From: an uncultured Lachnospiraceae bacterium
Lineage (GTDB): Bacteria; Bacillota; Clostridia; Lachnospirales; Lachnospiraceae
Assembly: GCA_944376945.1 (NCBI GenBank)
Contig: CALWEC010000080.1
Span: 1 to 61,438, forward strand
Direction of reading: 5' to 3'
DNA length: 61,438 nucleotides
In this document: positions 1-61,438 of the stretch, piece by piece
How positions within the stretch are numbered: the first letter of the stretch is position 1
Layout: each line of letters begins with the position of its first letter
Program-made: the position numbers and the translations under genes
The notes under the pieces: model-generated
What the model was told of the DNA's origin: nothing
Database searches by the model: none
What the model saw: the letters and a program-made list of their open reading frames with translations, nothing else

Positions 1-1
1 G

Positions 2-358
2 CTGGAAAGCGAGGTATTTAATTTGTATCGCGAGGAAATCACGCAAGGCTTCAACAGTAACGACTATTTGAAATTGTTCCGGCACATAAAAGATAATCAA
101 ATTTTTTATAATACCTATTTTAAGTTAGGATATGACAACAATTACAAAATCATCCGCTATGATACCGCCCTTGCCCGTGAACACTTTCAGAACAGATTTA
201 TTGAATATCATACAGAGTTTTTCAGAGCAGGTATTACGCAAATTATAAAAATCTGGCTAAAGGGCGGCTGCAAGGAAAGCCCGGAAAATATGTTTGAAGT
301 CATCAAGAGTGAATATCAAGGGCGGGATAGCTTTTTCGTTGATAAAAGTGCGGAATAG
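2..358 (+). CDS. TetR/AcrR-family regulator, C-terminal part (5'-truncated by window edge)
   Basis: Frame open from base 2; C-terminal FFRAGITQIIKIWLKGGCKESPENM resembles Firmicute TetR C-terminal domains; AT-rich relative to the window. Confidence 0.7.
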   Translation: MESEVFNLYREEITQGFNSNDYLKLFRHIKDNQIFYNTYFKLGYDNNYKIIRYDTALAREHFQNRFIEYHTEFFRAGITQIIKIWLKGGCKESPENMFEVIKSEYQGRDSFFVDKSAE

Positions 359-515
359 TAGGTGGCCGCCTATCAAATTCTTGTGTGTTACTTTATGGCA
401 CATGAGCATTTACTCCTGGATTATCATTTCCGGATCTTTCCAAAAGATGGATGACGTCCCACGCGCCCAAACCGGCTCCCCCCTTCCCAATCTCGCCGCT
501 CCATGCGCACATGGG

Positions 516-568
516 GCGAAGGCTGCCAAACGCAAAATAGCGAAGGCTGCCAAGCGCAAAATAGCGAA
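516..568. repeat. 24-bp tandem repeat, 2 copies plus partial
   Basis: GCGAAGGCTGCCAA(A/G)CGCAAAATA at 516-539 and 540-563, then GCGAA. Confidence 0.9.
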
Positions 569-907
569 AGAAAAACGGGGCAGATTCAAGATGCTGCTCC
601 GTTTTCTTGGATAGCCGCCCGCCGTATCGCCTGCCGAAGAGATTCGGGCTGGCGGATACCAAAGGGCGCAAGGTGCGCTGTGAAGCCGGCGTGTCCTTCT
701 TCGGACAGCCGGAATTCCACAATGTGGCTGCAGGGAAGGGTATCGTATTCCTTTTCTTTCCGCTAAAGATACCTTTCAAAGGCCGTCGTCTACCCGCTGA
801 ACGAGGATTTTTTCAAAATTTCTTTTGCTTTCGGAATCCAGGCAGCAAAAAAGCAGCAAATCTTTCTCAGACTTACTGCTTTCGCTGGCCGCCGGCTGGC
901 TTTGCTA

Positions 908-1441
908 TTACAACGTGGTCCCTTTCTGGGGGATAAAAAATTGTTTCATGTCCACACTTTCTAACTTCAACAGTTTCACTTTTTTCTCTATCCCTCCTGC
1001 ATATCCGGTAAGGCTTCCATTTGTCCCTACCACACGGTGGCAAGGCACAAGGATAGAGATTGGATTGTGGCCTACCGCGCCCCCTACGGCCTGTGCTGAC
1101 ATATGCGGCAAGCATTTCTCCGCGGCGATCTGCCTGGCAATCTCGCCGTATGTCATGGTCTGGCCGTACGGAATGGTACAGAGGATTTTCCACACCTTAT
1201 TTTGAAAATCCGTGCCGGTGAAGTGAAGCGGTACAGAAAAGTCCGGTTCTTTTCCCGAAAAGTAAATGGCAAGCCACTGCTTTACTTTTTCAAAAAGGGG
1301 GATTTCTTTTTCCTCATGTTCCTTGTCCAGATAAAGGGCAAAATATTTTTGCCCCTCAAACCAAAGGCCGGTCAAACCAATCTCATCGGCGGCCAACAGC
1401 ATGTTCCCAATCGGCGAGCGATCCTGACAGATGTACTGCAT
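908..1441 (-). CDS. ogt: Methylated-DNA--protein-cysteine methyltransferase
   Basis: PCHRVV active-site motif, GTDFQNKVW, GYAGG. Confidence 0.95.
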   Translation of the reverse strand: MQYICQDRSPIGNMLLAADEIGLTGLWFEGQKYFALYLDKEHEEKEIPLFEKVKQWLAIYFSGKEPDFSVPLHFTGTDFQNKVWKILCTIPYGQTMTYGEIARQIAAEKCLPHMSAQAVGGAVGHNPISILVPCHRVVGTNGSLTGYAGGIEKKVKLLKLESVDMKQFFIPQKGTTL

Positions 1442-1495
1442 ATCATTCCTCCGTACCGAAATACCGGTTTTGCGTATGGATTCCGGCGTCGTTTC

Positions 1496-3616
1496 CTACC
1501 TTCCCATCAGCCTGCGCAGGGCCCGCCGCAGGCCGCCGGGCTTTCCGGACGGCGGCGCCTCCGACGCCGCAGCCTCCTGCTCCGCCAGGGCCATCAAGAA
1601 CTGCTGGCTGTCCAAAGGCTCCTGGCCGGGATCTGCTTCCGCGTACGTCCCGTCCGCCCTCAGCACCCGGGCCTTCCGGGTATCCTTCTCGATGGTTTCC
1701 CAAATCCGGTGGATCCGGGCCCGGCATTTTTCATCGTAAATGGGACAGGCCGCCTCCACCCTTCGCTCCATGTTGCGGGTCATAAAGTCCGCGGAAGAAA
1801 TATACATCTGCTCTTCCGCCCCTTCCCCAAAGCAATAGATCCGGGAATGCTCCAGATAGCGCCCCACCACGCTGCGGATCTGGATATTCTCCGTCTTTCC
1901 GGGGATACCCGGCAGCAGACAGCAGATGCCCCGGATGACCATTTGCACGGAAACGCCGGCCTGGGACGCCTGGGACAGCTTTTCGATGATCTCCGCGTCC
2001 GTCAGGGAATTGATCTTAATGCGGATCCGCCCCCGGGGGCCTTTGGCAATCTCCCGGTCCATCAGGTTCAGCACCGTAGACTTTAAGGACACCGGCGCCA
2101 CCAGCAGATGATGGTAGTGGCCCTGGAGATTGGCAATGGACATATTTTTAAAGAACTCCGCCGCGTCCGCCCCAATCTGCGGATTGGCGGTAATCAGGGA
2201 AAGGTCCGTGTACAGCTTGGCGGTATTTTCGTTGTAGTTGCCGGTACCTACCTGGGTAATGTACTCCACGCCGCTTTTTCCCTTGCGGGTGATCAGGCAC
2301 ACCTTGGAATGCACCTTATAGAAATCAAAGCCATAAAGGATGGTGCAGCCTGCTTCCTCCAAGCGCTCCGACCAATCCATATTGTTCTGCTCGTCAAACC
2401 GGGCCCGCAGTTCAATGAGCACCGTCACGCTTTTTCCGTTCTCCGCGGCTTCGCACAGGGATTCTACCAGCTTGGCCTTGCTGGCCAGCCGGTAGATGGT
2501 AATCTTAATGGATACCACGGAGGGATCCGCCGCCGCCTCCTTCAAAAGCTGAAGGAACGGCTCCATGCTTTCAAACGGGTAGGAAAGCAGAAGATCCCCC
2601 TGCTCCACCTGACGGATCATACTCTCGCCCTTGCGGACGCTTCCTGGCCACACCGGGGTAAACTTCGGGTAAGACATGGCCGCCTGCTCTGTCTTGGAAA
2701 GCTTTCCCGCCAGGCTGTAGACATACTTCATCTTCAAAGGGGCGGAAGTCACATAGATCTGCGTCTCCTCCAGCCCCAGTTTCTCCCTAAAATACTGGCT
2801 AAAGCCCTGGCTGACCGGGCCGGACAGTTCCAGGCGCACCGGGGCCAGCCGCCGCCGGCGGCCCAGCACTTTTTTCATCCGTTTCCGGAAATCCTCCTCC
2901 TCCGCAAAGTCCTCATCGTCCGGATTCACATCCGCGTTGCGGGTCACCGCGAAAATCACCTTTTCCGCAACCGTGTAAGGGGCAAACAGCTGCTCCGCAT
3001 ACTCCAGGATAATATTCTCCACCCGAATGTAGCGGACATGGGCCCCCGGAAGATAGAACACATCCGGCAGCACGGCGGGAATGGGGATCACACCAAAAAT
3101 TTCCCGGTTTTTATGCTTCAGCATCACGCCGATGTGAATCACCTTGTTCACCAGATGGGGGAACGGATGCTGGACGTCCACAATCTGAGGGGAAAGAATG
3201 GGCTCTATGGACGCTTTAAAATATTGTTTGACGCATTTCTTTTCGTTTTCTTCCAGTTCCCGGAACGACAGATGGCAGATATCCCGCGCCCGCAGCTGTT
3301 TTTCCACCTCGTCAAAAATCTGTTCCCGTTTCTGGTACAGAGGGCCCACTTCCTCAAAAATCCGCTCCAGCTGCTGGCCAGGGGTCATCCCCGATTTTTT
3401 GTCGATCTGATCCGGATTCTCGTGCTGGATGTCAAACAGGCTGCCTACCCGGATCATAAAAAATTCGTCCAGGTTGCTGGTAAAAATCTCAATAAATTTC
3501 AGCCGCTCCAACAGCGGCACCGTCTCGTCCCAGGCCTCGCTTAAAACCCGGTCGTTAAAACGCAGCCAGGAAAGCTCCCGGTTCTGGGTAAATCCTTTGG
3601 TATAAAGGTCGCTCAT
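1496..3616 (-). CDS. ppk1: Polyphosphate kinase 1
   Basis: NRELSWLRFNDRVL, SNLDEFFMIRV, ELRARFDE, KVHSK, GRYLEHSRI, SSADFMTRN. Confidence 0.97.
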   Translation of the reverse strand: MSDLYTKGFTQNRELSWLRFNDRVLSEAWDETVPLLERLKFIEIFTSNLDEFFMIRVGSLFDIQHENPDQIDKKSGMTPGQQLERIFEEVGPLYQKREQIFDEVEKQLRARDICHLSFRELEENEKKCVKQYFKASIEPILSPQIVDVQHPFPHLVNKVIHIGVMLKHKNREIFGVIPIPAVLPDVFYLPGAHVRYIRVENIILEYAEQLFAPYTVAEKVIFAVTRNADVNPDDEDFAEEEDFRKRMKKVLGRRRRLAPVRLELSGPVSQGFSQYFREKLGLEETQIYVTSAPLKMKYVYSLAGKLSKTEQAAMSYPKFTPVWPGSVRKGESMIRQVEQGDLLLSYPFESMEPFLQLLKEAAADPSVVSIKITIYRLASKAKLVESLCEAAENGKSVTVLIELRARFDEQNNMDWSERLEEAGCTILYGFDFYKVHSKVCLITRKGKSGVEYITQVGTGNYNENTAKLYTDLSLITANPQIGADAAEFFKNMSIANLQGHYHHLLVAPVSLKSTVLNLMDREIAKGPRGRIRIKINSLTDAEIIEKLSQASQAGVSVQMVIRGICCLLPGIPGKTENIQIRSVVGRYLEHSRIYCFGEGAEEQMYISSADFMTRNMERRVEAACPIYDEKCRARIHRIWETIEKDTRKARVLRADGTYAEADPGQEPLDSQQFLMALAEQEAAASEAPPSGKPGGLRRALRRLMGR

Positions 3617-4533
3617 GCGGCTCCTCCTTTTTTCTCCAGCAGGTAAGTCAAATATCCCTCCCGCACGCCGTAGCTGCAGACCACAAAGCTGCCGGAGCCG
3701 TAGGCTTTGGCTATCTCCTCAAAAATCAGCAGGCCGGGGATCATGGTGTGGATCCGCTCCGGCGCCGCCCGCAGGATGCTGGCCTGAAGTCCTTTTACGT
3801 TCTCTTCCGTAACCTGCAGAAACTCACTCAACTGTTTTCTTGTGTATTCCCGGCTTCCCTCCGGAATCCCGAACCGTTCCCGCATCAGCAGCAGGGAAGC
3901 CCGGGCGGTGCCGCCGATGCTGTAAATGGGATGGGCGGCCAGCTCTTCCTGGGGAAGGGGCGGCGTTACCTGCTCCAAATGCCCCCTTACCTCCTTCCGG
4001 ATTTTCCGGATCTCCTTCTCCGTGGGAAGGATCCCCTCCACAAACCGTTTGTACAGGTTCAGGGAGCCAATGGGAAGGGAGGTGGCCTCCATAATCTGGT
4101 TTTCGTGGAAAAAGGTCAGCTCCGTACTGCCGCCTCCCACGTCCACCACCAGGCCGTTGTCGTGGATGCCGTTGTGGAGGGCGCCGTAATAGTCAAAGGT
4201 AGCCTCCTCCTCCCCGGTGAGGATCCGCACGTCCAGCCGGCACTCCTCCCGGATCCGGGCCAGCACCTCCTCCCGGTTGGCGCTGTTGCGCAGGGCCGCC
4301 GTGCCAAAGGGGAAAATCCGTTCCACATGGATGTGATCCAAAATGGAGCGGATCTCCGAAAGGATGTCCACCAGCTTCTGCACGCCCTCCGGATCCAGGC
4401 GGTTTTCCGGGTCGATATAGCCGGCCAGGCCTGCCGGATATTTCTTATTTAAAACCGAGTGCAGCTGGCCGCCCTGCTTGGAATAAATCACCAGCCGAAT
4501 GGTATTGGAACCAATGTCAATTACCGCATACAT
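3613..4533 (-). CDS. ppx: Exopolyphosphatase, Ppx/GppA family
   Basis: IDIGSNTIR, TAALR, DVGGGSTE, GVREG; 4-bp overlap with ppk1. Confidence 0.93.
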   Translation of the reverse strand: MYAVIDIGSNTIRLVIYSKQGGQLHSVLNKKYPAGLAGYIDPENRLDPEGVQKLVDILSEIRSILDHIHVERIFPFGTAALRNSANREEVLARIREECRLDVRILTGEEEATFDYYGALHNGIHDNGLVVDVGGGSTELTFFHENQIMEATSLPIGSLNLYKRFVEGILPTEKEIRKIRKEVRGHLEQVTPPLPQEELAAHPIYSIGGTARASLLLMRERFGIPEGSREYTRKQLSEFLQVTEENVKGLQASILRAAPERIHTMIPGLLIFEEIAKAYGSGSFVVCSYGVREGYLTYLLEKKGGAA

Positions 4534-4703
4534 AGGGTCGCCTCCATTGCATAGTCGTTTTAGTTTACCTTGTCAATGTAAAATATTATAGCCCTTTTTC
4601 CCTGGGGATTTGTTAATTTTGTGTAAAGTTTCCGTCTCCGTCCGGGGCCCAACATGCCATTGACAATCCGGCAAAATCTGCTAGAATGAATTTTAGAATT
4701 GAA

Positions 4704-4890
4704 TGTATCAAGGTGCCCGCGGTTTCCGCGGGAGAATAGGGAAGCTGAGTGAAAAACTCACACGGTCACGCCGCTGTAAAGGGAGAGCCGTGTTTTCAAG
4801 GGATTCGGCGGAATCCACGCCACTGGGAGATTTCCCGGGAAGGCCGAAAACACAGCAGAGACCCCTAAGTCAGAAGACCTGCCTGGTACA
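4704..4890 (+). ncRNA. Cobalamin (B12) riboswitch
   Basis: AATAGGGAA, GCCGCTGTAA, GCCACTGGGA..GGGAAGG, AGTCAGAAGACCTGCC (B12 box); TGTATCAAGG/CCTGGTACA closing stem; upstream of cbiM. Confidence 0.93.
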
Positions 4891-4981
4891 GGAAATTTAC
4901 ACCGGGTTACGAACGATGGCCTTGTGTAGGAACCGGATACCCCAAGGGGGATCTCCTTTTCGGTTTTCCGGTTTCCAGATG

Positions 4982-5010
4982 GCCTGTCGGGACGTCCGGC
5001 AGGTTTTTTT
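4982..5010 (+). terminator. Intrinsic terminator, probable riboswitch expression platform
   Basis: GCCTGTCGG-gacgt-CCGGCAGGT followed by a T-run, between riboswitch and cbiM. Confidence 0.75.
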
Positions 5011-5071
5011 AATGCCCGGATCCCCAGCGTCTGGGGCCTCCGGCTACAATCCTATGAAGGAGGAACACACC

Positions 5072-5818
5072 ATGCGAAAAAACGAAAAACGGATCCTGGC
5101 TGCCGCCGCAGCCCTGGCCCTGGCCTTTGGGGCCGCGCCCAACGTCTCTGCCATGCACATTATGGAGGGGTACCTGCCTGGAGGCTTCTGTGTTGCCTGG
5201 GGCGTGCTCTGCCTGCCCTTTCTGGCCGCAGGCTTCTTTTCCATCCGGAGGGCCCTGGAGCAGCGCCGGAACCTGATCACCCTGCTGGCCATGTCGGGGG
5301 CTTTTATCTTTGTCATCTCTTCCCTGAAGATCCCCTCGGTCAGCGGAAGCTGTTCCCACATGACCGGGACCGGGCTGGGCGCCATCCTTTTCGGCCCCTC
5401 CGCCGTGTCCATCCTGGGGCTGATCGTGCTGCTGTTCCAGGCCCTGCTGCTGGCCCACGGAGGGCTGACCACCATTGGGGCCAATACCTTTTCCATGGCC
5501 ATTGCCGGCCCCTTTGTGTCCTGGGGCATCTACCGGCTGTGCCAGAAAACCAAGCTAAACCGGCGAGCCTCCATCTTTCTGGCCGCCGCCCTAGGCGATT
5601 TCTGCACCTACTGCGTTACCTCCCTGCAGATGGCCCTGGCGCACCACGAGGACGCCACCATCGGCGGCGCTTTCGCCGAGTTCCTGGCGGTCTTTGCCCC
5701 CACCCAACTGCCGCTGGCAGTCATTGAAGGCATTCTGACCGTGCTCATTGTAATGGGACTGGAAACCTATGCCAAGCCGGAGCTGCGGGCCATCGGCTTT
5801 CTGAAGGAGGCGAAATAA
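5072..5818 (+). CDS. cbiM: Cobalt ECF transporter substrate component CbiM
   Basis: Signal peptide then MHIMEGYLP, GSCSHMTG; RBS AAGGAGG before ATG 5072. Confidence 0.95.
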   Translation: MRKNEKRILAAAAALALAFGAAPNVSAMHIMEGYLPGGFCVAWGVLCLPFLAAGFFSIRRALEQRRNLITLLAMSGAFIFVISSLKIPSVSGSCSHMTGTGLGAILFGPSAVSILGLIVLLFQALLLAHGGLTTIGANTFSMAIAGPFVSWGIYRLCQKTKLNRRASIFLAAALGDFCTYCVTSLQMALAHHEDATIGGAFAEFLAVFAPTQLPLAVIEGILTVLIVMGLETYAKPELRAIGFLKEAK

Positions 5819-5820
5819 CC

Positions 5821-6144
5821 ATGAAAAAGACGGTGTTTTTGGGAATTGCCCTGGTGCTTTTGATTGCCCTGATCCCTCTGTTCCTGCGGAAAGACGCGGA
5901 GTTCGGCGGCTCCGACGACGCCGGCAGCCAGGTGGTGGCGGAGGTAGATTCCTCCTACGAGCCCTGGGCCACGCCCCTCCTGGAGCGGATCCTGGGCGGG
6001 GAGCTGCCGGGCGAGGTGGAAAGCCTCTTTTTCTGCCTGCAGACCGGCATCGGCGTAGGCATCATCGCGTTTATCATGGGGAGATTTGTGGAACGCAGAA
6101 AATGGATGAAGCAGGAGGAAGAACCGGCCCGTGATTGCCATTGA
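5821..6144 (+). CDS. cbiN: Cobalt transporter CbiN
   Basis: EFGGSDD, YEPW, GEVESLFFCLQ. Confidence 0.93.
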   Translation: MKKTVFLGIALVLLIALIPLFLRKDAEFGGSDDAGSQVVAEVDSSYEPWATPLLERILGGELPGEVESLFFCLQTGIGVGIIAFIMGRFVERRKWMKQEEEPARDCH

Positions 6145-6907
6145 CCAGCTTTGCTACCATTCTAAGCTTCGGTATGAAAACCCGGGAGAAAAATTTGCCT
6201 TTGCAGGGATTACCCTCTGCATCTGCGTCATAAGCCGCACCATAGAGGTTTCCTCTGTGGTGCTGGCCGCGGCAGGGATCCTGACGGTCTGGAAGGGCGG
6301 GGTCCCGGTTTCCCGTTACCTGCGTTTTTTGACGGTCCCCCTGGCGTTCCTGCTTCTCAGCAGCCTGGCCATTTTCCTGCGGGTGAAGGAAGCGCCCCTG
6401 GATCTGTTTGCCCTGCCTCTGGGGAGATGGTACCTGACGGCCAGCCGGGATTCCCTGGCCTATGTGGCCCGCCTGGTCTTTACCGCCATGGGCTCGGTTT
6501 CCTGCCTGTATTTCCTGTCCTTCACCACGCCGATGCCGGATCTGCTGGAGGTGCTGGCCCGCCTGCATTGCCCGGCCCTGCTCCGGGAGCTGATGCTTCT
6601 GATCTACCGCTTTATCTTTATCCTGCTGCGCACCGCCTCCGCCATCGCCACCTCCCAGCGCTGCCGCCTGGGGAACAAGGATTACCGGACCTCCTTAAAA
6701 TCCTTTGGCCTGCTGGGCTCCGCGCTGATGATCCGGGCGGTGGCCCGCTCCGGCCGGCTCTACGACGCCATGGAGGCCCGCTGCTACGACGGGCGCATCC
6801 GGGTGCTCTCCGAAAGCCGGCCGCCCAGAAAAAGCGTGATTGCCTGGATCGCCGTGTTTGACACGGCCCTGTTTTTCTTTGCCCTTTGGAGGAAATTTTG
6901 CGGATGA
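6131..6907 (+). CDS. cbiQ: Cobalt ECF T component CbiQ
   Basis: Hydrophobic; LIYRFIF, AMEARCYDG; GTG start. Confidence 0.92.
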   Translation: MIAIDQLCYHSKLRYENPGEKFAFAGITLCICVISRTIEVSSVVLAAAGILTVWKGGVPVSRYLRFLTVPLAFLLLSSLAIFLRVKEAPLDLFALPLGRWYLTASRDSLAYVARLVFTAMGSVSCLYFLSFTTPMPDLLEVLARLHCPALLRELMLLIYRFIFILLRTASAIATSQRCRLGNKDYRTSLKSFGLLGSALMIRAVARSGRLYDAMEARCYDGRIRVLSESRPPRKSVIAWIAVFDTALFFFALWRKFCG

Positions 6908-7755
6908 GCGACCAAATCATTTTAAAAGCGGATAACCTGTACTTTTCCTACGATGAGGATCACAGCCATTCTCTGAACGGGCTGTCCCTGGAAATCCGCC
7001 AGGGCCAAAAGATCGCCCTTATGGGAGCCAATGGCAGCGGGAAATCCACCTTTTTCCTCTGCTGTACCGGCATCCTAAAGCCCCAGAAGGGCCGTCTTTT
7101 TTTCAAAGGGGAGGAGTTCCGCTACGACAAAAAAAGCCTGCTGGACCTGCGGAGCAAGGTGGGGATCGTCTTCCAGGATCCGGACAATCAGCTGTTCTGC
7201 GCCAGCGTCTATCAGGAAATCTCCTTTGGCATCCTAAACCTGGGGGTTCCCCCGGAGGAGGCCAAAAAAGAGGTGGAAAACGTCATCCAGCAGCTGGAAA
7301 TTACCCCCTTCCGCCACCAGCCGGCCCACGCCCTAAGCGGCGGGCAGAAAAAGCAGGTTTCTATCGCCGATATCCTGGTCATGCACCCGGAGATCATTCT
7401 CTTGGACGAACCGGCGGCCGCCCTGGATCCCCGGCATATCCGGATGGTCAACCAGATGGTGGATCAGATGACCGAGGCGGGCATTACCGTCCTGATAGCC
7501 ACCCACGACGTGGACTACGCCTACGGGTGGGCCGATGAGGTGATCCTCTTCCAGGAAGGCCGGGTCCTGCTCCACGGCTCCCCCTTGGAGGTTTTCTCCA
7601 ACCGGCCGGCGCTGGATCAGACCAACCTGGAGCCGCCTGCCGTGCTGGAGCTGTTCCAGGCCCTGGCCCGGAAGGGGATCCTGGACGGCTCCCAAACGCC
7701 GCCCCGGAACCTGCCGGAGCTGAAACGGGCGATTGAAGAATGCCCGGGGCCGTGA
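6904..7755 (+). CDS. cbiO: Cobalt ECF ATPase CbiO
   Basis: GANGSGKST, VFQDPDNQL, LSGGQ, ILLDEP; ATGA overlap with cbiQ stop. Confidence 0.92.
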   Translation: MSDQIILKADNLYFSYDEDHSHSLNGLSLEIRQGQKIALMGANGSGKSTFFLCCTGILKPQKGRLFFKGEEFRYDKKSLLDLRSKVGIVFQDPDNQLFCASVYQEISFGILNLGVPPEEAKKEVENVIQQLEITPFRHQPAHALSGGQKKQVSIADILVMHPEIILLDEPAAALDPRHIRMVNQMVDQMTEAGITVLIATHDVDYAYGWADEVILFQEGRVLLHGSPLEVFSNRPALDQTNLEPPAVLELFQALARKGILDGSQTPPRNLPELKRAIEECPGP

Positions 7756-7822
7756 CCCCAGGCATTTTTCTTTTGGATCCGCTTTATCCCAGCTCCCGGT
7801 TTTGTAACAGCGCCCGAGGATT

Positions 7823-8623
7823 TTATACCAGCACCCGCAGCGCTATCATAAGCCCCAGGTACAGGGCCAGCAGCCCATAGGCCGCCGCGTCCCGCCGCTG
7901 ATACCGCAGCGGGTGCATTTTGGTCCGGCCCGCTCCGCCCCGGTAGCACCGGGATTCCATGGCCATGGCCAGGTCCATAGCCCGGCGGAAGGCGGAAATA
8001 AAAAGGGGCACCAGCAGCGGCACCAGCGCCTTGGCCCGCTGAAGAAGGCTGCCAGACTCAAAGTCCGCTCCCCGGGCCATCTGGGCCTTCATAATTTTAT
8101 CCGCTTCCTCCGTAAGCAGCGGGATAAAGCGCAGGGCAATGGACATGGTCATGGCCAGCTCATGCACCGGCACCCGGAATACCCGCAGGAAGCCCAGCCC
8201 CTTTTCCATCCCATCGGTCAGCGCGTTGGGCGTGGTGGTAAAGGTCATCAGGGAGGATCCCATGACCAGGTAGATAAGCCGCGCCGCCATGTAGGCCCCC
8301 TGAAGCAGCCCCTCCCGGGTAATCCGGAAGATCCAGGCCTGCACCAGCACTTCCCCCGGCGTCAAAAACACATTGAACGCCACGCTGAACATCAGCAGGA
8401 AAATCACCATCTTCAGCCCCCGGAGGATGTAGCCCAAGGGCACCCGGGAAACGCGGATACAGCCGCCTAAAAACAGGGTGGCCAGCAGATAGCAGGGCCA
8501 CCGGTCCGCCACAAACAAGGAAATCAGGAAAATCAGCGTTCCCATCAGCTTTACCCGAGGGTCCAGCCGGTGAACCGGCGAGGCCACCGGGTAATATTGT
8601 CCCAGTGTAATGTCCTTCAGCAT
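7823..8623 (-). CDS. ecfT: General ECF transmembrane component
   Basis: MLKDITLGQY, LDPRVKL, ALRFIP, AQMARG, AMESRCY. Confidence 0.93.
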   Translation of the reverse strand: MLKDITLGQYYPVASPVHRLDPRVKLMGTLIFLISLFVADRWPCYLLATLFLGGCIRVSRVPLGYILRGLKMVIFLLMFSVAFNVFLTPGEVLVQAWIFRITREGLLQGAYMAARLIYLVMGSSLMTFTTTPNALTDGMEKGLGFLRVFRVPVHELAMTMSIALRFIPLLTEEADKIMKAQMARGADFESGSLLQRAKALVPLLVPLFISAFRRAMDLAMAMESRCYRGGAGRTKMHPLRYQRRDAAAYGLLALYLGLMIALRVLV

Positions 8624-8633
8624 GCCTGTCTCC

Positions 8634-10448
8634 TCATTCCGCCGTTTCCTCCCTAAAGCACCGCAGGATATCCCGCTCCGCCTCCTCCACGGTAATCCCA
8701 TGGCCTGCCGCCGGGAAGCCCGCCTGGCGCAGCTCTTCCATCAGATACGTAACCTGCGGGGCGGAAAGCCCCATTTTTTCCAGTTCCCGGAAATGGAGGA
8801 ATACCTGACGGGGCGTCCCGTCCAGGATCACCTGGCCTGCGTCCAGCACAACCAGCCGCTCCGCGTACCGGGCCACGTCCTCCATGCTGTGGGACACCAG
8901 CACCACCGCCATGCCCCGCTCCCGGTGCAGCCGGGCCACCTGATCCAAGATTTCGTCCCGTCCCGCCGGATCCAGCCCGGCAGTGGGCTCGTCCAGCACC
9001 AACACCTCCGGCTCCATGGCCAGCACCCCCGCAATGGCGGCCCGGCGCTTCTGCCCGCCGGAAAGCTCAAAGGGCGAACGCCGGTAATAGCTTTCGTCCA
9101 TCCCTACCAGGCGCAGGGCCTCCCGGGCCCGGGCCTCTGCTTCCTCCTGGGAAAGCCCCAGGTTTTTGGGGCCAAAGCAGACGTCCGCCAGCACGTCCGA
9201 CTCAAACAGCTGGTGCTCCGGGTACTGGAACACCATGCCCACCTTGCCCCGCAGCCGCCTCCGGTCGTACTTTTCCGCAAAAATATCCTCCCCTCGGAAC
9301 CGTACCTCCCCAGAGTCCGGGCGCAGCAGCCCGTTGAGATGCTGGATCAGGGTGGATTTGCCGGATCCGGTGTGGCCGATGGGGCAGACAAACTGGCCTT
9401 GGGGGATGGAAAGGGAAAGGCCCTTCAGCACCTGGATCTCCATAGGCGTGCCAGCGCCGTACCGGTAGGAAACGTTCCGCAGCTCCAGCACCGGCTCCGC
9501 CGCCGGAGCGGGTTCCGGACCGTCCCCCTTCTTCGGAGCGGAGGCCTGGCCGTCCGCCCGATCTTCCTGGCTTGCCGCGCGCACCCGGGCCCCGGCGTCC
9601 CGGGCGTCCCGCAGGCTTTGCACCAGCTCCGGGATCGTCAGAATGCCGGAGGGGATGGGAAGCCCATCCTTGGCCAGCCGGAAGCCCAGCTCCGTGGCCT
9701 GGGGGACGTCCAGCCCCATGGCTTTCAGTTCCTCCACCTGGGCAAAAATTTCCCGGGGAGCGCCGGCCATCCGCAGCCGCCCGTCGTCCATGACAAAAAT
9801 CCGGTCCGCCTCCACCGTTTCTTCCATATAATGAGTGATCAGGATAACCGTGATCCCTTCCTCCCGGTTCAGCTTCCGCACCGTGCGGATGACCTCCTTC
9901 CGGCCGCTGGGATCCAGCATAGCCGTAGGCTCATCCAGCACAATGCACCGGGGACGCATGGCCATCACCCCGGCAATGGCCACCCGCTGCTTCTGGCCGC
10001 CGGACAGATGGTTGGGCGATGCCTGCCGGTAGGCGTACATGCCCACCGCCTCCAGGCTTTCCTGCACCCGGCGCCAGATTTCCGGGGTAGGCACCCCCAT
10101 ATTTTCCGGGCCAAAGCCTACATCCTCCTCCACCACCGAAGCGATAATCTGATTGTCCGGGTTCTGGAACACCATCCCCGCCGTCTGCCGGATATCCCAA
10201 AGGAACTCCTCCCGGCGGGTATCCATCCCGCCTACCCAGACCACCCCGTCTGTGGGGAATAAAAGGGCGTTGATGTGCTTGGCCAGCGTGGACTTCCCGG
10301 AGCCGTTCCGGCCCAGGATCGCCACAAACTGCCCCTCCTCCACGTCCAGGCTGACGCCATCCACTGCCCGCAGCGTCTCCTCCACCTGATTTTCCTCGTC
10401 CCGGCGGACATACTCGTAAACCAGCCGGTCGGTTCGCACAATTCCCAT
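8634..10448 (-). CDS. ecfA: Fused ECF ATPase EcfA-EcfA'
   Basis: Two ABC domains ([17 protein letters not shown] and [17 protein letters not shown]) joined by an Ala/Pro-rich linker. Confidence 0.92.
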
Positions 10449-10625
10449 GATCTTTCTCCGTCCTTGAAACACGGCGGCCAAGGCCGCCAGAACTTTTTTA
10501 TTATACTGAACCAGCAGGCTCTTGTCAAATGGGCCCGGGGCCGATATAATGGTACAAGCGCCGCCCCGGCGCCTGCGCTGGCGCGCAGGAGGGAAGGCGC
10601 GGATCCTACCGAAAAGGAGAAGCCT

Positions 10626-11492
10626 ATGAACAGCGTAGCCGTTGTCACCGACAGCAACAGCGGGATCACCCAGGCCCAGGCCCAAGAGCTGGGGGTTCGG
10701 GTTCTTCCCATGCCTTTTTATATCGACGGCGTCATGTACTACGAGGATATCGACCTATCCCAGGAACAGTTCTACCAAAAGCTGGCGTCCGGGGCCAGTA
10801 TTTCCACCTCCCAGCCGGTGGTAGCCAATGTGCTGGATTTGTGGGACGAACTGCTGCAGACCCACAGCCAGGTGGTGCACATCCCCATGTCCAGCGGCCT
10901 CAGCGGTTCCTGTGAAACCGCCATGGCTCTGGCCCAAAAATACCAGGGAAGGGTGGAGGTGGTCAACAACCAGCGGATTTCCGTCACCCAAAAGCAATCG
11001 GTGCTGGAAGCCCTGGAGCTGGCCAAGGCCGGGAAAACCGCCCAGGAAATCAAAAAAATCCTGGAGGACGCCAAGTACGACTCCAGCATTTATATTATGG
11101 TAGATACGCTGTACTATCTGAAAAAGGGAGGGCGGATTACCCCGGCCGCCGCGGCCATCGGCACCTTCCTGAAGCTGAAGCCGGTGCTGCAGATCCAGGG
11201 GGAAAAGCTGGACGCCTTTGCCAAAGCCCGCTCCCTCAAGCAGGCCAAAAGCATTATGATCAAGGCCATCCAGCACGACTTCACCCATCGCTTTGGCACA
11301 GACCTCCAGGGAAGCGGCATGCACCTGCAGATGGCCTACACCGGGGACCGGCAGGAAGCGGAGGCCTTCCGCCAGGAGGTACAGCAGGTGTTCCCGCGCC
11401 AGGAAATCGTGATGGATCCTCTGTCCCTCAGCGTCTCCTGCCACATCGGCCCCGGGGCCTTGGCCCTGGCCTGCACCAAAATCCTGCCGTAG
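10626..11492 (+). CDS. DegV/FakB-family fatty-acid-binding protein
   Basis: VVTDS, STSQP, SSGLSGS, KGGRI, HIGPG; RBS AAAGGAG. Confidence 0.93.
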
Positions 11493-11543
11493 GGACATTT
11501 TCCCCTTGCCAGGCGCACTAAAATCCGAAAGGGCTGCCAGGCG

Positions 11544-12257
11544 TTACGCCTCTGGCAGCCCTTCCGCAAAGGCCAGGAAATCCTCAAAGCTCCCGTGGGG
11601 CCACAGATCCAGATCCCGCTGCTTCCGGTTCAGCAGGAAATCGGTAATCAGGTAATTCCGGATCCCCAGGGAGGAGGAGGAAACCATGTCGTCCTCCACA
11701 TCGTTTCCCACCATCATACAGTCCGCCGGCTCCTTGCCCAGGACTGCCAGCAGCTCCTCAAAGTACGCTGGGTTTGGCTTGCAGCGCCGGCTGTTTTCAT
11801 AGGTGGTAATATAGGAAAAATCCTCCGGCGCGATGCCGGCCCACTGGATCCGGGGCCACACCGCCGCCTGGGGGAAAACCGGGTTGGTAGCCAGTACCAG
11901 CTGGTAGCCTTTGGCCCGCAGCAGGTCTACGGCCCGGCGGGCGTTTCCCCGGTTCTGGGACAGGCTGCTGAGCCTGCGGTAATCCGTTTTGTAATACGTG
12001 AGAAATTCCGGCTCCCGCCGGCGGATGTCCGCCTCCGTCCGCTCCGCGAATACTTTCCAGAACATGTCTTCATTGGTAAGCTCCGAGGTGTTTTGGATCT
12101 GGGCCATGGTGGCTTCCACCAGGGCTCCGGCAAAAGCCTGCCGGTCAAAGCCGGGGGGAGTGAACCGCTGGGCCAGCTCCCCCATATACTGCTTGATAAA
12201 CAAATTTTGATCCATAGGAAGAAGGGTTCCATCCAGATCAAACAGAATGGTATCCAT
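11544..12257 (-). CDS. HAD-superfamily hydrolase
   Basis: FDLDGTLL, ATNP, CKP, VGNDVEDD. Confidence 0.9.
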   Translation of the reverse strand: MDTILFDLDGTLLPMDQNLFIKQYMGELAQRFTPPGFDRQAFAGALVEATMAQIQNTSELTNEDMFWKVFAERTEADIRRREPEFLTYYKTDYRRLSSLSQNRGNARRAVDLLRAKGYQLVLATNPVFPQAAVWPRIQWAGIAPEDFSYITTYENSRRCKPNPAYFEELLAVLGKEPADCMMVGNDVEDDMVSSSSLGIRNYLITDFLLNRKQRDLDLWPHGSFEDFLAFAEGLPEA

Positions 12258-12258
12258 C

Positions 12259-13989
12259 TCAGATGTTCTCCACCAGTTCCTTCAGCGCCTTCTCAATGGC
12301 CTGGGTTTTGGCCTGGGCATCCTCCAGGGAAGTCCCCCGGACGCCGTAATAAAACTTGATCTTCGGCTCGGTGCCGGACGGGCGCACGCAACACCAGCTG
12401 TCCTCGTTCATCTCAAAATACAGCACATTGGATTTAGGCAGGCCCGTGGCCCGGGTTTCCCCGGTGCGGTAGTCCTGGATTTGGCCGGCCTGGTAGTCCC
12501 GGAAGGCCTCCACCGTGTAGGCGCCGATGGCCCGGGGCGGTTCCGCCCGCAGGGTATCCATAATTTTCTGGATTTTTTCCTTTCCGTCCAATCCCTTCAT
12601 GGTTAGGGAGAAGATGCCGTCCTGGTAGTACCCCACCTCCTGGTACAGCCGGATCATGGCGTCCCACAGGGTCATTCCCTGAGTCCGGTAGTAGGCTGCC
12701 GCCTCGCACAGGGCCATAGTGGCCACAATGGCGTCCTTATCCCGGGCATGGGTGCCGATCAGGCAGCCGTAGCTTTCCTCAAAGCCGAACAGGTAGGTGC
12801 CCTCCCCCGTCTCCTCAAACCGCCGGATCTGCTCGCCAATGTACTTAAAGCCGGTAAGCACCTCAATTTCCCGGACTCCGTACTTTTTGGCGATGGCGTC
12901 CGCCATGTTGGTGGTGACAATGGTCTTGACCAAGGTGCCGTCCGCCGGCAGCCCCTTCTGCTCCTTCCACTGGCCGATCTCATAGTCTGCCAGCAGGCAG
13001 CCGGACATATTGCCGGTAAAGCACTTGTATTCCCCGGTTTGGCTGTCCTTGGCGTAGACGCCCAGACGGTCCGCGTCCGGATCCGTGGCCAGCACCAAAT
13101 CCGCGTCTTTTTCTTTGGCCAGCTTGAGAGCCAGGGCAAAGGCCTCCGCCGCCTCCGGGTTGGGGTAGCTGACCGTGGGGAAGTTGCCGTCCGGCAGCTC
13201 CTGCTCCGGCACCACGTACACGTTGGGGAAGCCGATCTCCCGCAGGATCCGCCGGGCCGGCAGGTTGCCGGTGCCGTGGAGCGGGGTATACACAATCTTC
13301 AGGTCTTTCCCTACCGCACGGATGCAATCCGGGCGTTTGATCTGCTTTTTCAGCTCCGCCATGTAGGCGTCGTCCATCTCCGGACCGATGGTCACAAAAA
13401 GGCCGGCCTCCTCCGCGGCCTTCCGGTCCATGCTCTTTACGGTGGCGTAATCGGTAACGGCCTTTACCTCCGCCAGGATCCCTGTATCGTAAGGAGGGGT
13501 AATCTGGGCTCCGTCCGCCCAGTACACCTTATATCCATTGTATTCCGGCGGGTTATGGCTGGCCGTTATCACAATCCCGGCGGTGCAGCCCAGCTTCCGC
13601 ACGGCAAAGGACAGCTCCGGCGTAGGCCGCAGGCTGTCAAACACATAGGCCTTAATCCCGTTGGCGCAGAGGCAAAGGGCCGCCTCCTGGGCAAACTCCG
13701 GGGACATCCGGCGGGAATCGTGGGCAATGGCCACTCCCTGGTCCTGGGTTCCTTCCTTTAAGATAAAATTGGCCAGGCCTTGGGTGGCTTTCCGCACGGT
13801 GTAGCGGTTCATCCGGTTGGTGCCGGCCCCGATAATGCCCCGCAGCCCTCCGGTGCCAAACTCCAAATCCGCGTAAAACCGTTCTTTAATCTCTGGATCG
13901 TTTCCCTCTATTTCCTCCAGTTCCTTTTTGGTATCCGCGTCAAAATAAGGATTGCTCCGCCATTCCTGATATGCCTCCCGATATCCCAT
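12259..13989 (-). CDS. pgm: Phosphoglucomutase/phosphomannomutase
   Basis: EFGTGGLRG, TASHNP, DPDADR, FEESYG, RPSGTEPKIK. Confidence 0.95.
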   Translation of the reverse strand: MGYREAYQEWRSNPYFDADTKKELEEIEGNDPEIKERFYADLEFGTGGLRGIIGAGTNRMNRYTVRKATQGLANFILKEGTQDQGVAIAHDSRRMSPEFAQEAALCLCANGIKAYVFDSLRPTPELSFAVRKLGCTAGIVITASHNPPEYNGYKVYWADGAQITPPYDTGILAEVKAVTDYATVKSMDRKAAEEAGLFVTIGPEMDDAYMAELKKQIKRPDCIRAVGKDLKIVYTPLHGTGNLPARRILREIGFPNVYVVPEQELPDGNFPTVSYPNPEAAEAFALALKLAKEKDADLVLATDPDADRLGVYAKDSQTGEYKCFTGNMSGCLLADYEIGQWKEQKGLPADGTLVKTIVTTNMADAIAKKYGVREIEVLTGFKYIGEQIRRFEETGEGTYLFGFEESYGCLIGTHARDKDAIVATMALCEAAAYYRTQGMTLWDAMIRLYQEVGYYQDGIFSLTMKGLDGKEKIQKIMDTLRAEPPRAIGAYTVEAFRDYQAGQIQDYRTGETRATGLPKSNVLYFEMNEDSWCCVRPSGTEPKIKFYYGVRGTSLEDAQAKTQAIEKALKELVENI

Positions 13990-14109
13990 ACCGTGTTCCT
14001 CCTTTTATTCCTTAAGCGTCTTCCGCTTAGTTCCAGCGTTTTTATTATAGGGTATTTTTCAGGCCTTTACAAGAAGAATTCCGTAAAAGAGGCAAAAGGA
14101 CCGGCCCTT

Positions 14110-15084
14110 TTACAGCAGGCCCTCCTTCTCCATCGCTTCCCAAAACAGGCGCTGCCGCTCCTTCTGCTGTTCCAGCAGCCGCAGCTTTTCCAGGTTCCGC
14201 AGCGGCATCCAGCTTTTTTTCCGGTTGTAGTAATAATTTACCTGCTTCCAGAATTTTTCCGGGTAGCGCAGGCGGATGCGCAGATACCGTTTTTCCTGGG
14301 GAGGAAGCGGGCGGATTTTTTGGTAACCAGCCAGCATAGCCTCTCCCAGCTGCCGGCTCCATCCATGCTTTTCCATGGCTTTGCGGAAAAACAGATACAA
14401 ATCTCCTGCCGGGACGCCCCAGCCCATATGGGAAAAATCCACCACCGCCATCTGGCGGCCCTGGATCAGCAGGTGGTGATGGGTGTAATCCCCATGGCAG
14501 AGAAGCGGCTCCCCCAAATCCTCCTGAGCCGCCAGTTCCACTGCCTGCTGGGCCTCGGCGTAATACTGGGGAAAGCCGCCTAGGATCTGCAGTTCCAGCT
14601 CCGATTTATGCCGTTTTTTCCGAATATAATTGCGGGTCCGCAAAAGCTCCCGGGTGTGGCGGGCCAGTTCCTCCCGCCAGTCCCAGGGCTTTTCTTCCTC
14701 CCGCTCCGCCGTACGGGAAATTTCCTCCAGCCCCCGGTGGAGCCGGGCCAGCACTTCCGTCCCCCACAGGATCTCCGCAGGCTCCGCCATAGAACACTCC
14801 CGACCTCCCGGCCAGCGCTTCACCGCGTAGGCCCGCTGGTCGCTGCCTTCCGTCCGGAGATTCCCCTCTTTATTTTCCACATAGGCGTCCACCGGGATTC
14901 CCGTCTGCCGCTCCAGCTGCCGGACAATCTGATTCTCCCAGCGCAGCCTTTTTTCTGTGCTTCCGGTTTCCCGGAGATGGAAAAGGCCTTCCTTCGTCTC
15001 GCAAAGGAAGGCCCCGCGAACCCGGCTGACGCTCTCAATCGCAAAGGGATACTGTTCCCACAGTTCCATTTCCCGTTCGTTCAT
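14110..15084 (-). CDS. CotS-family spore coat protein (kinase-like fold)
   Basis: CHGDY, VVDF, DLYLFFRK, YPEKFWK. Confidence 0.85.
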   Translation of the reverse strand: MNEREMELWEQYPFAIESVSRVRGAFLCETKEGLFHLRETGSTEKRLRWENQIVRQLERQTGIPVDAYVENKEGNLRTEGSDQRAYAVKRWPGGRECSMAEPAEILWGTEVLARLHRGLEEISRTAEREEEKPWDWREELARHTRELLRTRNYIRKKRHKSELELQILGGFPQYYAEAQQAVELAAQEDLGEPLLCHGDYTHHHLLIQGRQMAVVDFSHMGWGVPAGDLYLFFRKAMEKHGWSRQLGEAMLAGYQKIRPLPPQEKRYLRIRLRYPEKFWKQVNYYYNRKKSWMPLRNLEKLRLLEQQKERQRLFWEAMEKEGLL

Positions 15085-15119
15085 ACCTTACCTCCCCGGC
15101 CCTCCAACTGTGCCATTTC

Positions 15120-15149
15120 ATTGTATGAACTCCGGGCTTTCTTTATTCA
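15120..15149 (-). promoter_or_regulatory. Mother-cell sporulation promoter (sigmaE-like)
   Basis: Minus strand GAATA-N16-CATACAAT upstream of the cotS-like gene. Confidence 0.6.
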
Positions 15150-15225
15150 TTTCTCCCGCATAGGGCGTCACCTGCGCAGGCCGCCCGTTGTGCGGGCCTC
15201 CCTGTGGGGCGGCCGTCCCAGGCGG

Positions 15226-16725
15226 CTACCGGATCCGCCCGTACACCCAGGCCAGCTGCCGCAGGCGCTCCGCCAGTTCTCCGGTCAGCTGTCCCGGACG
15301 CAGCCTCCACTGCCAGTTTCCCTGGGAACGGCCAGGGAAATTCATGCGGGCTTCCTTGCCCAGGCCCAGCAGGTCCTGGGCCTGGAAAATGGCCGCGTCC
15401 GCCACGCTGGCGTAGGCCGCCCGCAGAAAGGCCTCCGGCAGCTCCCGCCGCTCCGAAACCCCCAGGTAAGCCTGCATGTACGCCAGTTCTTCCTGGGACC
15501 GGTCCTCCAGGTATCCGGCCAAGGTTTCGTTGTCATGGGTCCCTCCGTAGACCACGCAGTTGGCCTGGTAGTGGTGGGGCAGATGGCCGTTGTCCGGCCC
15601 TGCGTCAAAGGCAAACTCCAGCACCTTCATGTTGGGATAGCCGGTTTCCTCCAGCAGCTGCCGCACCTCCGGCAGGAACACCCCCAGATCCTCCGCCACA
15701 ATGGCCGTCTGGCCGGCGGCCGCCTCCAGGGCGTCCGTCAACCGCTTTCCAGGACCGGGAAAATACGTCCCGCCTCGGGCGTCCTCCGCCTCCGCCGGCA
15801 CCGAATAATACCGGGCCAGGCCGATAAAATGGTCGATCCGCACCACGTCAAAAAGCTGGGCCGCCAGCTCCATCCGCCGCCGCCACCAGGCATAGCCGCC
15901 CCTTTCCATACGCTCCCAATCGTAGAGCGGGTTCCCCCAAAGCTGCCCCAGCTCCGTAAAGGCGTCCGGCGGGACCCCCGCCACCGCCCGGGGCCGCCGC
16001 TGCGGATCCAGCTGGTAGTTCTCCGGGTAAGCCCATACGTCCGCGCTGTCAAAGGCCGAGTAGATGGGCATATCCCCCATCAGCCGGATCCCTTTGCCGT
16101 TGGCGTAGGCCTTCAGCCCTTGCCACTGGCGGAAAAACTGGAACTGGCAGAATTCCTGCAGGTGGATCTCCTCCCGCCACTGGTTCCGGACCTCCTCCAG
16201 GGCCGCCTCCTCCCGGAAGCGCAGCGGCTCCGGCCACTGGCTCCAGGGCTTTCCTTCCTCCTGCACCTTCAGGGCCATATACAGGCAGAAATCCGGCAGC
16301 CAATCCGCGTTTTCCTGGCGGAACCGCTCCCATTCCTCCCGAAGCGCCCCGCCGGGGCGGAAACGGCCCGCCGCCATCCGCAGCAGCGTCCAGCGGTTCT
16401 GATACAGGAGGCCGTAATCCACCTGATCCAGACGCCCTCCCCACTCCAGCCCTTCCACCTCCGGGCGCTGAAGCAGCCCTTCTTCCATCAGCTGTTCCAG
16501 ATCCAGCAGATAGGGATTGCCTGCCAGCAAGGACAAAGTTTGATAGGGGCTGTCCCCGTAGCCGGTGGGCCCCACCGGCAGCACCTGCCAATACCGCTGG
16601 CCCGCCGCTGCCAAAAAGTCTACAAAATCCCGGGCCTCCCGCCCCAGGGTCCCCACCCCGTAGGGCGAGGGCAAAGAAAAAATAGGGAGCAAGATCCCTG
16701 CCCCGCGCTCCAATCGCTGCGCCAT
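15226..16725 (-). CDS. malQ: 4-alpha-glucanotransferase (GH77)
   Basis: WQVLP, GDSPY, GVPPDAF, GQLWGNPLY, RIDHF, AEDLG, GTHDN. Confidence 0.96.
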   Translation of the reverse strand: MAQRLERGAGILLPIFSLPSPYGVGTLGREARDFVDFLAAAGQRYWQVLPVGPTGYGDSPYQTLSLLAGNPYLLDLEQLMEEGLLQRPEVEGLEWGGRLDQVDYGLLYQNRWTLLRMAAGRFRPGGALREEWERFRQENADWLPDFCLYMALKVQEEGKPWSQWPEPLRFREEAALEEVRNQWREEIHLQEFCQFQFFRQWQGLKAYANGKGIRLMGDMPIYSAFDSADVWAYPENYQLDPQRRPRAVAGVPPDAFTELGQLWGNPLYDWERMERGGYAWWRRRMELAAQLFDVVRIDHFIGLARYYSVPAEAEDARGGTYFPGPGKRLTDALEAAAGQTAIVAEDLGVFLPEVRQLLEETGYPNMKVLEFAFDAGPDNGHLPHHYQANCVVYGGTHDNETLAGYLEDRSQEELAYMQAYLGVSERRELPEAFLRAAYASVADAAIFQAQDLLGLGKEARMNFPGRSQGNWQWRLRPGQLTGELAERLRQLAWVYGRIR

Positions 16726-16774
16726 AAAGACCTCCCGCTTTCACATTTCGGATTCACGCACAAGCCTGGTTCCC

Positions 16775-18259
16775 TTACGCAAAGGGATTCTCTCCCGGAT
16801 ACCGCTCTCCCCGAGGACGGTTGTAGGAAATATCCTCCGGCTTCAGGCCCAGGTAGCGGAAAATCTCATACATGGCTTTTCCGTATTGGCCAAAGGCCAC
16901 GGCCCCATGATGCGGGAAATGGTTTTCCAAAAGGCCATACCGGTAAAAACGCCCCATCTCCCGAACCGCGAAAATGCCAATAGAGCCAAACGAGTGAGGG
17001 GAAACCGGCAGCACCTCGCCCTGGGCCACATAGGCTTTCAGCTGGGTGTCCGCGGTGCTTTGCAGCCGGAACAGGGTAACGGCCCCCGGCACAATCTCCC
17101 CTTCCAGGGTCCCCTGGGTCACCTCCACCGGCAGGGTCCGGGCCATAATCCGCTGGAATTCCATGGAACAGGCGGAAAGCTTCTGGGAAGGCGTGTTGCC
17201 GCAGTGGAAGCCCATAAACAGATCCGTAGGGGCATAGTCAAATTTTCCCTGGATCTGCTCCCGGTACAGGTCTGCCGGCACACTGTTGTTGATATCCAGC
17301 AGGGTCACCGCGTCCTGGCTGACGCAGGCGCCGATGTACTCGCTGAGGGTCCCGTAAATATCCACCTCGCAGGAAACAGGGATCCCCCGTCCGGTAAGGC
17401 GGCTGTTTACGTAGCAGGGCACAAAGCCAAATTGGGTTTGGAAAGCCGGCCAGCACTTGCCGGCTACCGCCACGTATTCCCGGCTTCCTTTGTGCGCCTC
17501 CAGCCAGTCCAGGAGCGTCAGTTCGTACTGGGCCAGCTTGGCCAGAATCTCCGGCCGCCGGTTCCCGGCTCCCAGTTCCTCCTGCATCTGGGCCTGGATC
17601 TCCGGGATCCGCGGGTCATCCTGGTGTTTTTGGAACGCCTCCAGCAGATCCAGCTCCGAATTTTCCTCAATCTCCACGCCCAGCTGGTACAGCGGCGCGA
17701 TGGGGGCGTTGCAGGCCAGGAAATTCAAGGGCCGGGGGCCGAAGCTGATAATCTTTAGGTTGGCCAGCCCCACCAGGGCCCGGGCCACCGGCAGGAATTC
17801 CCGGATCATACCAGCGCACTCCTCCGCGGTCCCTACCGGATATTCCGGCAGATACACCGGCACGCCCCGCAGCTTCAGGTTATAGCTGGCGTTGAGCATC
17901 CCGCAGTAGGCGTCGCCCCGCCCATCGATCAGATCCTGCCCGGTTTCCTCCGCCGCCGCCATAAACAGCACCGGGCCGCCAAATTTCTGGGCCAGCATGG
18001 TCTCCGCGATCTCCGGGCCAAAATTCCCCAGATACACCGCCAGCGCCTGGCAGCCAGCCCGCTTTACGTCCGCCAGGGCCTCCTGCATCTGCTGCTCGCT
18101 TTCCACAATACAGACCGGGCATTCGTACAGCCCCTCTTCGCCATACCGCTTCCGGTATGCCTCCACCAATGCCTTCCGGCGGTTTACCGAAAGGCTCTCT
18201 GGAAAACAGTCCCGGCTTACCGCCACCAAACCAACTTTTACCTGCGGAATGTTTTTCAT
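16775..18259 (-). CDS. L-fucose/L-arabinose isomerase-family protein (clostridial XylA-II-like)
   Basis: AVSRDCFP, GNFGPE, GDAYCG, KCWP, CEVD, FHCGN, FPHHGAV; RBS GAGGAGG before ATG 18259. Confidence 0.8.
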   Translation of the reverse strand: MKNIPQVKVGLVAVSRDCFPESLSVNRRKALVEAYRKRYGEEGLYECPVCIVESEQQMQEALADVKRAGCQALAVYLGNFGPEIAETMLAQKFGGPVLFMAAAEETGQDLIDGRGDAYCGMLNASYNLKLRGVPVYLPEYPVGTAEECAGMIREFLPVARALVGLANLKIISFGPRPLNFLACNAPIAPLYQLGVEIEENSELDLLEAFQKHQDDPRIPEIQAQMQEELGAGNRRPEILAKLAQYELTLLDWLEAHKGSREYVAVAGKCWPAFQTQFGFVPCYVNSRLTGRGIPVSCEVDIYGTLSEYIGACVSQDAVTLLDINNSVPADLYREQIQGKFDYAPTDLFMGFHCGNTPSQKLSACSMEFQRIMARTLPVEVTQGTLEGEIVPGAVTLFRLQSTADTQLKAYVAQGEVLPVSPHSFGSIGIFAVREMGRFYRYGLLENHFPHHGAVAFGQYGKAMYEIFRYLGLKPEDISYNRPRGERYPGENPFA

Positions 18260-18538
18260 ACGGTTCCTCCTCTTTTTCACTTGCGGGAACCAGCCTCTGT
18301 CCTGCTGGTTTCCCGGCATCATTCAAATTCTTTTACTATCTGTCTATTTTAAAAGAATATCCACCGTATGTAAAGAGGGGAATCCGATCCTATCCCTGGC
18401 CTTCCCCCTTGCTTCCGCTAAGATCAAGCTTTTCCGCCCACTTGCATTTTCCGTTTTCCATATGCTACACTATAGCCGTGACCGCGCTTCCCCTGTTTCC
18501 TTGGCGGAGGCGTCAATTTCAGCCAAAAGGAGTCTCCT

Positions 18539-19870
18539 ATGACCTTAACGCTTCCGGAGCCTGTCTCCCAAATTTTATTTCAGCTGACCCAAGCCGGCTT
18601 TGAAGCCTACGCCGGAGGCGGCTGCGTCCGGGACGCCCTGCTGGGCCGCCAGCCGGAGGACTGGGACATTACCACCTCCGCCCGGCCCGAGCAGGTAAAG
18701 GCCCTGTTCCGCCGCACCATTGACACCGGCATCCAGCACGGGACCGTCACCGTTATGATGGGGAAGGAAGGCTTCGAGGTAACCACCTATCGGATCGACG
18801 GGGAGTATCTGGACGGCCGGCATCCCAAGGAGGTTTCCTTCACCCCGCTGCTCTCGGAAGATCTGAGACGCCGGGATTTTACCATCAACGCCATGGCCTA
18901 CCACCCGGACCGGGGCTTGGTAGACCTGTTCGGCGGCGCCCAGGACCTGGCTTCCGGCGTGATCCGGGCCGTGGGCGTACCGGAGGAGCGGTTCCAGGAG
19001 GACGCCCTGCGGATCCTGCGGGCCGTGCGCTTTTCCGCCCAGCTGGGCTTTTCCATTGAGCCGGGGACCTTTCAGGCCATCCAGGCCTTTGCCGGCCGCC
19101 TGCGGCAGATCAGCCGGGAGCGGATCCGCGTGGAACTGGATAAGCTGCTGCGTTCCCCTCACCCGGAAAACTTCCGCCTGCTGTATGAGACAGGCATTAC
19201 CGCCATCCTTTTCCCCCGTTTTGACCAGATGATGGCCCTGCCCCAAAACAACCCGTTCCACTGCTGCACGGTAGGGGAGCATACCCTGCGGATGCTTTCT
19301 TTTGTGGAAGCCGATTCCATCCTCCGCTGGTGTGTTTTGCTCCACGACACCGGGAAAACCGTCACCCACTCCACCGACGCCCAGGGCATCGACCATTTTT
19401 ACGGACACGGGAAAGCCAGCGCGGCTTTCGCCGATGCGTTTCTCCGGGATCTGCGCTTTGACAATGCCACCCGGGAAGAAATCACGGTGCTGACCCGCTG
19501 GCACGACTATTCCTTTGACATGACCAAGGCCAACCTGCGCCGGGCCATCTGCCGGGTGGGGGAGGAGCGTTTCCCCCGGCTGCTGCAAATTGTCCAGGCG
19601 GACACCTTGGCCAAAAGCGCCTATGCCCAACAGCTGCTGCTGCCCAAAATCCAATGCTTGAAAGAGCTGTACCAGGAAGTAAAAAAAGACCAGGACTGCG
19701 TCAGCCTGCGGCGGCTGGCTGTCTCCGGCCGGGATTTGATAGCCGCCGGCATGGAGCCGGGCCCTCAGATGGGCCAGGTATTAAACCAGCTTTTGCAGCT
19801 GGTTTTGGAGCACCCGGAATGGAATACCAAGGAAATCTTGCTCCAAAAGTGGAAGGAATCCTCCTCTTAA
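18539..19870 (+). CDS. cca: CCA-adding tRNA nucleotidyltransferase with HD domain
   Basis: GGCVRD, DWDITT, RRDFTINA, EDALRILRA, LLHDTGK. Confidence 0.94.
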   Translation: MTLTLPEPVSQILFQLTQAGFEAYAGGGCVRDALLGRQPEDWDITTSARPEQVKALFRRTIDTGIQHGTVTVMMGKEGFEVTTYRIDGEYLDGRHPKEVSFTPLLSEDLRRRDFTINAMAYHPDRGLVDLFGGAQDLASGVIRAVGVPEERFQEDALRILRAVRFSAQLGFSIEPGTFQAIQAFAGRLRQISRERIRVELDKLLRSPHPENFRLLYETGITAILFPRFDQMMALPQNNPFHCCTVGEHTLRMLSFVEADSILRWCVLLHDTGKTVTHSTDAQGIDHFYGHGKASAAFADAFLRDLRFDNATREEITVLTRWHDYSFDMTKANLRRAICRVGEERFPRLLQIVQADTLAKSAYAQQLLLPKIQCLKELYQEVKKDQDCVSLRRLAVSGRDLIAAGMEPGPQMGQVLNQLLQLVLEHPEWNTKEILLQKWKESSS

Positions 19871-19996
19871 AATTTGGTACGTTCTGTTACGGGAATTGAA
19901 ATACTTTTCCAATTCCCGTAACATTCCGTTTCTGTTCCTTCTTTTTTCTTTTAAAGCAGTTATAATCAGAATATCTTACGTAAAGGAGTATTCTGT

Positions 19997-20365
19997 TTGC
20001 TGCTAGAACGACTAAAATCGCTCCGCCGGAAAGTGAATCTGAGCCAGCAGGAAATCGCGCAAAAGATTCACATTACCCGGGAAGCGTATTCCATGTACGA
20101 GAACGGGCACCGGCAGCCTCCCTATGAGATTCTCATCGGCCTGGCCCGTTACTATCATGTCAGCGTAGACTATTTGCTGGGAATCACCGATTTCCCTCAG
20201 CCAGTCACAGAAATTACAGAAGAAGAACTCCAGATGCTCAAGCAATTCCGTCTCTTGGACAGCCGGGGAAAGCAGGCCACCTTAACCGTCCTGCAGTTTG
20301 AATACCACCACCAGGTGATGCACCGTGCCGTCTCTTCCGGGCAAAAGAAGCCGGTATCTTCGTAA
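19997..20365 (+). CDS. XRE-family HTH regulator
   Basis: TTG start after AAAGGAG; RLKSLR..SQQEIA..SMYENGHRQP..VSVDYLLG. Confidence 0.9.
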   Translation: MLLERLKSLRRKVNLSQQEIAQKIHITREAYSMYENGHRQPPYEILIGLARYYHVSVDYLLGITDFPQPVTEITEEELQMLKQFRLLDSRGKQATLTVLQFEYHHQVMHRAVSSGQKKPVSS

Positions 20366-20499
20366 GCCTGCAACTTTTGTAACAAATTGTTGCATTCTCA
20401 AGGGTAACGCTCCGTTTACGTATCAATCCGTTGCGTTGTTGGAAAACCTTGCGCTTCCCCGTTATAATCGGATTATCTTGAGTCCAAAGGAGGAGCGCC

Positions 20500-20832
20500 T
20501 TGTCTGAAGAAGGATTCGGCGGCCGCCTGCGAAAGCTGCGCAGGCAGGCTGGATTTACGCAGAAAGCTCTGGCAGCGGAACTCCACACGTCCCGCGGAAA
20601 TATCTCCATGTATGAAAATGGCCACCGGCAGCCGCCTTTTGACCTGTTGATCCGTATGGCGGATTTTTTCCATGTAAACCTGGACTATCTTCTGGGCCGA
20701 AACGATAATCCGGCTCCTGTGCCTCACCTAAGCCGGGAGGAGGCCGCGCTGGTGGACGCCTACCGGCGGGCGGACGCTTCGACCCGCCGGATTCTCCGCA
20801 CTATACTGCGCAACATTCCACGCCAACAATAA
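20500..20832 (+). CDS. XRE-family HTH regulator, paralogue of the upstream gene
   Basis: TTG start after AAAGGAGGAG; RLRKLR..TQKALA..SMYENGHRQP..VNLDYLLG. Confidence 0.9.
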   Translation: MSEEGFGGRLRKLRRQAGFTQKALAAELHTSRGNISMYENGHRQPPFDLLIRMADFFHVNLDYLLGRNDNPAPVPHLSREEAALVDAYRRADASTRRILRTILRNIPRQQ

Positions 20833-20879
20833 GCATACAGAAAAAACAGCCATCCCACGCTGAATGGGAAAGCGCACAA

Positions 20880-20929
20880 GAGAAGAGACAGCGTAGAGGG
20901 CAGGAATGCTCTTTGCGCTGTCTCTTCTC
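20880..20929 (+). terminator. Long hairpin downstream of the XRE pair
   Basis: GAGAAGAGACAGCG...CGCTGTCTCTTCTC, 14-bp perfect outer stem; no strong U-tail. Confidence 0.55.
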
Positions 20930-21053
20930 GGTCTGGTACTCCCAAAAATTTCAGTAGCCATTTCCCGCGGCGAATGCTATAATGTATGCCTGCGGGGCGG
21001 CGGGCTTCTGCGCCCGGCTCCGAATTTTGAGTAAAGGAATGGAGAATCGGTAT

Positions 21054-25132
<4,079 letters not shown>

Positions 25133-25239
25133 GGGCCTATCCAATTCGGAGCTTCCGGAAATCTATCTTCTGGTCCTATCCTAGAATCGTCCGTTGTTTT
25201 CCGCTTTTTTCCGTGCTATACTGGCAGAAAGGAATTCTT

Positions 25240-26190
25240 TTGATTCAACAAGCCCACCTGCAGAAGGACATTACCTCGAAACGTCTGGAGGAATATCCGG
25301 ACGTCTTTGCCGATATTCTAAACGTACTGGCTTTCCAGGGAAAAACCGCGCTCCTCCCCGAATATCTGGAGGAAAAATCCGGCAGTGCCTTTTACCGGGA
25401 TACCGCCTCCGCCTGGCACGAAAACCGGCGGGATGTGATAAAAGCCGACAAGCGGAGCGGCGTGCTCCTCTCCGTCCTCTCCCTGGAAAACCAGACCACC
25501 CAGGACAAGGATATGGTGTTCCGGGTGATGGGCTACGACTTTGCCGGCTACCAAAAACAAATTGCCTCCGGGCAAGGGCGGCGCAGCCCGGTGGCTACAT
25601 GGGTCATCTATTTTGGCCCCGGCCCCTGGGAGCAGCCAAAACAACTGTTGGAAGCGCTGGATCTGGAGGACGTCCCGTACCGGGACGATCTAATCCGGGC
25701 CGTTTCCAACCCGCATATCAATGTAGTCGAAATCAGCCGGCTTCCCGCAGAGACGCGCCAGCAGTTCCAATCGGATTTTCGTTTTGTCGCCGAATGGTTC
25801 CGGGCCGACCGGGAAGGCCTGGAAGCGGATCTGCAAAACCAGCCCCAGAAAATCCGGCACGCCGAGGCCCTGCTGGACTTTCTGTCCGCCTTTTCCGGCG
25901 AACAAAGAGCGCTGGATCCGGAGGTCCGGCGGAAGATTCAAAAACAAGAACAGGAGGAGGAAGGGGGACTGACCATGAAATCGTTTTTAACCGAATTGTT
26001 GGATCGAGAAGGGCAAAAAGGAAAACAGCTGGGACTGGCAGAAGGCGAGCAGCTGGGGCTGCTGAAGGGCCAGCGGCAGATTGTCGCCTTTATGCTCCAG
26101 TCGGAAAAAGATTTGGGGAAGATTGCCGCCCTAACTGGCCTGCCGGAGGAACAGATCCGCAAGCTGTCGGAAATGGGGCCGCTGGATTAA
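25240..26190 (+). CDS. Rpn-family recombination-promoting nuclease/putative transposase (PD-(D/E)XK)
   Basis: TTG after GAAAGG; KDITSKRLEEYPDVFADI, RDVIK, LENQT, MVFRVMGYD, C-terminal G-x-x-x-G repeats and IAALTGL tail. Confidence 0.82.
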   Translation: MIQQAHLQKDITSKRLEEYPDVFADILNVLAFQGKTALLPEYLEEKSGSAFYRDTASAWHENRRDVIKADKRSGVLLSVLSLENQTTQDKDMVFRVMGYDFAGYQKQIASGQGRRSPVATWVIYFGPGPWEQPKQLLEALDLEDVPYRDDLIRAVSNPHINVVEISRLPAETRQQFQSDFRFVAEWFRADREGLEADLQNQPQKIRHAEALLDFLSAFSGEQRALDPEVRRKIQKQEQEEEGGLTMKSFLTELLDREGQKGKQLGLAEGEQLGLLKGQRQIVAFMLQSEKDLGKIAALTGLPEEQIRKLSEMGPLD

Positions 26191-26200
26191 AGAGGAGCCC

Positions 26201-26977
26201 CTACATTTCTTTCCACCAGGTTACCAAGTGTTTTTCCAGCCGCTCCACCAGCCATACCACCAGCATGGCCGCGGCGGAGAGCAGCACAATCGGCGCAAAC
26301 ACCCCGGCCCCGTCCAGCTGCGTCATCATCCTCTTGCTGAAGTAGCCCAGGCCGCTCTGAGCGCCCAGCCATTCCCCGATGGCCGCGCCAATCACACAGA
26401 TCGGGATGGCCATCCGCACCGCGGAAAAGAAGGAGGGCACCGCCCACGGCACTTTCAGCTTCCAGAAAATCTCCCACTTTCCCGCGCCGCCGGTGCGCAT
26501 GTACTCTTCCATCTCCCGAGGCGCCGACCGGAGGCCGTCGTGGATGGTGATGGTGACCGGGAAAAAGGTAATCAGGATGGCGGCCAGCACCTTACTCCAA
26601 ATGCTGTACCCAAACCACAGCACGAACAGAGGGGCAATGGCCATGGTAGGGATGGTCTGGGACGCCACAATCAGCGGATATAACGCCCGCTCCGCCGTCC
26701 GGCTGGCGTCCATCCACACAGCCAGGCCGGCGCCCAAGGCCAGCGAGATCAGCAGGCCCAGGCCGGTAATCCCCATCGTGGCTGGCAGATGCACCAGAAA
26801 CAAGGGCTCCCGCAGTTCCCACAGACGCTGCAGCACCTGCACCGGCGTAGGAAGGATGTAGGCCGCGTCAATCCACATGGCCACCGCCTGCCACAGCAGC
26901 AGGACGCCTCCGATTACCAGCGCGGGCAGCGTCCGGCCGGAACGCCCGGCCGCCGGCTTCTTTTCTTTAATTTTCAT
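26201..26977 (-). CDS. ABC permease, ThiX-like (HMP/thiamine precursor uptake)
   Basis: YILPTP, SQTIP, FFPV, GEWLGAQSGLG; under a TPP riboswitch. Confidence 0.85.
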   Translation of the reverse strand: MKIKEKKPAAGRSGRTLPALVIGGVLLLWQAVAMWIDAAYILPTPVQVLQRLWELREPLFLVHLPATMGITGLGLLISLALGAGLAVWMDASRTAERALYPLIVASQTIPTMAIAPLFVLWFGYSIWSKVLAAILITFFPVTITIHDGLRSAPREMEEYMRTGGAGKWEIFWKLKVPWAVPSFFSAVRMAIPICVIGAAIGEWLGAQSGLGYFSKRMMTQLDGAGVFAPIVLLSAAAMLVVWLVERLEKHLVTWWKEM

Positions 26978-27743
26978 AATACGCCGCCTCCTCTCTCTGC
27001 AGCCCGGCAATCAGCCGTTCCTTTAGCTCCTGGATTTCCGGCTGTTCCAGCATCTGGCGCCTCCTGGGCACCGGCAAAGGCACAGGGATACTCTCCACCT
27101 GCCGCACCGGCCGCCCCCGCAGCACCAGGATCCGGGTGGCCAGGTACAGGGCTTCTTCCACATCGTGGGTGACAAAAATCACCGTTTTCCCCAGGCTCTC
27201 CCACTGCTCCGCCAGCCACTCCTGCAGGGAGACCCGGGTCAGAAAATCCAGCGCGGAGAAAGGCTCGTCCAGCAGCAGCAGATCGGAGCCGGACAGGAGG
27301 GTCCTGGCAAAGGAAACCCGCTGGCGCATCCCGCCGGAAAGCTCCCGGGGCGCTTTCTCCCAGCAATCCTCCAGCCCCACCTGCCGCAGCATCTCCCGGG
27401 CCATAGGTTCCCGCTTTTCCTTGGGGATTTTCCGCAGCTCCAGTGGCAGCATCAAATTTTTCCCCACGGTCCGCCAGGGCATCAGCAGGTCCTTCTGAGG
27501 CATAAAACCGCTGTATCCCTTTTGCTCCCGCACATCCCGGCCTTCCACCAGGATCCGGCCCGCTTCCGGCTCCTCCAGCCGGTTGATCAGCCGGAACAGG
27601 GTGCTTTTGCCGCAGCCGCTGGCGCCCACTACCGCCACAAACTCGCCTCGCGCTACGGAAAAAGAAAGGTTTTCAAACATCCGTTGGGAATCCTCCGGAT
27701 ATTGAAAGGTAATGTTTTGAAATTCTACGTTTTTTTCCTGCAT
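26967..27743 (-). CDS. ABC ATPase, ThiZ-like
   Basis: GASGCGKST, MPQKDLLMPW, LSGGMRQR, LDEPFSALD. Confidence 0.88.
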   Translation of the reverse strand: MQEKNVEFQNITFQYPEDSQRMFENLSFSVARGEFVAVVGASGCGKSTLFRLINRLEEPEAGRILVEGRDVREQKGYSGFMPQKDLLMPWRTVGKNLMLPLELRKIPKEKREPMAREMLRQVGLEDCWEKAPRELSGGMRQRVSFARTLLSGSDLLLLDEPFSALDFLTRVSLQEWLAEQWESLGKTVIFVTHDVEEALYLATRILVLRGRPVRQVESIPVPLPVPRRRQMLEQPEIQELKERLIAGLQREEAAYYEN

Positions 27744-27875
27744 ACGCACATCCTCCTGTCCGAGGCGCCTTTCCCTGCCAAAACCATTTTCTTACCGGAA
27801 ACCATTTTCCCTATCACAGGAAAAGCCGGGCAGAATCTGCCCGGCCTGAATCACACATTTTGCGGTTCTCACCGC

Positions 27876-27965
27876 AGTCCATCCCTCCGTTGGCATTACC
27901 CAAATCAGGTCACAGGGTCGAAAATTTTTCCTCTCAGCCTGTCCGGCAGGCTCCCCTTGGCATAC
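27876..27965 (-). ncRNA. TPP riboswitch
   Basis: Minus strand AGGGGAGCC..GGCTGAGAG..ACCCTGTGACCTGATTTGGGTAATGCCAACGGAGGGA. Confidence 0.93.
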
Positions 27966-28080
27966 TGGTATTCGATTGTCTGTCCGCCGCCCATGCCCGG
28001 CGGGTTGTCTATAACCATAACACGGAATGAGCAAGAATGCAAGGTTTCTTTGGGAAATTGTTCTGCCGTTTTCCTCCGAT

Positions 28081-28872
28081 TCACCGCAGCAGCATCCGGT
28101 CGTTGGCCAGCTTCTTTTTGCTGGCCTCCGAATAGCAGGCCAGCAGCCCCTCCACGGTCATCTCCTCCCGCTCCTTGCCGGAAATATCCAGAATAATCTG
28201 GCCGTCGTCCATCATAATCGTGCGGCTGCCGATGGACAGGGCCGCCTGTATATCGTGGGTGATCATCATGGTCGTAATATGCCCCGCCGCCACCAGGTCC
28301 ACCGTAATCCGCAGCACCTTCTCCGCCGTAGCCGGGTCCAGGGCCGCCGTGTGTTCGTCCAGCAGCAGCAGCTTTGGCTCCGCGATGGTACACATCAGCA
28401 GGGAAACCGCCTGACGCTGCCCGCCGGACAGCTGCCCTACCTGGGCCTTCAGCCGGTCCTCCAGCCCCAAATCCAGCTGGCGCAGCAGGCTGCGGAAATA
28501 CTCCCGGTCCCGGCGGCTCACCGCGAACAGGCTTTTCTTGGCCTTGCGGGTGTATGCCAGCGCCAGGTTTTCCTCCAGCGTCATATGCGGGGCCGTCCCC
28601 TTCAGCGTATCCTGGAACACACGGCCTATATCAAAGGCCCTCCGGTAATCCTTCCAGGCCGTAATGTTTTTCCCGTCCAGATGGATGCTGCCAGAGTCCA
28701 GCCAGAATGAGCCGCCGATGGCGTTGAAAAGCGTGGACTTCCCCGCCCCGTTGGAGCCGATAACGGTCACAAATTCCCCTGGCTCCAGGTGCAGGCTGAC
28801 CCCGTTCAGCGCCCGCTTCTCATTGGGCGTCCCCGGATAAAACGTCTTTTTTACCTTCTCCAGCGTCAGCAT
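28081..28872 (-). CDS. ABC ATPase, TrpZ-like
   Basis: GSNGAGKST, GRVFQD, LSGGQRQA, LDEHTAALDP. Confidence 0.9.
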   Translation of the reverse strand: MLTLEKVKKTFYPGTPNEKRALNGVSLHLEPGEFVTVIGSNGAGKSTLFNAIGGSFWLDSGSIHLDGKNITAWKDYRRAFDIGRVFQDTLKGTAPHMTLEENLALAYTRKAKKSLFAVSRRDREYFRSLLRQLDLGLEDRLKAQVGQLSGGQRQAVSLLMCTIAEPKLLLLDEHTAALDPATAEKVLRITVDLVAAGHITTMMITHDIQAALSIGSRTIMMDDGQIILDISGKEREEMTVEGLLACYSEASKKKLANDRMLLR

Positions 28873-29772
28873 TTAATCCCGCTCCCTTCTCTTTATTTTC
28901 CGCAGGCCCAGCCACTGCTTCAGGGCCGGAAGCGAAAGGGCCAGCGCCACAATCAAAGCGGAGACCAGCTTCAGCCCGTAGGAAGGGAACAGCTCCACCT
29001 TCAGCGCCAGGGCGATAAACATCCGGTATACCACGGAGCCTAAAATGGCGGAAAACAGCCCAGCCGTCACCGAACGGCGGCCGGCTATGGTCTCCCCGAT
29101 GATCACGGAAGCCAGGCCGATCACCACCATACCGCTGCCGTAGCCGGCGTCAAAAAAGGATAGGGACTGGCCCACCAGGCCGCCGGATAAGGCTACACAG
29201 GCGTTTCCCAGCGCCAGGCCCAGGCACTTGTATACATCCGCGTTGACGGAGGAGGACCGCACCATGTCCTCGTTGTCTCCGGTGGCCCGGATGGCCAAGC
29301 CCTGCCGGGTCTTAAAGTAAACCGAAAGCACCGTCCCCAGCGCCGCGCAGGCAAACAGCGGCAGCAAGGTTTTACTCTGGTTGGCCGTCAGCCCCAAGGC
29401 CTCCTCCCACTGCTGGAACAGGGTTTCCGCCAGGGCGGCGGACACATTGGACTTGCCTCCTGTAAGAAATAGGTTGACGGAGTAAAGCCCGGTCATGGTC
29501 AGGATTCCCGCCAGGATGGGATGGATTCCCACCTTGGTCTGCAAAAGCCCCGTAACCAGCCCGGCGGCGGCTCCGGCCACAACCGCTAAAAGCAGCCCCA
29601 AAAGCGGATGGCCCGCCACCGTCACCGTGACCGAAACCGCCATCCCCAGGCAAAAGCTTCCGTCCGCCGTCAAATCCGGCGTATTCAAAATCCGAAAGGT
29701 AATATACACGCCCATGGCCAGCACGGCATAGGCAAATCCCTCCTGGAGGGAACGAAGCAGCAACACTCCCAT
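28873..29772 (-). CDS. ABC permease, TrpY-like
   Basis: GVYITFRIL..PDLTADGSF, RATGDN, GLASVIIGE. Confidence 0.9.
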   Translation of the reverse strand: MGVLLLRSLQEGFAYAVLAMGVYITFRILNTPDLTADGSFCLGMAVSVTVTVAGHPLLGLLLAVVAGAAAGLVTGLLQTKVGIHPILAGILTMTGLYSVNLFLTGGKSNVSAALAETLFQQWEEALGLTANQSKTLLPLFACAALGTVLSVYFKTRQGLAIRATGDNEDMVRSSSVNADVYKCLGLALGNACVALSGGLVGQSLSFFDAGYGSGMVVIGLASVIIGETIAGRRSVTAGLFSAILGSVVYRMFIALALKVELFPSYGLKLVSALIVALALSLPALKQWLGLRKIKRRERD

Positions 29773-29833
29773 AATCGTCTCCTATGGCAGCATGGCCGAA
29801 GGCATGCTGCGTTTTCGCATCCGGCAGCCGTCC

Positions 29834-30775
29834 TTACCGGGCTTCCGCCAGGGCGATATGCTCCTGGATCACCTGGCAGGAACGGTCAAAGGCCGCCTGT
29901 TCTTCTGGCGTCAGGTTCAGCTCCAAAATTTCTTCCACCCCGTTTTTGCCGATCACCGCCGGCACCCCGGCGTGAAAACCGCGGTGGCCGTACTGGCCGG
30001 TGAGATAGGCAGAAACCGGGAACACCCGGCGCTCGTCGTACAGCACCGCCTGGCACAGATCCGCCAGGGCCGCGCCGATGCCAAACTCGGTGGAACCCTT
30101 GCCGATGATAATCTCCATCCCGATCTGATGGGTCCTTTCTTCCAGGATTTCCCGCGTAGCCCTTCCGTATACCTCCGGGCATTCCGCGATCCGCTCCGTC
30201 AGCGGCTTTCCCATAATGGTAATCTGGGAGTACGGAACCATGGAAGAATCCCCGTGCTCCCCCATGGCAAAGCACTGGAGGGAGCGCATATCCACCCCGG
30301 TCAGTTCGTGGAGCGTCCGGCGCAGCCGGGCTGTGTCCAGGGAAGTCCCGGTGCCAAACACCCGGGCCGCCGGATACCCCAGATGCTTTCGGGCATAGTC
30401 GGCCACAATATCGCAGGGGTTGGAGATGGAAATGAAAATCCCCTGAAACCGGGTCTGGGACAGTTTCCCCACCACATCCTTCATAATATCAATGGTATCC
30501 CCCAGCATATCCAGCCGGGTCTGCCCCGGCTTCCGGGACACGCCCACCGCGTTGACCAAAATATCCGCGTCCTCGCAGTCGGCGTAGGTCCCTGCGTAGA
30601 CGGACACCGGCCGCCGCATAAAGGCGGTGGCGTCCGACACGTCCTTGGCCTGGCTGTCCGCCTTGGCCTCGTCGATGTCAATCAGCGCAATCTCCCCGCA
30701 GATCCCGGCCATGGCCAGGTTCAGGGCGCACAGGGAGCCCACATGGCCAGCCCCCAGAATCACGATTTTGCTCAT
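29834..30775 (-). CDS. L-lactate/malate dehydrogenase-family 2-hydroxyacid dehydrogenase
   Basis: GAGHVG, GVSRKPGQTRLD, SNPCD, GTGTSLDTAR, GEHGDS, KGSTEFGIG. Confidence 0.9.
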   Translation of the reverse strand: MSKIVILGAGHVGSLCALNLAMAGICGEIALIDIDEAKADSQAKDVSDATAFMRRPVSVYAGTYADCEDADILVNAVGVSRKPGQTRLDMLGDTIDIMKDVVGKLSQTRFQGIFISISNPCDIVADYARKHLGYPAARVFGTGTSLDTARLRRTLHELTGVDMRSLQCFAMGEHGDSSMVPYSQITIMGKPLTERIAECPEVYGRATREILEERTHQIGMEIIIGKGSTEFGIGAALADLCQAVLYDERRVFPVSAYLTGQYGHRGFHAGVPAVIGKNGVEEILELNLTPEEQAAFDRSCQVIQEHIALAEAR

Positions 30776-30816
30776 TTTCCCTCCTTGCGGCTCTGCCGCT
30801 TGTCCCCTGGAACCGG

Positions 30817-31902
30817 TTACTCTCCCAGGATGGTAAAGGTTTCCCGCATGGCGTCGGTTACCTCAATCCCCAGCTGGCCGGCGGTATTCGCATTGATCAT
30901 GCGGGCGTATTCCGCAATCTGCTCCACCGGGTTCTCCGCGATGCTCTCTCCGTTTACCAGACGATCCACCATCTGGGCCGTCTGCCGGCCCAGCACCGTA
31001 TAGTCGATGCCCACCGTGGCCAGGCCGCCGTCTATCACCATGGAATCCGCGCCTACGTAGATGGGAAGGCCCGCCTCGTTGGCTACCTGCAGGTACACCG
31101 CCATAGCCGAAGCCACCGTGTTGTCATTGGGCGTAAAGAACGCGTCCACCGAGCCTACCAGGGAAGCCGCCGCCTGCTGTACATCCGCGGTGCCGGTGAC
31201 CGTGGCTTCCTTATAGGAAAGGTTGTGGGCCTCGCAGTAGGCCTTGGCTGTTTCAATGCCGGTGACCGAGTTGATCTCGCTGGTATTGTACACCAGGCCG
31301 ATGGTCTGGATGTCCGGGGTCAGCTCCAGCGCCAGATCCAGGATATCCTCCACCGGGATCGAGTTGGAGACACCGGTAATGTTGCCGTCCGTCTGATCCA
31401 GGGCCGTTACCAGGCCTGCCTCCACCGGATTGCTGACGGCGGAAAACACGATGGGGATCTCATCGGTAGCGGAAGCCGTCACCTGCGCCGTGGGCGTGGC
31501 GATGGGCACCAGGATGTCCGCCCCCTCCGTGATCAGTTCCTGGACCACCGTGGGCAGGATGGTGGTGTCCCCGTTGGCATTCTGATAGAGGATTTCAATC
31601 TTTCCCTCGTCCACCAGCGGCTGCAGTTCCTCCACAATGGTCTCGTAAATCTGGTTCAGGGAAGGATGGTCCATATGCTGGAGGATTCCCACCTGGATCA
31701 CGTCTCCGTCCGCCTGCACCCGGACGCCTTCCCCGGTTCCGCTGCCTTGGGCCTCCGTGCTCACGGCCTGGCTGCCGCCCTGGGCTTCCGTTCCGCCGGA
31801 AGCGGCTCCCGTAGTTTCCTTCCCGCTGCCGCCGCAGCCGGCCAGCATTCCCAGCGCCATCATCAGTCCCAGTCCACACGCCAACATCTTTCTTGCCTTC
31901 AT
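30817..31902 (-). CDS. ABC substrate-binding lipoprotein, TrpX-like aromatic amino-acid type
   Basis: Lipobox LAGC; HPSL, IATPTAQ, PIVFSAV, NITGVS, SEINS, NDNTV. Confidence 0.88.
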   Translation of the reverse strand: MKARKMLACGLGLMMALGMLAGCGGSGKETTGAASGGTEAQGGSQAVSTEAQGSGTGEGVRVQADGDVIQVGILQHMDHPSLNQIYETIVEELQPLVDEGKIEILYQNANGDTTILPTVVQELITEGADILVPIATPTAQVTASATDEIPIVFSAVSNPVEAGLVTALDQTDGNITGVSNSIPVEDILDLALELTPDIQTIGLVYNTSEINSVTGIETAKAYCEAHNLSYKEATVTGTADVQQAAASLVGSVDAFFTPNDNTVASAMAVYLQVANEAGLPIYVGADSMVIDGGLATVGIDYTVLGRQTAQMVDRLVNGESIAENPVEQIAEYARMINANTAGQLGIEVTDAMRETFTILGE

Positions 31903-32008
31903 TTTCTGCTCCTCTCTGCCGCGCACCGGCGGCGTCACACTGCCCCAAGGGGCCAGGGGAACGGTGCGTCCAGTGACCGGTATTGGCCGGTAAGTGGGAC
32001 TTTCCCAC

Positions 32009-32265
32009 AAAAAAAGTCCTCATTCTGCGTATGCAGAATAAGGACAAGTTCATCACCTGCGGTACCACCTTACTTAATTCGTTGCGAATTCTCTCTTCCA
32101 GGAGTGCCAATACACCCCCTGCCCTTAACGCGGACAATACGTCTCGGATACTCGGCCCAGCCTTTCCCCTTGCCCTCAGCGGCCCATGTACTCCAGCGCT
32201 TTCTGCGGTTTCTCAGCCTCCCCGCTCTCTGTAAGTGCTCACTGCAGCACCTTCTCCGCCTCTAT
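32009..32265 (-). ncRNA. T-box leader with probable Trp (UGG) specifier
   Basis: Minus strand: AGAGAG and GCTGAG boxes in stem I, T-box AAGGTGGTACCGC (32059-32071), terminator GTCCTTATTCTGCA..TGCAGAATGAGGAC-T7; TGG at 32184-32186 precedes one purine and the closing helix. Confidence 0.9.
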
Positions 32266-32297
32266 GGTTTTGCGAAGTGTTTTGTTTTGATATGGGT

Positions 32298-32326
32298 ATT
32301 ATACGCAGATTGCCCTGGTTTGTCAA
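32298..32326 (-). promoter_or_regulatory. Consensus sigmaA promoter of the T-box operon
   Basis: Perfect TTGACA-N17-TATAAT on the minus strand. Confidence 0.85.
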
Positions 32327-32530
32327 CTGAATTTTGACGATTTTTTTGCCTAGGGAAACTCTACCGAAAATAGTTGACATTTCCCTCTTGCTGTGTTATC
32401 TTGGGCCTACAGGCATCGGCGGCCGTTCGGCCTGCCGGGTTTCCCAGCCGCAAGGCTTCTTATCTTTTCGGATGTTCTCACCGGAACACCTACCCCCAAA
32501 CCATTTTCACCCAACAAGGAGGCATCGCGT

Positions 32531-33463
32531 ATGAACCATGGATTGTAGCTGTATTTTCCCACCATCCGTACCCGCGGGGAGGTCCTGGCGGACATCTCCG
32601 AAAACCCCAGGCTTTTAGCCCGCTACCAAAACTGGAACCCCGAACAGCAGGAGCTTTTTTTAGATTACTGCACCGGACAGAAGGGCGTAAAAGTCCTCTA
32701 CGACCCGGTCTTTAAAGAAATCCTGAACCCGGAGGCTACCCCGGAGCGGGTGGAGGAATTTCTCTCCCTTCTCCTGAACCAAAAGGTGCGGATTCTCCAT
32801 GTCCTTCCCCCCGACTCCCCGCGGATGGGGGACGTCCACTCCCTGGTCATCCTGGACCTGGTGGTGGAGCTGGAAGGCGGCCGTATCGTCAACCTGGAGG
32901 TCCAGCGCATGGGCTACCGCTTCCCCGGGCAGCGGGCCGCCTGCTACTCCGCCGACCTGCTCCTGCGACAGTACCAGCGGGTCCGCCGGCACAAGGGGAA
33001 AGCCTTCAGCTACCGGGACATCCAGAAGGTCTGCACCATCGTTTTATACGACAAAAGCCCGGAGGTATTCCACCAGTTTCCGGAGGACTACCGGCACTAT
33101 TTTTCCCAGCAGTTGGATACCGGCCTGGAGATGGATTTGCTGCAGGAATACGTATTCGTCCCTCTTGACATTTTCCGGGAGATTCTGCACAATGTAGATA
33201 TCCGGGGACCGCTGGAGGCCTGGCTTACTTTCCTTTGCACAGACGACCCGGAGACCATCGAGACACGGATCAACGCCTACCCGGCATTCAGGCCTTATTA
33301 CCAAGAGATCTACGACCTGTGCCGGAACACGGAAAGGGTGATGGAGATGTTGTCCAAGGAATTGCAGGAACTGGATCAGAACACGGTGCAGTACATGATC
33401 GATGAGATGCAGGAGACGCTGGAGGAGCAGAAGCGGCTGAAAGCCCTGCTGGGAGAAAAGTAA
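32531..33463 (+). pseudogene. PD-(D/E)XK nuclease-family (Rpn-like) gene with in-frame TAG at codon 6
   Basis: RBS AAGGAGG, then ATG AAC CAT GGA TTG TAG CTG TAT TTT CCC; frame then stays open (LYFPTIRTR..FLDYCTG..LYDPVFKEILNP..ILDLVVE..NLEVQ) to 33463. Confidence 0.8.
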
Positions 33464-33477
33464 AAAGCTTTGGCAAA

Positions 33478-33520
33478 AAGCAGCGCCCTGGGAGCGATCC
33501 CTCTGGGCGCTGCTTCTTCT
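33478..33520. terminator. Terminator between convergent genes
   Basis: AAGCAGCGCCC...GGGCGCTGCTT with an A-run on one side and a pyrimidine tract on the other. Confidence 0.75.
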
Positions 33521-33548
33521 CTCTCTTATCTTTTGTTCTTCTCTTTCT

Positions 33549-34250
33549 CTACGGCCGGTAGATGCCGTCGATAATCTCAAAGCCTTTGGTTTCCAGGGAT
33601 TTTTCCACCCAGCTCCGGTTGGCGGTGCCGTCCTTGGCGGCTGCCAGCTTCTTCTCGTCCGCCGCCTGGAAGGCCTTGGCCGCTTCCAGGATTTGGGCCG
33701 CATCCCGGCGCGGGATGACGATTACGCCGTCCGGGTCGCCCAGAATAATGTCCCCCGGGTTCACGCTGATGTTGCCGCATGCAATGGGGACGTTGATTTC
33801 TCCGGGGCCATCCTTGTAGGGGCCGCCGGGAGTAAAGCCCGTGCAGTAAACCGGGAAATCCCACTTGCCCATCTCGTCAATATCCCGGATGGGGCCGTCC
33901 AGTACAATCCCCGCCACCTTCTTGGTGCACATCAGGTAGGCCATCATCACTTCGCCCATCAGGGCGCGGCTGTCGTCCCCTTCGTTGGAGACTACCAATA
34001 CATCCCCCTCCCCGCACAGGTTCAGGGCCGCGTGAAGCGCCAGATTGTCGCCGGCACGGGCCTTGACCGTATAGGCCGGCCCCACCATCATCTGGGCCTT
34101 GGGGCTGCTGACCAGGCGGATCCGCGGGTGCATGGCGCTGTTGCGCTCCATGACATCCGCCACATTGGAAGCCGGGATATTCTTAAACTGCATCATCACA
34201 TCGTAATCCGGCAGCTCCCGCTGCAGATAAATTCTTTTTCCTACAGGCAT
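33549..34250 (-). CDS. RraA/HMG-CHA aldolase-family protein
   Basis: NVADVM, GPAYTV, GDNL, GEVM, DGPIRD, NPGDIILGDPDGV. Confidence 0.88.
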   Translation of the reverse strand: MPVGKRIYLQRELPDYDVMMQFKNIPASNVADVMERNSAMHPRIRLVSSPKAQMMVGPAYTVKARAGDNLALHAALNLCGEGDVLVVSNEGDDSRALMGEVMMAYLMCTKKVAGIVLDGPIRDIDEMGKWDFPVYCTGFTPGGPYKDGPGEINVPIACGNISVNPGDIILGDPDGVIVIPRRDAAQILEAAKAFQAADEKKLAAAKDGTANRSWVEKSLETKGFEIIDGIYRP

Positions 34251-34367
34251 CCTGCATTCTCCTTTTCTTTCCCGCGCCGCTTGGGCGCTATTGCTTTTGT
34301 TCCGGTGCGCCAACCCTCTCCGGGATGGGTCGTTCCGTGTGCGTCTCCGCAGCCTGCCGGCTGCCGC

Positions 34368-35258
34368 CTATTTTTGAGAGAGGATGGGACCGATCACGTC
34401 CTGCCACTTTTTCAAGGGGCACTCCGCGTCCCGCTGGGCAAAATTCCAAGGCACCAGCGCTTCGTGGGCTTCCTTGGCCGCGCGGGTCATCCGATCGGAA
34501 AGCCCCGCTTCCGCCAGCATCTGCTCCGAGCCCTTTAACTCCGCCGCGCGGCGGGCACAGTGGACCGCGGTTCCTTTCACCAAGCGCTCCAAGGTAGGAA
34601 CAAAGGGCGTGCTGTCCATGGACTCCGCCACCGACTGGATCACCTCCTGGCTGACGCCGTAGGTTTCCGCGGCCTCCAGCATTTCTATCATCAGGGCGGC
34701 AATGCCTTTCATAAAGATGCTCCGCACCAGCTTGATGGCGGAAGCCGCCCCCGGACGCTCTCCCGCCAGGGTAATGCACATGCCATAAGGCTCCATCCGC
34801 TCCTTCAGCGCCGCCGCCCCGTTGCCGCTGGCCGTAATCGGCACCTTGTGCCGTTTCTGAGGCAGGGAACCCAGCATGGCCGCGTCCGCAAATAAGACGC
34901 CGCTGGACTGGATGGCGTTCCATATTTTTTCCTTCGCGCCTGGCGTGGAGGCGCTGACGTCCACATACAGCTGTCCCGGCCGCAGCGCCCCCTGGATGGC
35001 CGCGCAGACGTCTAAGGTAAAGGAGGACGGGACCGCAGCAAAAAGAATATCCCCCCATTCCGCCAGCTCCACGGCGGTGGGGACCAGCTCCACATGGGCC
35101 GCTTCCGCCCTCTCATGGATCTGACGGCCCCGCGCCGGGTCATCCTGCATGGTGTCCGTAGCCCGGATCCCCCGGACGCCTTCCTCCCAGAGACCGGCGG
35201 AAATGTTATAAGCAGCCTCCCCATAACCGATAAAACCAATCTTCCATTCGCGATTCAT
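34368..35258 (-). CDS. NAD(P)-dependent oxidoreductase, 3-hydroxyisobutyrate/6PG dehydrogenase family
   Basis: IGFIGYGEAA, YVDVSA, ASAIKLVRSIFMKG; alternative GTG start at 35270. Confidence 0.85.
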   Translation of the reverse strand: MNREWKIGFIGYGEAAYNISAGLWEEGVRGIRATDTMQDDPARGRQIHERAEAAHVELVPTAVELAEWGDILFAAVPSSFTLDVCAAIQGALRPGQLYVDVSASTPGAKEKIWNAIQSSGVLFADAAMLGSLPQKRHKVPITASGNGAAALKERMEPYGMCITLAGERPGAASAIKLVRSIFMKGIAALMIEMLEAAETYGVSQEVIQSVAESMDSTPFVPTLERLVKGTAVHCARRAAELKGSEQMLAEAGLSDRMTRAAKEAHEALVPWNFAQRDAECPLKKWQDVIGPILSQK

Positions 35259-35411
35259 ACTGACTGACACCTACCTCTCCCACTTTTCGCGTAAATGAGA
35301 ATCCACATCTAGCTTGCCGATCGGCTGATTTCATAGTATACTATCTTTATCCACAAATCAAACGGTGTTTTTTGGTGGATTTTACAAAGTATTTTTGTGG
35401 AGAAGTGAGAC

Positions 35412-36377
35412 ATGGATCTGACCAGTATTTACTATTTTGCAGAATTGTCCAAGGACCTGCATATGACCAACACCGCCCGCCGCCTTTATATTTCCCAGCA
35501 GACCTTAAGCAACCATATTGCACGGCTGGAGGAGAAACTGGGCGCCCAGCTAATCTGCCGCCGGCCAAAACCCATGCTGACCCTGGCCGGCCAGGTCTTT
35601 CTGGAGCACAGCCGGAAAATCCTTTTGGAAAACAAGAATCTATTGGACCGGATTGCGGATATCCGAAAAGAACAGGACGGCCTGCTGCGCATAGGCGCCA
35701 GCCATTTCCGCATGAATAACAGCATCCCGCATATTCTTCCGGAGTTCCATTCCCGTTACCCCCATGTACAGTTGGATCTGCGGGAAACCACCTCTTTCCA
35801 GGCGGAGACCCTGGTGGAGGAAGGCGCTCTGGATTTCTCCATCGCCCTGGCCGGTACGCCCAGGCCCCATGTAAAGGCCCACCATCTGCTGACCGACCAG
35901 GTTTATGTCTGTGTCTCGGACCATCTTCTGCAAAAACACTATACGATTTCGGAATGGAACGATCTCAAAGAAGATATGCCCGCTGGCCTGACACTGACCC
36001 GGCTTTCCCGGCTGCCCTACTGCCTGTTTCATAACCGGATCGGCCAGCAGATCCAGCGCTGCTTTGAGGAAAGCGGCTTCCAGCCTCAGGTGCTCCTTAC
36101 CAGCACCCATATGGAAATCTGCATGTCTGCCTGCCGGGAAGGGCTGGCCGCCTGTTTTTCTACCCAAATGAGCCTAGCCCAGGAACAACGGGATCTGCCG
36201 GCGGATATCAATGTTTTTCCCCTTCTGTGCGGGAATGGGATTGTCTCCCAGCAGCTGGTCACCCTGTACTTAAAAGATCGTTACCTGCCTTCCTACGCGC
36301 AGTTTTTCCTACAGCTGCTCCTGCAGTATTTTACCAGCCTGGAGAAAGAATCCCTCACCCAGGTCGCCCCGCGCTAG
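35412..36377 (+). CDS. LysR-family regulator
   Basis: MTNTARRLYISQQTLSNHIARLEEKLG HTH; divergent from the dehydrogenase gene. Confidence 0.93.
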   Translation: MDLTSIYYFAELSKDLHMTNTARRLYISQQTLSNHIARLEEKLGAQLICRRPKPMLTLAGQVFLEHSRKILLENKNLLDRIADIRKEQDGLLRIGASHFRMNNSIPHILPEFHSRYPHVQLDLRETTSFQAETLVEEGALDFSIALAGTPRPHVKAHHLLTDQVYVCVSDHLLQKHYTISEWNDLKEDMPAGLTLTRLSRLPYCLFHNRIGQQIQRCFEESGFQPQVLLTSTHMEICMSACREGLAACFSTQMSLAQEQRDLPADINVFPLLCGNGIVSQQLVTLYLKDRYLPSYAQFFLQLLLQYFTSLEKESLTQVAPR

Positions 36378-36388
36378 GCCCCATGCCT

Positions 36389-37576
36389 TTATAATAAGAT
36401 ATTCCGATACACTACCATGCCGGACTTTACCGTCAGGACCGGCTCGTACACAACATGCCCGGTATGCGTCCTCTGCTCCGGGTCCAGAACCGGCCGGTCC
36501 CCAAAAATCACTTCCTTCTCATGGCGGCGAAAGACCGCCAGGTCTGCCTTTCCGCCTATGGAAATGGTCCCCTGCCCCTCCTTCAAGCCCATATGGGCCG
36601 CCGGAGCCGCGGTGCAAAGACGCAGTACCTCCTGGAAAGGGATTCCCAGGCTCTCGTATTTGGCCATCTGCATGGCCAGATTGAAGGTAGTCGGACGTTT
36701 CAGCATACTTTTCCGGGTGCCGTCGGTAGCGATGAAATCCGGCAGGAACCCCTGTTCAATGGCCGGGATTGCCGTGGAAAAGCCAAAGTGCGCCTGCGCA
36801 TCCGCCGCCTCAAACAGCACCCCCCGCTTCCGTGCTTCCCACGCAGATCTTCTGACTCGCCCCTCCTCATCCAGGATTGTGGATCCCAGATTCATATACA
36901 TGTGGGTGCACACATCTCCGGGCCGCAGCAAAGACAGCAGTTCATCCATAGAACCCGGCGGATCCGTGGGATGCACCATCACCGGTACCCCCAGTTTTTC
37001 CGCTATGCGGATCGTCTTCCGCAGCGGTTCAAATCCCAGATCCTTTACAATACTCCGGCTTACACGGATCTTTAGCCCCATCCATTCCTCCCCGCAAACC
37101 TCAAACAGCTCCTTCAGCGCCCCCTCGTCCAGACGCTCTGGCCGCAGATCCTCCGGCTCAGTCAGCCCCATGGCACTGACATTTATATACGCCTTATAGT
37201 CCAGCATAGACTGTTCCCGGTAAGACCGGTGCCGAAGGTAGTGGGCCGTCCCGCAGGATCCTGCGTCCACCACCGTGGTCACCCCGCCGGAAAACATCAC
37301 CGGCTCTCCGGGCAAGCCGATGGTCTCCGCCAGCGGATAGATATGGCAGTGGTGGTCAATCAGTCCCGGCGTGACAAAGCAGCCTCTGATATCCACCACA
37401 TTATCCGAGTACGAAACCGTTGGCATCTCCTTTGTAATTTCCGCAATCCGCCCTCCCTCGCAAACAATACAGGCTTCCTCATTTCTCCCTCCGGCAGGAT
37501 CCATCAGCCGCCCGCCCCGAAGAATCACCCTTCCTTCCAGCGCCATTCCCACATCCTCCTCTTTCCTTTTTTCCAT
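36389..37576 (-). CDS. Amidohydrolase/deacetylase (dihydroorotase-like)
   Basis: PGLIDHHCH, GVTTVVDAGS, GLKIR, MVHP, TH, ATD, ADLAV. Confidence 0.88.
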   Translation of the reverse strand: MEKRKEEDVGMALEGRVILRGGRLMDPAGGRNEEACIVCEGGRIAEITKEMPTVSYSDNVVDIRGCFVTPGLIDHHCHIYPLAETIGLPGEPVMFSGGVTTVVDAGSCGTAHYLRHRSYREQSMLDYKAYINVSAMGLTEPEDLRPERLDEGALKELFEVCGEEWMGLKIRVSRSIVKDLGFEPLRKTIRIAEKLGVPVMVHPTDPPGSMDELLSLLRPGDVCTHMYMNLGSTILDEEGRVRRSAWEARKRGVLFEAADAQAHFGFSTAIPAIEQGFLPDFIATDGTRKSMLKRPTTFNLAMQMAKYESLGIPFQEVLRLCTAAPAAHMGLKEGQGTISIGGKADLAVFRRHEKEVIFGDRPVLDPEQRTHTGHVVYEPVLTVKSGMVVYRNILL

Positions 37577-37880
37577 GGTACCTCACTGCCAGGCACATAT
37601 CCAACCACATTTTTTTGTGACGCTTCCAAAAGCTTTTTGTAAAGATTCAAGCCATACAGAGGACGCCCCACTAGACAACCGCCTCTCCCCCCTGCTATAC
37701 TTTACTATGAAAGCCCGGTCGCAAAGCATAGGCGGAATGGGCTGCTGGCAGGCCAGGCCGCCTACGCTTTCGCGACGCTAACCTGTATGAGCAAGCAGGC
37801 CGTTAGGCCGGATTGCGAATACAGGTAGGATTGCGGGAGGGCGCAAGCACGGAGCAATCCATACCAGGAGGAACACAACC

Positions 37881-38777
37881 ATGTCATTCACCAACGAGCA
37901 GTATCAGGAAGCGCTGCGGATTCTAGACGAGACATCGTCCTTTTCTCAGGCTCATCTGGAATACCCGCAGGAAATCATGGATTTTCAGAATCTGGCGCAG
38001 GTGACACAGCTGTCCCTGACCGCCGCCGGTTTTCCGTTTACCGTCTGCCTGTGCATACCGGAAAACCAGGAACCAGACGCACCGCTGTTTATCAATATCC
38101 ACGGCGGCGGCTGGTACATCCCCCACGAGGACAACGACCGGTACTTCAGCTGCCTGCTGGCCCACCGGATCCGGGGCGTCGTACTTTCCGTGGATTATAC
38201 CACTTCCGAAAAAGCGCCCTGGAACGTAATGTTTGAACAGTGCTGGGAGACTGCCCGCTATGCCTTCCGTCAGGCAGAGGCCCTGGGCTGCAGCCCGAAA
38301 CGGATCTCTATTGGCGGATACAGCGCCGGCGGCCATCTGACAGCAGGAGTTGCCCTGCGCGCTGCCCAGGAAGGAGGCCTGCCGTTCAAGAAACAGATCC
38401 TCTGCTACGCGCCGCTGGATCTGTCGGAAAAAGAAATGCCTCAGCCGAAAAACCAACCGGAGGCCCAAAAGCAGAAGCGCGGGAAAGCATTCCAAGATCT
38501 CCTGTTCCGCCGGGATCCGGAAATTCTGAAAAACCCTTATGCAAATCCCTGGACCGCCTCGGATCCGCTGCTGGCCGGACTGCCGGAGACGGTGGTATTT
38601 ACCGCCGGCCACTGCGGTTTCCGCTTTGAGGACGAAGCTTTTGCCCTGCGGATTGCCGCCCAGGGAGTGGAGACTACGGTCAAACGCTTCCCAGAATCCT
38701 TCCACGGTTTTATCCCCCATTTTGGAGCCGGCTGGCAGGATGCGGTAGAACGGATGGTACGGCAGATTTGTTCCTAA
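37881..38777 (+). CDS. Alpha/beta hydrolase (HSL-family esterase)
   Basis: IHGGGW, GYSAGG, HGF; RBS AGGAGG. Confidence 0.9.
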   Translation: MSFTNEQYQEALRILDETSSFSQAHLEYPQEIMDFQNLAQVTQLSLTAAGFPFTVCLCIPENQEPDAPLFINIHGGGWYIPHEDNDRYFSCLLAHRIRGVVLSVDYTTSEKAPWNVMFEQCWETARYAFRQAEALGCSPKRISIGGYSAGGHLTAGVALRAAQEGGLPFKKQILCYAPLDLSEKEMPQPKNQPEAQKQKRGKAFQDLLFRRDPEILKNPYANPWTASDPLLAGLPETVVFTAGHCGFRFEDEAFALRIAAQGVETTVKRFPESFHGFIPHFGAGWQDAVERMVRQICS

Positions 38778-38804
38778 GCGGAGCGGAAAACAGGAGGTAT
38801 CACC

Positions 38805-39149
38805 ATGCCGGAAAACCGAAGAATCCCACGGCTGACAGGCGAAATCCAGGCCGGCGCTTTCCTCTGCGCCTGGGAAGAATACTGGGAGGAGGACGACGCC
38901 GGGTTCTGTTGCGTGGACTATGTGCTGGAAAAGCACACCCGCCTGATAATCCGGGATGCCGCCACCGGCGTCCGGATCCGGGAATACCCCTTCGACAGCC
39001 GGGAGTACGAAAAAGCGCTGTCCTGGGACGGCTCGCGGCTCACCGCGGTCTTCCACCCCAGCTGGGACCGGGAAACCACCGTCACCCTGGACCCCAAAAC
39101 CGGGGAAATCCTTTCCCGGGACACCCGGGCGGATGAAAACACCGGTTGA
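38805..39149 (+). CDS. Hypothetical acidic protein
   Basis: RBS AGGAGGT, host-like codon usage, followed by a terminator; no family recognised. Confidence 0.7.
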   Translation: MPENRRIPRLTGEIQAGAFLCAWEEYWEEDDAGFCCVDYVLEKHTRLIIRDAATGVRIREYPFDSREYEKALSWDGSRLTAVFHPSWDRETTVTLDPKTGEILSRDTRADENTG

Positions 39150-39197
39150 AAAAAGGCATCCCTGCGGGAGCCCACTCCCGCAGGGATGCCTTTTTTT
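39149..39197. terminator. Bidirectional intrinsic terminator
   Basis: AAAAAAGGCATCCCTGCGGGAG-ccca-CTCCCGCAGGGATGCCTTTTTT, perfect stem. Confidence 0.92.
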
Positions 39198-39220
39198 CTT
39201 TATTCTTTTTCGCGGCGCGC

Positions 39221-40081
39221 TTACCGCTCCGCCTCCACCTCCGCAATCGAGGCGGCGTTGGCCCGTTCGTACTCGTTAAGGCGCTGGTCCAAATTTTGGT
39301 CGAAATCCTCCGGGTCTACGGTGCCAATGTACCAGTATTTCGCTTTAAAATAAGCGGACAGCTCCGGATCGGTAAAGCGCCGGCCACAGCGGGCAAAAAT
39401 CTCGTTCCGGGCCAGCCGAAGCTCCTCTTTGTCCAGCGCCTCCACTTCCTCCCGGCTCAGATAGCGGCTGTCGCTGTCCGGAAAAAGGTACTCCCAATTT
39501 GCTGGGTCCTCCCGCTGCAGCACCCAATCGCCGCCGGCGTTCCAGCGCGCGCCATCGGCCGGCTCCGTAACCTCCGCGAAAAACACGATGGTCCCGTTCT
39601 CCAAAGTCAGATTGCCTTCCCCCCGGTTGCCCCAGCCGTCCTCAAAGGCAAAGGAGACCTGGTTGCCCTCCAGCGTCCCGGTCAGCGCCTCCACCTCCGC
39701 CATGCGGTCAAACCGGTTGCTGCTATTCCAGTGGAACGTAATCTGGTCGCCCTCCACGGCGTCCACCACCAGGCAGCAGCTCCGATCGTCGCTCCACCAG
39801 GTATCCACGTAGGAAGCCAGATCCGGCTCCGCCGGGGTTTCTTCTTCCTCTGTTTCGGCGGCCTCCGTTCCGGCCTTCTCCGTTTCCGGCGCGGAAGCCT
39901 CCGCCCCCGTGCTTTCCGCCTGGGAGCTTTCCTCCTGCGCCTCCGGACGGCTTTCCCCGTTTTCCGTCCCGGCTGCCTCCGTTTCCCCGGCGGCGGAAGA
40001 CATCCCCGCTTCTTCCTCCGGCCCGCAGCCTGCCAACGCCAATGCCAGCGCCAGCATAAAAGCCGCCAAGTTTCTTTTCAT
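39221..40081 (-). CDS. YARHG-domain lipoprotein
   Basis: Lipobox LAGC, acidic linker, YLFPDSDSRYL..LRLARNEIFARCGRRF..LNEYERAN. Confidence 0.85.
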   Translation of the reverse strand: MKRNLAAFMLALALALAGCGPEEEAGMSSAAGETEAAGTENGESRPEAQEESSQAESTGAEASAPETEKAGTEAAETEEEETPAEPDLASYVDTWWSDDRSCCLVVDAVEGDQITFHWNSSNRFDRMAEVEALTGTLEGNQVSFAFEDGWGNRGEGNLTLENGTIVFFAEVTEPADGARWNAGGDWVLQREDPANWEYLFPDSDSRYLSREEVEALDKEELRLARNEIFARCGRRFTDPELSAYFKAKYWYIGTVDPEDFDQNLDQRLNEYERANAASIAEVEAER

Positions 40082-40101
40082 GCTCTTTTCCCTCTTCTTT
40101 T

Positions 40102-41655
40102 TTATTCCTGCTCCGCCAGCCGGTCCTTTTCCTGCTGTTCCTTGGTTTTCAGGCTGTGCCGCACCATAAACTTCACATAGGCGTTGCCCGGAGGCGAAAC
40201 CATCTTCCGTTCCTCCCCAATCTCCAGCACCTTGGCGGAGGGCTTGCCGTAAGGCTTCCACACCTGCCGCCCCCGGGAATTGGGATTCCCAGTCTTGATA
40301 AAGTTGGCCCAGAAATCCGCCAGCTCATTGGACAGCTCAAAGTCAAAGCCGGTGTACGGCCTCTGGGAGCGCAGCAGCGTCTGGAACACATAGTGATGCT
40401 CCACCGAATGGTGGGCCCCTATGCTCTCCGCCCCCGGCGGCACATAGGTAAAGTAATACGCGTAGGCTGGCTTCCGGCCCAGGGCCAGCTGGTTTTCGCA
40501 CCAGGCCAGGTCCCCTGCCAGCATGTCGTCCCCCATGCGGTTTTCAAAGAACTGGGCGCAGTACGCCGGCTTGTGGGGATCCAGCACCTTCAGGTACTCC
40601 TTATTGTCCTCCTCGTAGGCCTCCGCCAGCTTGGCCAGCACATCCATCTTGGGAACCGGATTGCCCTTGCGGCGCATTTCATCCGCCGTGCAGCCCACCA
40701 TGGTTTCCAGGTTTTCCGCATGCCGCCCTTCCAGGAAATACTGGGCCGGGGCCTCCGGCAGCGCGTACCCGTCCACGCAGGGCGAAAACGGCAGCCCCGG
40801 ATGCTTCTTTTTAAACTGCTGGTACTTTTCCACCAGGGTCTGGGCGTCCAGCCGCCGGGCTTCTTCCACGCTGGCTGCCCCCAGCAGGGTCAGGAAGGTT
40901 TTCCCGTTCTCCCACGCCCGCTCCTTGGAAAGAACGTCCAGCAGGCTTCCCCGGGAAAGGCCGCCGCCGCTCTGCATAATGGCGCGCTGAAAGTCTCCCT
41001 TGACCAACGGGCAGGCGCACATATTCTGGACGCTGCAGCCGCCGGCGGACTGGCCGAACAGGGTGATCTTTTCGGGATCCCCGCCAAAGGCGGCGATATT
41101 CCGCTTCACCCACTGGATGGCCGCCGCCTGGTCCAGGGTTCCATAGTTTCCGGTGGAGCCGTGGGCGTCCTCCGCCGCCAGCTCCGGATGGGCCAGAAAG
41201 CCGAACACGTTCAGCCGGTAATTAAAGGTTACCATGACAATGCCCCGCTTGCCAAAGCCCTCGCCGTCGTAGGCGTTCAGATAGCCGTAGCCGGTCTCAA
41301 AACCGCCGCCGTGGATGTACACCGCCACCGGCAGCTTTTCCTCCGGGGACTTGGCCGGGGTCCACACATTCAGATACAGGCAGTCCTCGTCCATGGGATA
41401 CTCCACCACATAGAACTCGGAGGCCGCCAGGGTATTCCCGCCCTCCGAAGCAAACCGGGGCTGCGGGCAGATAGGGCTGAACCGATATGCCTGATAAACC
41501 CCCTCCCAGTGATCCGCCGGCTGCGGCGCCTTCCAGCGCAGCTCCCCCACCGGCGGCTTTGCGTAGGGGATGCCTTTAAACACGCTCACCGTCTGGTTGC
41601 CGGCAGGCAGTCCCTCCACCAGGCCGTTCTCTGTTTTCACCTGCAGTAATGCCAT
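40102..41655 (-). CDS. Type B carboxylesterase (PnbA-like)
   Basis: FKGIPYA, EDCLYLNVW, HGGG, FGQSAGG, NFIKTGNP. Confidence 0.93.
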   Translation of the reverse strand: MALLQVKTENGLVEGLPAGNQTVSVFKGIPYAKPPVGELRWKAPQPADHWEGVYQAYRFSPICPQPRFASEGGNTLAASEFYVVEYPMDEDCLYLNVWTPAKSPEEKLPVAVYIHGGGFETGYGYLNAYDGEGFGKRGIVMVTFNYRLNVFGFLAHPELAAEDAHGSTGNYGTLDQAAAIQWVKRNIAAFGGDPEKITLFGQSAGGCSVQNMCACPLVKGDFQRAIMQSGGGLSRGSLLDVLSKERAWENGKTFLTLLGAASVEEARRLDAQTLVEKYQQFKKKHPGLPFSPCVDGYALPEAPAQYFLEGRHAENLETMVGCTADEMRRKGNPVPKMDVLAKLAEAYEEDNKEYLKVLDPHKPAYCAQFFENRMGDDMLAGDLAWCENQLALGRKPAYAYYFTYVPPGAESIGAHHSVEHHYVFQTLLRSQRPYTGFDFELSNELADFWANFIKTGNPNSRGRQVWKPYGKPSAKVLEIGEERKMVSPPGNAYVKFMVRHSLKTKEQQEKDRLAEQE

Positions 41656-41744
41656 TTTTTACCTCCATTTTTTCGCTGACGTAGAATTGAGTCTCGGTTC
41701 TCTCCCCCTCTAGATAGTATCACATCATTTCCCAAATGTCTAGA

Positions 41745-41782
41745 TACATATCCAGAAAATTCTGTCTACATATCCAGAAAAT
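41745..41782. promoter_or_regulatory. 16-bp direct repeat pair next to the esterase promoter
   Basis: TACATATCCAGAAAAT at 41745-41760 and 41767-41782; minus-strand TAGACA-N17-TACTAT at 41742-41714. Confidence 0.7.
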
Positions 41783-41863
41783 ATAGGTGATTTCTTCTTA
41801 TAGGACGCAAAAAGGCTGCGAACCTTTCCGCAGCCCTTTCCAAGAATTCTTATCCATATCCAT

Positions 41864-42088
41864 TTAATCTTTTTTATCCATCAGCCCCCACACGGCCAGA
41901 AGAATGCCTAAGACAGCGATTCCGGAAAAAATGTAGAGAGCCGGCATAAGACCGTATTGGGATAGATTCCATAGTGCGGAAAAATGCCCGTCCACCGTCC
42001 ATTCATTCGCCATCGAACCAGCTAAAATCAGAGCGTCCGAAACCATTCCCGCCAAAGCCATGATAGATCCGAAAACTACTTTTTTCAT
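41864..42088 (-). CDS. Small two-TM membrane protein
   Basis: 74 aa with two hydrophobic stretches; hairpin at about 41811-41840 downstream; lower GC. Confidence 0.7.
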   Translation of the reverse strand: MKKVVFGSIMALAGMVSDALILAGSMANEWTVDGHFSALWNLSQYGLMPALYIFSGIAVLGILLAVWGLMDKKD

Positions 42089-42509
42089 ACCTTCCGTTCA
42101 CCTTTCAGCCTTATAGTTTCCTACTATCATTCTACTGGATAGGCGGATGCCCTGCAAGTACTTTGCAAATATAATCTATTTGGTAATAAAGTGGGTAATA
42201 AATTTCCAGTTTCCAATTTTTTCTCTTACTATCCGGCATCCGCATCTACGCGCAGCCCTGACTCAAGTTCAACTACGAGTTTCTCATCGTACGCCGCCAT
42301 TTCGTTCTGACCGAAGTATACGACCGTTTCAAAAGCATATCCAAGGAAGCACGATACTATGCCAGGGGGATCCCGTTGAACAATTCGGAAAAGCCAATGG
42401 GATAAAAAAAGCTCCCAGATAATTACCGGAAACGGATCCTTATCTGGAAGCCTAATTCTTGTGAAACCGGCGGAGGGCAGACAGCGGCCTGCGCCGCGGG
42501 CGCAAAGGT

Positions 42510-42986
42510 TTAGGACGAAGGGGCGGATGCGGCATCTCCTTTGGCTTTATACTCCATAAAGAAATGCTTCAGCCGTACCAGTGCCTGGATCAGGATGTCC
42601 TTTTCCTCGCTGTCCAGATCCTTGACCACCGCCTCGATCATCTCGTGGTGGAACCGCTCGTGGTGCCGGTAGGCCCGCACCCCCTTGTCCGTCAGGAGAA
42701 TGTACACCACCCGCCGGTCCTCCTCGCTCCGCTGCCGCACCACATAGCCCTTTTTTACCAGGTTGTTCATGGCAATGGTCAAAGAGCCCACGGTCACCGA
42801 AAGGCGCTTGGCAATGGAGGACATATTCTGGGGCTCGTCCACCCCCACCGCCTCCAGGATGTGCATATCGTTGTTGGTAATATCCCGGAATTCCCCGGTG
42901 ATAATGGCCTCCTGCTCAATGTCCATAATGTCATTGAACAGGACCACCAAAATATCGTTTAGCGCCTGGTAGCTGCTGTCCTCCAT
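42510..42986 (-). CDS. fabT: MarR-family regulator, FabT-like
   Basis: LFNDIMDIE, DITNNDMHILE, VTVGSLTIAMNNLVKKGYV, DRRVV; at the end of the fab cluster. Confidence 0.85.
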   Translation of the reverse strand: MEDSSYQALNDILVVLFNDIMDIEQEAIITGEFRDITNNDMHILEAVGVDEPQNMSSIAKRLSVTVGSLTIAMNNLVKKGYVVRQRSEEDRRVVYILLTDKGVRAYRHHERFHHEMIEAVVKDLDSEEKDILIQALVRLKHFFMEYKAKGDAASAPSS

Positions 42987-43086
42987 CCAATCCCTCCCCC
43001 TTCTGCCGCGGCGGAGCGCTCCTTTTTCATACGTAAGGCCTCTCCCTTGTGATGATAGCATGTTTTCCGCCGGGGGACAAGGGCGA

Positions 43087-43215
43087 TTTCGCCGGACGGC
43101 TCCGGGTTCTCCCGGCGGTGCGCCGGGTTTTCGCCGGACGGCTCCGGTTTCTCCCGGCGGCGCGCCGGGTTTTCGCCGGGCGGCTCCGGTTTCTCCCGGC
43201 GGCGCGCCGGGTTTC
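43087..43215. repeat. Intergenic minisatellite, 3 x 42 bp
   Basis: TTTCGCCGGRCGGCTCCGGKTTCTCCCGGCGGYGCGCCGGGT at 43087, 43129 and 43171. Confidence 0.95.
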
Positions 43216-44299
43216 ACTCCGGGAACAGATCCGCCACCACCTGGCGGACGGTTTCCATCTCCCGGGAACGCCAGGCGTTGGCCCCGCAGAAAATCAGCGC
43301 GTCCTCCCGCTCCCCGGACGCCGCCTGCACCAGGGCGTCCGTAATGCAGTAGGGGATCGCCTCCGGCCGGCACCGCTCCAGGCACTGGTGGCAGCGCCGG
43401 GGCCTGGGATGCGCCTCCTGCCGGAGGAAGCGGTTGGCAATGGCCCGCCCCGGCATCCCCACCGGGCTCTGAGTAATCACAATATCCTCCTTCTTGGCCT
43501 GCAAGTAGGCGTCCTTAAAGGCCTGAGGCGCGTCGCACTCCCAGGTCGTCACAAAGCGGGTGGCCACCTGCACCGCGTCCGCCCCCAGCTGGTCCAGGGC
43601 CCAGGCCACGTCCTCCCGGCCGTAGATGCCGCCGGCCACCGCCACCGGGATTTCTTTCTGCCGCCGGTCCCCGTACGCCTTGACCGTATCCAAAATCCGG
43701 CGGATTTCCTGGCCGTATTCCTCCCGTGTCAGGGATTCCGCTTCCTCCCGGGTAAAGCCCAGATGGCCGCCAGCCTCCGGCCCTTCCACCACCACCAGGT
43801 CCGGGAGCCTTTGATAGCGCCGCTCCCAGAGCCGGCAGATTAGCTCCGCCGCCTTCTGGGAGGACACAATGGGAGCCAGCAGGACCGGGAACCCCTGGGT
43901 GTATTTGGGCAGATCCACCGGAAGCCCGGCCCCGGACACAATCAGATCCGCCCCCGCCATGGCCGCGGCCCGGGCATACTCGCCGTAGCGCCGGGTGGCC
44001 ACCATAATATTAAAGCCTACCATGCCCCCTTGGGCTGTCTCCCGGGCCTTCCGCAGCTCCGCCTCCAGGGCGCGCAGGTTGGCGCCGATGGGATCCGTGT
44101 CAAAATCCGGCTCCCGCCAGCCAATCTGGGCGGTGGAAATCAGGCCTACGCCGCCCTCCCGGGCCACAGCTCCCGCCAGCCCGGAAAGGCTGATGCCCAC
44201 TCCCATGCCCCCTTGGATCAGCGGAACCCGCAGCGGCCGCCCTCCCAGGACCAGGGGACGCCTCTCCTTGGCTCCTCTCGCACAGGCTTTTTCTTCCAT
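43214..44299 (-). CDS. Nitronate monooxygenase/FabK-like flavoprotein
   Basis: PLIQGGMGVG, SGAGLP, EGPEAGGHLG, ATRF, SPVGMPGR, Cys cluster CHQCLERC..YCI. Confidence 0.88.
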   Translation of the reverse strand: MEEKACARGAKERRPLVLGGRPLRVPLIQGGMGVGISLSGLAGAVAREGGVGLISTAQIGWREPDFDTDPIGANLRALEAELRKARETAQGGMVGFNIMVATRRYGEYARAAAMAGADLIVSGAGLPVDLPKYTQGFPVLLAPIVSSQKAAELICRLWERRYQRLPDLVVVEGPEAGGHLGFTREEAESLTREEYGQEIRRILDTVKAYGDRRQKEIPVAVAGGIYGREDVAWALDQLGADAVQVATRFVTTWECDAPQAFKDAYLQAKKEDIVITQSPVGMPGRAIANRFLRQEAHPRPRRCHQCLERCRPEAIPYCITDALVQAASGEREDALIFCGANAWRSREMETVRQVVADLFPE

Positions 44300-44314
44300 T
44301 CCGTCCCTCCCGGC

Positions 44315-46102
44315 CTACATGGCCCGGAACCGCCGGTACCGGCGTTCCGTCAATTCCTCCCCGGAAAGCTCCCCATATTCCGCCAGGAATTCCCGGATCT
44401 CCCGCCGCAGCCTCCGGCAGAGGGATTCCCGGCTGGCCTCGCAGGCAGGGATTTCCTCCGGCAGGATTTTCTCAATCAGCCCCAGCTCCCGCAGGTCGCA
44501 GGCCCGCAGCTTCATTACCGCTGCCGCCTCCCGGGCCCGGCTGCTGTCCTTCCAAAGGATGGAGGCGAAACCTTCCGGGGAAAGGACCGAATAGACGGCG
44601 TTTTCCAGCATCCACACCTGGTCCGCCACCGCCAGGGCCAAGGCCCCGCCGCTTCCCCCTTCCCCGATGACAATGGAAAGCACCGGGGTTTTCAGACCGG
44701 CCAGGGCCGCCAGGTTCTCCGCGATGGCCTGCCCCTGTCCCCGTTCCTCCGCCTCCACGCCGCAGAACGCGCCAGGGGTATCCACCAGGCAGATAACCGG
44801 CCGGTGGAACTTTTCCGCCTGGCGCATCAGCCGCAGCGCCTTCCGGTAGCCCTCCGGGGAGGGCATGCCGAAATTCCGCTTTAGGTTTTCCTTCAGGTTC
44901 CGGCCCTTCTGCTGGCCGATCACCGTCACCGGCATCCCGTCCAGGAACGCCAGGCCGCCGATTACCGCCCCGTCGTCCCCAAAGCAGCGGTCCCCGTGCA
45001 GCTCCTCGAAATCCGTAAAAACTCCCTGGATATAGTCCAGGGCCGTCAGCCGGTCCGCCCGGCGGGAGCGCTCCACCGCCTCCCAGGGGGACGGCGGATT
45101 CCGCCGCGCCCCGGAAACAGGCAGCTGGTTCCGGGCCGCTTCCGGTCCGTGCCAGGACGCTTCCGGCTCCTTCCGGGCCGCCGCTTCCCACCGGCTTCCG
45201 GACGCCCCCTGGGGCTCCGCCGGGCCGCCGGTCCGGTGGAAGCGCAGCAGCCTGCCCAAGGTTTCCCGCAGCCGGGGCCGCTCCACAATCGCGTCCAGGA
45301 AGCCGTGCTCCAGCAAAAACTCTGAGCGCTGGAAGCCCTCCGGCAGCTTCTGGCGGAGGGTCTGCTCTATGACCCGGGGGCCGGCAAAGCCGATCAGCGC
45401 GCCGGGTTCCGCCAGGATGATGTCCCCCAGCATGGCAAAGCTGGCGGTCACCCCGCCGGTGGTCGGATCGGTGAGCACGCTGATGTACAAAAGCCCCGCC
45501 TCGCTGTGGCGCTTTAGGGCCGCCGCCGTTTTGGCCATCTGCATCAGGGAGACCAGCCCTTCCTGCATCCGGGCGCCGCCGGAGCAGCAGAACAGGATCA
45601 GCGGCAGCCGCTCCCGGGTGGCCCGCTCCGCCGCCTGGGTAATCCGCTCTCCCACCACCGAACCCATGCTTCACATCAGGAAACGGGCGTCGCAGACGCC
45701 TACCGCCGTTTCCTGGCCTAAAATCCGGATCTTCCCGGTCAGCACCGCCTCCGTAAGGCCGGTTTTTTCCCGGTTTTCCGCCAGCTTTTGCTCATACCCA
45801 GGAAATCCCAGCGGGTTTTTCTCCTCCGCCGGGCCGTCCCAGGACTGGAAGCTGCCCGGATCCGCCACCATCCGCAGGCGCTGGTAAGCCTTCAAGCGGA
45901 AATAGCCGTGGCATTTGGGGCAGATATAAAAATTGGCCCGCACCTCCTCCCGGTACACGGCGCTGCCGCAATGGCCGCACTTGGCCCAGAGCGAACGGAA
46001 CAGCCGGGTTTCCTGGCTGTCCTCCCGGCGGCCGCCGGATTCCCGCCGCGGCTTCCCCGGCCCGCCGGGGTTCGGCGCTTTTCTCCACAAATCCTTTAAC
46101 AT
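44315..46102 (-). pseudogene. accDA: Fused acetyl-CoA carboxylase carboxyltransferase beta-alpha, interrupted by in-frame TGA at 45671-45673
   Basis: Zn finger [39 protein letters not shown], then AccA motifs PEGYRKA, DTPGA, EGGSGGA, all in one frame. Confidence 0.85.
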
Positions 46103-47463
46103 ACGCTACCTCCTGCTTCCGGCAGGCTCCCATCGTCCGAGACAAAGAAGGTATCCTGCCTGCCCTCCTGGAACACGGGATGGCGGAGCACCTGCAGCAG
46201 GTACTCCTGGTTGGTCTCCACCCCTTCGATGACCAACTCCTCCAGGCACCGCTCCATTTTGCGGATTGCCTCCTGCCGGTTGGCCCCGTGGACAATCAGC
46301 TTGGCAATCATGGAATCGTACTGGGGCGGGATCCGGCTGCCGTTGTACAGGGCCGTGTCCACCCGCACCCCGTTGCCCCCGGGCAGGTGGCTGTCCGAGA
46401 TAACGCCAGGGCAGGGCCGGAAGCCCCGCTCCGGGTCTTCCGCGTTGATCCGGCACTCCAGGGCGTGGCCCCGCAGCGCCACCTCCTCCTGCCGGAAGGA
46501 AAGGGGCTCCCCGGCGGCAATCCGCAGCTGCTCCTTCACCAAATCCACCCCGGTGACCATTTCCGTCACCGGATGCTCCACCTGGATGCGGGTGTTCATT
46601 TCCATAAAGAAAAACTCCCCCTCCGGGGTCAGCAGGAATTCCACCGTACCGGCGTTCTCATACCCAGCGGCCCGGGCCGCCTGCACCGCCGCCTCCCCCA
46701 TAGCCTTCCGCAGGGAATCGGAGAGGGCCGGGCTGGGGGATTCCTCCAGCATTTTCTGGTGGCGGCGCTGCACGGAGCAGTCCCGCTCCCCCAGGTGCGC
46801 CACATGGCCGTGGGAATCCGCCAGAATCTGGAATTCAATGTGGCGGGGCCGCTGGATGTACCGCTCCAGGTACATGGTCCCGTCGGAAAAGCTTTTCTCC
46901 GCCTCCCGCTGGGCGGTGCGGAACTGGGCCTCCAGCTCCTCCGGCCCCTCCGCGGTCCGCATGCCGCGGCCGCCGCCTCCTGCCGCCGCCTTGATCATCA
47001 CCGGGTAGCCGATGGCCTCCGCCACCGCCGCCGCTTCCTCCGCCGTGCGTACCGGCCCGTCCGAGCCGGGCACCACCGGCACCCCGGCCTCCTGCATGGT
47101 GCGCCGCGCCTGGGCCTTATCCCCCATCCGGGCAATCACCCGGCTGTCCGGGCCGATAAAACGGATACGGCACCGCTGGCACATCTCCGCGAATTTGCTA
47201 TTCTCGGAAAGGAAGCCGAAGCCGGGATGGATGGCGTCCGCCCCTACGGCCACCGCCGCGCTTAAAATCCGCTCCCGGTTCAGATAGCTTTCCGACGCCG
47301 GGGCTGGGCCGATGCAGATGGCCTCATCCGCCAGCAGGGTGTGCAGGGCCTCCCGGTCCGCCTCCGAATACACCGCCACCGTGGCAATCCCCATCTCCCG
47401 GCAGGCCTGGAGGATCCGCACCGCAATCTCTCCCCGGTTGGCAACCAAAACTTTCTGAAACAT
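46096..47463 (-). CDS. accC: Biotin carboxylase
   Basis: VANRGEIA, HPGFGFLSEN, GGGGRG, MEMNTRIQVEH, YDSMIAK. Confidence 0.96.
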   Translation of the reverse strand: MFQKVLVANRGEIAVRILQACREMGIATVAVYSEADREALHTLLADEAICIGPAPASESYLNRERILSAAVAVGADAIHPGFGFLSENSKFAEMCQRCRIRFIGPDSRVIARMGDKAQARRTMQEAGVPVVPGSDGPVRTAEEAAAVAEAIGYPVMIKAAAGGGGRGMRTAEGPEELEAQFRTAQREAEKSFSDGTMYLERYIQRPRHIEFQILADSHGHVAHLGERDCSVQRRHQKMLEESPSPALSDSLRKAMGEAAVQAARAAGYENAGTVEFLLTPEGEFFFMEMNTRIQVEHPVTEMVTGVDLVKEQLRIAAGEPLSFRQEEVALRGHALECRINAEDPERGFRPCPGVISDSHLPGGNGVRVDTALYNGSRIPPQYDSMIAKLIVHGANRQEAIRKMERCLEELVIEGVETNQEYLLQVLRHPVFQEGRQDTFFVSDDGSLPEAGGSVC

Positions 47464-47483
47464 AGCGCTTCCTTTCCTTCCCA

Positions 47484-47909
47484 CTACTGAATGATAAACG
47501 TCATCTCTCCGGACGCCGCCACCTGCCCGTTTACGGTGGCCTTCCCTTGGCCCACCCCCACCGGGCCTTTGACGCGGGTAATCTCGCATTCCAGCCGCAG
47601 GGTATCCCCCGGCACCACCTTCCGGCGGAACCGCACCTGGTTCAGGCCGCCAAAGAAGGCGGTTTTTCCCTTATTTTCCGGCACGCTGAGGATAATGGCT
47701 GCGCCCACCTGGGCCAGGGCCTCCACAATCAGCACCCCCGGCATCACCGGCTCCTGGGGAAAGTGCCCGGCAAAAAAGTCCTCCCGGTAGGTCACGCATT
47801 TGACGCCCACCGCCCGCTTTCCCGGCTCCAGCTCCTCCAGCTTATCCAGCAGGAGAAACGGATGCCGGTGAGGGATGATTTCCTGAATTTCCTTGACTCC
47901 CAGTTCCAT
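47484..47909 (-). CDS. fabZ: 3-hydroxyacyl-ACP dehydratase
   Basis: PHRHPFLL, GHFP, MPGVLIVEA. Confidence 0.96.
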   Translation of the reverse strand: MELGVKEIQEIIPHRHPFLLLDKLEELEPGKRAVGVKCVTYREDFFAGHFPQEPVMPGVLIVEALAQVGAAIILSVPENKGKTAFFGGLNQVRFRRKVVPGDTLRLECEITRVKGPVGVGQGKATVNGQVAASGEMTFIIQ

Positions 47910-47963
47910 TTCCCTTTCTCTCCCTTCCGCCGGGCCCGCCCGGCTCCGCCGCCGGTCCCCCGG

Positions 47964-48476
47964 TTACCGGATCCGGAACAGCGGCTGCCCGTACTCCACC
48001 ACCTGCTCGTTTTCCGCCAGCACCGCCGTTACCACGCCGTCCGTCTCGCACTCAATCTCGTTCATCAGCTTCATGGTTTCGATAATCCCCAGCACCTGGC
48101 CCTTCCGCACCGGGTCGCCTACCCGCACGAAAGGCTCCGCGTCCTCGCTGGGCGCGCAGTAGAAGGTCCCTACCAGCGGGGAAAACACCACCGTCTCCGA
48201 GGCGGCGCTTTCCGCCGCCGGGGCCGGGGAGGCCGCCGCGTTGGGCATGCCTGCCGGGGAAGCCGCCGCATTAGGCGCACCCGCCGGGGAAGCTGCTGTG
48301 TTGAGTGCTCCCGCCGGGGCCGGGTCTCCCGCCGCCGGGAAGGCGCCTTCCTCTCTCCCCCGGCCGCCTGCGTTCCGGCGCAGCACCAGCCGCAGGTTCC
48401 CTTCCTGGTAATCCAATTCGTCCAGGGAAGCCTGGGCCATGGCGTCCATCAGCTGAACCATCTGTCCGATTTCCAT
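47964..48476 (-). CDS. accB: Biotin carboxyl carrier protein
   Basis: SPLVGTFY, ETMKLMN; repeated AASPAG linker. Confidence 0.94.
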   Translation of the reverse strand: MEIGQMVQLMDAMAQASLDELDYQEGNLRLVLRRNAGGRGREEGAFPAAGDPAPAGALNTAASPAGAPNAAASPAGMPNAAASPAPAAESAASETVVFSPLVGTFYCAPSEDAEPFVRVGDPVRKGQVLGIIETMKLMNEIECETDGVVTAVLAENEQVVEYGQPLFRIR

Positions 48477-48493
48477 TTTCCGTCTCCTCCCTT

Positions 48494-49726
48494 TTACTCG
48501 GAATATTTCTTTACGCACAGGGTGGCGTTGTGCCCGCCAAAGCCCAGGGAATTGGTGAGGCAGCAGCGGATCTCCCCCTGGTATCCCTCCGGCAGGTAAT
48601 TCAGGCTGCACTCCGGGTCCGGCACCCGGTATCCCGCGGTGGGATGCAGCCGCCCCTCCTCCAGGGACTTGACACAGGCGATAAATTCCACGCCTCCGGC
48701 GGCTCCCAGCAGATGGCCCACCATGGACTTGGTGGAACTGATTTTCAGGTTTTCCGCCTGGGCCCCAAAGGCCAGGCGCACCGCCCGGGTCTCAAACAGG
48801 TCGTTGTGGTGGGTGCCGGTGCCGTGGGCGTTCAGGTAATCCACCTGCTCCGGCGCGACCCCCGCCTCCGCCATGGCCAGCTCCATGGCCTTGGCCGCCC
48901 CGGCTCCGTCCTCCGCCGGGGACGTAATGTGGTAGGCGTCGCTGGTCGCGCCGTAGCCGGCCACCTCCCCGTAAATCCGGGCCCCCCGGGCCAGCGCGTG
49001 CTCCCGCTCCTCCAGCACCACCACCCCGGCGCCTTCGCCCATGACAAAGCCGCTTCGCTCCAAATCAAAGGGGAGGGAGGCCCGCAGCGGGTCCGTGCTC
49101 TCCGAAAGGGCGGTCAGGGCCGTAAAACCGGCAATGCCCAGAGGCGTCACCGAGCTTTCCGCCCCGCCGGCCAGCATCACGTCCGCCTCCCCGTGCTGGA
49201 TGCTCCGGAAGGCCTCGCCGATGGAATGGGTCCCGGTGGCGCAGGCCGTCACCACATTGATGCTTTTGCCCCGGCAGCCAAACTGGATGCTTACGTTCCC
49301 CGCCGCCATGTTGCTGATCATCAGGGGCACCAACAGCGGGTTGACCTTCCGGGGGCCGCCGGCCAAAAGCCGCGCGTGCTCCCGCTCCATGGCCTGGAGG
49401 CTGCCGATGCCGGAACCAATGCTGACGCCCACCCGGTACGGGTCCTCCCGCTCCATCCGCAGGCCCGCGTCCTCCCACGCCTGCCGGGCCGCCGCCACCG
49501 CCAGCTGGCAGAAGGGCTCCATGCGCCGGGCCGCTTTCTTATCCATAAAGTCCCCTGGCTCAAAGCCTTTGACCTCCGCCGCCAGCTTGACCTTGTAATC
49601 GGTGGTGTCAAACCGGGTAATCTCCCCGATTCCCACCTGGCCCGCCTTGGCCGCGTTCCAGAATTCCTCTACACTGTTGCCGATGGGGGTGATGGCCCCC
49701 AAGCCCGTTACAACCACTCGTCTCAT
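48494..49726 (-). CDS. fabF: Beta-ketoacyl-ACP synthase II
   Basis: RVVVTGLG, TACATG, NAHGTGT, KSMVGH, NSLGFGGHN. Confidence 0.96.
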   Translation of the reverse strand: MRRVVVTGLGAITPIGNSVEEFWNAAKAGQVGIGEITRFDTTDYKVKLAAEVKGFEPGDFMDKKAARRMEPFCQLAVAAARQAWEDAGLRMEREDPYRVGVSIGSGIGSLQAMEREHARLLAGGPRKVNPLLVPLMISNMAAGNVSIQFGCRGKSINVVTACATGTHSIGEAFRSIQHGEADVMLAGGAESSVTPLGIAGFTALTALSESTDPLRASLPFDLERSGFVMGEGAGVVVLEEREHALARGARIYGEVAGYGATSDAYHITSPAEDGAGAAKAMELAMAEAGVAPEQVDYLNAHGTGTHHNDLFETRAVRLAFGAQAENLKISSTKSMVGHLLGAAGGVEFIACVKSLEEGRLHPTAGYRVPDPECSLNYLPEGYQGEIRCCLTNSLGFGGHNATLCVKKYSE

Positions 49727-49803
49727 TTTGCTCCGTTCCCTCCGCCGCTGTATTTTTTCCGCCTCCGCCGCTGTATTTTTCCCCGCCATCTGCAGGCGGG
49801 GCG

Positions 49804-50544
49804 CTACATGGCCATGCCGCCGTCTACGCACAGCACCTGGCCGGTGATATAGCCGGCCCGCTCCGAGGCCAGGAAGACCACCGCCGCCGCCACGTCCTCC
49901 GGCTGGCCAAAGGCCCCCAGGGGGATCTGCCCCTGGACCGCCTCCCGGGCCTGGGCCGGCAGGCTGGCCGTCATATCCGTCTCGATAAAGCCCGGCGCCA
50001 CCGCGTTGACCGTAATCCCCCGGGACGCCAGCTCCCGGGCCATGGACTTGGTCAGGCCGATCAGCCCTGCCTTGGAGGCGCTGTAGTTGGCCTGGCCGGC
50101 GTTTCCCAGAATCCCGGAAACCGAAGAAATCTGGAGGATCCGGCCGCTCCGCTGCTTTAACATGATTTTGGCCGCCCAGCGGCTGCACAGGAACGCCCCC
50201 TTCAGGTTGGCGTCCAGCACCGCATCCCAGTCCTCCTCGCCCATGCGCATCAGCAGGCCGTCCCGGGTGACCCCTGCGTTGTTGACCAGGATGTCCAGCC
50301 GGCCGTACCGCTCCTTGACATGGGCAAACAGGGCCTCCACCGCGGAGGCGTCCGCCACATCGCAGGCGTATACCTCCGCCGTGCCGCCCTCCGCCTGGAT
50401 TTCCGCCGCCAAGGCCTCCGCCTGGCCGGTGGAGCGGTGGCAGTGGATGACCACGCCTACGCCCTCTGCCGCCAGGGCCCTTACAATGGCCCTTCCAATT
50501 CCTTTCGCGCCGCCGGTTACCACGGCAATCCGCTGTCCTGTCAT
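49804..50544 (-). CDS. fabG: 3-oxoacyl-ACP reductase
   Basis: TGGAKGIG, NNAG, YSASK, VDGG. Confidence 0.95.
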   Translation of the reverse strand: MTGQRIAVVTGGAKGIGRAIVRALAAEGVGVVIHCHRSTGQAEALAAEIQAEGGTAEVYACDVADASAVEALFAHVKERYGRLDILVNNAGVTRDGLLMRMGEEDWDAVLDANLKGAFLCSRWAAKIMLKQRSGRILQISSVSGILGNAGQANYSASKAGLIGLTKSMARELASRGITVNAVAPGFIETDMTASLPAQAREAVQGQIPLGAFGQPEDVAAAVVFLASERAGYITGQVLCVDGGMAM

Positions 50545-50568
50545 CTTTCTCCCGCCTTTCCTCCGGCC

Positions 50569-51480
50569 TTAGACCGGCAGCTGCTCCAGCTGTTCCCAGG
50601 TTTCCACCGAATACACGGCGGCCTCCCGGGAAATTTTCCGCATAAACCCGGCCAGGGTACGGCCGGGGCCGATTTCCACAAAGGTATCAAAGCCGTCTGC
50701 CAGCAGGCGCTCCATGCTCTGCTGCCAGCGGACGCTGCTGCTTACCTGCCGCCGCAGCAGTTCCTTCACCGGCGCCGCCTCCGTCACATAGTCTGCCGTC
50801 ACATTGGTCACATAGGGCATCCGCGGTTCCGCCAGGGCCACCGGCTCCAGCACCTTCCCCAGCTTCCGGCCGGCTTCCTCCAATAGGTAGGAATGGAAGG
50901 GGCCGCTGACGTTCAGCGGCAGCACCCGCTTGGCCCCTGCCTCCCGCAGGGCCTGGGAAGCCTGGGCCACCGCCTCCGCCAGGCCGGAGATGACCACCTG
51001 GCCGGGGCAGTTGTAGTTGGCTACCTGCACCCCCTCCAGAGGGGCCACCACCGCCTCCGCCTGCTCCGGGGAAAGGCCCAGCACCGCCGCCATGCCTCCC
51101 TGCCCAGCCGGGACCGCCTCCTGCATCAGGATGCCCCGCTGGCGCACCACCGGCGCCGCGTCCGCAAACGCCATGACGCCGCAGGCCACCAGGGCGCTGT
51201 ACTCCCCCAGGCTAAGGCCTGCCGCGGCCTGGGCCTTGAAGCCCCGGGCCGCCAGTTCCCGGCCGATGGCCACGGAAACGGTCAGAAGCGCCGCCTGGGT
51301 ATACTCCGTCAAATCCAGCCGTTGGTTGGGGGTAAAGCACAGCTCCTCCATGGAAAAGCCCAGTAGGCGGCTGGCCTCCTCAAAGGTTTCCCGGGCCAGG
51401 GCCGAGTGCTCCCACACATCCTGGCCCATGCCGGTTTTCTGGCTTCCCTGCCCGGGAAACAGCAGCGCTATTTTTCCCAT
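50569..51480 (-). CDS. fabD: Malonyl-CoA:ACP transacylase
   Basis: FPGQGSQ, GLSLGEY, VSGPFHS, EIGPG. Confidence 0.96.
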   Translation of the reverse strand: MGKIALLFPGQGSQKTGMGQDVWEHSALARETFEEASRLLGFSMEELCFTPNQRLDLTEYTQAALLTVSVAIGRELAARGFKAQAAAGLSLGEYSALVACGVMAFADAAPVVRQRGILMQEAVPAGQGGMAAVLGLSPEQAEAVVAPLEGVQVANYNCPGQVVISGLAEAVAQASQALREAGAKRVLPLNVSGPFHSYLLEEAGRKLGKVLEPVALAEPRMPYVTNVTADYVTEAAPVKELLRRQVSSSVRWQQSMERLLADGFDTFVEIGPGRTLAGFMRKISREAAVYSVETWEQLEQLPV

Positions 51481-52409
51481 GGCATCCCTCCTGCCAGCAG
51501 CGCTTCCGTTTCCTGTACCAGCTCCTCCACAATCTCCCGGCAGGACTGGCGCTTGTGAAGCAGGCCCGCAATCTGCCCGGCCATCAGGCTTCCCGTCTGC
51601 ACGTCCCCGTCCTGCACCGCCCGGCGCAGGGCCCCCAGGGTCAGGGTTTCCAGCTCCTCAAAGGAGGCCCCGTCCTTCTCCCGCCGCAGGTACTCCCGGG
51701 TGTTGGGGTTCCGCAGCATCCGGATCGGGTGGCCGTGGCTGCGGCCGATGACCACGCTGTCAATATCCTTGGATTCCAGGATACGGTTCTTATAATTTTC
51801 ATGGACCTGGGATTCCCGGGCCGTCACAAAGCGGGTGCCTACCTGGACGCCTTCCGCCCCCAGCAGGAACATGGCCGCCATCCCCCGGCCGTCTCCCACG
51901 CCGCCTGCGCCGATGACCGGTATCTCCACCGCGTCCGCCACCTGGGGCAGCAGCGCCATGGTGGTCAGCTCGCCGATATGGCCGCCGGCTTCGCAGCCCT
52001 CCGCCACCACCGCGTCCGCGCCGCACCGTTCCATGCGCCGGGCCAGAGCCACGGAGGCCACCACCGGGATCACCTTCACCCCCGCTTCCTTCCAAAGCTT
52101 CATATAGGGCTCCGGATTCCCGGCCCCGGTGGTCACCGCCGGCACCCGCTCTTCCGCCGCCACCTGGGCCACCTCCCCGGCGTAGCGGCTCAAAAGCATA
52201 ATGTTGACGCCAAAGGGCCGGTCGGTTTTCTCCCGCAGCCGGTGGATTTCCTGCCGCACCGCCTCCCCGGTGGAGTTGCCCGCGGCCAAAATCCCCAGGC
52301 CTCCGGCCTCCGAAACCGCCGCCGCCAGGTGATGCTCCGCCACCCAGGCCATGCCGCCCTGGAGAATGGGGTACCGGATCCCCAGGAGCTCCGTTACTCT
52401 TGTCCTCAT
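51468..52409 (-). CDS. fabK: Enoyl-ACP reductase II
   Basis: PILQGGMAW, TTGAGNP, EAGGHIG, MAGQ. Confidence 0.94.
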   Translation of the reverse strand: MRTRVTELLGIRYPILQGGMAWVAEHHLAAAVSEAGGLGILAAGNSTGEAVRQEIHRLREKTDRPFGVNIMLLSRYAGEVAQVAAEERVPAVTTGAGNPEPYMKLWKEAGVKVIPVVASVALARRMERCGADAVVAEGCEAGGHIGELTTMALLPQVADAVEIPVIGAGGVGDGRGMAAMFLLGAEGVQVGTRFVTARESQVHENYKNRILESKDIDSVVIGRSHGHPIRMLRNPNTREYLRREKDGASFEELETLTLGALRRAVQDGDVQTGSLMAGQIAGLLHKRQSCREIVEELVQETEALLAGGMPWEK

Positions 52410-52436
52410 GCTTTTCTTCCTTCCTGTCTCCTGCCC

Positions 52437-52670
52437 TTACTCCGTGATGCCCTTGGCCTCCAGGTAGCTGGCCACATCCTGTACCGTTACCATCTTCTCC
52501 AGATCTTCGCTGGGAATCTCCAGGCCGTACTCGTCCTCCAGGTTGGTCACCATCTCAAACAGGTCCAGGGAATCCGCCTCCAGATCCTCCTTCAGGCTTT
52601 TCTCCGGCGTAACCTTTTCTACCTCCACGCCCAGCTGCTCCGCGATCATCTTTCTGATTTTCTCCAACAT
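52437..52670 (-). CDS. acpP: Acyl carrier protein
   Basis: DLEADSLD, acidic 77 aa. Confidence 0.95.
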   Translation of the reverse strand: MLEKIRKMIAEQLGVEVEKVTPEKSLKEDLEADSLDLFEMVTNLEDEYGLEIPSEDLEKMVTVQDVASYLEAKGITE

Positions 52671-52724
52671 TTTGGTTTTCTCCTTTTCTTTTCCTTTTTT
52701 ATAGGCATCCGGCTTGCGCCGGAA

Positions 52725-53702
52725 TTACCATTCCAAAACCACCGAGCCCCAGCTGAGCCCGGCGCCAAAGCCGGCCAGCGCCAGCCGGTCCCCCCGGCGC
52801 AGCTTCCCGGCCCGGTTCAGCTGATCCAGCAAAACCGGCAGGCTGGCCGCCGCCGTGTTCCCGGTCTGCCCAATGTTCACCGGCACCTTTTCCATGGGGA
52901 TCCCCAGGCTCCGGGCCGCCGCCGTCAGGATCCGCCGGTTGGCCTGGTGGAACAGGAACCAGGAAATGTCCGCCTCCGTCAGGGAGGCTTTCTCCAGGGC
53001 CCGCCGCACCGTCCCCGGCACGGTGCGCACCGCGAACTGGAAGATGGCCCGGCCATCCATGCGCAGGACGCTGGGCTCTCCATCCCGGCCCGCTTCCTGG
53101 CCTTGGGATACCGCCGGGTTTCGCAGCGGCACCCCCGGGCAGGTCAGGGCGGAGCCCCGGCTGCCATCGCAGCCCAGATCCACGCTGAGGATCCCGGTTT
53201 CATCCGCCTGCACCACCGCGGCCCCCGCCCCGTCCCCAAAGAGGATGCAGGTGCTCCGATCCGTCCAGTCCACAATCCGGGAAAGGGTTTCCGCCCCTAC
53301 CACCAGGGCCGTCCGGGCCATGCCCGCCGCCAGGTACGCCTGGGCCGTGGCCAGGGCGTACAGGAACCCGGAGCAGGCCGCCCCCACGTCCAGGCAGACG
53401 GCCTGGGAGGCCCCTAGGGCCTCCTGCACCCGGCAGGCCGTGCTGGGGCAGAACTCATCCGGCGTCATGGTCCCCACCAGGATCAGATCCAGCTGGGCCG
53501 CCTCCAGCCCGGCGTCCGCCAAGGCCGCTTCCGCCGCCCGGGACGCCAGCCAGGCCGTTCCCCGGCGGGACAGCCTCCGCTCCTCAATTCCGGTGCGCTC
53601 CCGGATCCAGGCGTCGCTGGTGTCTACCAGGCCCGCCAAATCCTCGTTGGTCAGCCGATGCTCCGGCAGGCAGCTGCCGGTTCCCAGGATTCTCGCTTTC
53701 AT
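52725..53702 (-). CDS. fabH: Beta-ketoacyl-ACP synthase III
   Basis: AACSGF, LFGDGAGA, HQAN, GNT, GFGAGL. Confidence 0.95.
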   Translation of the reverse strand: MKARILGTGSCLPEHRLTNEDLAGLVDTSDAWIRERTGIEERRLSRRGTAWLASRAAEAALADAGLEAAQLDLILVGTMTPDEFCPSTACRVQEALGASQAVCLDVGAACSGFLYALATAQAYLAAGMARTALVVGAETLSRIVDWTDRSTCILFGDGAGAAVVQADETGILSVDLGCDGSRGSALTCPGVPLRNPAVSQGQEAGRDGEPSVLRMDGRAIFQFAVRTVPGTVRRALEKASLTEADISWFLFHQANRRILTAAARSLGIPMEKVPVNIGQTGNTAAASLPVLLDQLNRAGKLRRGDRLALAGFGAGLSWGSVVLEW

Positions 53703-53729
53703 TCCCTGCCCCCGTCTGTTTCTTTTGGA

Positions 53730-53760
53730 CTAAAATATTTTGATTATAAAACTATTTTAG
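53730..53760. promoter_or_regulatory. FabT-type palindromic operator
   Basis: CTAAAATATTTTGATTATAAAACTATTTTAG near-palindrome between promoter and fabH; core resembles streptococcal FabT sites. Confidence 0.78.
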
Positions 53761-53769
53761 CATAAAAGC

Positions 53770-53797
53770 ATTATACCATGAAAATCCCCCCTGTCAA
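53770..53797 (-). promoter_or_regulatory. SigmaA promoter of the fab operon
   Basis: Minus strand TTGACA-N16-TATAAT with extended TG. Confidence 0.8.
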
Positions 53798-53856
53798 GAG
53801 GGGGGATCGGAAAATATAAAACGCCGTGTAAGAGGAGCGCAAAATAGGAAACGCCG

Positions 53857-54762
53857 CTAGTTTTCTTCCTCCGGCGAAAAGCCTTCCATTACGCCCAGGC
53901 CTATGGGATGCGGGCCGGTATGCACCCCGATGGTAGCGCCAATCTGGAACACGCCCACCTCCATCACCGCGCCCCATTCCCGCAGGATTTCCACCAGCCG
54001 GTCCCGGAAGCGGATGCCCTCCTCCCGGTCGTACCCGTAGCCCACCACCAGCCGGTAGGCGCTTAAAGGCTTTTCCAGCTTTTGCAGGTAACTCCGGGCC
54101 ATCTCCAGTACCTTTTTGATCGAGCTGCCCCGGCTTCGGCCTACGCCGGCGGCGGAAATCTCGTTGTCCTTCCACAAAACCAGAGGCCGCAGGTGCAGGG
54201 TGGAAGCCGCCAGCCCCACCAGCTTGCCCACGCGCCCGCCGTGGACCAGATATTCCATGCTGCCGATGGTAAAGAAAATCCGCCCGCTTTTTTTCAGCCG
54301 CTCCACCTGCTCCACCGCCTGCTCCAGGCTCAGCCCGGCGTCCCGCATCCGGGCCGCCTCCAGCACCAGCATCCCCTGGAGCAGGGTGACCACGCAGCTG
54401 TCCACCACCCGGACGCTCCGCTCCGGATACGCTTCCCGCATCAGCTCCGCCGCCGTACAGGCCGAGTTGTAGGAGCCGCTGAGCGTGGAAGCCAGGCAGA
54501 GGCAGAGGATGTCCTTCCCCTGCCGCAGGTAGGGCTCAAAGGCGTCCGCGTAATCCTGCACCGAGGGCAGGGAGGTGCGGGGGAATACCTGGGGATTGTC
54601 CACCATCTGCTGGTAAAACGCGTGGACCGCCAGTTCTTTCTGCTCCTTCTGATAGTGCTCCTGGTCAAAGCTGACGTAAAAAGGAACCACGCAGATGTCC
54701 TTTTCCCGGACAATCTCCTCCCACAGGTCGCAGGAACCATCGCTTACGATCTGAAACGACAT
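53857..54762 (-). CDS. DegV/FakB-family protein
   Basis: VSDGSCDL, RTSLPS, LSGSYNS, GGRV, HTGP. Confidence 0.92.
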   Translation of the reverse strand: MSFQIVSDGSCDLWEEIVREKDICVVPFYVSFDQEHYQKEQKELAVHAFYQQMVDNPQVFPRTSLPSVQDYADAFEPYLRQGKDILCLCLASTLSGSYNSACTAAELMREAYPERSVRVVDSCVVTLLQGMLVLEAARMRDAGLSLEQAVEQVERLKKSGRIFFTIGSMEYLVHGGRVGKLVGLAASTLHLRPLVLWKDNEISAAGVGRSRGSSIKKVLEMARSYLQKLEKPLSAYRLVVGYGYDREEGIRFRDRLVEILREWGAVMEVGVFQIGATIGVHTGPHPIGLGVMEGFSPEEEN

Positions 54763-54943
54763 AAAGTCTCCTTCCTCTCCTCCCTGCCGCGCCTGGGAAC
54801 CGCCCTGCGCAAAGGGATTGAGTACCATTGTGCATTTTATAATTATACATCTTTTGTGAACTTTTTGGCGCCATACGCCCCCTAAAAAGCCTGAACCCGG
54901 CCGCCTGCGTGTCTTCCGCCGCCCAGGCGGCCGGCCATCCCCC

Positions 54944-55810
54944 TTACCGAGGGCTTCCTACAAAAAACAGGGCCATGGTGCCCGGGCCGGAGTGGGAACC
55001 GATTACCGCCCCCACCGGATGGATCAGGAACTTTTCGATGCCAAACCGGCTCCGCACCTGCTCCTTCACAAACTCCGCGTCCTCCAGGCAGTCCCCGTGG
55101 CTGATAAACACCACGTCGTTTTCAAAGCCCTGCCTCTGCTTTTCCATCCGGTCCACCAGCGCCGTCAGGGATTTTTTCCGCCCCCGGACCTTGCCGATGG
55201 CAATCAGATGCCCGGCGTCGTCCACATGGAGCACCGGCTTAATGCCCGCCAGGGTTCCCAGCACCGCCGTGGTCTTGGAGACCCGGCCGCCCCGGTGCAG
55301 ATGGTACAGGTCGTCCACCGTAAAATTGTGGCAGATATGGGGCGCCAGCTCCCGGGCCCACTGGGCCAGCTGCGGCAGCTCCATGGTCCCTTTCTGATAC
55401 TGCTCCAGGGTTTTGTGGACCAGCAGTCCTTCTCCCAGGGAGGCGCAGAGGGAATCCACCACCTCAATCCGGGTTCCCGGATACTCCTCCATCAGCAGCT
55501 CCGCCGCCAGCCGGCAGCTGTTGCAGCTGCCGCTTAAGCCGGAGGAAAAGGCAATGTGCAGGATGTCCTTTCCCTCCTTTACCAGCGGCTCAAACAGGGC
55601 CCGGGCCTCCTCCACGTTGATCTGGGAGGTGGTGGGCATGGCCCCGTTCCGCACCTTATCGTAAAACTCTTGGCTGGTCAGCCCCTGGTTGTCCCGGTAG
55701 GTTTTCCCCTCCAGCACATAGGACAGGGACGCAAAGGGCACGTGACGCTCCCGCAGGTATTCCGGCGGAAGATCCGTGGTGCTGTCCGTGGTAACAATAA
55801 ACTCCTTCAT
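54944..55810 (-). CDS. DegV/FakB-family protein
   Basis: TDSTTDL, TTSQ, SSGLSGS, RGGRVS, HSGPG. Confidence 0.93.
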   Translation of the reverse strand: MKEFIVTTDSTTDLPPEYLRERHVPFASLSYVLEGKTYRDNQGLTSQEFYDKVRNGAMPTTSQINVEEARALFEPLVKEGKDILHIAFSSGLSGSCNSCRLAAELLMEEYPGTRIEVVDSLCASLGEGLLVHKTLEQYQKGTMELPQLAQWARELAPHICHNFTVDDLYHLHRGGRVSKTTAVLGTLAGIKPVLHVDDAGHLIAIGKVRGRKKSLTALVDRMEKQRQGFENDVVFISHGDCLEDAEFVKEQVRSRFGIEKFLIHPVGAVIGSHSGPGTMALFFVGSPR

Positions 55811-55823
55811 AACAAGCTCCTTC

Positions 55824-56924
55824 CTACTGACGCTCGTACACCGTATAGCCATACCGGCGCAGCAGCGCCGCCGCCTGGCCCGCGGACTTTCCATCGTAAA
55901 ATTCCACCCGCAGCGCCCCGGACTGGACCTCCCGCATGTTGCGGATCTCCAGGTTCTTAATGCTCAGCCGGGCGCTGGCCAGGATGGTGGAAACAATGGC
56001 GATGGCCCCGGGCTCATCGGCAATTTCCAGATAAATTTCGTAAAGAGGCTCCACCCCGGAGCGGTACTGGGCGTTAAGGCTGCTCCGGTACTGGCGGGCC
56101 TCGTCAAAGTACGACAGCAGAAAATCCTCCTTGTCCCGGTTCACCGCCTCCCCCAGCCGGGAAAGGGCTTTCTGGTATCCGTCCAGCGCCTCCAGCAGGG
56201 CCTCCTTGTTTTCCCGGAAGATCTGCTGCCACATTTCCGGGGAGGAGGAGGCGATACGGGTCACATCCTTAAAGCCGCCGGCGGCCAGCATTTTCATAAG
56301 GCCCGCCCGGTTGTCGGATTTCTTTACCAGGTTCACCAGCGCGTAGGCCACCAGATGGGGCAGATGGCTGATGTAGGCGGTGGCCCGGTCGTGATCCCGG
56401 TAGTCCAGCACCAGGGGGATGGCGCCGATGGCCTTGACCATGGCCTGGTACTCCACCATCTGCTCCGGCCGGTTCTTCCGGCCCGGGGTCAGGATATAGT
56501 AGGCGTTTTCCAGCAGCCGGTCGTTGGCGTTGGCATAGCCGGAAAGCTCCGAGCCGGTCATGGGGTGGCCGCCGATAAACTGCCCTTCCAGGCCCAGCTC
56601 CTCCACCGCCTGGTGGATGGTGGTCTTTACGCTGCCCACGTCCGTCAGCAGGCAGTCCGGCCGGATGATGTCCCGCAGGGTCTTCATACACTGAATGTTG
56701 ACGCTCACCGGGGCGCACAGGAAAATCATATCGCAGGCGGCAAAATTCTCATCCAGACGGTCCTGGGCCTGGTTGATGACGCCGTCCGCCAGCGCCTCCA
56801 CCAGGCTTTCCCGGCTCCGGTTATACGCCAGGATCTTCATATCCGGGGAAACCCGCCGGAACGCTTTGGCCATAGAGCCGCCAATCAGCCCCAGGCCGAT
56901 AAAGCCAATGGTTTGGATTGCCAT
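55824..56924 (-). CDS. tyrA: Prephenate dehydrogenase with ACT domain
   Basis: GLGLIGGS, DVGSVK, GHPMTGSE, SHLPH, TRIASS, DEPG. Confidence 0.95.
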   Translation of the reverse strand: MAIQTIGFIGLGLIGGSMAKAFRRVSPDMKILAYNRSRESLVEALADGVINQAQDRLDENFAACDMIFLCAPVSVNIQCMKTLRDIIRPDCLLTDVGSVKTTIHQAVEELGLEGQFIGGHPMTGSELSGYANANDRLLENAYYILTPGRKNRPEQMVEYQAMVKAIGAIPLVLDYRDHDRATAYISHLPHLVAYALVNLVKKSDNRAGLMKMLAAGGFKDVTRIASSSPEMWQQIFRENKEALLEALDGYQKALSRLGEAVNRDKEDFLLSYFDEARQYRSSLNAQYRSGVEPLYEIYLEIADEPGAIAIVSTILASARLSIKNLEIRNMREVQSGALRVEFYDGKSAGQAAALLRRYGYTVYERQ

Positions 56925-56936
56925 CTTCTTTTCCTC

Positions 56937-58259
56937 CTATATCAGAGCTTTGGAATGCCATTTTTCTCCCCGGTAGCGGATGGTAAAGAACACAATCCGC
57001 ACCACCCAGTCCAGGAACATAGCCATCCAGACGCCATATAGCTGGAAATAATGTCCCAGCAGATAGGAACCGCCTACCCGGAACACCCACATGGAAAACA
57101 TGGAAATGCCCATGGTGTAGGCCGCGTCGTTCCCGGCCCGCAGGGTATTGGGCAGGTTGAAGGACAGGGGCCAGAACAGCGTTCCTGCAATCAAATGCCA
57201 GAACAAGAGCGTCCAGGCCATCTGATACGCTGCCTGGGACATGTTGTAGGCGCCCAGCAGCAGCGGCCGCAGGGCCACAATCAGCAGGGAGACCAAAAAG
57301 GTCATAATCGTGGAAGCCACAATCAGCTTTTTGGTATAGCTGCGGGCCTGCTTCACCTGGTCCGCGCCAATGCACTGGCCCACCACGGTAATCAGGGCCA
57401 GGCTCACCGCCGAGCCAGGGATGATCATAAACGTGCACAGGTTGTTGGACACGGAGTTGGCCATAATGGAGGCGGTTCCATAGGTGGAAACCAGGCTCAG
57501 CACAATAATCTTGCCCAGCTGGAAGATCCCGTTTTCCAGGCCACCGGGGATCCCAATCCGCAGGATCCGGCGGATCATGGCGCCCTGCAGCCGGGGATGC
57601 CGCAGGTTTTCCACATGGATCTCAAACCGGGGCAGGTGGATCCGGTACAGCATAAACACGGAACCGACAATCCGGGAGAACAGCGTGGCGATGGCCGCGC
57701 CGGCCACGCCCCACTTCATGCCGAAAATCAGCACCGCGTTGCCGGCAATGTTGATCAGGTTCATGGCCAGGGACACTTCCATGGAAATCCGGGAGTTTCC
57801 CATGGAGCGGAACAGGGCCGCCGCCGAATTGTACACCGCCATAAAAGGATACGTCAGGGCGATGATGGAAAAATACGTCACCGCCTGGCTCATGACCGCC
57901 GCCTCCGTGCCGCCGAACAGCAGGCGCAGCAGATGGACGTTGCCCACCAGCATCAGCGCCGTCACCAGCACGGCAAACAGCAGGGCCGTAAACAGCAGCT
58001 GGTTGGCCGCCGAGCAGGCGGATTTGGCGTCCTTCCTTCCTATATATTGGGAGCAGACCACCGCGCCGCCGGTGGCCAGCGCCGCCAAAATATTCAAAAT
58101 CAACGTGTTCAGAGAGTCTACCAGAGAGACGCCGGAAACGGCCGCCTCCCCCGCCACCGAAACCATCATGCTGTCCGCGATGCCTACCGTAGCGGTCAGC
58201 AGCTGCTCCACCATCAAAGGAAGCAGCAGCTGCAAAAGCTGCTTTCTTGTGAATAACAT
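56937..58259 (-). CDS. MATE-family transporter
   Basis: GIADSMMV, SQYIG, RSMGNS, IGIP; multi-TM pattern. Confidence 0.92.
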   Translation of the reverse strand: MLFTRKQLLQLLLPLMVEQLLTATVGIADSMMVSVAGEAAVSGVSLVDSLNTLILNILAALATGGAVVCSQYIGRKDAKSACSAANQLLFTALLFAVLVTALMLVGNVHLLRLLFGGTEAAVMSQAVTYFSIIALTYPFMAVYNSAAALFRSMGNSRISMEVSLAMNLINIAGNAVLIFGMKWGVAGAAIATLFSRIVGSVFMLYRIHLPRFEIHVENLRHPRLQGAMIRRILRIGIPGGLENGIFQLGKIIVLSLVSTYGTASIMANSVSNNLCTFMIIPGSAVSLALITVVGQCIGADQVKQARSYTKKLIVASTIMTFLVSLLIVALRPLLLGAYNMSQAAYQMAWTLLFWHLIAGTLFWPLSFNLPNTLRAGNDAAYTMGISMFSMWVFRVGGSYLLGHYFQLYGVWMAMFLDWVVRIVFFTIRYRGEKWHSKALI

Positions 58260-58449
58260 ATTTTCCCATTCCTTTCCGCCTCTTATTTTACTACCACCCT
58301 GCGGAAAAAGGCAAGCACAAATCTTGTCCCAAGGCGGATTCGATTTTTTCCAAAATTCCATGGAAAAACCGGCCGCTTAGGAGTATAATAAAAATTAATT
58401 GCGCTTCAGGGGGCTTCCCCCGCTACCCTATTACGGAAGGAAGAAAAAT

Positions 58450-59817
58450 ATGGAAAACAAATTTGAAAAAAATTTGGCAGAAGGAAGCGTGGCCAAAAAC
58501 CTGATTCTCTTCGCCATCCCCTTCATCTTTTCCAACCTGATCCAGTCCCTTTACAATGTAGCGGATATGATTATCGTGGGCCAGTTCAGCGGCACCATCA
58601 GCATGTCCGGCGTCAACATTGGCGGGCAGATTACCAACATTGTCACCAACCTGGTCATCGGCCTGGCCGCCGGGGCCACCGTGCTCATCGGCCAATACCT
58701 GGGGGCCGGCCAAAAGCGGGCCTTGGAGGAAACCATCGGCACCCTCTTTTCCACCCTGCTGGTGGCGGCGGTGGTCCTGTCCGTGGTTATGATCGCCTTC
58801 CGGGTCCCAATCCTGCGGCTGATCCAGACCCCGGAGGAATCCTTTGACGAGGCCAACCGCTATCTGTCCATTACCATGGCCGGTACCATTTTTATCTTTG
58901 GCTACAACGCCCTTAGCGCCGTCATGCGAGGCATGGGAGACAGCCGGAGGCCCTTGTACTTTGTGACCATCGCCTGCTTTGTCAATATTTTCCTGGACAT
59001 CCTGATGGTAAAGGGCTGGGGCATGGGCGCCGCCGGCGCGGCTCTGGCTACGGTCATCTCCCAGGCGGTCAGCATGATCCTGTGCATCCTGTACCTGCGG
59101 AGAAACAACTTTGTGTTTTCCTTTAGCCTGAAATCCTTCCGCTTCCACAAGCTGCGGCTGCGGATGCTGCTGCGGATCGGCATCCCCACCTCGGTCCAAA
59201 GCTTTGCCTCCAGCCTGTCCTTCCTGTTTTTGACCACCATGGTCAACGGCCTGGGGGTCACCGCCTCCGCCGCGGTAGGGGCAGTGGGGAAATTCAACGG
59301 CTTCGCCATCCTGCCGGCGGTGGCCATCTCCAACTCGGTGGCCGCCATGAGCGCCCAGAATATCGGAGCCGGAAAAATCAAACGGGCCCAGAAAACCTTT
59401 ACCGTAGGGCTGATCCTGTCCTTTTCCATCAGCGCGGTAATCTTCATCCTGAGCCGCCTGTTCCCAGGGGAAATCCTGGCGGTTTTCGCCGACGACGCGG
59501 ACATGGTGGCCGCCGGTATCGTCTACATGGCCTCCTTTGGCCTGGATTACCTGTGCGTGCCCTTCTACTTTAACCTGAACGGGCTGTTCAACGGCTCCGG
59601 CCACACCACCTTCTCCCTGATCAACGGCTCCATGGCGTCGGTGCTGGTGCGGATCCCCACCTGCTACTTCTTTGGCTCCATCCTGAACATGGGCCTGGGC
59701 GGCTACGGCCTAGGAGCCCCCTGCGCTTCCCTGGCGGCGGCCATCGTTGGATTTATCTATTTCTTCTCCGGCCGCTGGAAGGTATCCACCATCATCCGGG
59801 AAGGAGAGTCCGCATGA
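58450..59817 (+). CDS. MATE-family transporter
   Basis: LYNVADMIIVGQF, RGMGDS, AALATVISQ, QNIGA. Confidence 0.93.
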   Translation: MENKFEKNLAEGSVAKNLILFAIPFIFSNLIQSLYNVADMIIVGQFSGTISMSGVNIGGQITNIVTNLVIGLAAGATVLIGQYLGAGQKRALEETIGTLFSTLLVAAVVLSVVMIAFRVPILRLIQTPEESFDEANRYLSITMAGTIFIFGYNALSAVMRGMGDSRRPLYFVTIACFVNIFLDILMVKGWGMGAAGAALATVISQAVSMILCILYLRRNNFVFSFSLKSFRFHKLRLRMLLRIGIPTSVQSFASSLSFLFLTTMVNGLGVTASAAVGAVGKFNGFAILPAVAISNSVAAMSAQNIGAGKIKRAQKTFTVGLILSFSISAVIFILSRLFPGEILAVFADDADMVAAGIVYMASFGLDYLCVPFYFNLNGLFNGSGHTTFSLINGSMASVLVRIPTCYFFGSILNMGLGGYGLGAPCASLAAAIVGFIYFFSGRWKVSTIIREGESA

Positions 59818-60764
59818 GCCTGCTTTACGCCCTGGAAGGCCTGCGGAACGGTTTCTGGGACGCAGTGTTTTCCTTTTTTACCCTGTTTGGGGAGGAAACC
59901 TTGATCCTGCTGTTCCTGTGCCTTCTCTATTGGTGCGGGAACAAACGCCTGGCCTACCAGGTTTGCCTCACCTACTTTTTGGCCGGCCTAGCCGCCCAGT
60001 TTCTGAAGATCCTCTGCCGGGTTCCCCGGCCCTGGGTGCTGGATCCATCCTTCCAGCCTGTCGCCTCCGCCCTGGAAACCGCCACCGGCTATTCCTTCCC
60101 AAGCGGCCATACCCAGGGAGCGGCGGCCGTCTGGGGCACCCTGGGGCTTTGGGCCTGGCGCCAAGGCGGGAAGCACCGGCAGGCCGCCCTGGCCGCCGGC
60201 CTTCTGCTGCCGGCCTTGGTCGGGCTCTCCCGCATGTACCTAGGCGTCCACACCCCCTGGGACGTGGCGGCAGGCTATCTGCTGTCCCTGGCGGCGGCCT
60301 TTCCTGTTACCGGGCGTTTCGCCTATTCCCCGGCGGCCACCCACCCTGCGGAGCCCCCTCGCTCTCTGGATCCCGCCCCCTCCCGCCGCCAGGCCGGGCT
60401 GCTCTTTGGCTTTTCCCTGGCTGTCACGCTGGCCGCCTTGTGGCTGGTCCACACCGGCTACGCGGACGGGGAGATGGCGGCGGACGGCTGCAAGGCCGGA
60501 GCCGCCGGCATGGCCTTTGCCCTGGGCTGGTATCTGGAAAGCCACTATATCCGCTTTTCCACCCAGGGTTCCCTGCCGTTCCAGGCCCTGAAGCTGATCC
60601 TAGGAGCGGCTGGGGCCCTGCTGATCCAAACCGGGCTGAAGCCGGTGCTGGGGGAAACCATCCCGGCGGATATTCTCCGGTATTTTCTGCTGGTGTTCTG
60701 GGTGATGGTGGGGTTTCCTATGGGGATTCGGAAGGCGGCCCAGGTTTCTCGCAAAAAGCCTTGA
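59814..60764 (+). CDS. PAP2-family phosphatase
   Basis: KxxxxxxRP, FPSGH, SRMYLGVH..D; ATGA coupling to the MATE gene. Confidence 0.92.
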   Translation: MSLLYALEGLRNGFWDAVFSFFTLFGEETLILLFLCLLYWCGNKRLAYQVCLTYFLAGLAAQFLKILCRVPRPWVLDPSFQPVASALETATGYSFPSGHTQGAAAVWGTLGLWAWRQGGKHRQAALAAGLLLPALVGLSRMYLGVHTPWDVAAGYLLSLAAAFPVTGRFAYSPAATHPAEPPRSLDPAPSRRQAGLLFGFSLAVTLAALWLVHTGYADGEMAADGCKAGAAGMAFALGWYLESHYIRFSTQGSLPFQALKLILGAAGALLIQTGLKPVLGETIPADILRYFLLVFWVMVGFPMGIRKAAQVSRKKP

Positions 60765-60823
60765 GATTTCCTGCCGAAAACAGTATAATAAAGAAAATTA
60801 CTCTCGAAACCAGGAGGATTCCT

Positions 60824-61210
60824 ATGAAGAAATTAAGAGTGGCAGATCCCCAAAACTGCATGGCCTGCCTGCAGTGTGAAATCGCCTGCTCCACCGCTTT
60901 CTACAAACGCTATGATCCGGACCTTTCCTGCATCCACATTGTGGAAAAGAAGGGAAATCCCCGTCCCATGGCCTGCGTCCAGTGCGGGAAGTGCGCCGAG
61001 GCCTGCGAGGCCCACGCCATCGAGCAGAAACCCAACGGCGTGTATATGATCAACAAGAAGCTGTGCGTAGGCTGCGGCAAGTGCGTGGAGGCATGTCCCC
61101 TGCACGTGATGGTTATGCCGGCGGACGCCAAAAACCCGTCCAAGTGCATCGCCTGCGGCATCTGCGTAAAGGCATGTCCCATGGACGTCCTGGAGATCCA
61201 GGACAAATAA
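60824..61210 (+). CDS. Multi-[4Fe-4S] ferredoxin-like protein
   Basis: Four CxxCxxCxxxC motifs; RBS AGGAGG. Confidence 0.92.
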   Translation: MKKLRVADPQNCMACLQCEIACSTAFYKRYDPDLSCIHIVEKKGNPRPMACVQCGKCAEACEAHAIEQKPNGVYMINKKLCVGCGKCVEACPLHVMVMPADAKNPSKCIACGICVKACPMDVLEIQDK

Positions 61211-61300
61211 GGTTCCGCCAGCCGGCGGCCAAACCGCCGCCAGCTCTGTATAAAAACCAGAAAAAGAGCGCATCCTGAAGGAAAAGGAGGCGCTCTTTTT

Positions 61301-61438
61301 ATGAAAAACCTGAGTCTGCTGAACCATGTTTACCAAAACACCCAGATGGGGGTGGAAAGCCTGCCGCTGCTGGCCGCCAAATCCCGGGACAACACCTTCC
61401 GCCAGGAAGTGGGCCGCCAGTGGAGGGAATACCGGGAT
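61301..61438 (+). CDS. Hypothetical protein (3'-truncated by window edge)
   Basis: RBS AAGGAGG; MKNLSLLNHVYQNTQMGVESLPLL..., open to the window end. Confidence 0.65.
   Translation, partial: MKNLSLLNHVYQNTQMGVESLPLLAAKSRDNTFRQEVGRQWREYRD

Follow-up and report, generated by a model that had tools for sequence, protein, structure and literature searches.

A tryptophan T-box operon joining a TrpX-family importer to a non-canonical 2-hydroxyacid dehydrogenase: a candidate indole-lactate salvage unit in Lachnospiraceae

We describe a four-gene unit, in the genome of an uncultured Lachnospiraceae bacterium, that places a TrpX-family importer and a non-canonical L-2-hydroxyacid dehydrogenase behind a tryptophan T-box leader. 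We propose, with a probability of roughly 0.55, that this unit imports and oxidizes (S)-indole-3-lactate for tryptophan salvage, the substrates being those we infer. The DNA analyzed, hereafter the window, is a stretch of 61,438 nucleotides, and the unit occupies positions 28081..32326 as follows.

32298..32326, minus strand: sigmaA-type promoter TTGACA-17-TATAAT, 12/12 consensus positions
32037..32273, minus strand: transcriptional T-box leader (stem I, II, IIA/B, III, antiterminator); RF00230, 70.1 bits, E 3e-15, model positions 1-219
32184..32186, minus strand: specifier codon UGG (Trp); a rival AUG lies one base upstream, 32187-32185
32064..32067, minus strand: antiterminator bulge UGGU, predicted from the T-box match and fold to pair with the tRNA NCCA end
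32009..32045, minus strand: intrinsic terminator, 13-bp stem (32045-32016) plus 7 U, overlapping the antiterminator
30817..31902, minus strand: TrpX-family substrate-binding lipoprotein, 361 aa, lipobox LAGC, PF04392
29834..30775, minus strand: non-canonical L-2-hydroxyacid dehydrogenase, 313 aa, PF00056 and PF02866
28873..29772, minus strand: TrpY-like ABC permease, 299 aa, PF02653
28081..28872, minus strand: TrpZ-like ABC ATPase, 263 aa, PF00005

These parts, their shared orientation and gaps of at most 61 bp had been claimed in an earlier sequence-only reading, and all were borne out; the coding sequences are separated, in order, by 41, 61 and 0 bp. The perfect promoter it had reported was likewise recovered: among four promoter-like sites in 6.5 kb (2.0 expected), only TTGACA-17-TATAAT at 32326-32298 was perfect. 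The terminator scan listed no terminator-like site in the three intergenic gaps, and the four genes would, judging from the sequence, form one transcript. Metatranscriptome contigs from three runs in two studies matched the leader without mismatch (32065-32240, 32004-32241 and 32060-32272), and no piece among the 24 of 213 listed spanned the lipoprotein-dehydrogenase junction. The leader contigs hint, at best weakly, at attenuated leader RNA, and they are silent on co-transcription.

The leader carries the stem I, UGGN antiterminator bulge and overlapping terminator expected of RF00230. The covariance-model check suggested earlier returned a match over the full model length, with a score below the gathering threshold of 93 bits, as is the case for five of the seven T-boxes of the window's genome. 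RNAfold reproduced the stem I pairings previously folded by hand and folded the antiterminator with a UGGUACC bulge; Trp T-boxes commonly have U at this variable bulge position (PMC7778990). The terminator fold had a z-score of -3.8, with 0 of 200 shuffles equally good, while the energy of stem I by itself was no better than that of shuffles (z -1.1).

We then calibrated the specifier register. The same register gave the cognate codon in all six other T-boxes of the genome (pheS, tyrS, valS, asnB, thrS and metG, named from translations), and it gives UGG here. The trpE T-boxes of two congeners read A-UGG-A in this register, and the T-box of a related importer (locus L253) reads G-UGG-G, which breaks AUG. 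Together, these observations rule out the Met (AUG) register and uphold the UGG specifier of the earlier reading. UGG was also present in 25/25 T-boxes preceding importer or enzyme across 80 enzyme loci, a set that leaves UGG versus AUG undecided by itself because every member carries A before UGG. From established T-box biology, the leader is likely induced by uncharged tRNA-Trp, that is, under tryptophan shortage.

The gene set behind this leader is that of trpXYZ. The nearest known system (S. suis TrpX, PMC9382623; S. pneumoniae SP1069, PDB 3LFT) likewise has a Trp T-box with terminator, a PF04392 lipoprotein, a permease and an ATPase. The six ligand residues named for S. suis TrpX align to our lipoprotein (pocket T136, A155, S157, N180, N261, A285, D286 and Y301) with a constant offset of 28, and T, A, S for T, and N are kept. 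In contrast, the window unit holds the dehydrogenase as a fourth gene inside the operon, its lipoprotein scores 292.8 against the cut-off of 390 for the TrpX equivalog NF041285, Q273 is replaced by Y301, and D152, the only acidic ligand residue of S. suis TrpX, is replaced by N180. The pocket is thus altered at a conserved acidic ligand position; D152 presumably holds the amino group, a role named in neither of the two paper passages on these pockets.

Asn occupies position 180 in 118 of the 120 nearest homologs, and Asp is kept by sixteen basal relatives, 11 of them behind Trp T-boxes. The dehydrogenase was absent from all 15 genomes of these basal relatives searched (E 1e-80), and the genomes of two Asp members that are solitary and nest within the clade have no LDH-family gene. 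Tandem pairs of an Asp-type and an Asn-type paralog at L125 and L291 point to two related ligands. C. difficile CD0873 (Tyr, PDB 6HNI; E 4e-50) and V. cholerae VC1101 (Phe, PDB 3LKV; E 6e-49) belong to the same family and share Tyr at the side-chain gate with our lipoprotein; however, both bind amino acids, keep Asp at 180 and lack Asp286, whereas ours has N180 and D286. The combination of Y301 and A285 is said (PMC6816091) to exclude the Trp side chain ('Phe default'), and it is common to Trp-T-box relatives too. Asn180 is not diagnostic: S. pyogenes TrpX also carries it, and of the 10/330 genomes that hold a second Asn clade, seven lack the enzyme. A Fisher test on this clade (3/10 versus 13/320, p 0.009) is not relied on, because kin are not independent.

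The dehydrogenase (D68, R102, R109, D168, R171, H195, S199, T246, E247 and I250, in LDH numbering) retains the catalytic R109, D168, R171 and H195. Of the canonical LDH marks, Q102, an acidic residue at 199 and H68 are replaced by R102, S199 and D68, and the loss of Q102 supports the earlier claim that this is no fermentative LDH; the protein nonetheless passes the TIGR01771 cut-off (333 > 303.55). R102 is a malate dehydrogenase signature in the passages of PMC9486893, and it is shared with MDH type 3, but T246, I250 and S199 stand in place of A/S246, P250 and M199. The scores against two MDH models were under their cut-offs (249.9 < 283 and 200.8 < 351.85). D68, R102, T246 and E247 were invariant across 51 aligned proteins. 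Mixed LDH and MDH signatures also mark the 'intermediate group' enzymes, but D68/R102/T246/I250 is not among the combinations that these passages list as common, and the present clade has in addition its invariant E247 (PMC9486893).

In the tree, the enzyme branched apart from canonical LDH, sharing one broad half with the Bifidobacterium ALDH (support 100/99, midpoint root), and did not group with either of the MDH-like proteins L034 and L037. As described in parts of PMC8556157, that ALDH, a type 4 LDH of the same fold family and likewise outside canonical LDH, prefers indole-pyruvate and was shown to produce indole-lactate. Both enzymes have D68, T232, G236, T246, F248 and I250. We rejected orthology: identity is 41% (40.5% to a canonical LDH), where the paper's homolog cut-off lies above 60%, the active-site loop differs and the two are not sisters in the tree. 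The gene neighborhood differs as well, ALDH adjoining transaminase and haloacid dehalogenase genes in those parts of PMC8556157. The ALDH sequence compared has no named record and came from metagenome contigs found via the paper's primer. The AlphaFold model (pLDDT 94.7) matched solely LDH-fold structures in Foldseek (34-38% identity), which is uninformative on substrate, and PDB sequence searches found no solved structure of the clade. The gene is the sole Ldh_1_N gene over cut-off in the window's genome, and the same holds in a complete congener. By its residues and phylogeny, the enzyme is neither a canonical LDH, a typical MDH nor a Bifidobacterium ALDH ortholog.

The importer linkage recurs, but the exact four-gene order, whose conservation the earlier reading had offered as a check, is a minority. 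In 47 of the 80 loci, the enzyme has a TrpX-family importer no more than 5 kb away: 12 in the window order, one with the enzyme last, 18 convergent, 15 with the enzyme before the importer and one other. At the convergent loci, the enzyme is beyond T-box control, while at L133 and L327 it is the first gene after the Trp T-box. No importer was found near the enzyme in the other 33 loci, and among 40 enzyme-positive genomes checked (32 from these loci) only two carry the binding-protein subfamily elsewhere. The same subfamily occurs without an adjacent enzyme at L290, L260, L261 and L291. Most Asn-plus-enzyme loci were found via the enzyme; among those found via the binding protein, the enzyme was adjacent in 3/5, one inferred across contig ends. 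Among 398 sampled Clostridia, a binding protein of 65% identity turned up in a single genome, one of two that were enzyme-positive, and there the two genes are 1.7 kb apart. In 10/80 loci, a DAHP synthase gene precedes the enzyme, and in most of them the enzyme is in turn followed by a binding protein whose residue 285 is Glu, as in the Tyr type; T-box detection was negative at these loci, which is weak evidence because the search HMM was seeded partly from the enzyme loci themselves. No aminotransferase was found clustered with Trp-type loci. At three loci, the enzyme precedes a transporter that resembles a dicarboxylate/amino-acid symporter by eye, with no NCBIfam match at 1e-25. The four-gene order is rare: of 330 Lachnospiraceae genera sampled, only the genus of the window showed it.

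Absence of trpA-E had been offered as a check, and it proved unhelpful. We did not find trpA and trpC in the window's assembly, which is 88% complete, but 3/3 congeners tested carry both and are Trp prototrophs by gene content. In a congener, enolase lies beside the trp operon, and it too is missing from this assembly, so the absence of trpA and trpC is probably an assembly gap. We consequently discarded Trp auxotrophy as support for salvage.

Our model suggests that tryptophan shortage would raise uncharged tRNA-Trp, which would switch on the four-gene unit through its UGG-specifier T-box. The importer would bring in (S)-indole-3-lactate released by other microbes, possibly also indole-3-pyruvate or other aryl-lactates. 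Using NAD+, the dehydrogenase would oxidize indole-3-lactate to indole-3-pyruvate, and an aminotransferase encoded elsewhere may turn this product into tryptophan. Oxidation of indole-lactate with NAD+ runs uphill, and this route would therefore need the pull of transamination and tryptophan use. We found no published description of such a T-box/importer/dehydrogenase unit, though T-box regulon tables, RegPrecise or TBDB entries may list the gene pair.

Several observations count against indole-lactate salvage, namely R102, Tyr301, Asn without the enzyme, the 33/80 importer-less loci and tryptophan synthesis in congeners. The rejected ALDH orthology, the 18 convergent loci and the lack of a clustered aminotransferase weigh on the same side. 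The unit could instead be an ordinary trpXYZ tryptophan importer, a type established behind a Trp T-box (PMC9382623), with the dehydrogenase a linked passenger that has a separate, broad 2-hydroxyacid role. The Asn180 of S. pyogenes TrpX, the importer-less loci and the four loci where the binding protein lacks an adjacent enzyme all fit this account. We nevertheless consider it unlikely, as the linkage has outlasted several rearrangements in different families, among them those that put the enzyme first after the T-box, and the two nested members with an Asp pocket come from genomes with no LDH-family gene. Somewhat less probable is a general salvage of aryl-lactates (phenyl-lactate, 4-hydroxyphenyl-lactate) in which tryptophan merely signals aromatic amino-acid shortage. 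The 'Phe default' pocket and the DAHP synthase loci speak for it, but all 25 linked T-boxes carry UGG and none a Phe or Tyr codon, and Trp T-boxes also precede Asp-type relatives that have this A-D-Y pocket.

The enzyme might also re-use R102 as a dehydrogenase of malate or of another dicarboxylic 2-hydroxyacid, for redox or transamination balance. R102 and D68 are MDH features in the passages of PMC9486893, although T246 and I250 are described there as unfavorable for oxaloacetate. Its standing as the sole Ldh_1_N gene in two genomes and the three symporter-like loci would agree with such a role, but its MDH scores and its separation from L034 and L037 would not, and we regard it as slightly more doubtful still. 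To our knowledge, there is no reason for a housekeeping MDH to be under tryptophan control. Finally, the unit could run reductively, with imported tryptophan transaminated and the product then reduced to indole-lactate to dispose of electrons, which we hold to be very improbable. Thermodynamics favor this direction. The Bifidobacterium ALDH runs reductively (PMC8556157), but a terminator-type T-box induces at tryptophan shortage, when destroying tryptophan would be harmful.

Beside the Trp-type unit, a related enzyme clade (47% identical) lies within metN-metI-[dehydrogenase]-metQ-like operons in 6/16 enzyme-positive Lachnospiraceae genomes, with an aminotransferase in all six operons and a GlcD-like FAD oxidoreductase in five. 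Rfam matches to a riboswitch numbered 0 across the six loci. These operons look like a parallel design. We tentatively suggest, at somewhat less than even odds, a Clostridia family of starvation-induced modules that salvage amino acids from hydroxy acids, each with an importer retuned to the deaminated analogue and a matched non-canonical dehydrogenase; the Trp member would be dedicated to consuming (S)-indole-3-lactate and the metNIQ-like operons would be the Met member.

Indole-3-lactate has been studied mainly as a host-acting end product, and its producers, including bifidobacteria, are known. The operon is directly testable, because the named cultured relatives Cuneatibacter sp. NSJ-177, Hominifimenecus sp. 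rT4P-3 and Mediterraneibacter hominis NSJ-55 carry it. If indole-lactate salvage is correct, the dedicated importer and oxidase would identify a bacterium that consumes indole-lactate and a path by which cross-feeding leads back to tryptophan, one that standard annotation conceals as 'L-lactate dehydrogenase'. An uncharacterized clade of the LDH/MDH superfamily would also gain a substrate, and R102 there would not mean malate.

Promoter, T-box, lipoprotein, dehydrogenase, permease and ATPase all lie on the minus strand, with gaps of 41, 61 and 0 bp between the four ORFs, as the sequence-only reading had described:

32326-32298, minus strand: perfect sigmaA promoter
32273-32037, minus strand: T-box leader, full-length match (70.1 bits, E 3e-15)
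Overlapping the T-box leader, minus strand: terminator
Minus strand, in order: PF04392 lipoprotein, LDH-family dehydrogenase, permease, ATPase

The leader was missed when the scan used Rfam's gathering threshold. The enzyme is present in all five congeners searched; the five best loci of our GTDB search match these congeners in their identities, probably because the same sequences were recovered twice, and so do not count as independent support. The nearest named relatives are Lachnospiraceae.

Further RNA elements were noted. Directly after the operon, a TPP riboswitch (27865-27967, minus strand), in the same position in four congeners, precedes an ABC ATPase and permease (27749-26201) that probably serve thiamine-precursor uptake. 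A Clostridiales-1 RNA occurs at 37708-37866 of the window and at 2553-2719 of locus L057; one congener has a copy placed after the T-box terminator and ahead of the lipoprotein gene. A cobalamin riboswitch lies at 4693-4900 (plus strand, 105.8 bits).

T-boxes respond to uncharged tRNA, which stabilises the antiterminator and allows transcription of the downstream genes. We read the specifier with a register rule in which the codon stops one base short of the helix that closes the specifier loop. In all six other T-boxes of this genome the rule returned the amino acid expected from the gene that follows, identified by reading its translation (Phe, Tyr, Val, Asn, Thr and Met); the pattern had a second, downstream match in two of the six. 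Applied to the window's T-box, it gave UGG. The trpE-leading T-boxes of two congeners carry A-UGG-A in the same register, and the T-box of a related importer reads G-UGG-G. Thus, the AUG (Met) register was ruled out and the proposed Trp specifier was upheld. Among the best 80 of 372 enzyme relatives found in GTDB genomes, 27 T-boxes were detected, and all 25 that precede importer or enzyme read UGG. The UGGU bulge of the window's T-box is compatible with Trp T-boxes via a G:U wobble (PMC7778990).

In 47 of these best 80 loci, the enzyme has a TrpX-family importer no more than 5 kb away: 12 share the window's arrangement, 18 are convergent, 15 have the enzyme ahead of the importer, one ends with the enzyme and one has another layout. 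The remaining 33, some on short contigs, have none nearby. Linkage to the importer thus recurs, with the window's exact gene order in a minority of loci (12/80). At L133 and L327 the enzyme comes first behind a Trp T-box, and five of the 80 loci place it after cysK and metY, with a glycerol-dehydrogenase-like gene immediately following. Across an even sample of 398 Clostridia, the binding-protein subfamily occurred in one genome and the enzyme in two, and the occurrences coincide. Two observations count against tight coupling: the subfamily is found elsewhere in just 2 of 40 enzyme-positive genomes checked, and a Peptoclostridium plasmid carries it without an adjacent enzyme.

A DAHP synthase gene directly precedes the enzyme in ten loci (L101, L105, L107, L110, L115-L117, L123, L124 and L129), usually with a TrpX-family importer after the dehydrogenase and Glu at 285, a Tyr-type pocket; no T-box was found at these ten. 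Internal stops interrupt the dehydrogenase frame of L060 and L319, from two genomes, possibly through decay or assembly error.

Our model, to which we give a probability of about 0.55, is coherent: at low Trp, uncharged tRNA-Trp would stabilise the antiterminator and the four genes would be transcribed; the importer would likely take up (S)-indole-3-lactate, the enzyme would likely oxidise this to indole-3-pyruvate, with the last step left to a general aminotransferase. The genome has distant aminotransferase matches on 11 contigs, none beside the operon. It also encodes a stand-alone trpB-like gene (contig C142, 4975-6129, plus strand), which matches the operon trpB of a congener at 53%, neighbours a divergent LysR-type gene and possibly serves indole salvage. 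No trpA was found in the assembly, an absence that probably reflects an assembly gap and does not establish Trp auxotrophy.

The enzyme passes the L-LDH model TIGR01771 and has an intact catalytic set. It lacks Q102, H68 and an acidic residue 199, and carries D68, R102, T246, E247 and I250. In an ML tree of 46 proteins, a hand-chosen subset of 174, it falls in an R102 clade (100/98) nested in a wider clade (100/98) that includes methionine-operon enzymes. A 100/99 split places the wider clade and the Bifidobacterium aromatic lactate dehydrogenase (ALDH) on one side and canonical LDH and MDH-like proteins on the other. ALDH is not its sister and, at 41% identity, is hardly nearer than canonical LDH (40.5%). 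Since residue set and tree place it outside canonical LDH and ALDH is not its sister, the enzyme is, on these predictions, an uncharacterised non-canonical 2-hydroxyacid dehydrogenase. From the LDH fold family, the L (S) form is the expected enantiomer. The (R)-indole-lactate reported for Clostridium sporogenes (PMC5897657) would therefore not be a substrate. R102, an MDH signature, would fit a malate-type enzyme, which we consider improbable; the literature describes T246 and I250 as ill-suited to oxaloacetate (PMC9486893, PMC10583557). Bifidobacterium ALDH is an established indole-lactate producer (PMC8556157), and a reductive direction here seems very improbable. General aryl-lactate salvage is rather unlikely.

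The pocket bears on whether the unit is a plain Trp importer with the dehydrogenase as a passenger. Six residues of S. suis TrpX are reported to contact the ligand (PMC9382623); in the lipoprotein they correspond to T136, A155, S157, N180, N261 and Y301, the sole acidic one being Asn here and in 118 of the 120 nearest homologs. We infer that Asp at 180 balances the alpha-amino group of the ligand; Asn would therefore suit a hydroxy or keto acid. A tree of 120 binding proteins has 16 basal relatives that keep Asp; 11 of these stand behind Trp T-boxes, and the enzyme was absent at E 1e-80 from all 15 of the 16 relatives' genomes searched. Nested in the Asn clade are two solitary proteins with Asp, from genomes without any LDH-family gene, and L125 and L291 carry tandem Asp/Asn paralogs with one shared permease and ATPase. 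The enzyme is adjacent in 34 of 38 Asn members (one inferred across contig ends), most recovered via the enzyme itself, and in 3 of 5 recovered via the binding protein. Against this reading, S. pyogenes TrpX has Asn at the equivalent position, and a second Asn clade occurs in 10 of 330 genomes, 7 of them without the enzyme. A Tyr at position 301 is described as incompatible with Trp (PMC6816091), an objection weakened by Trp-T-box relatives sharing A285-D286-Y301; in this pocket, D286 may contact the indole NH instead. Overall, we regard the passenger explanation as unlikely. The genome's second TrpX-family binding protein (contig C275, 26-880, minus strand; 31% identical) is of the Asp180/Glu285 type, and no T-box was detected ahead of its gene.

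Of 16 enzyme-positive Lachnospiraceae genomes, six carry members of a related dehydrogenase clade (47% identical) within metN-metI-dehydrogenase-metQ-like operons (L333-L337 and L046, in G776, G610, G511, G691, G703 and G007). All six include an aminotransferase, five a GlcD-like FAD enzyme and at least three an upstream LysR-type gene; no riboswitch was found at the six. At the one locus searched for family matches, those of every gene but the dehydrogenase score below the curated cut-offs. Judged by gene content, these operons likely salvage methionine hydroxy analogue and present a complete predicted import-oxidise-transaminate layout, which makes the same logic plausible for the Trp unit.

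The trpXYZ genes under a Trp T-box are already known. We found no description of the four-gene unit in literature record listings and abstract openings; the word 'dehydrogenase' is absent from the main text of a T-box survey (PMC2494555), and C. perfringens ldh regulation (PMC2940859) is unrelated to the unit. The four-gene unit is real and rare, a dehydrogenase-containing variant of the known T-box trpXYZ layout, with the predicted function of importing and oxidising (S)-indole-3-lactate during Trp shortage.
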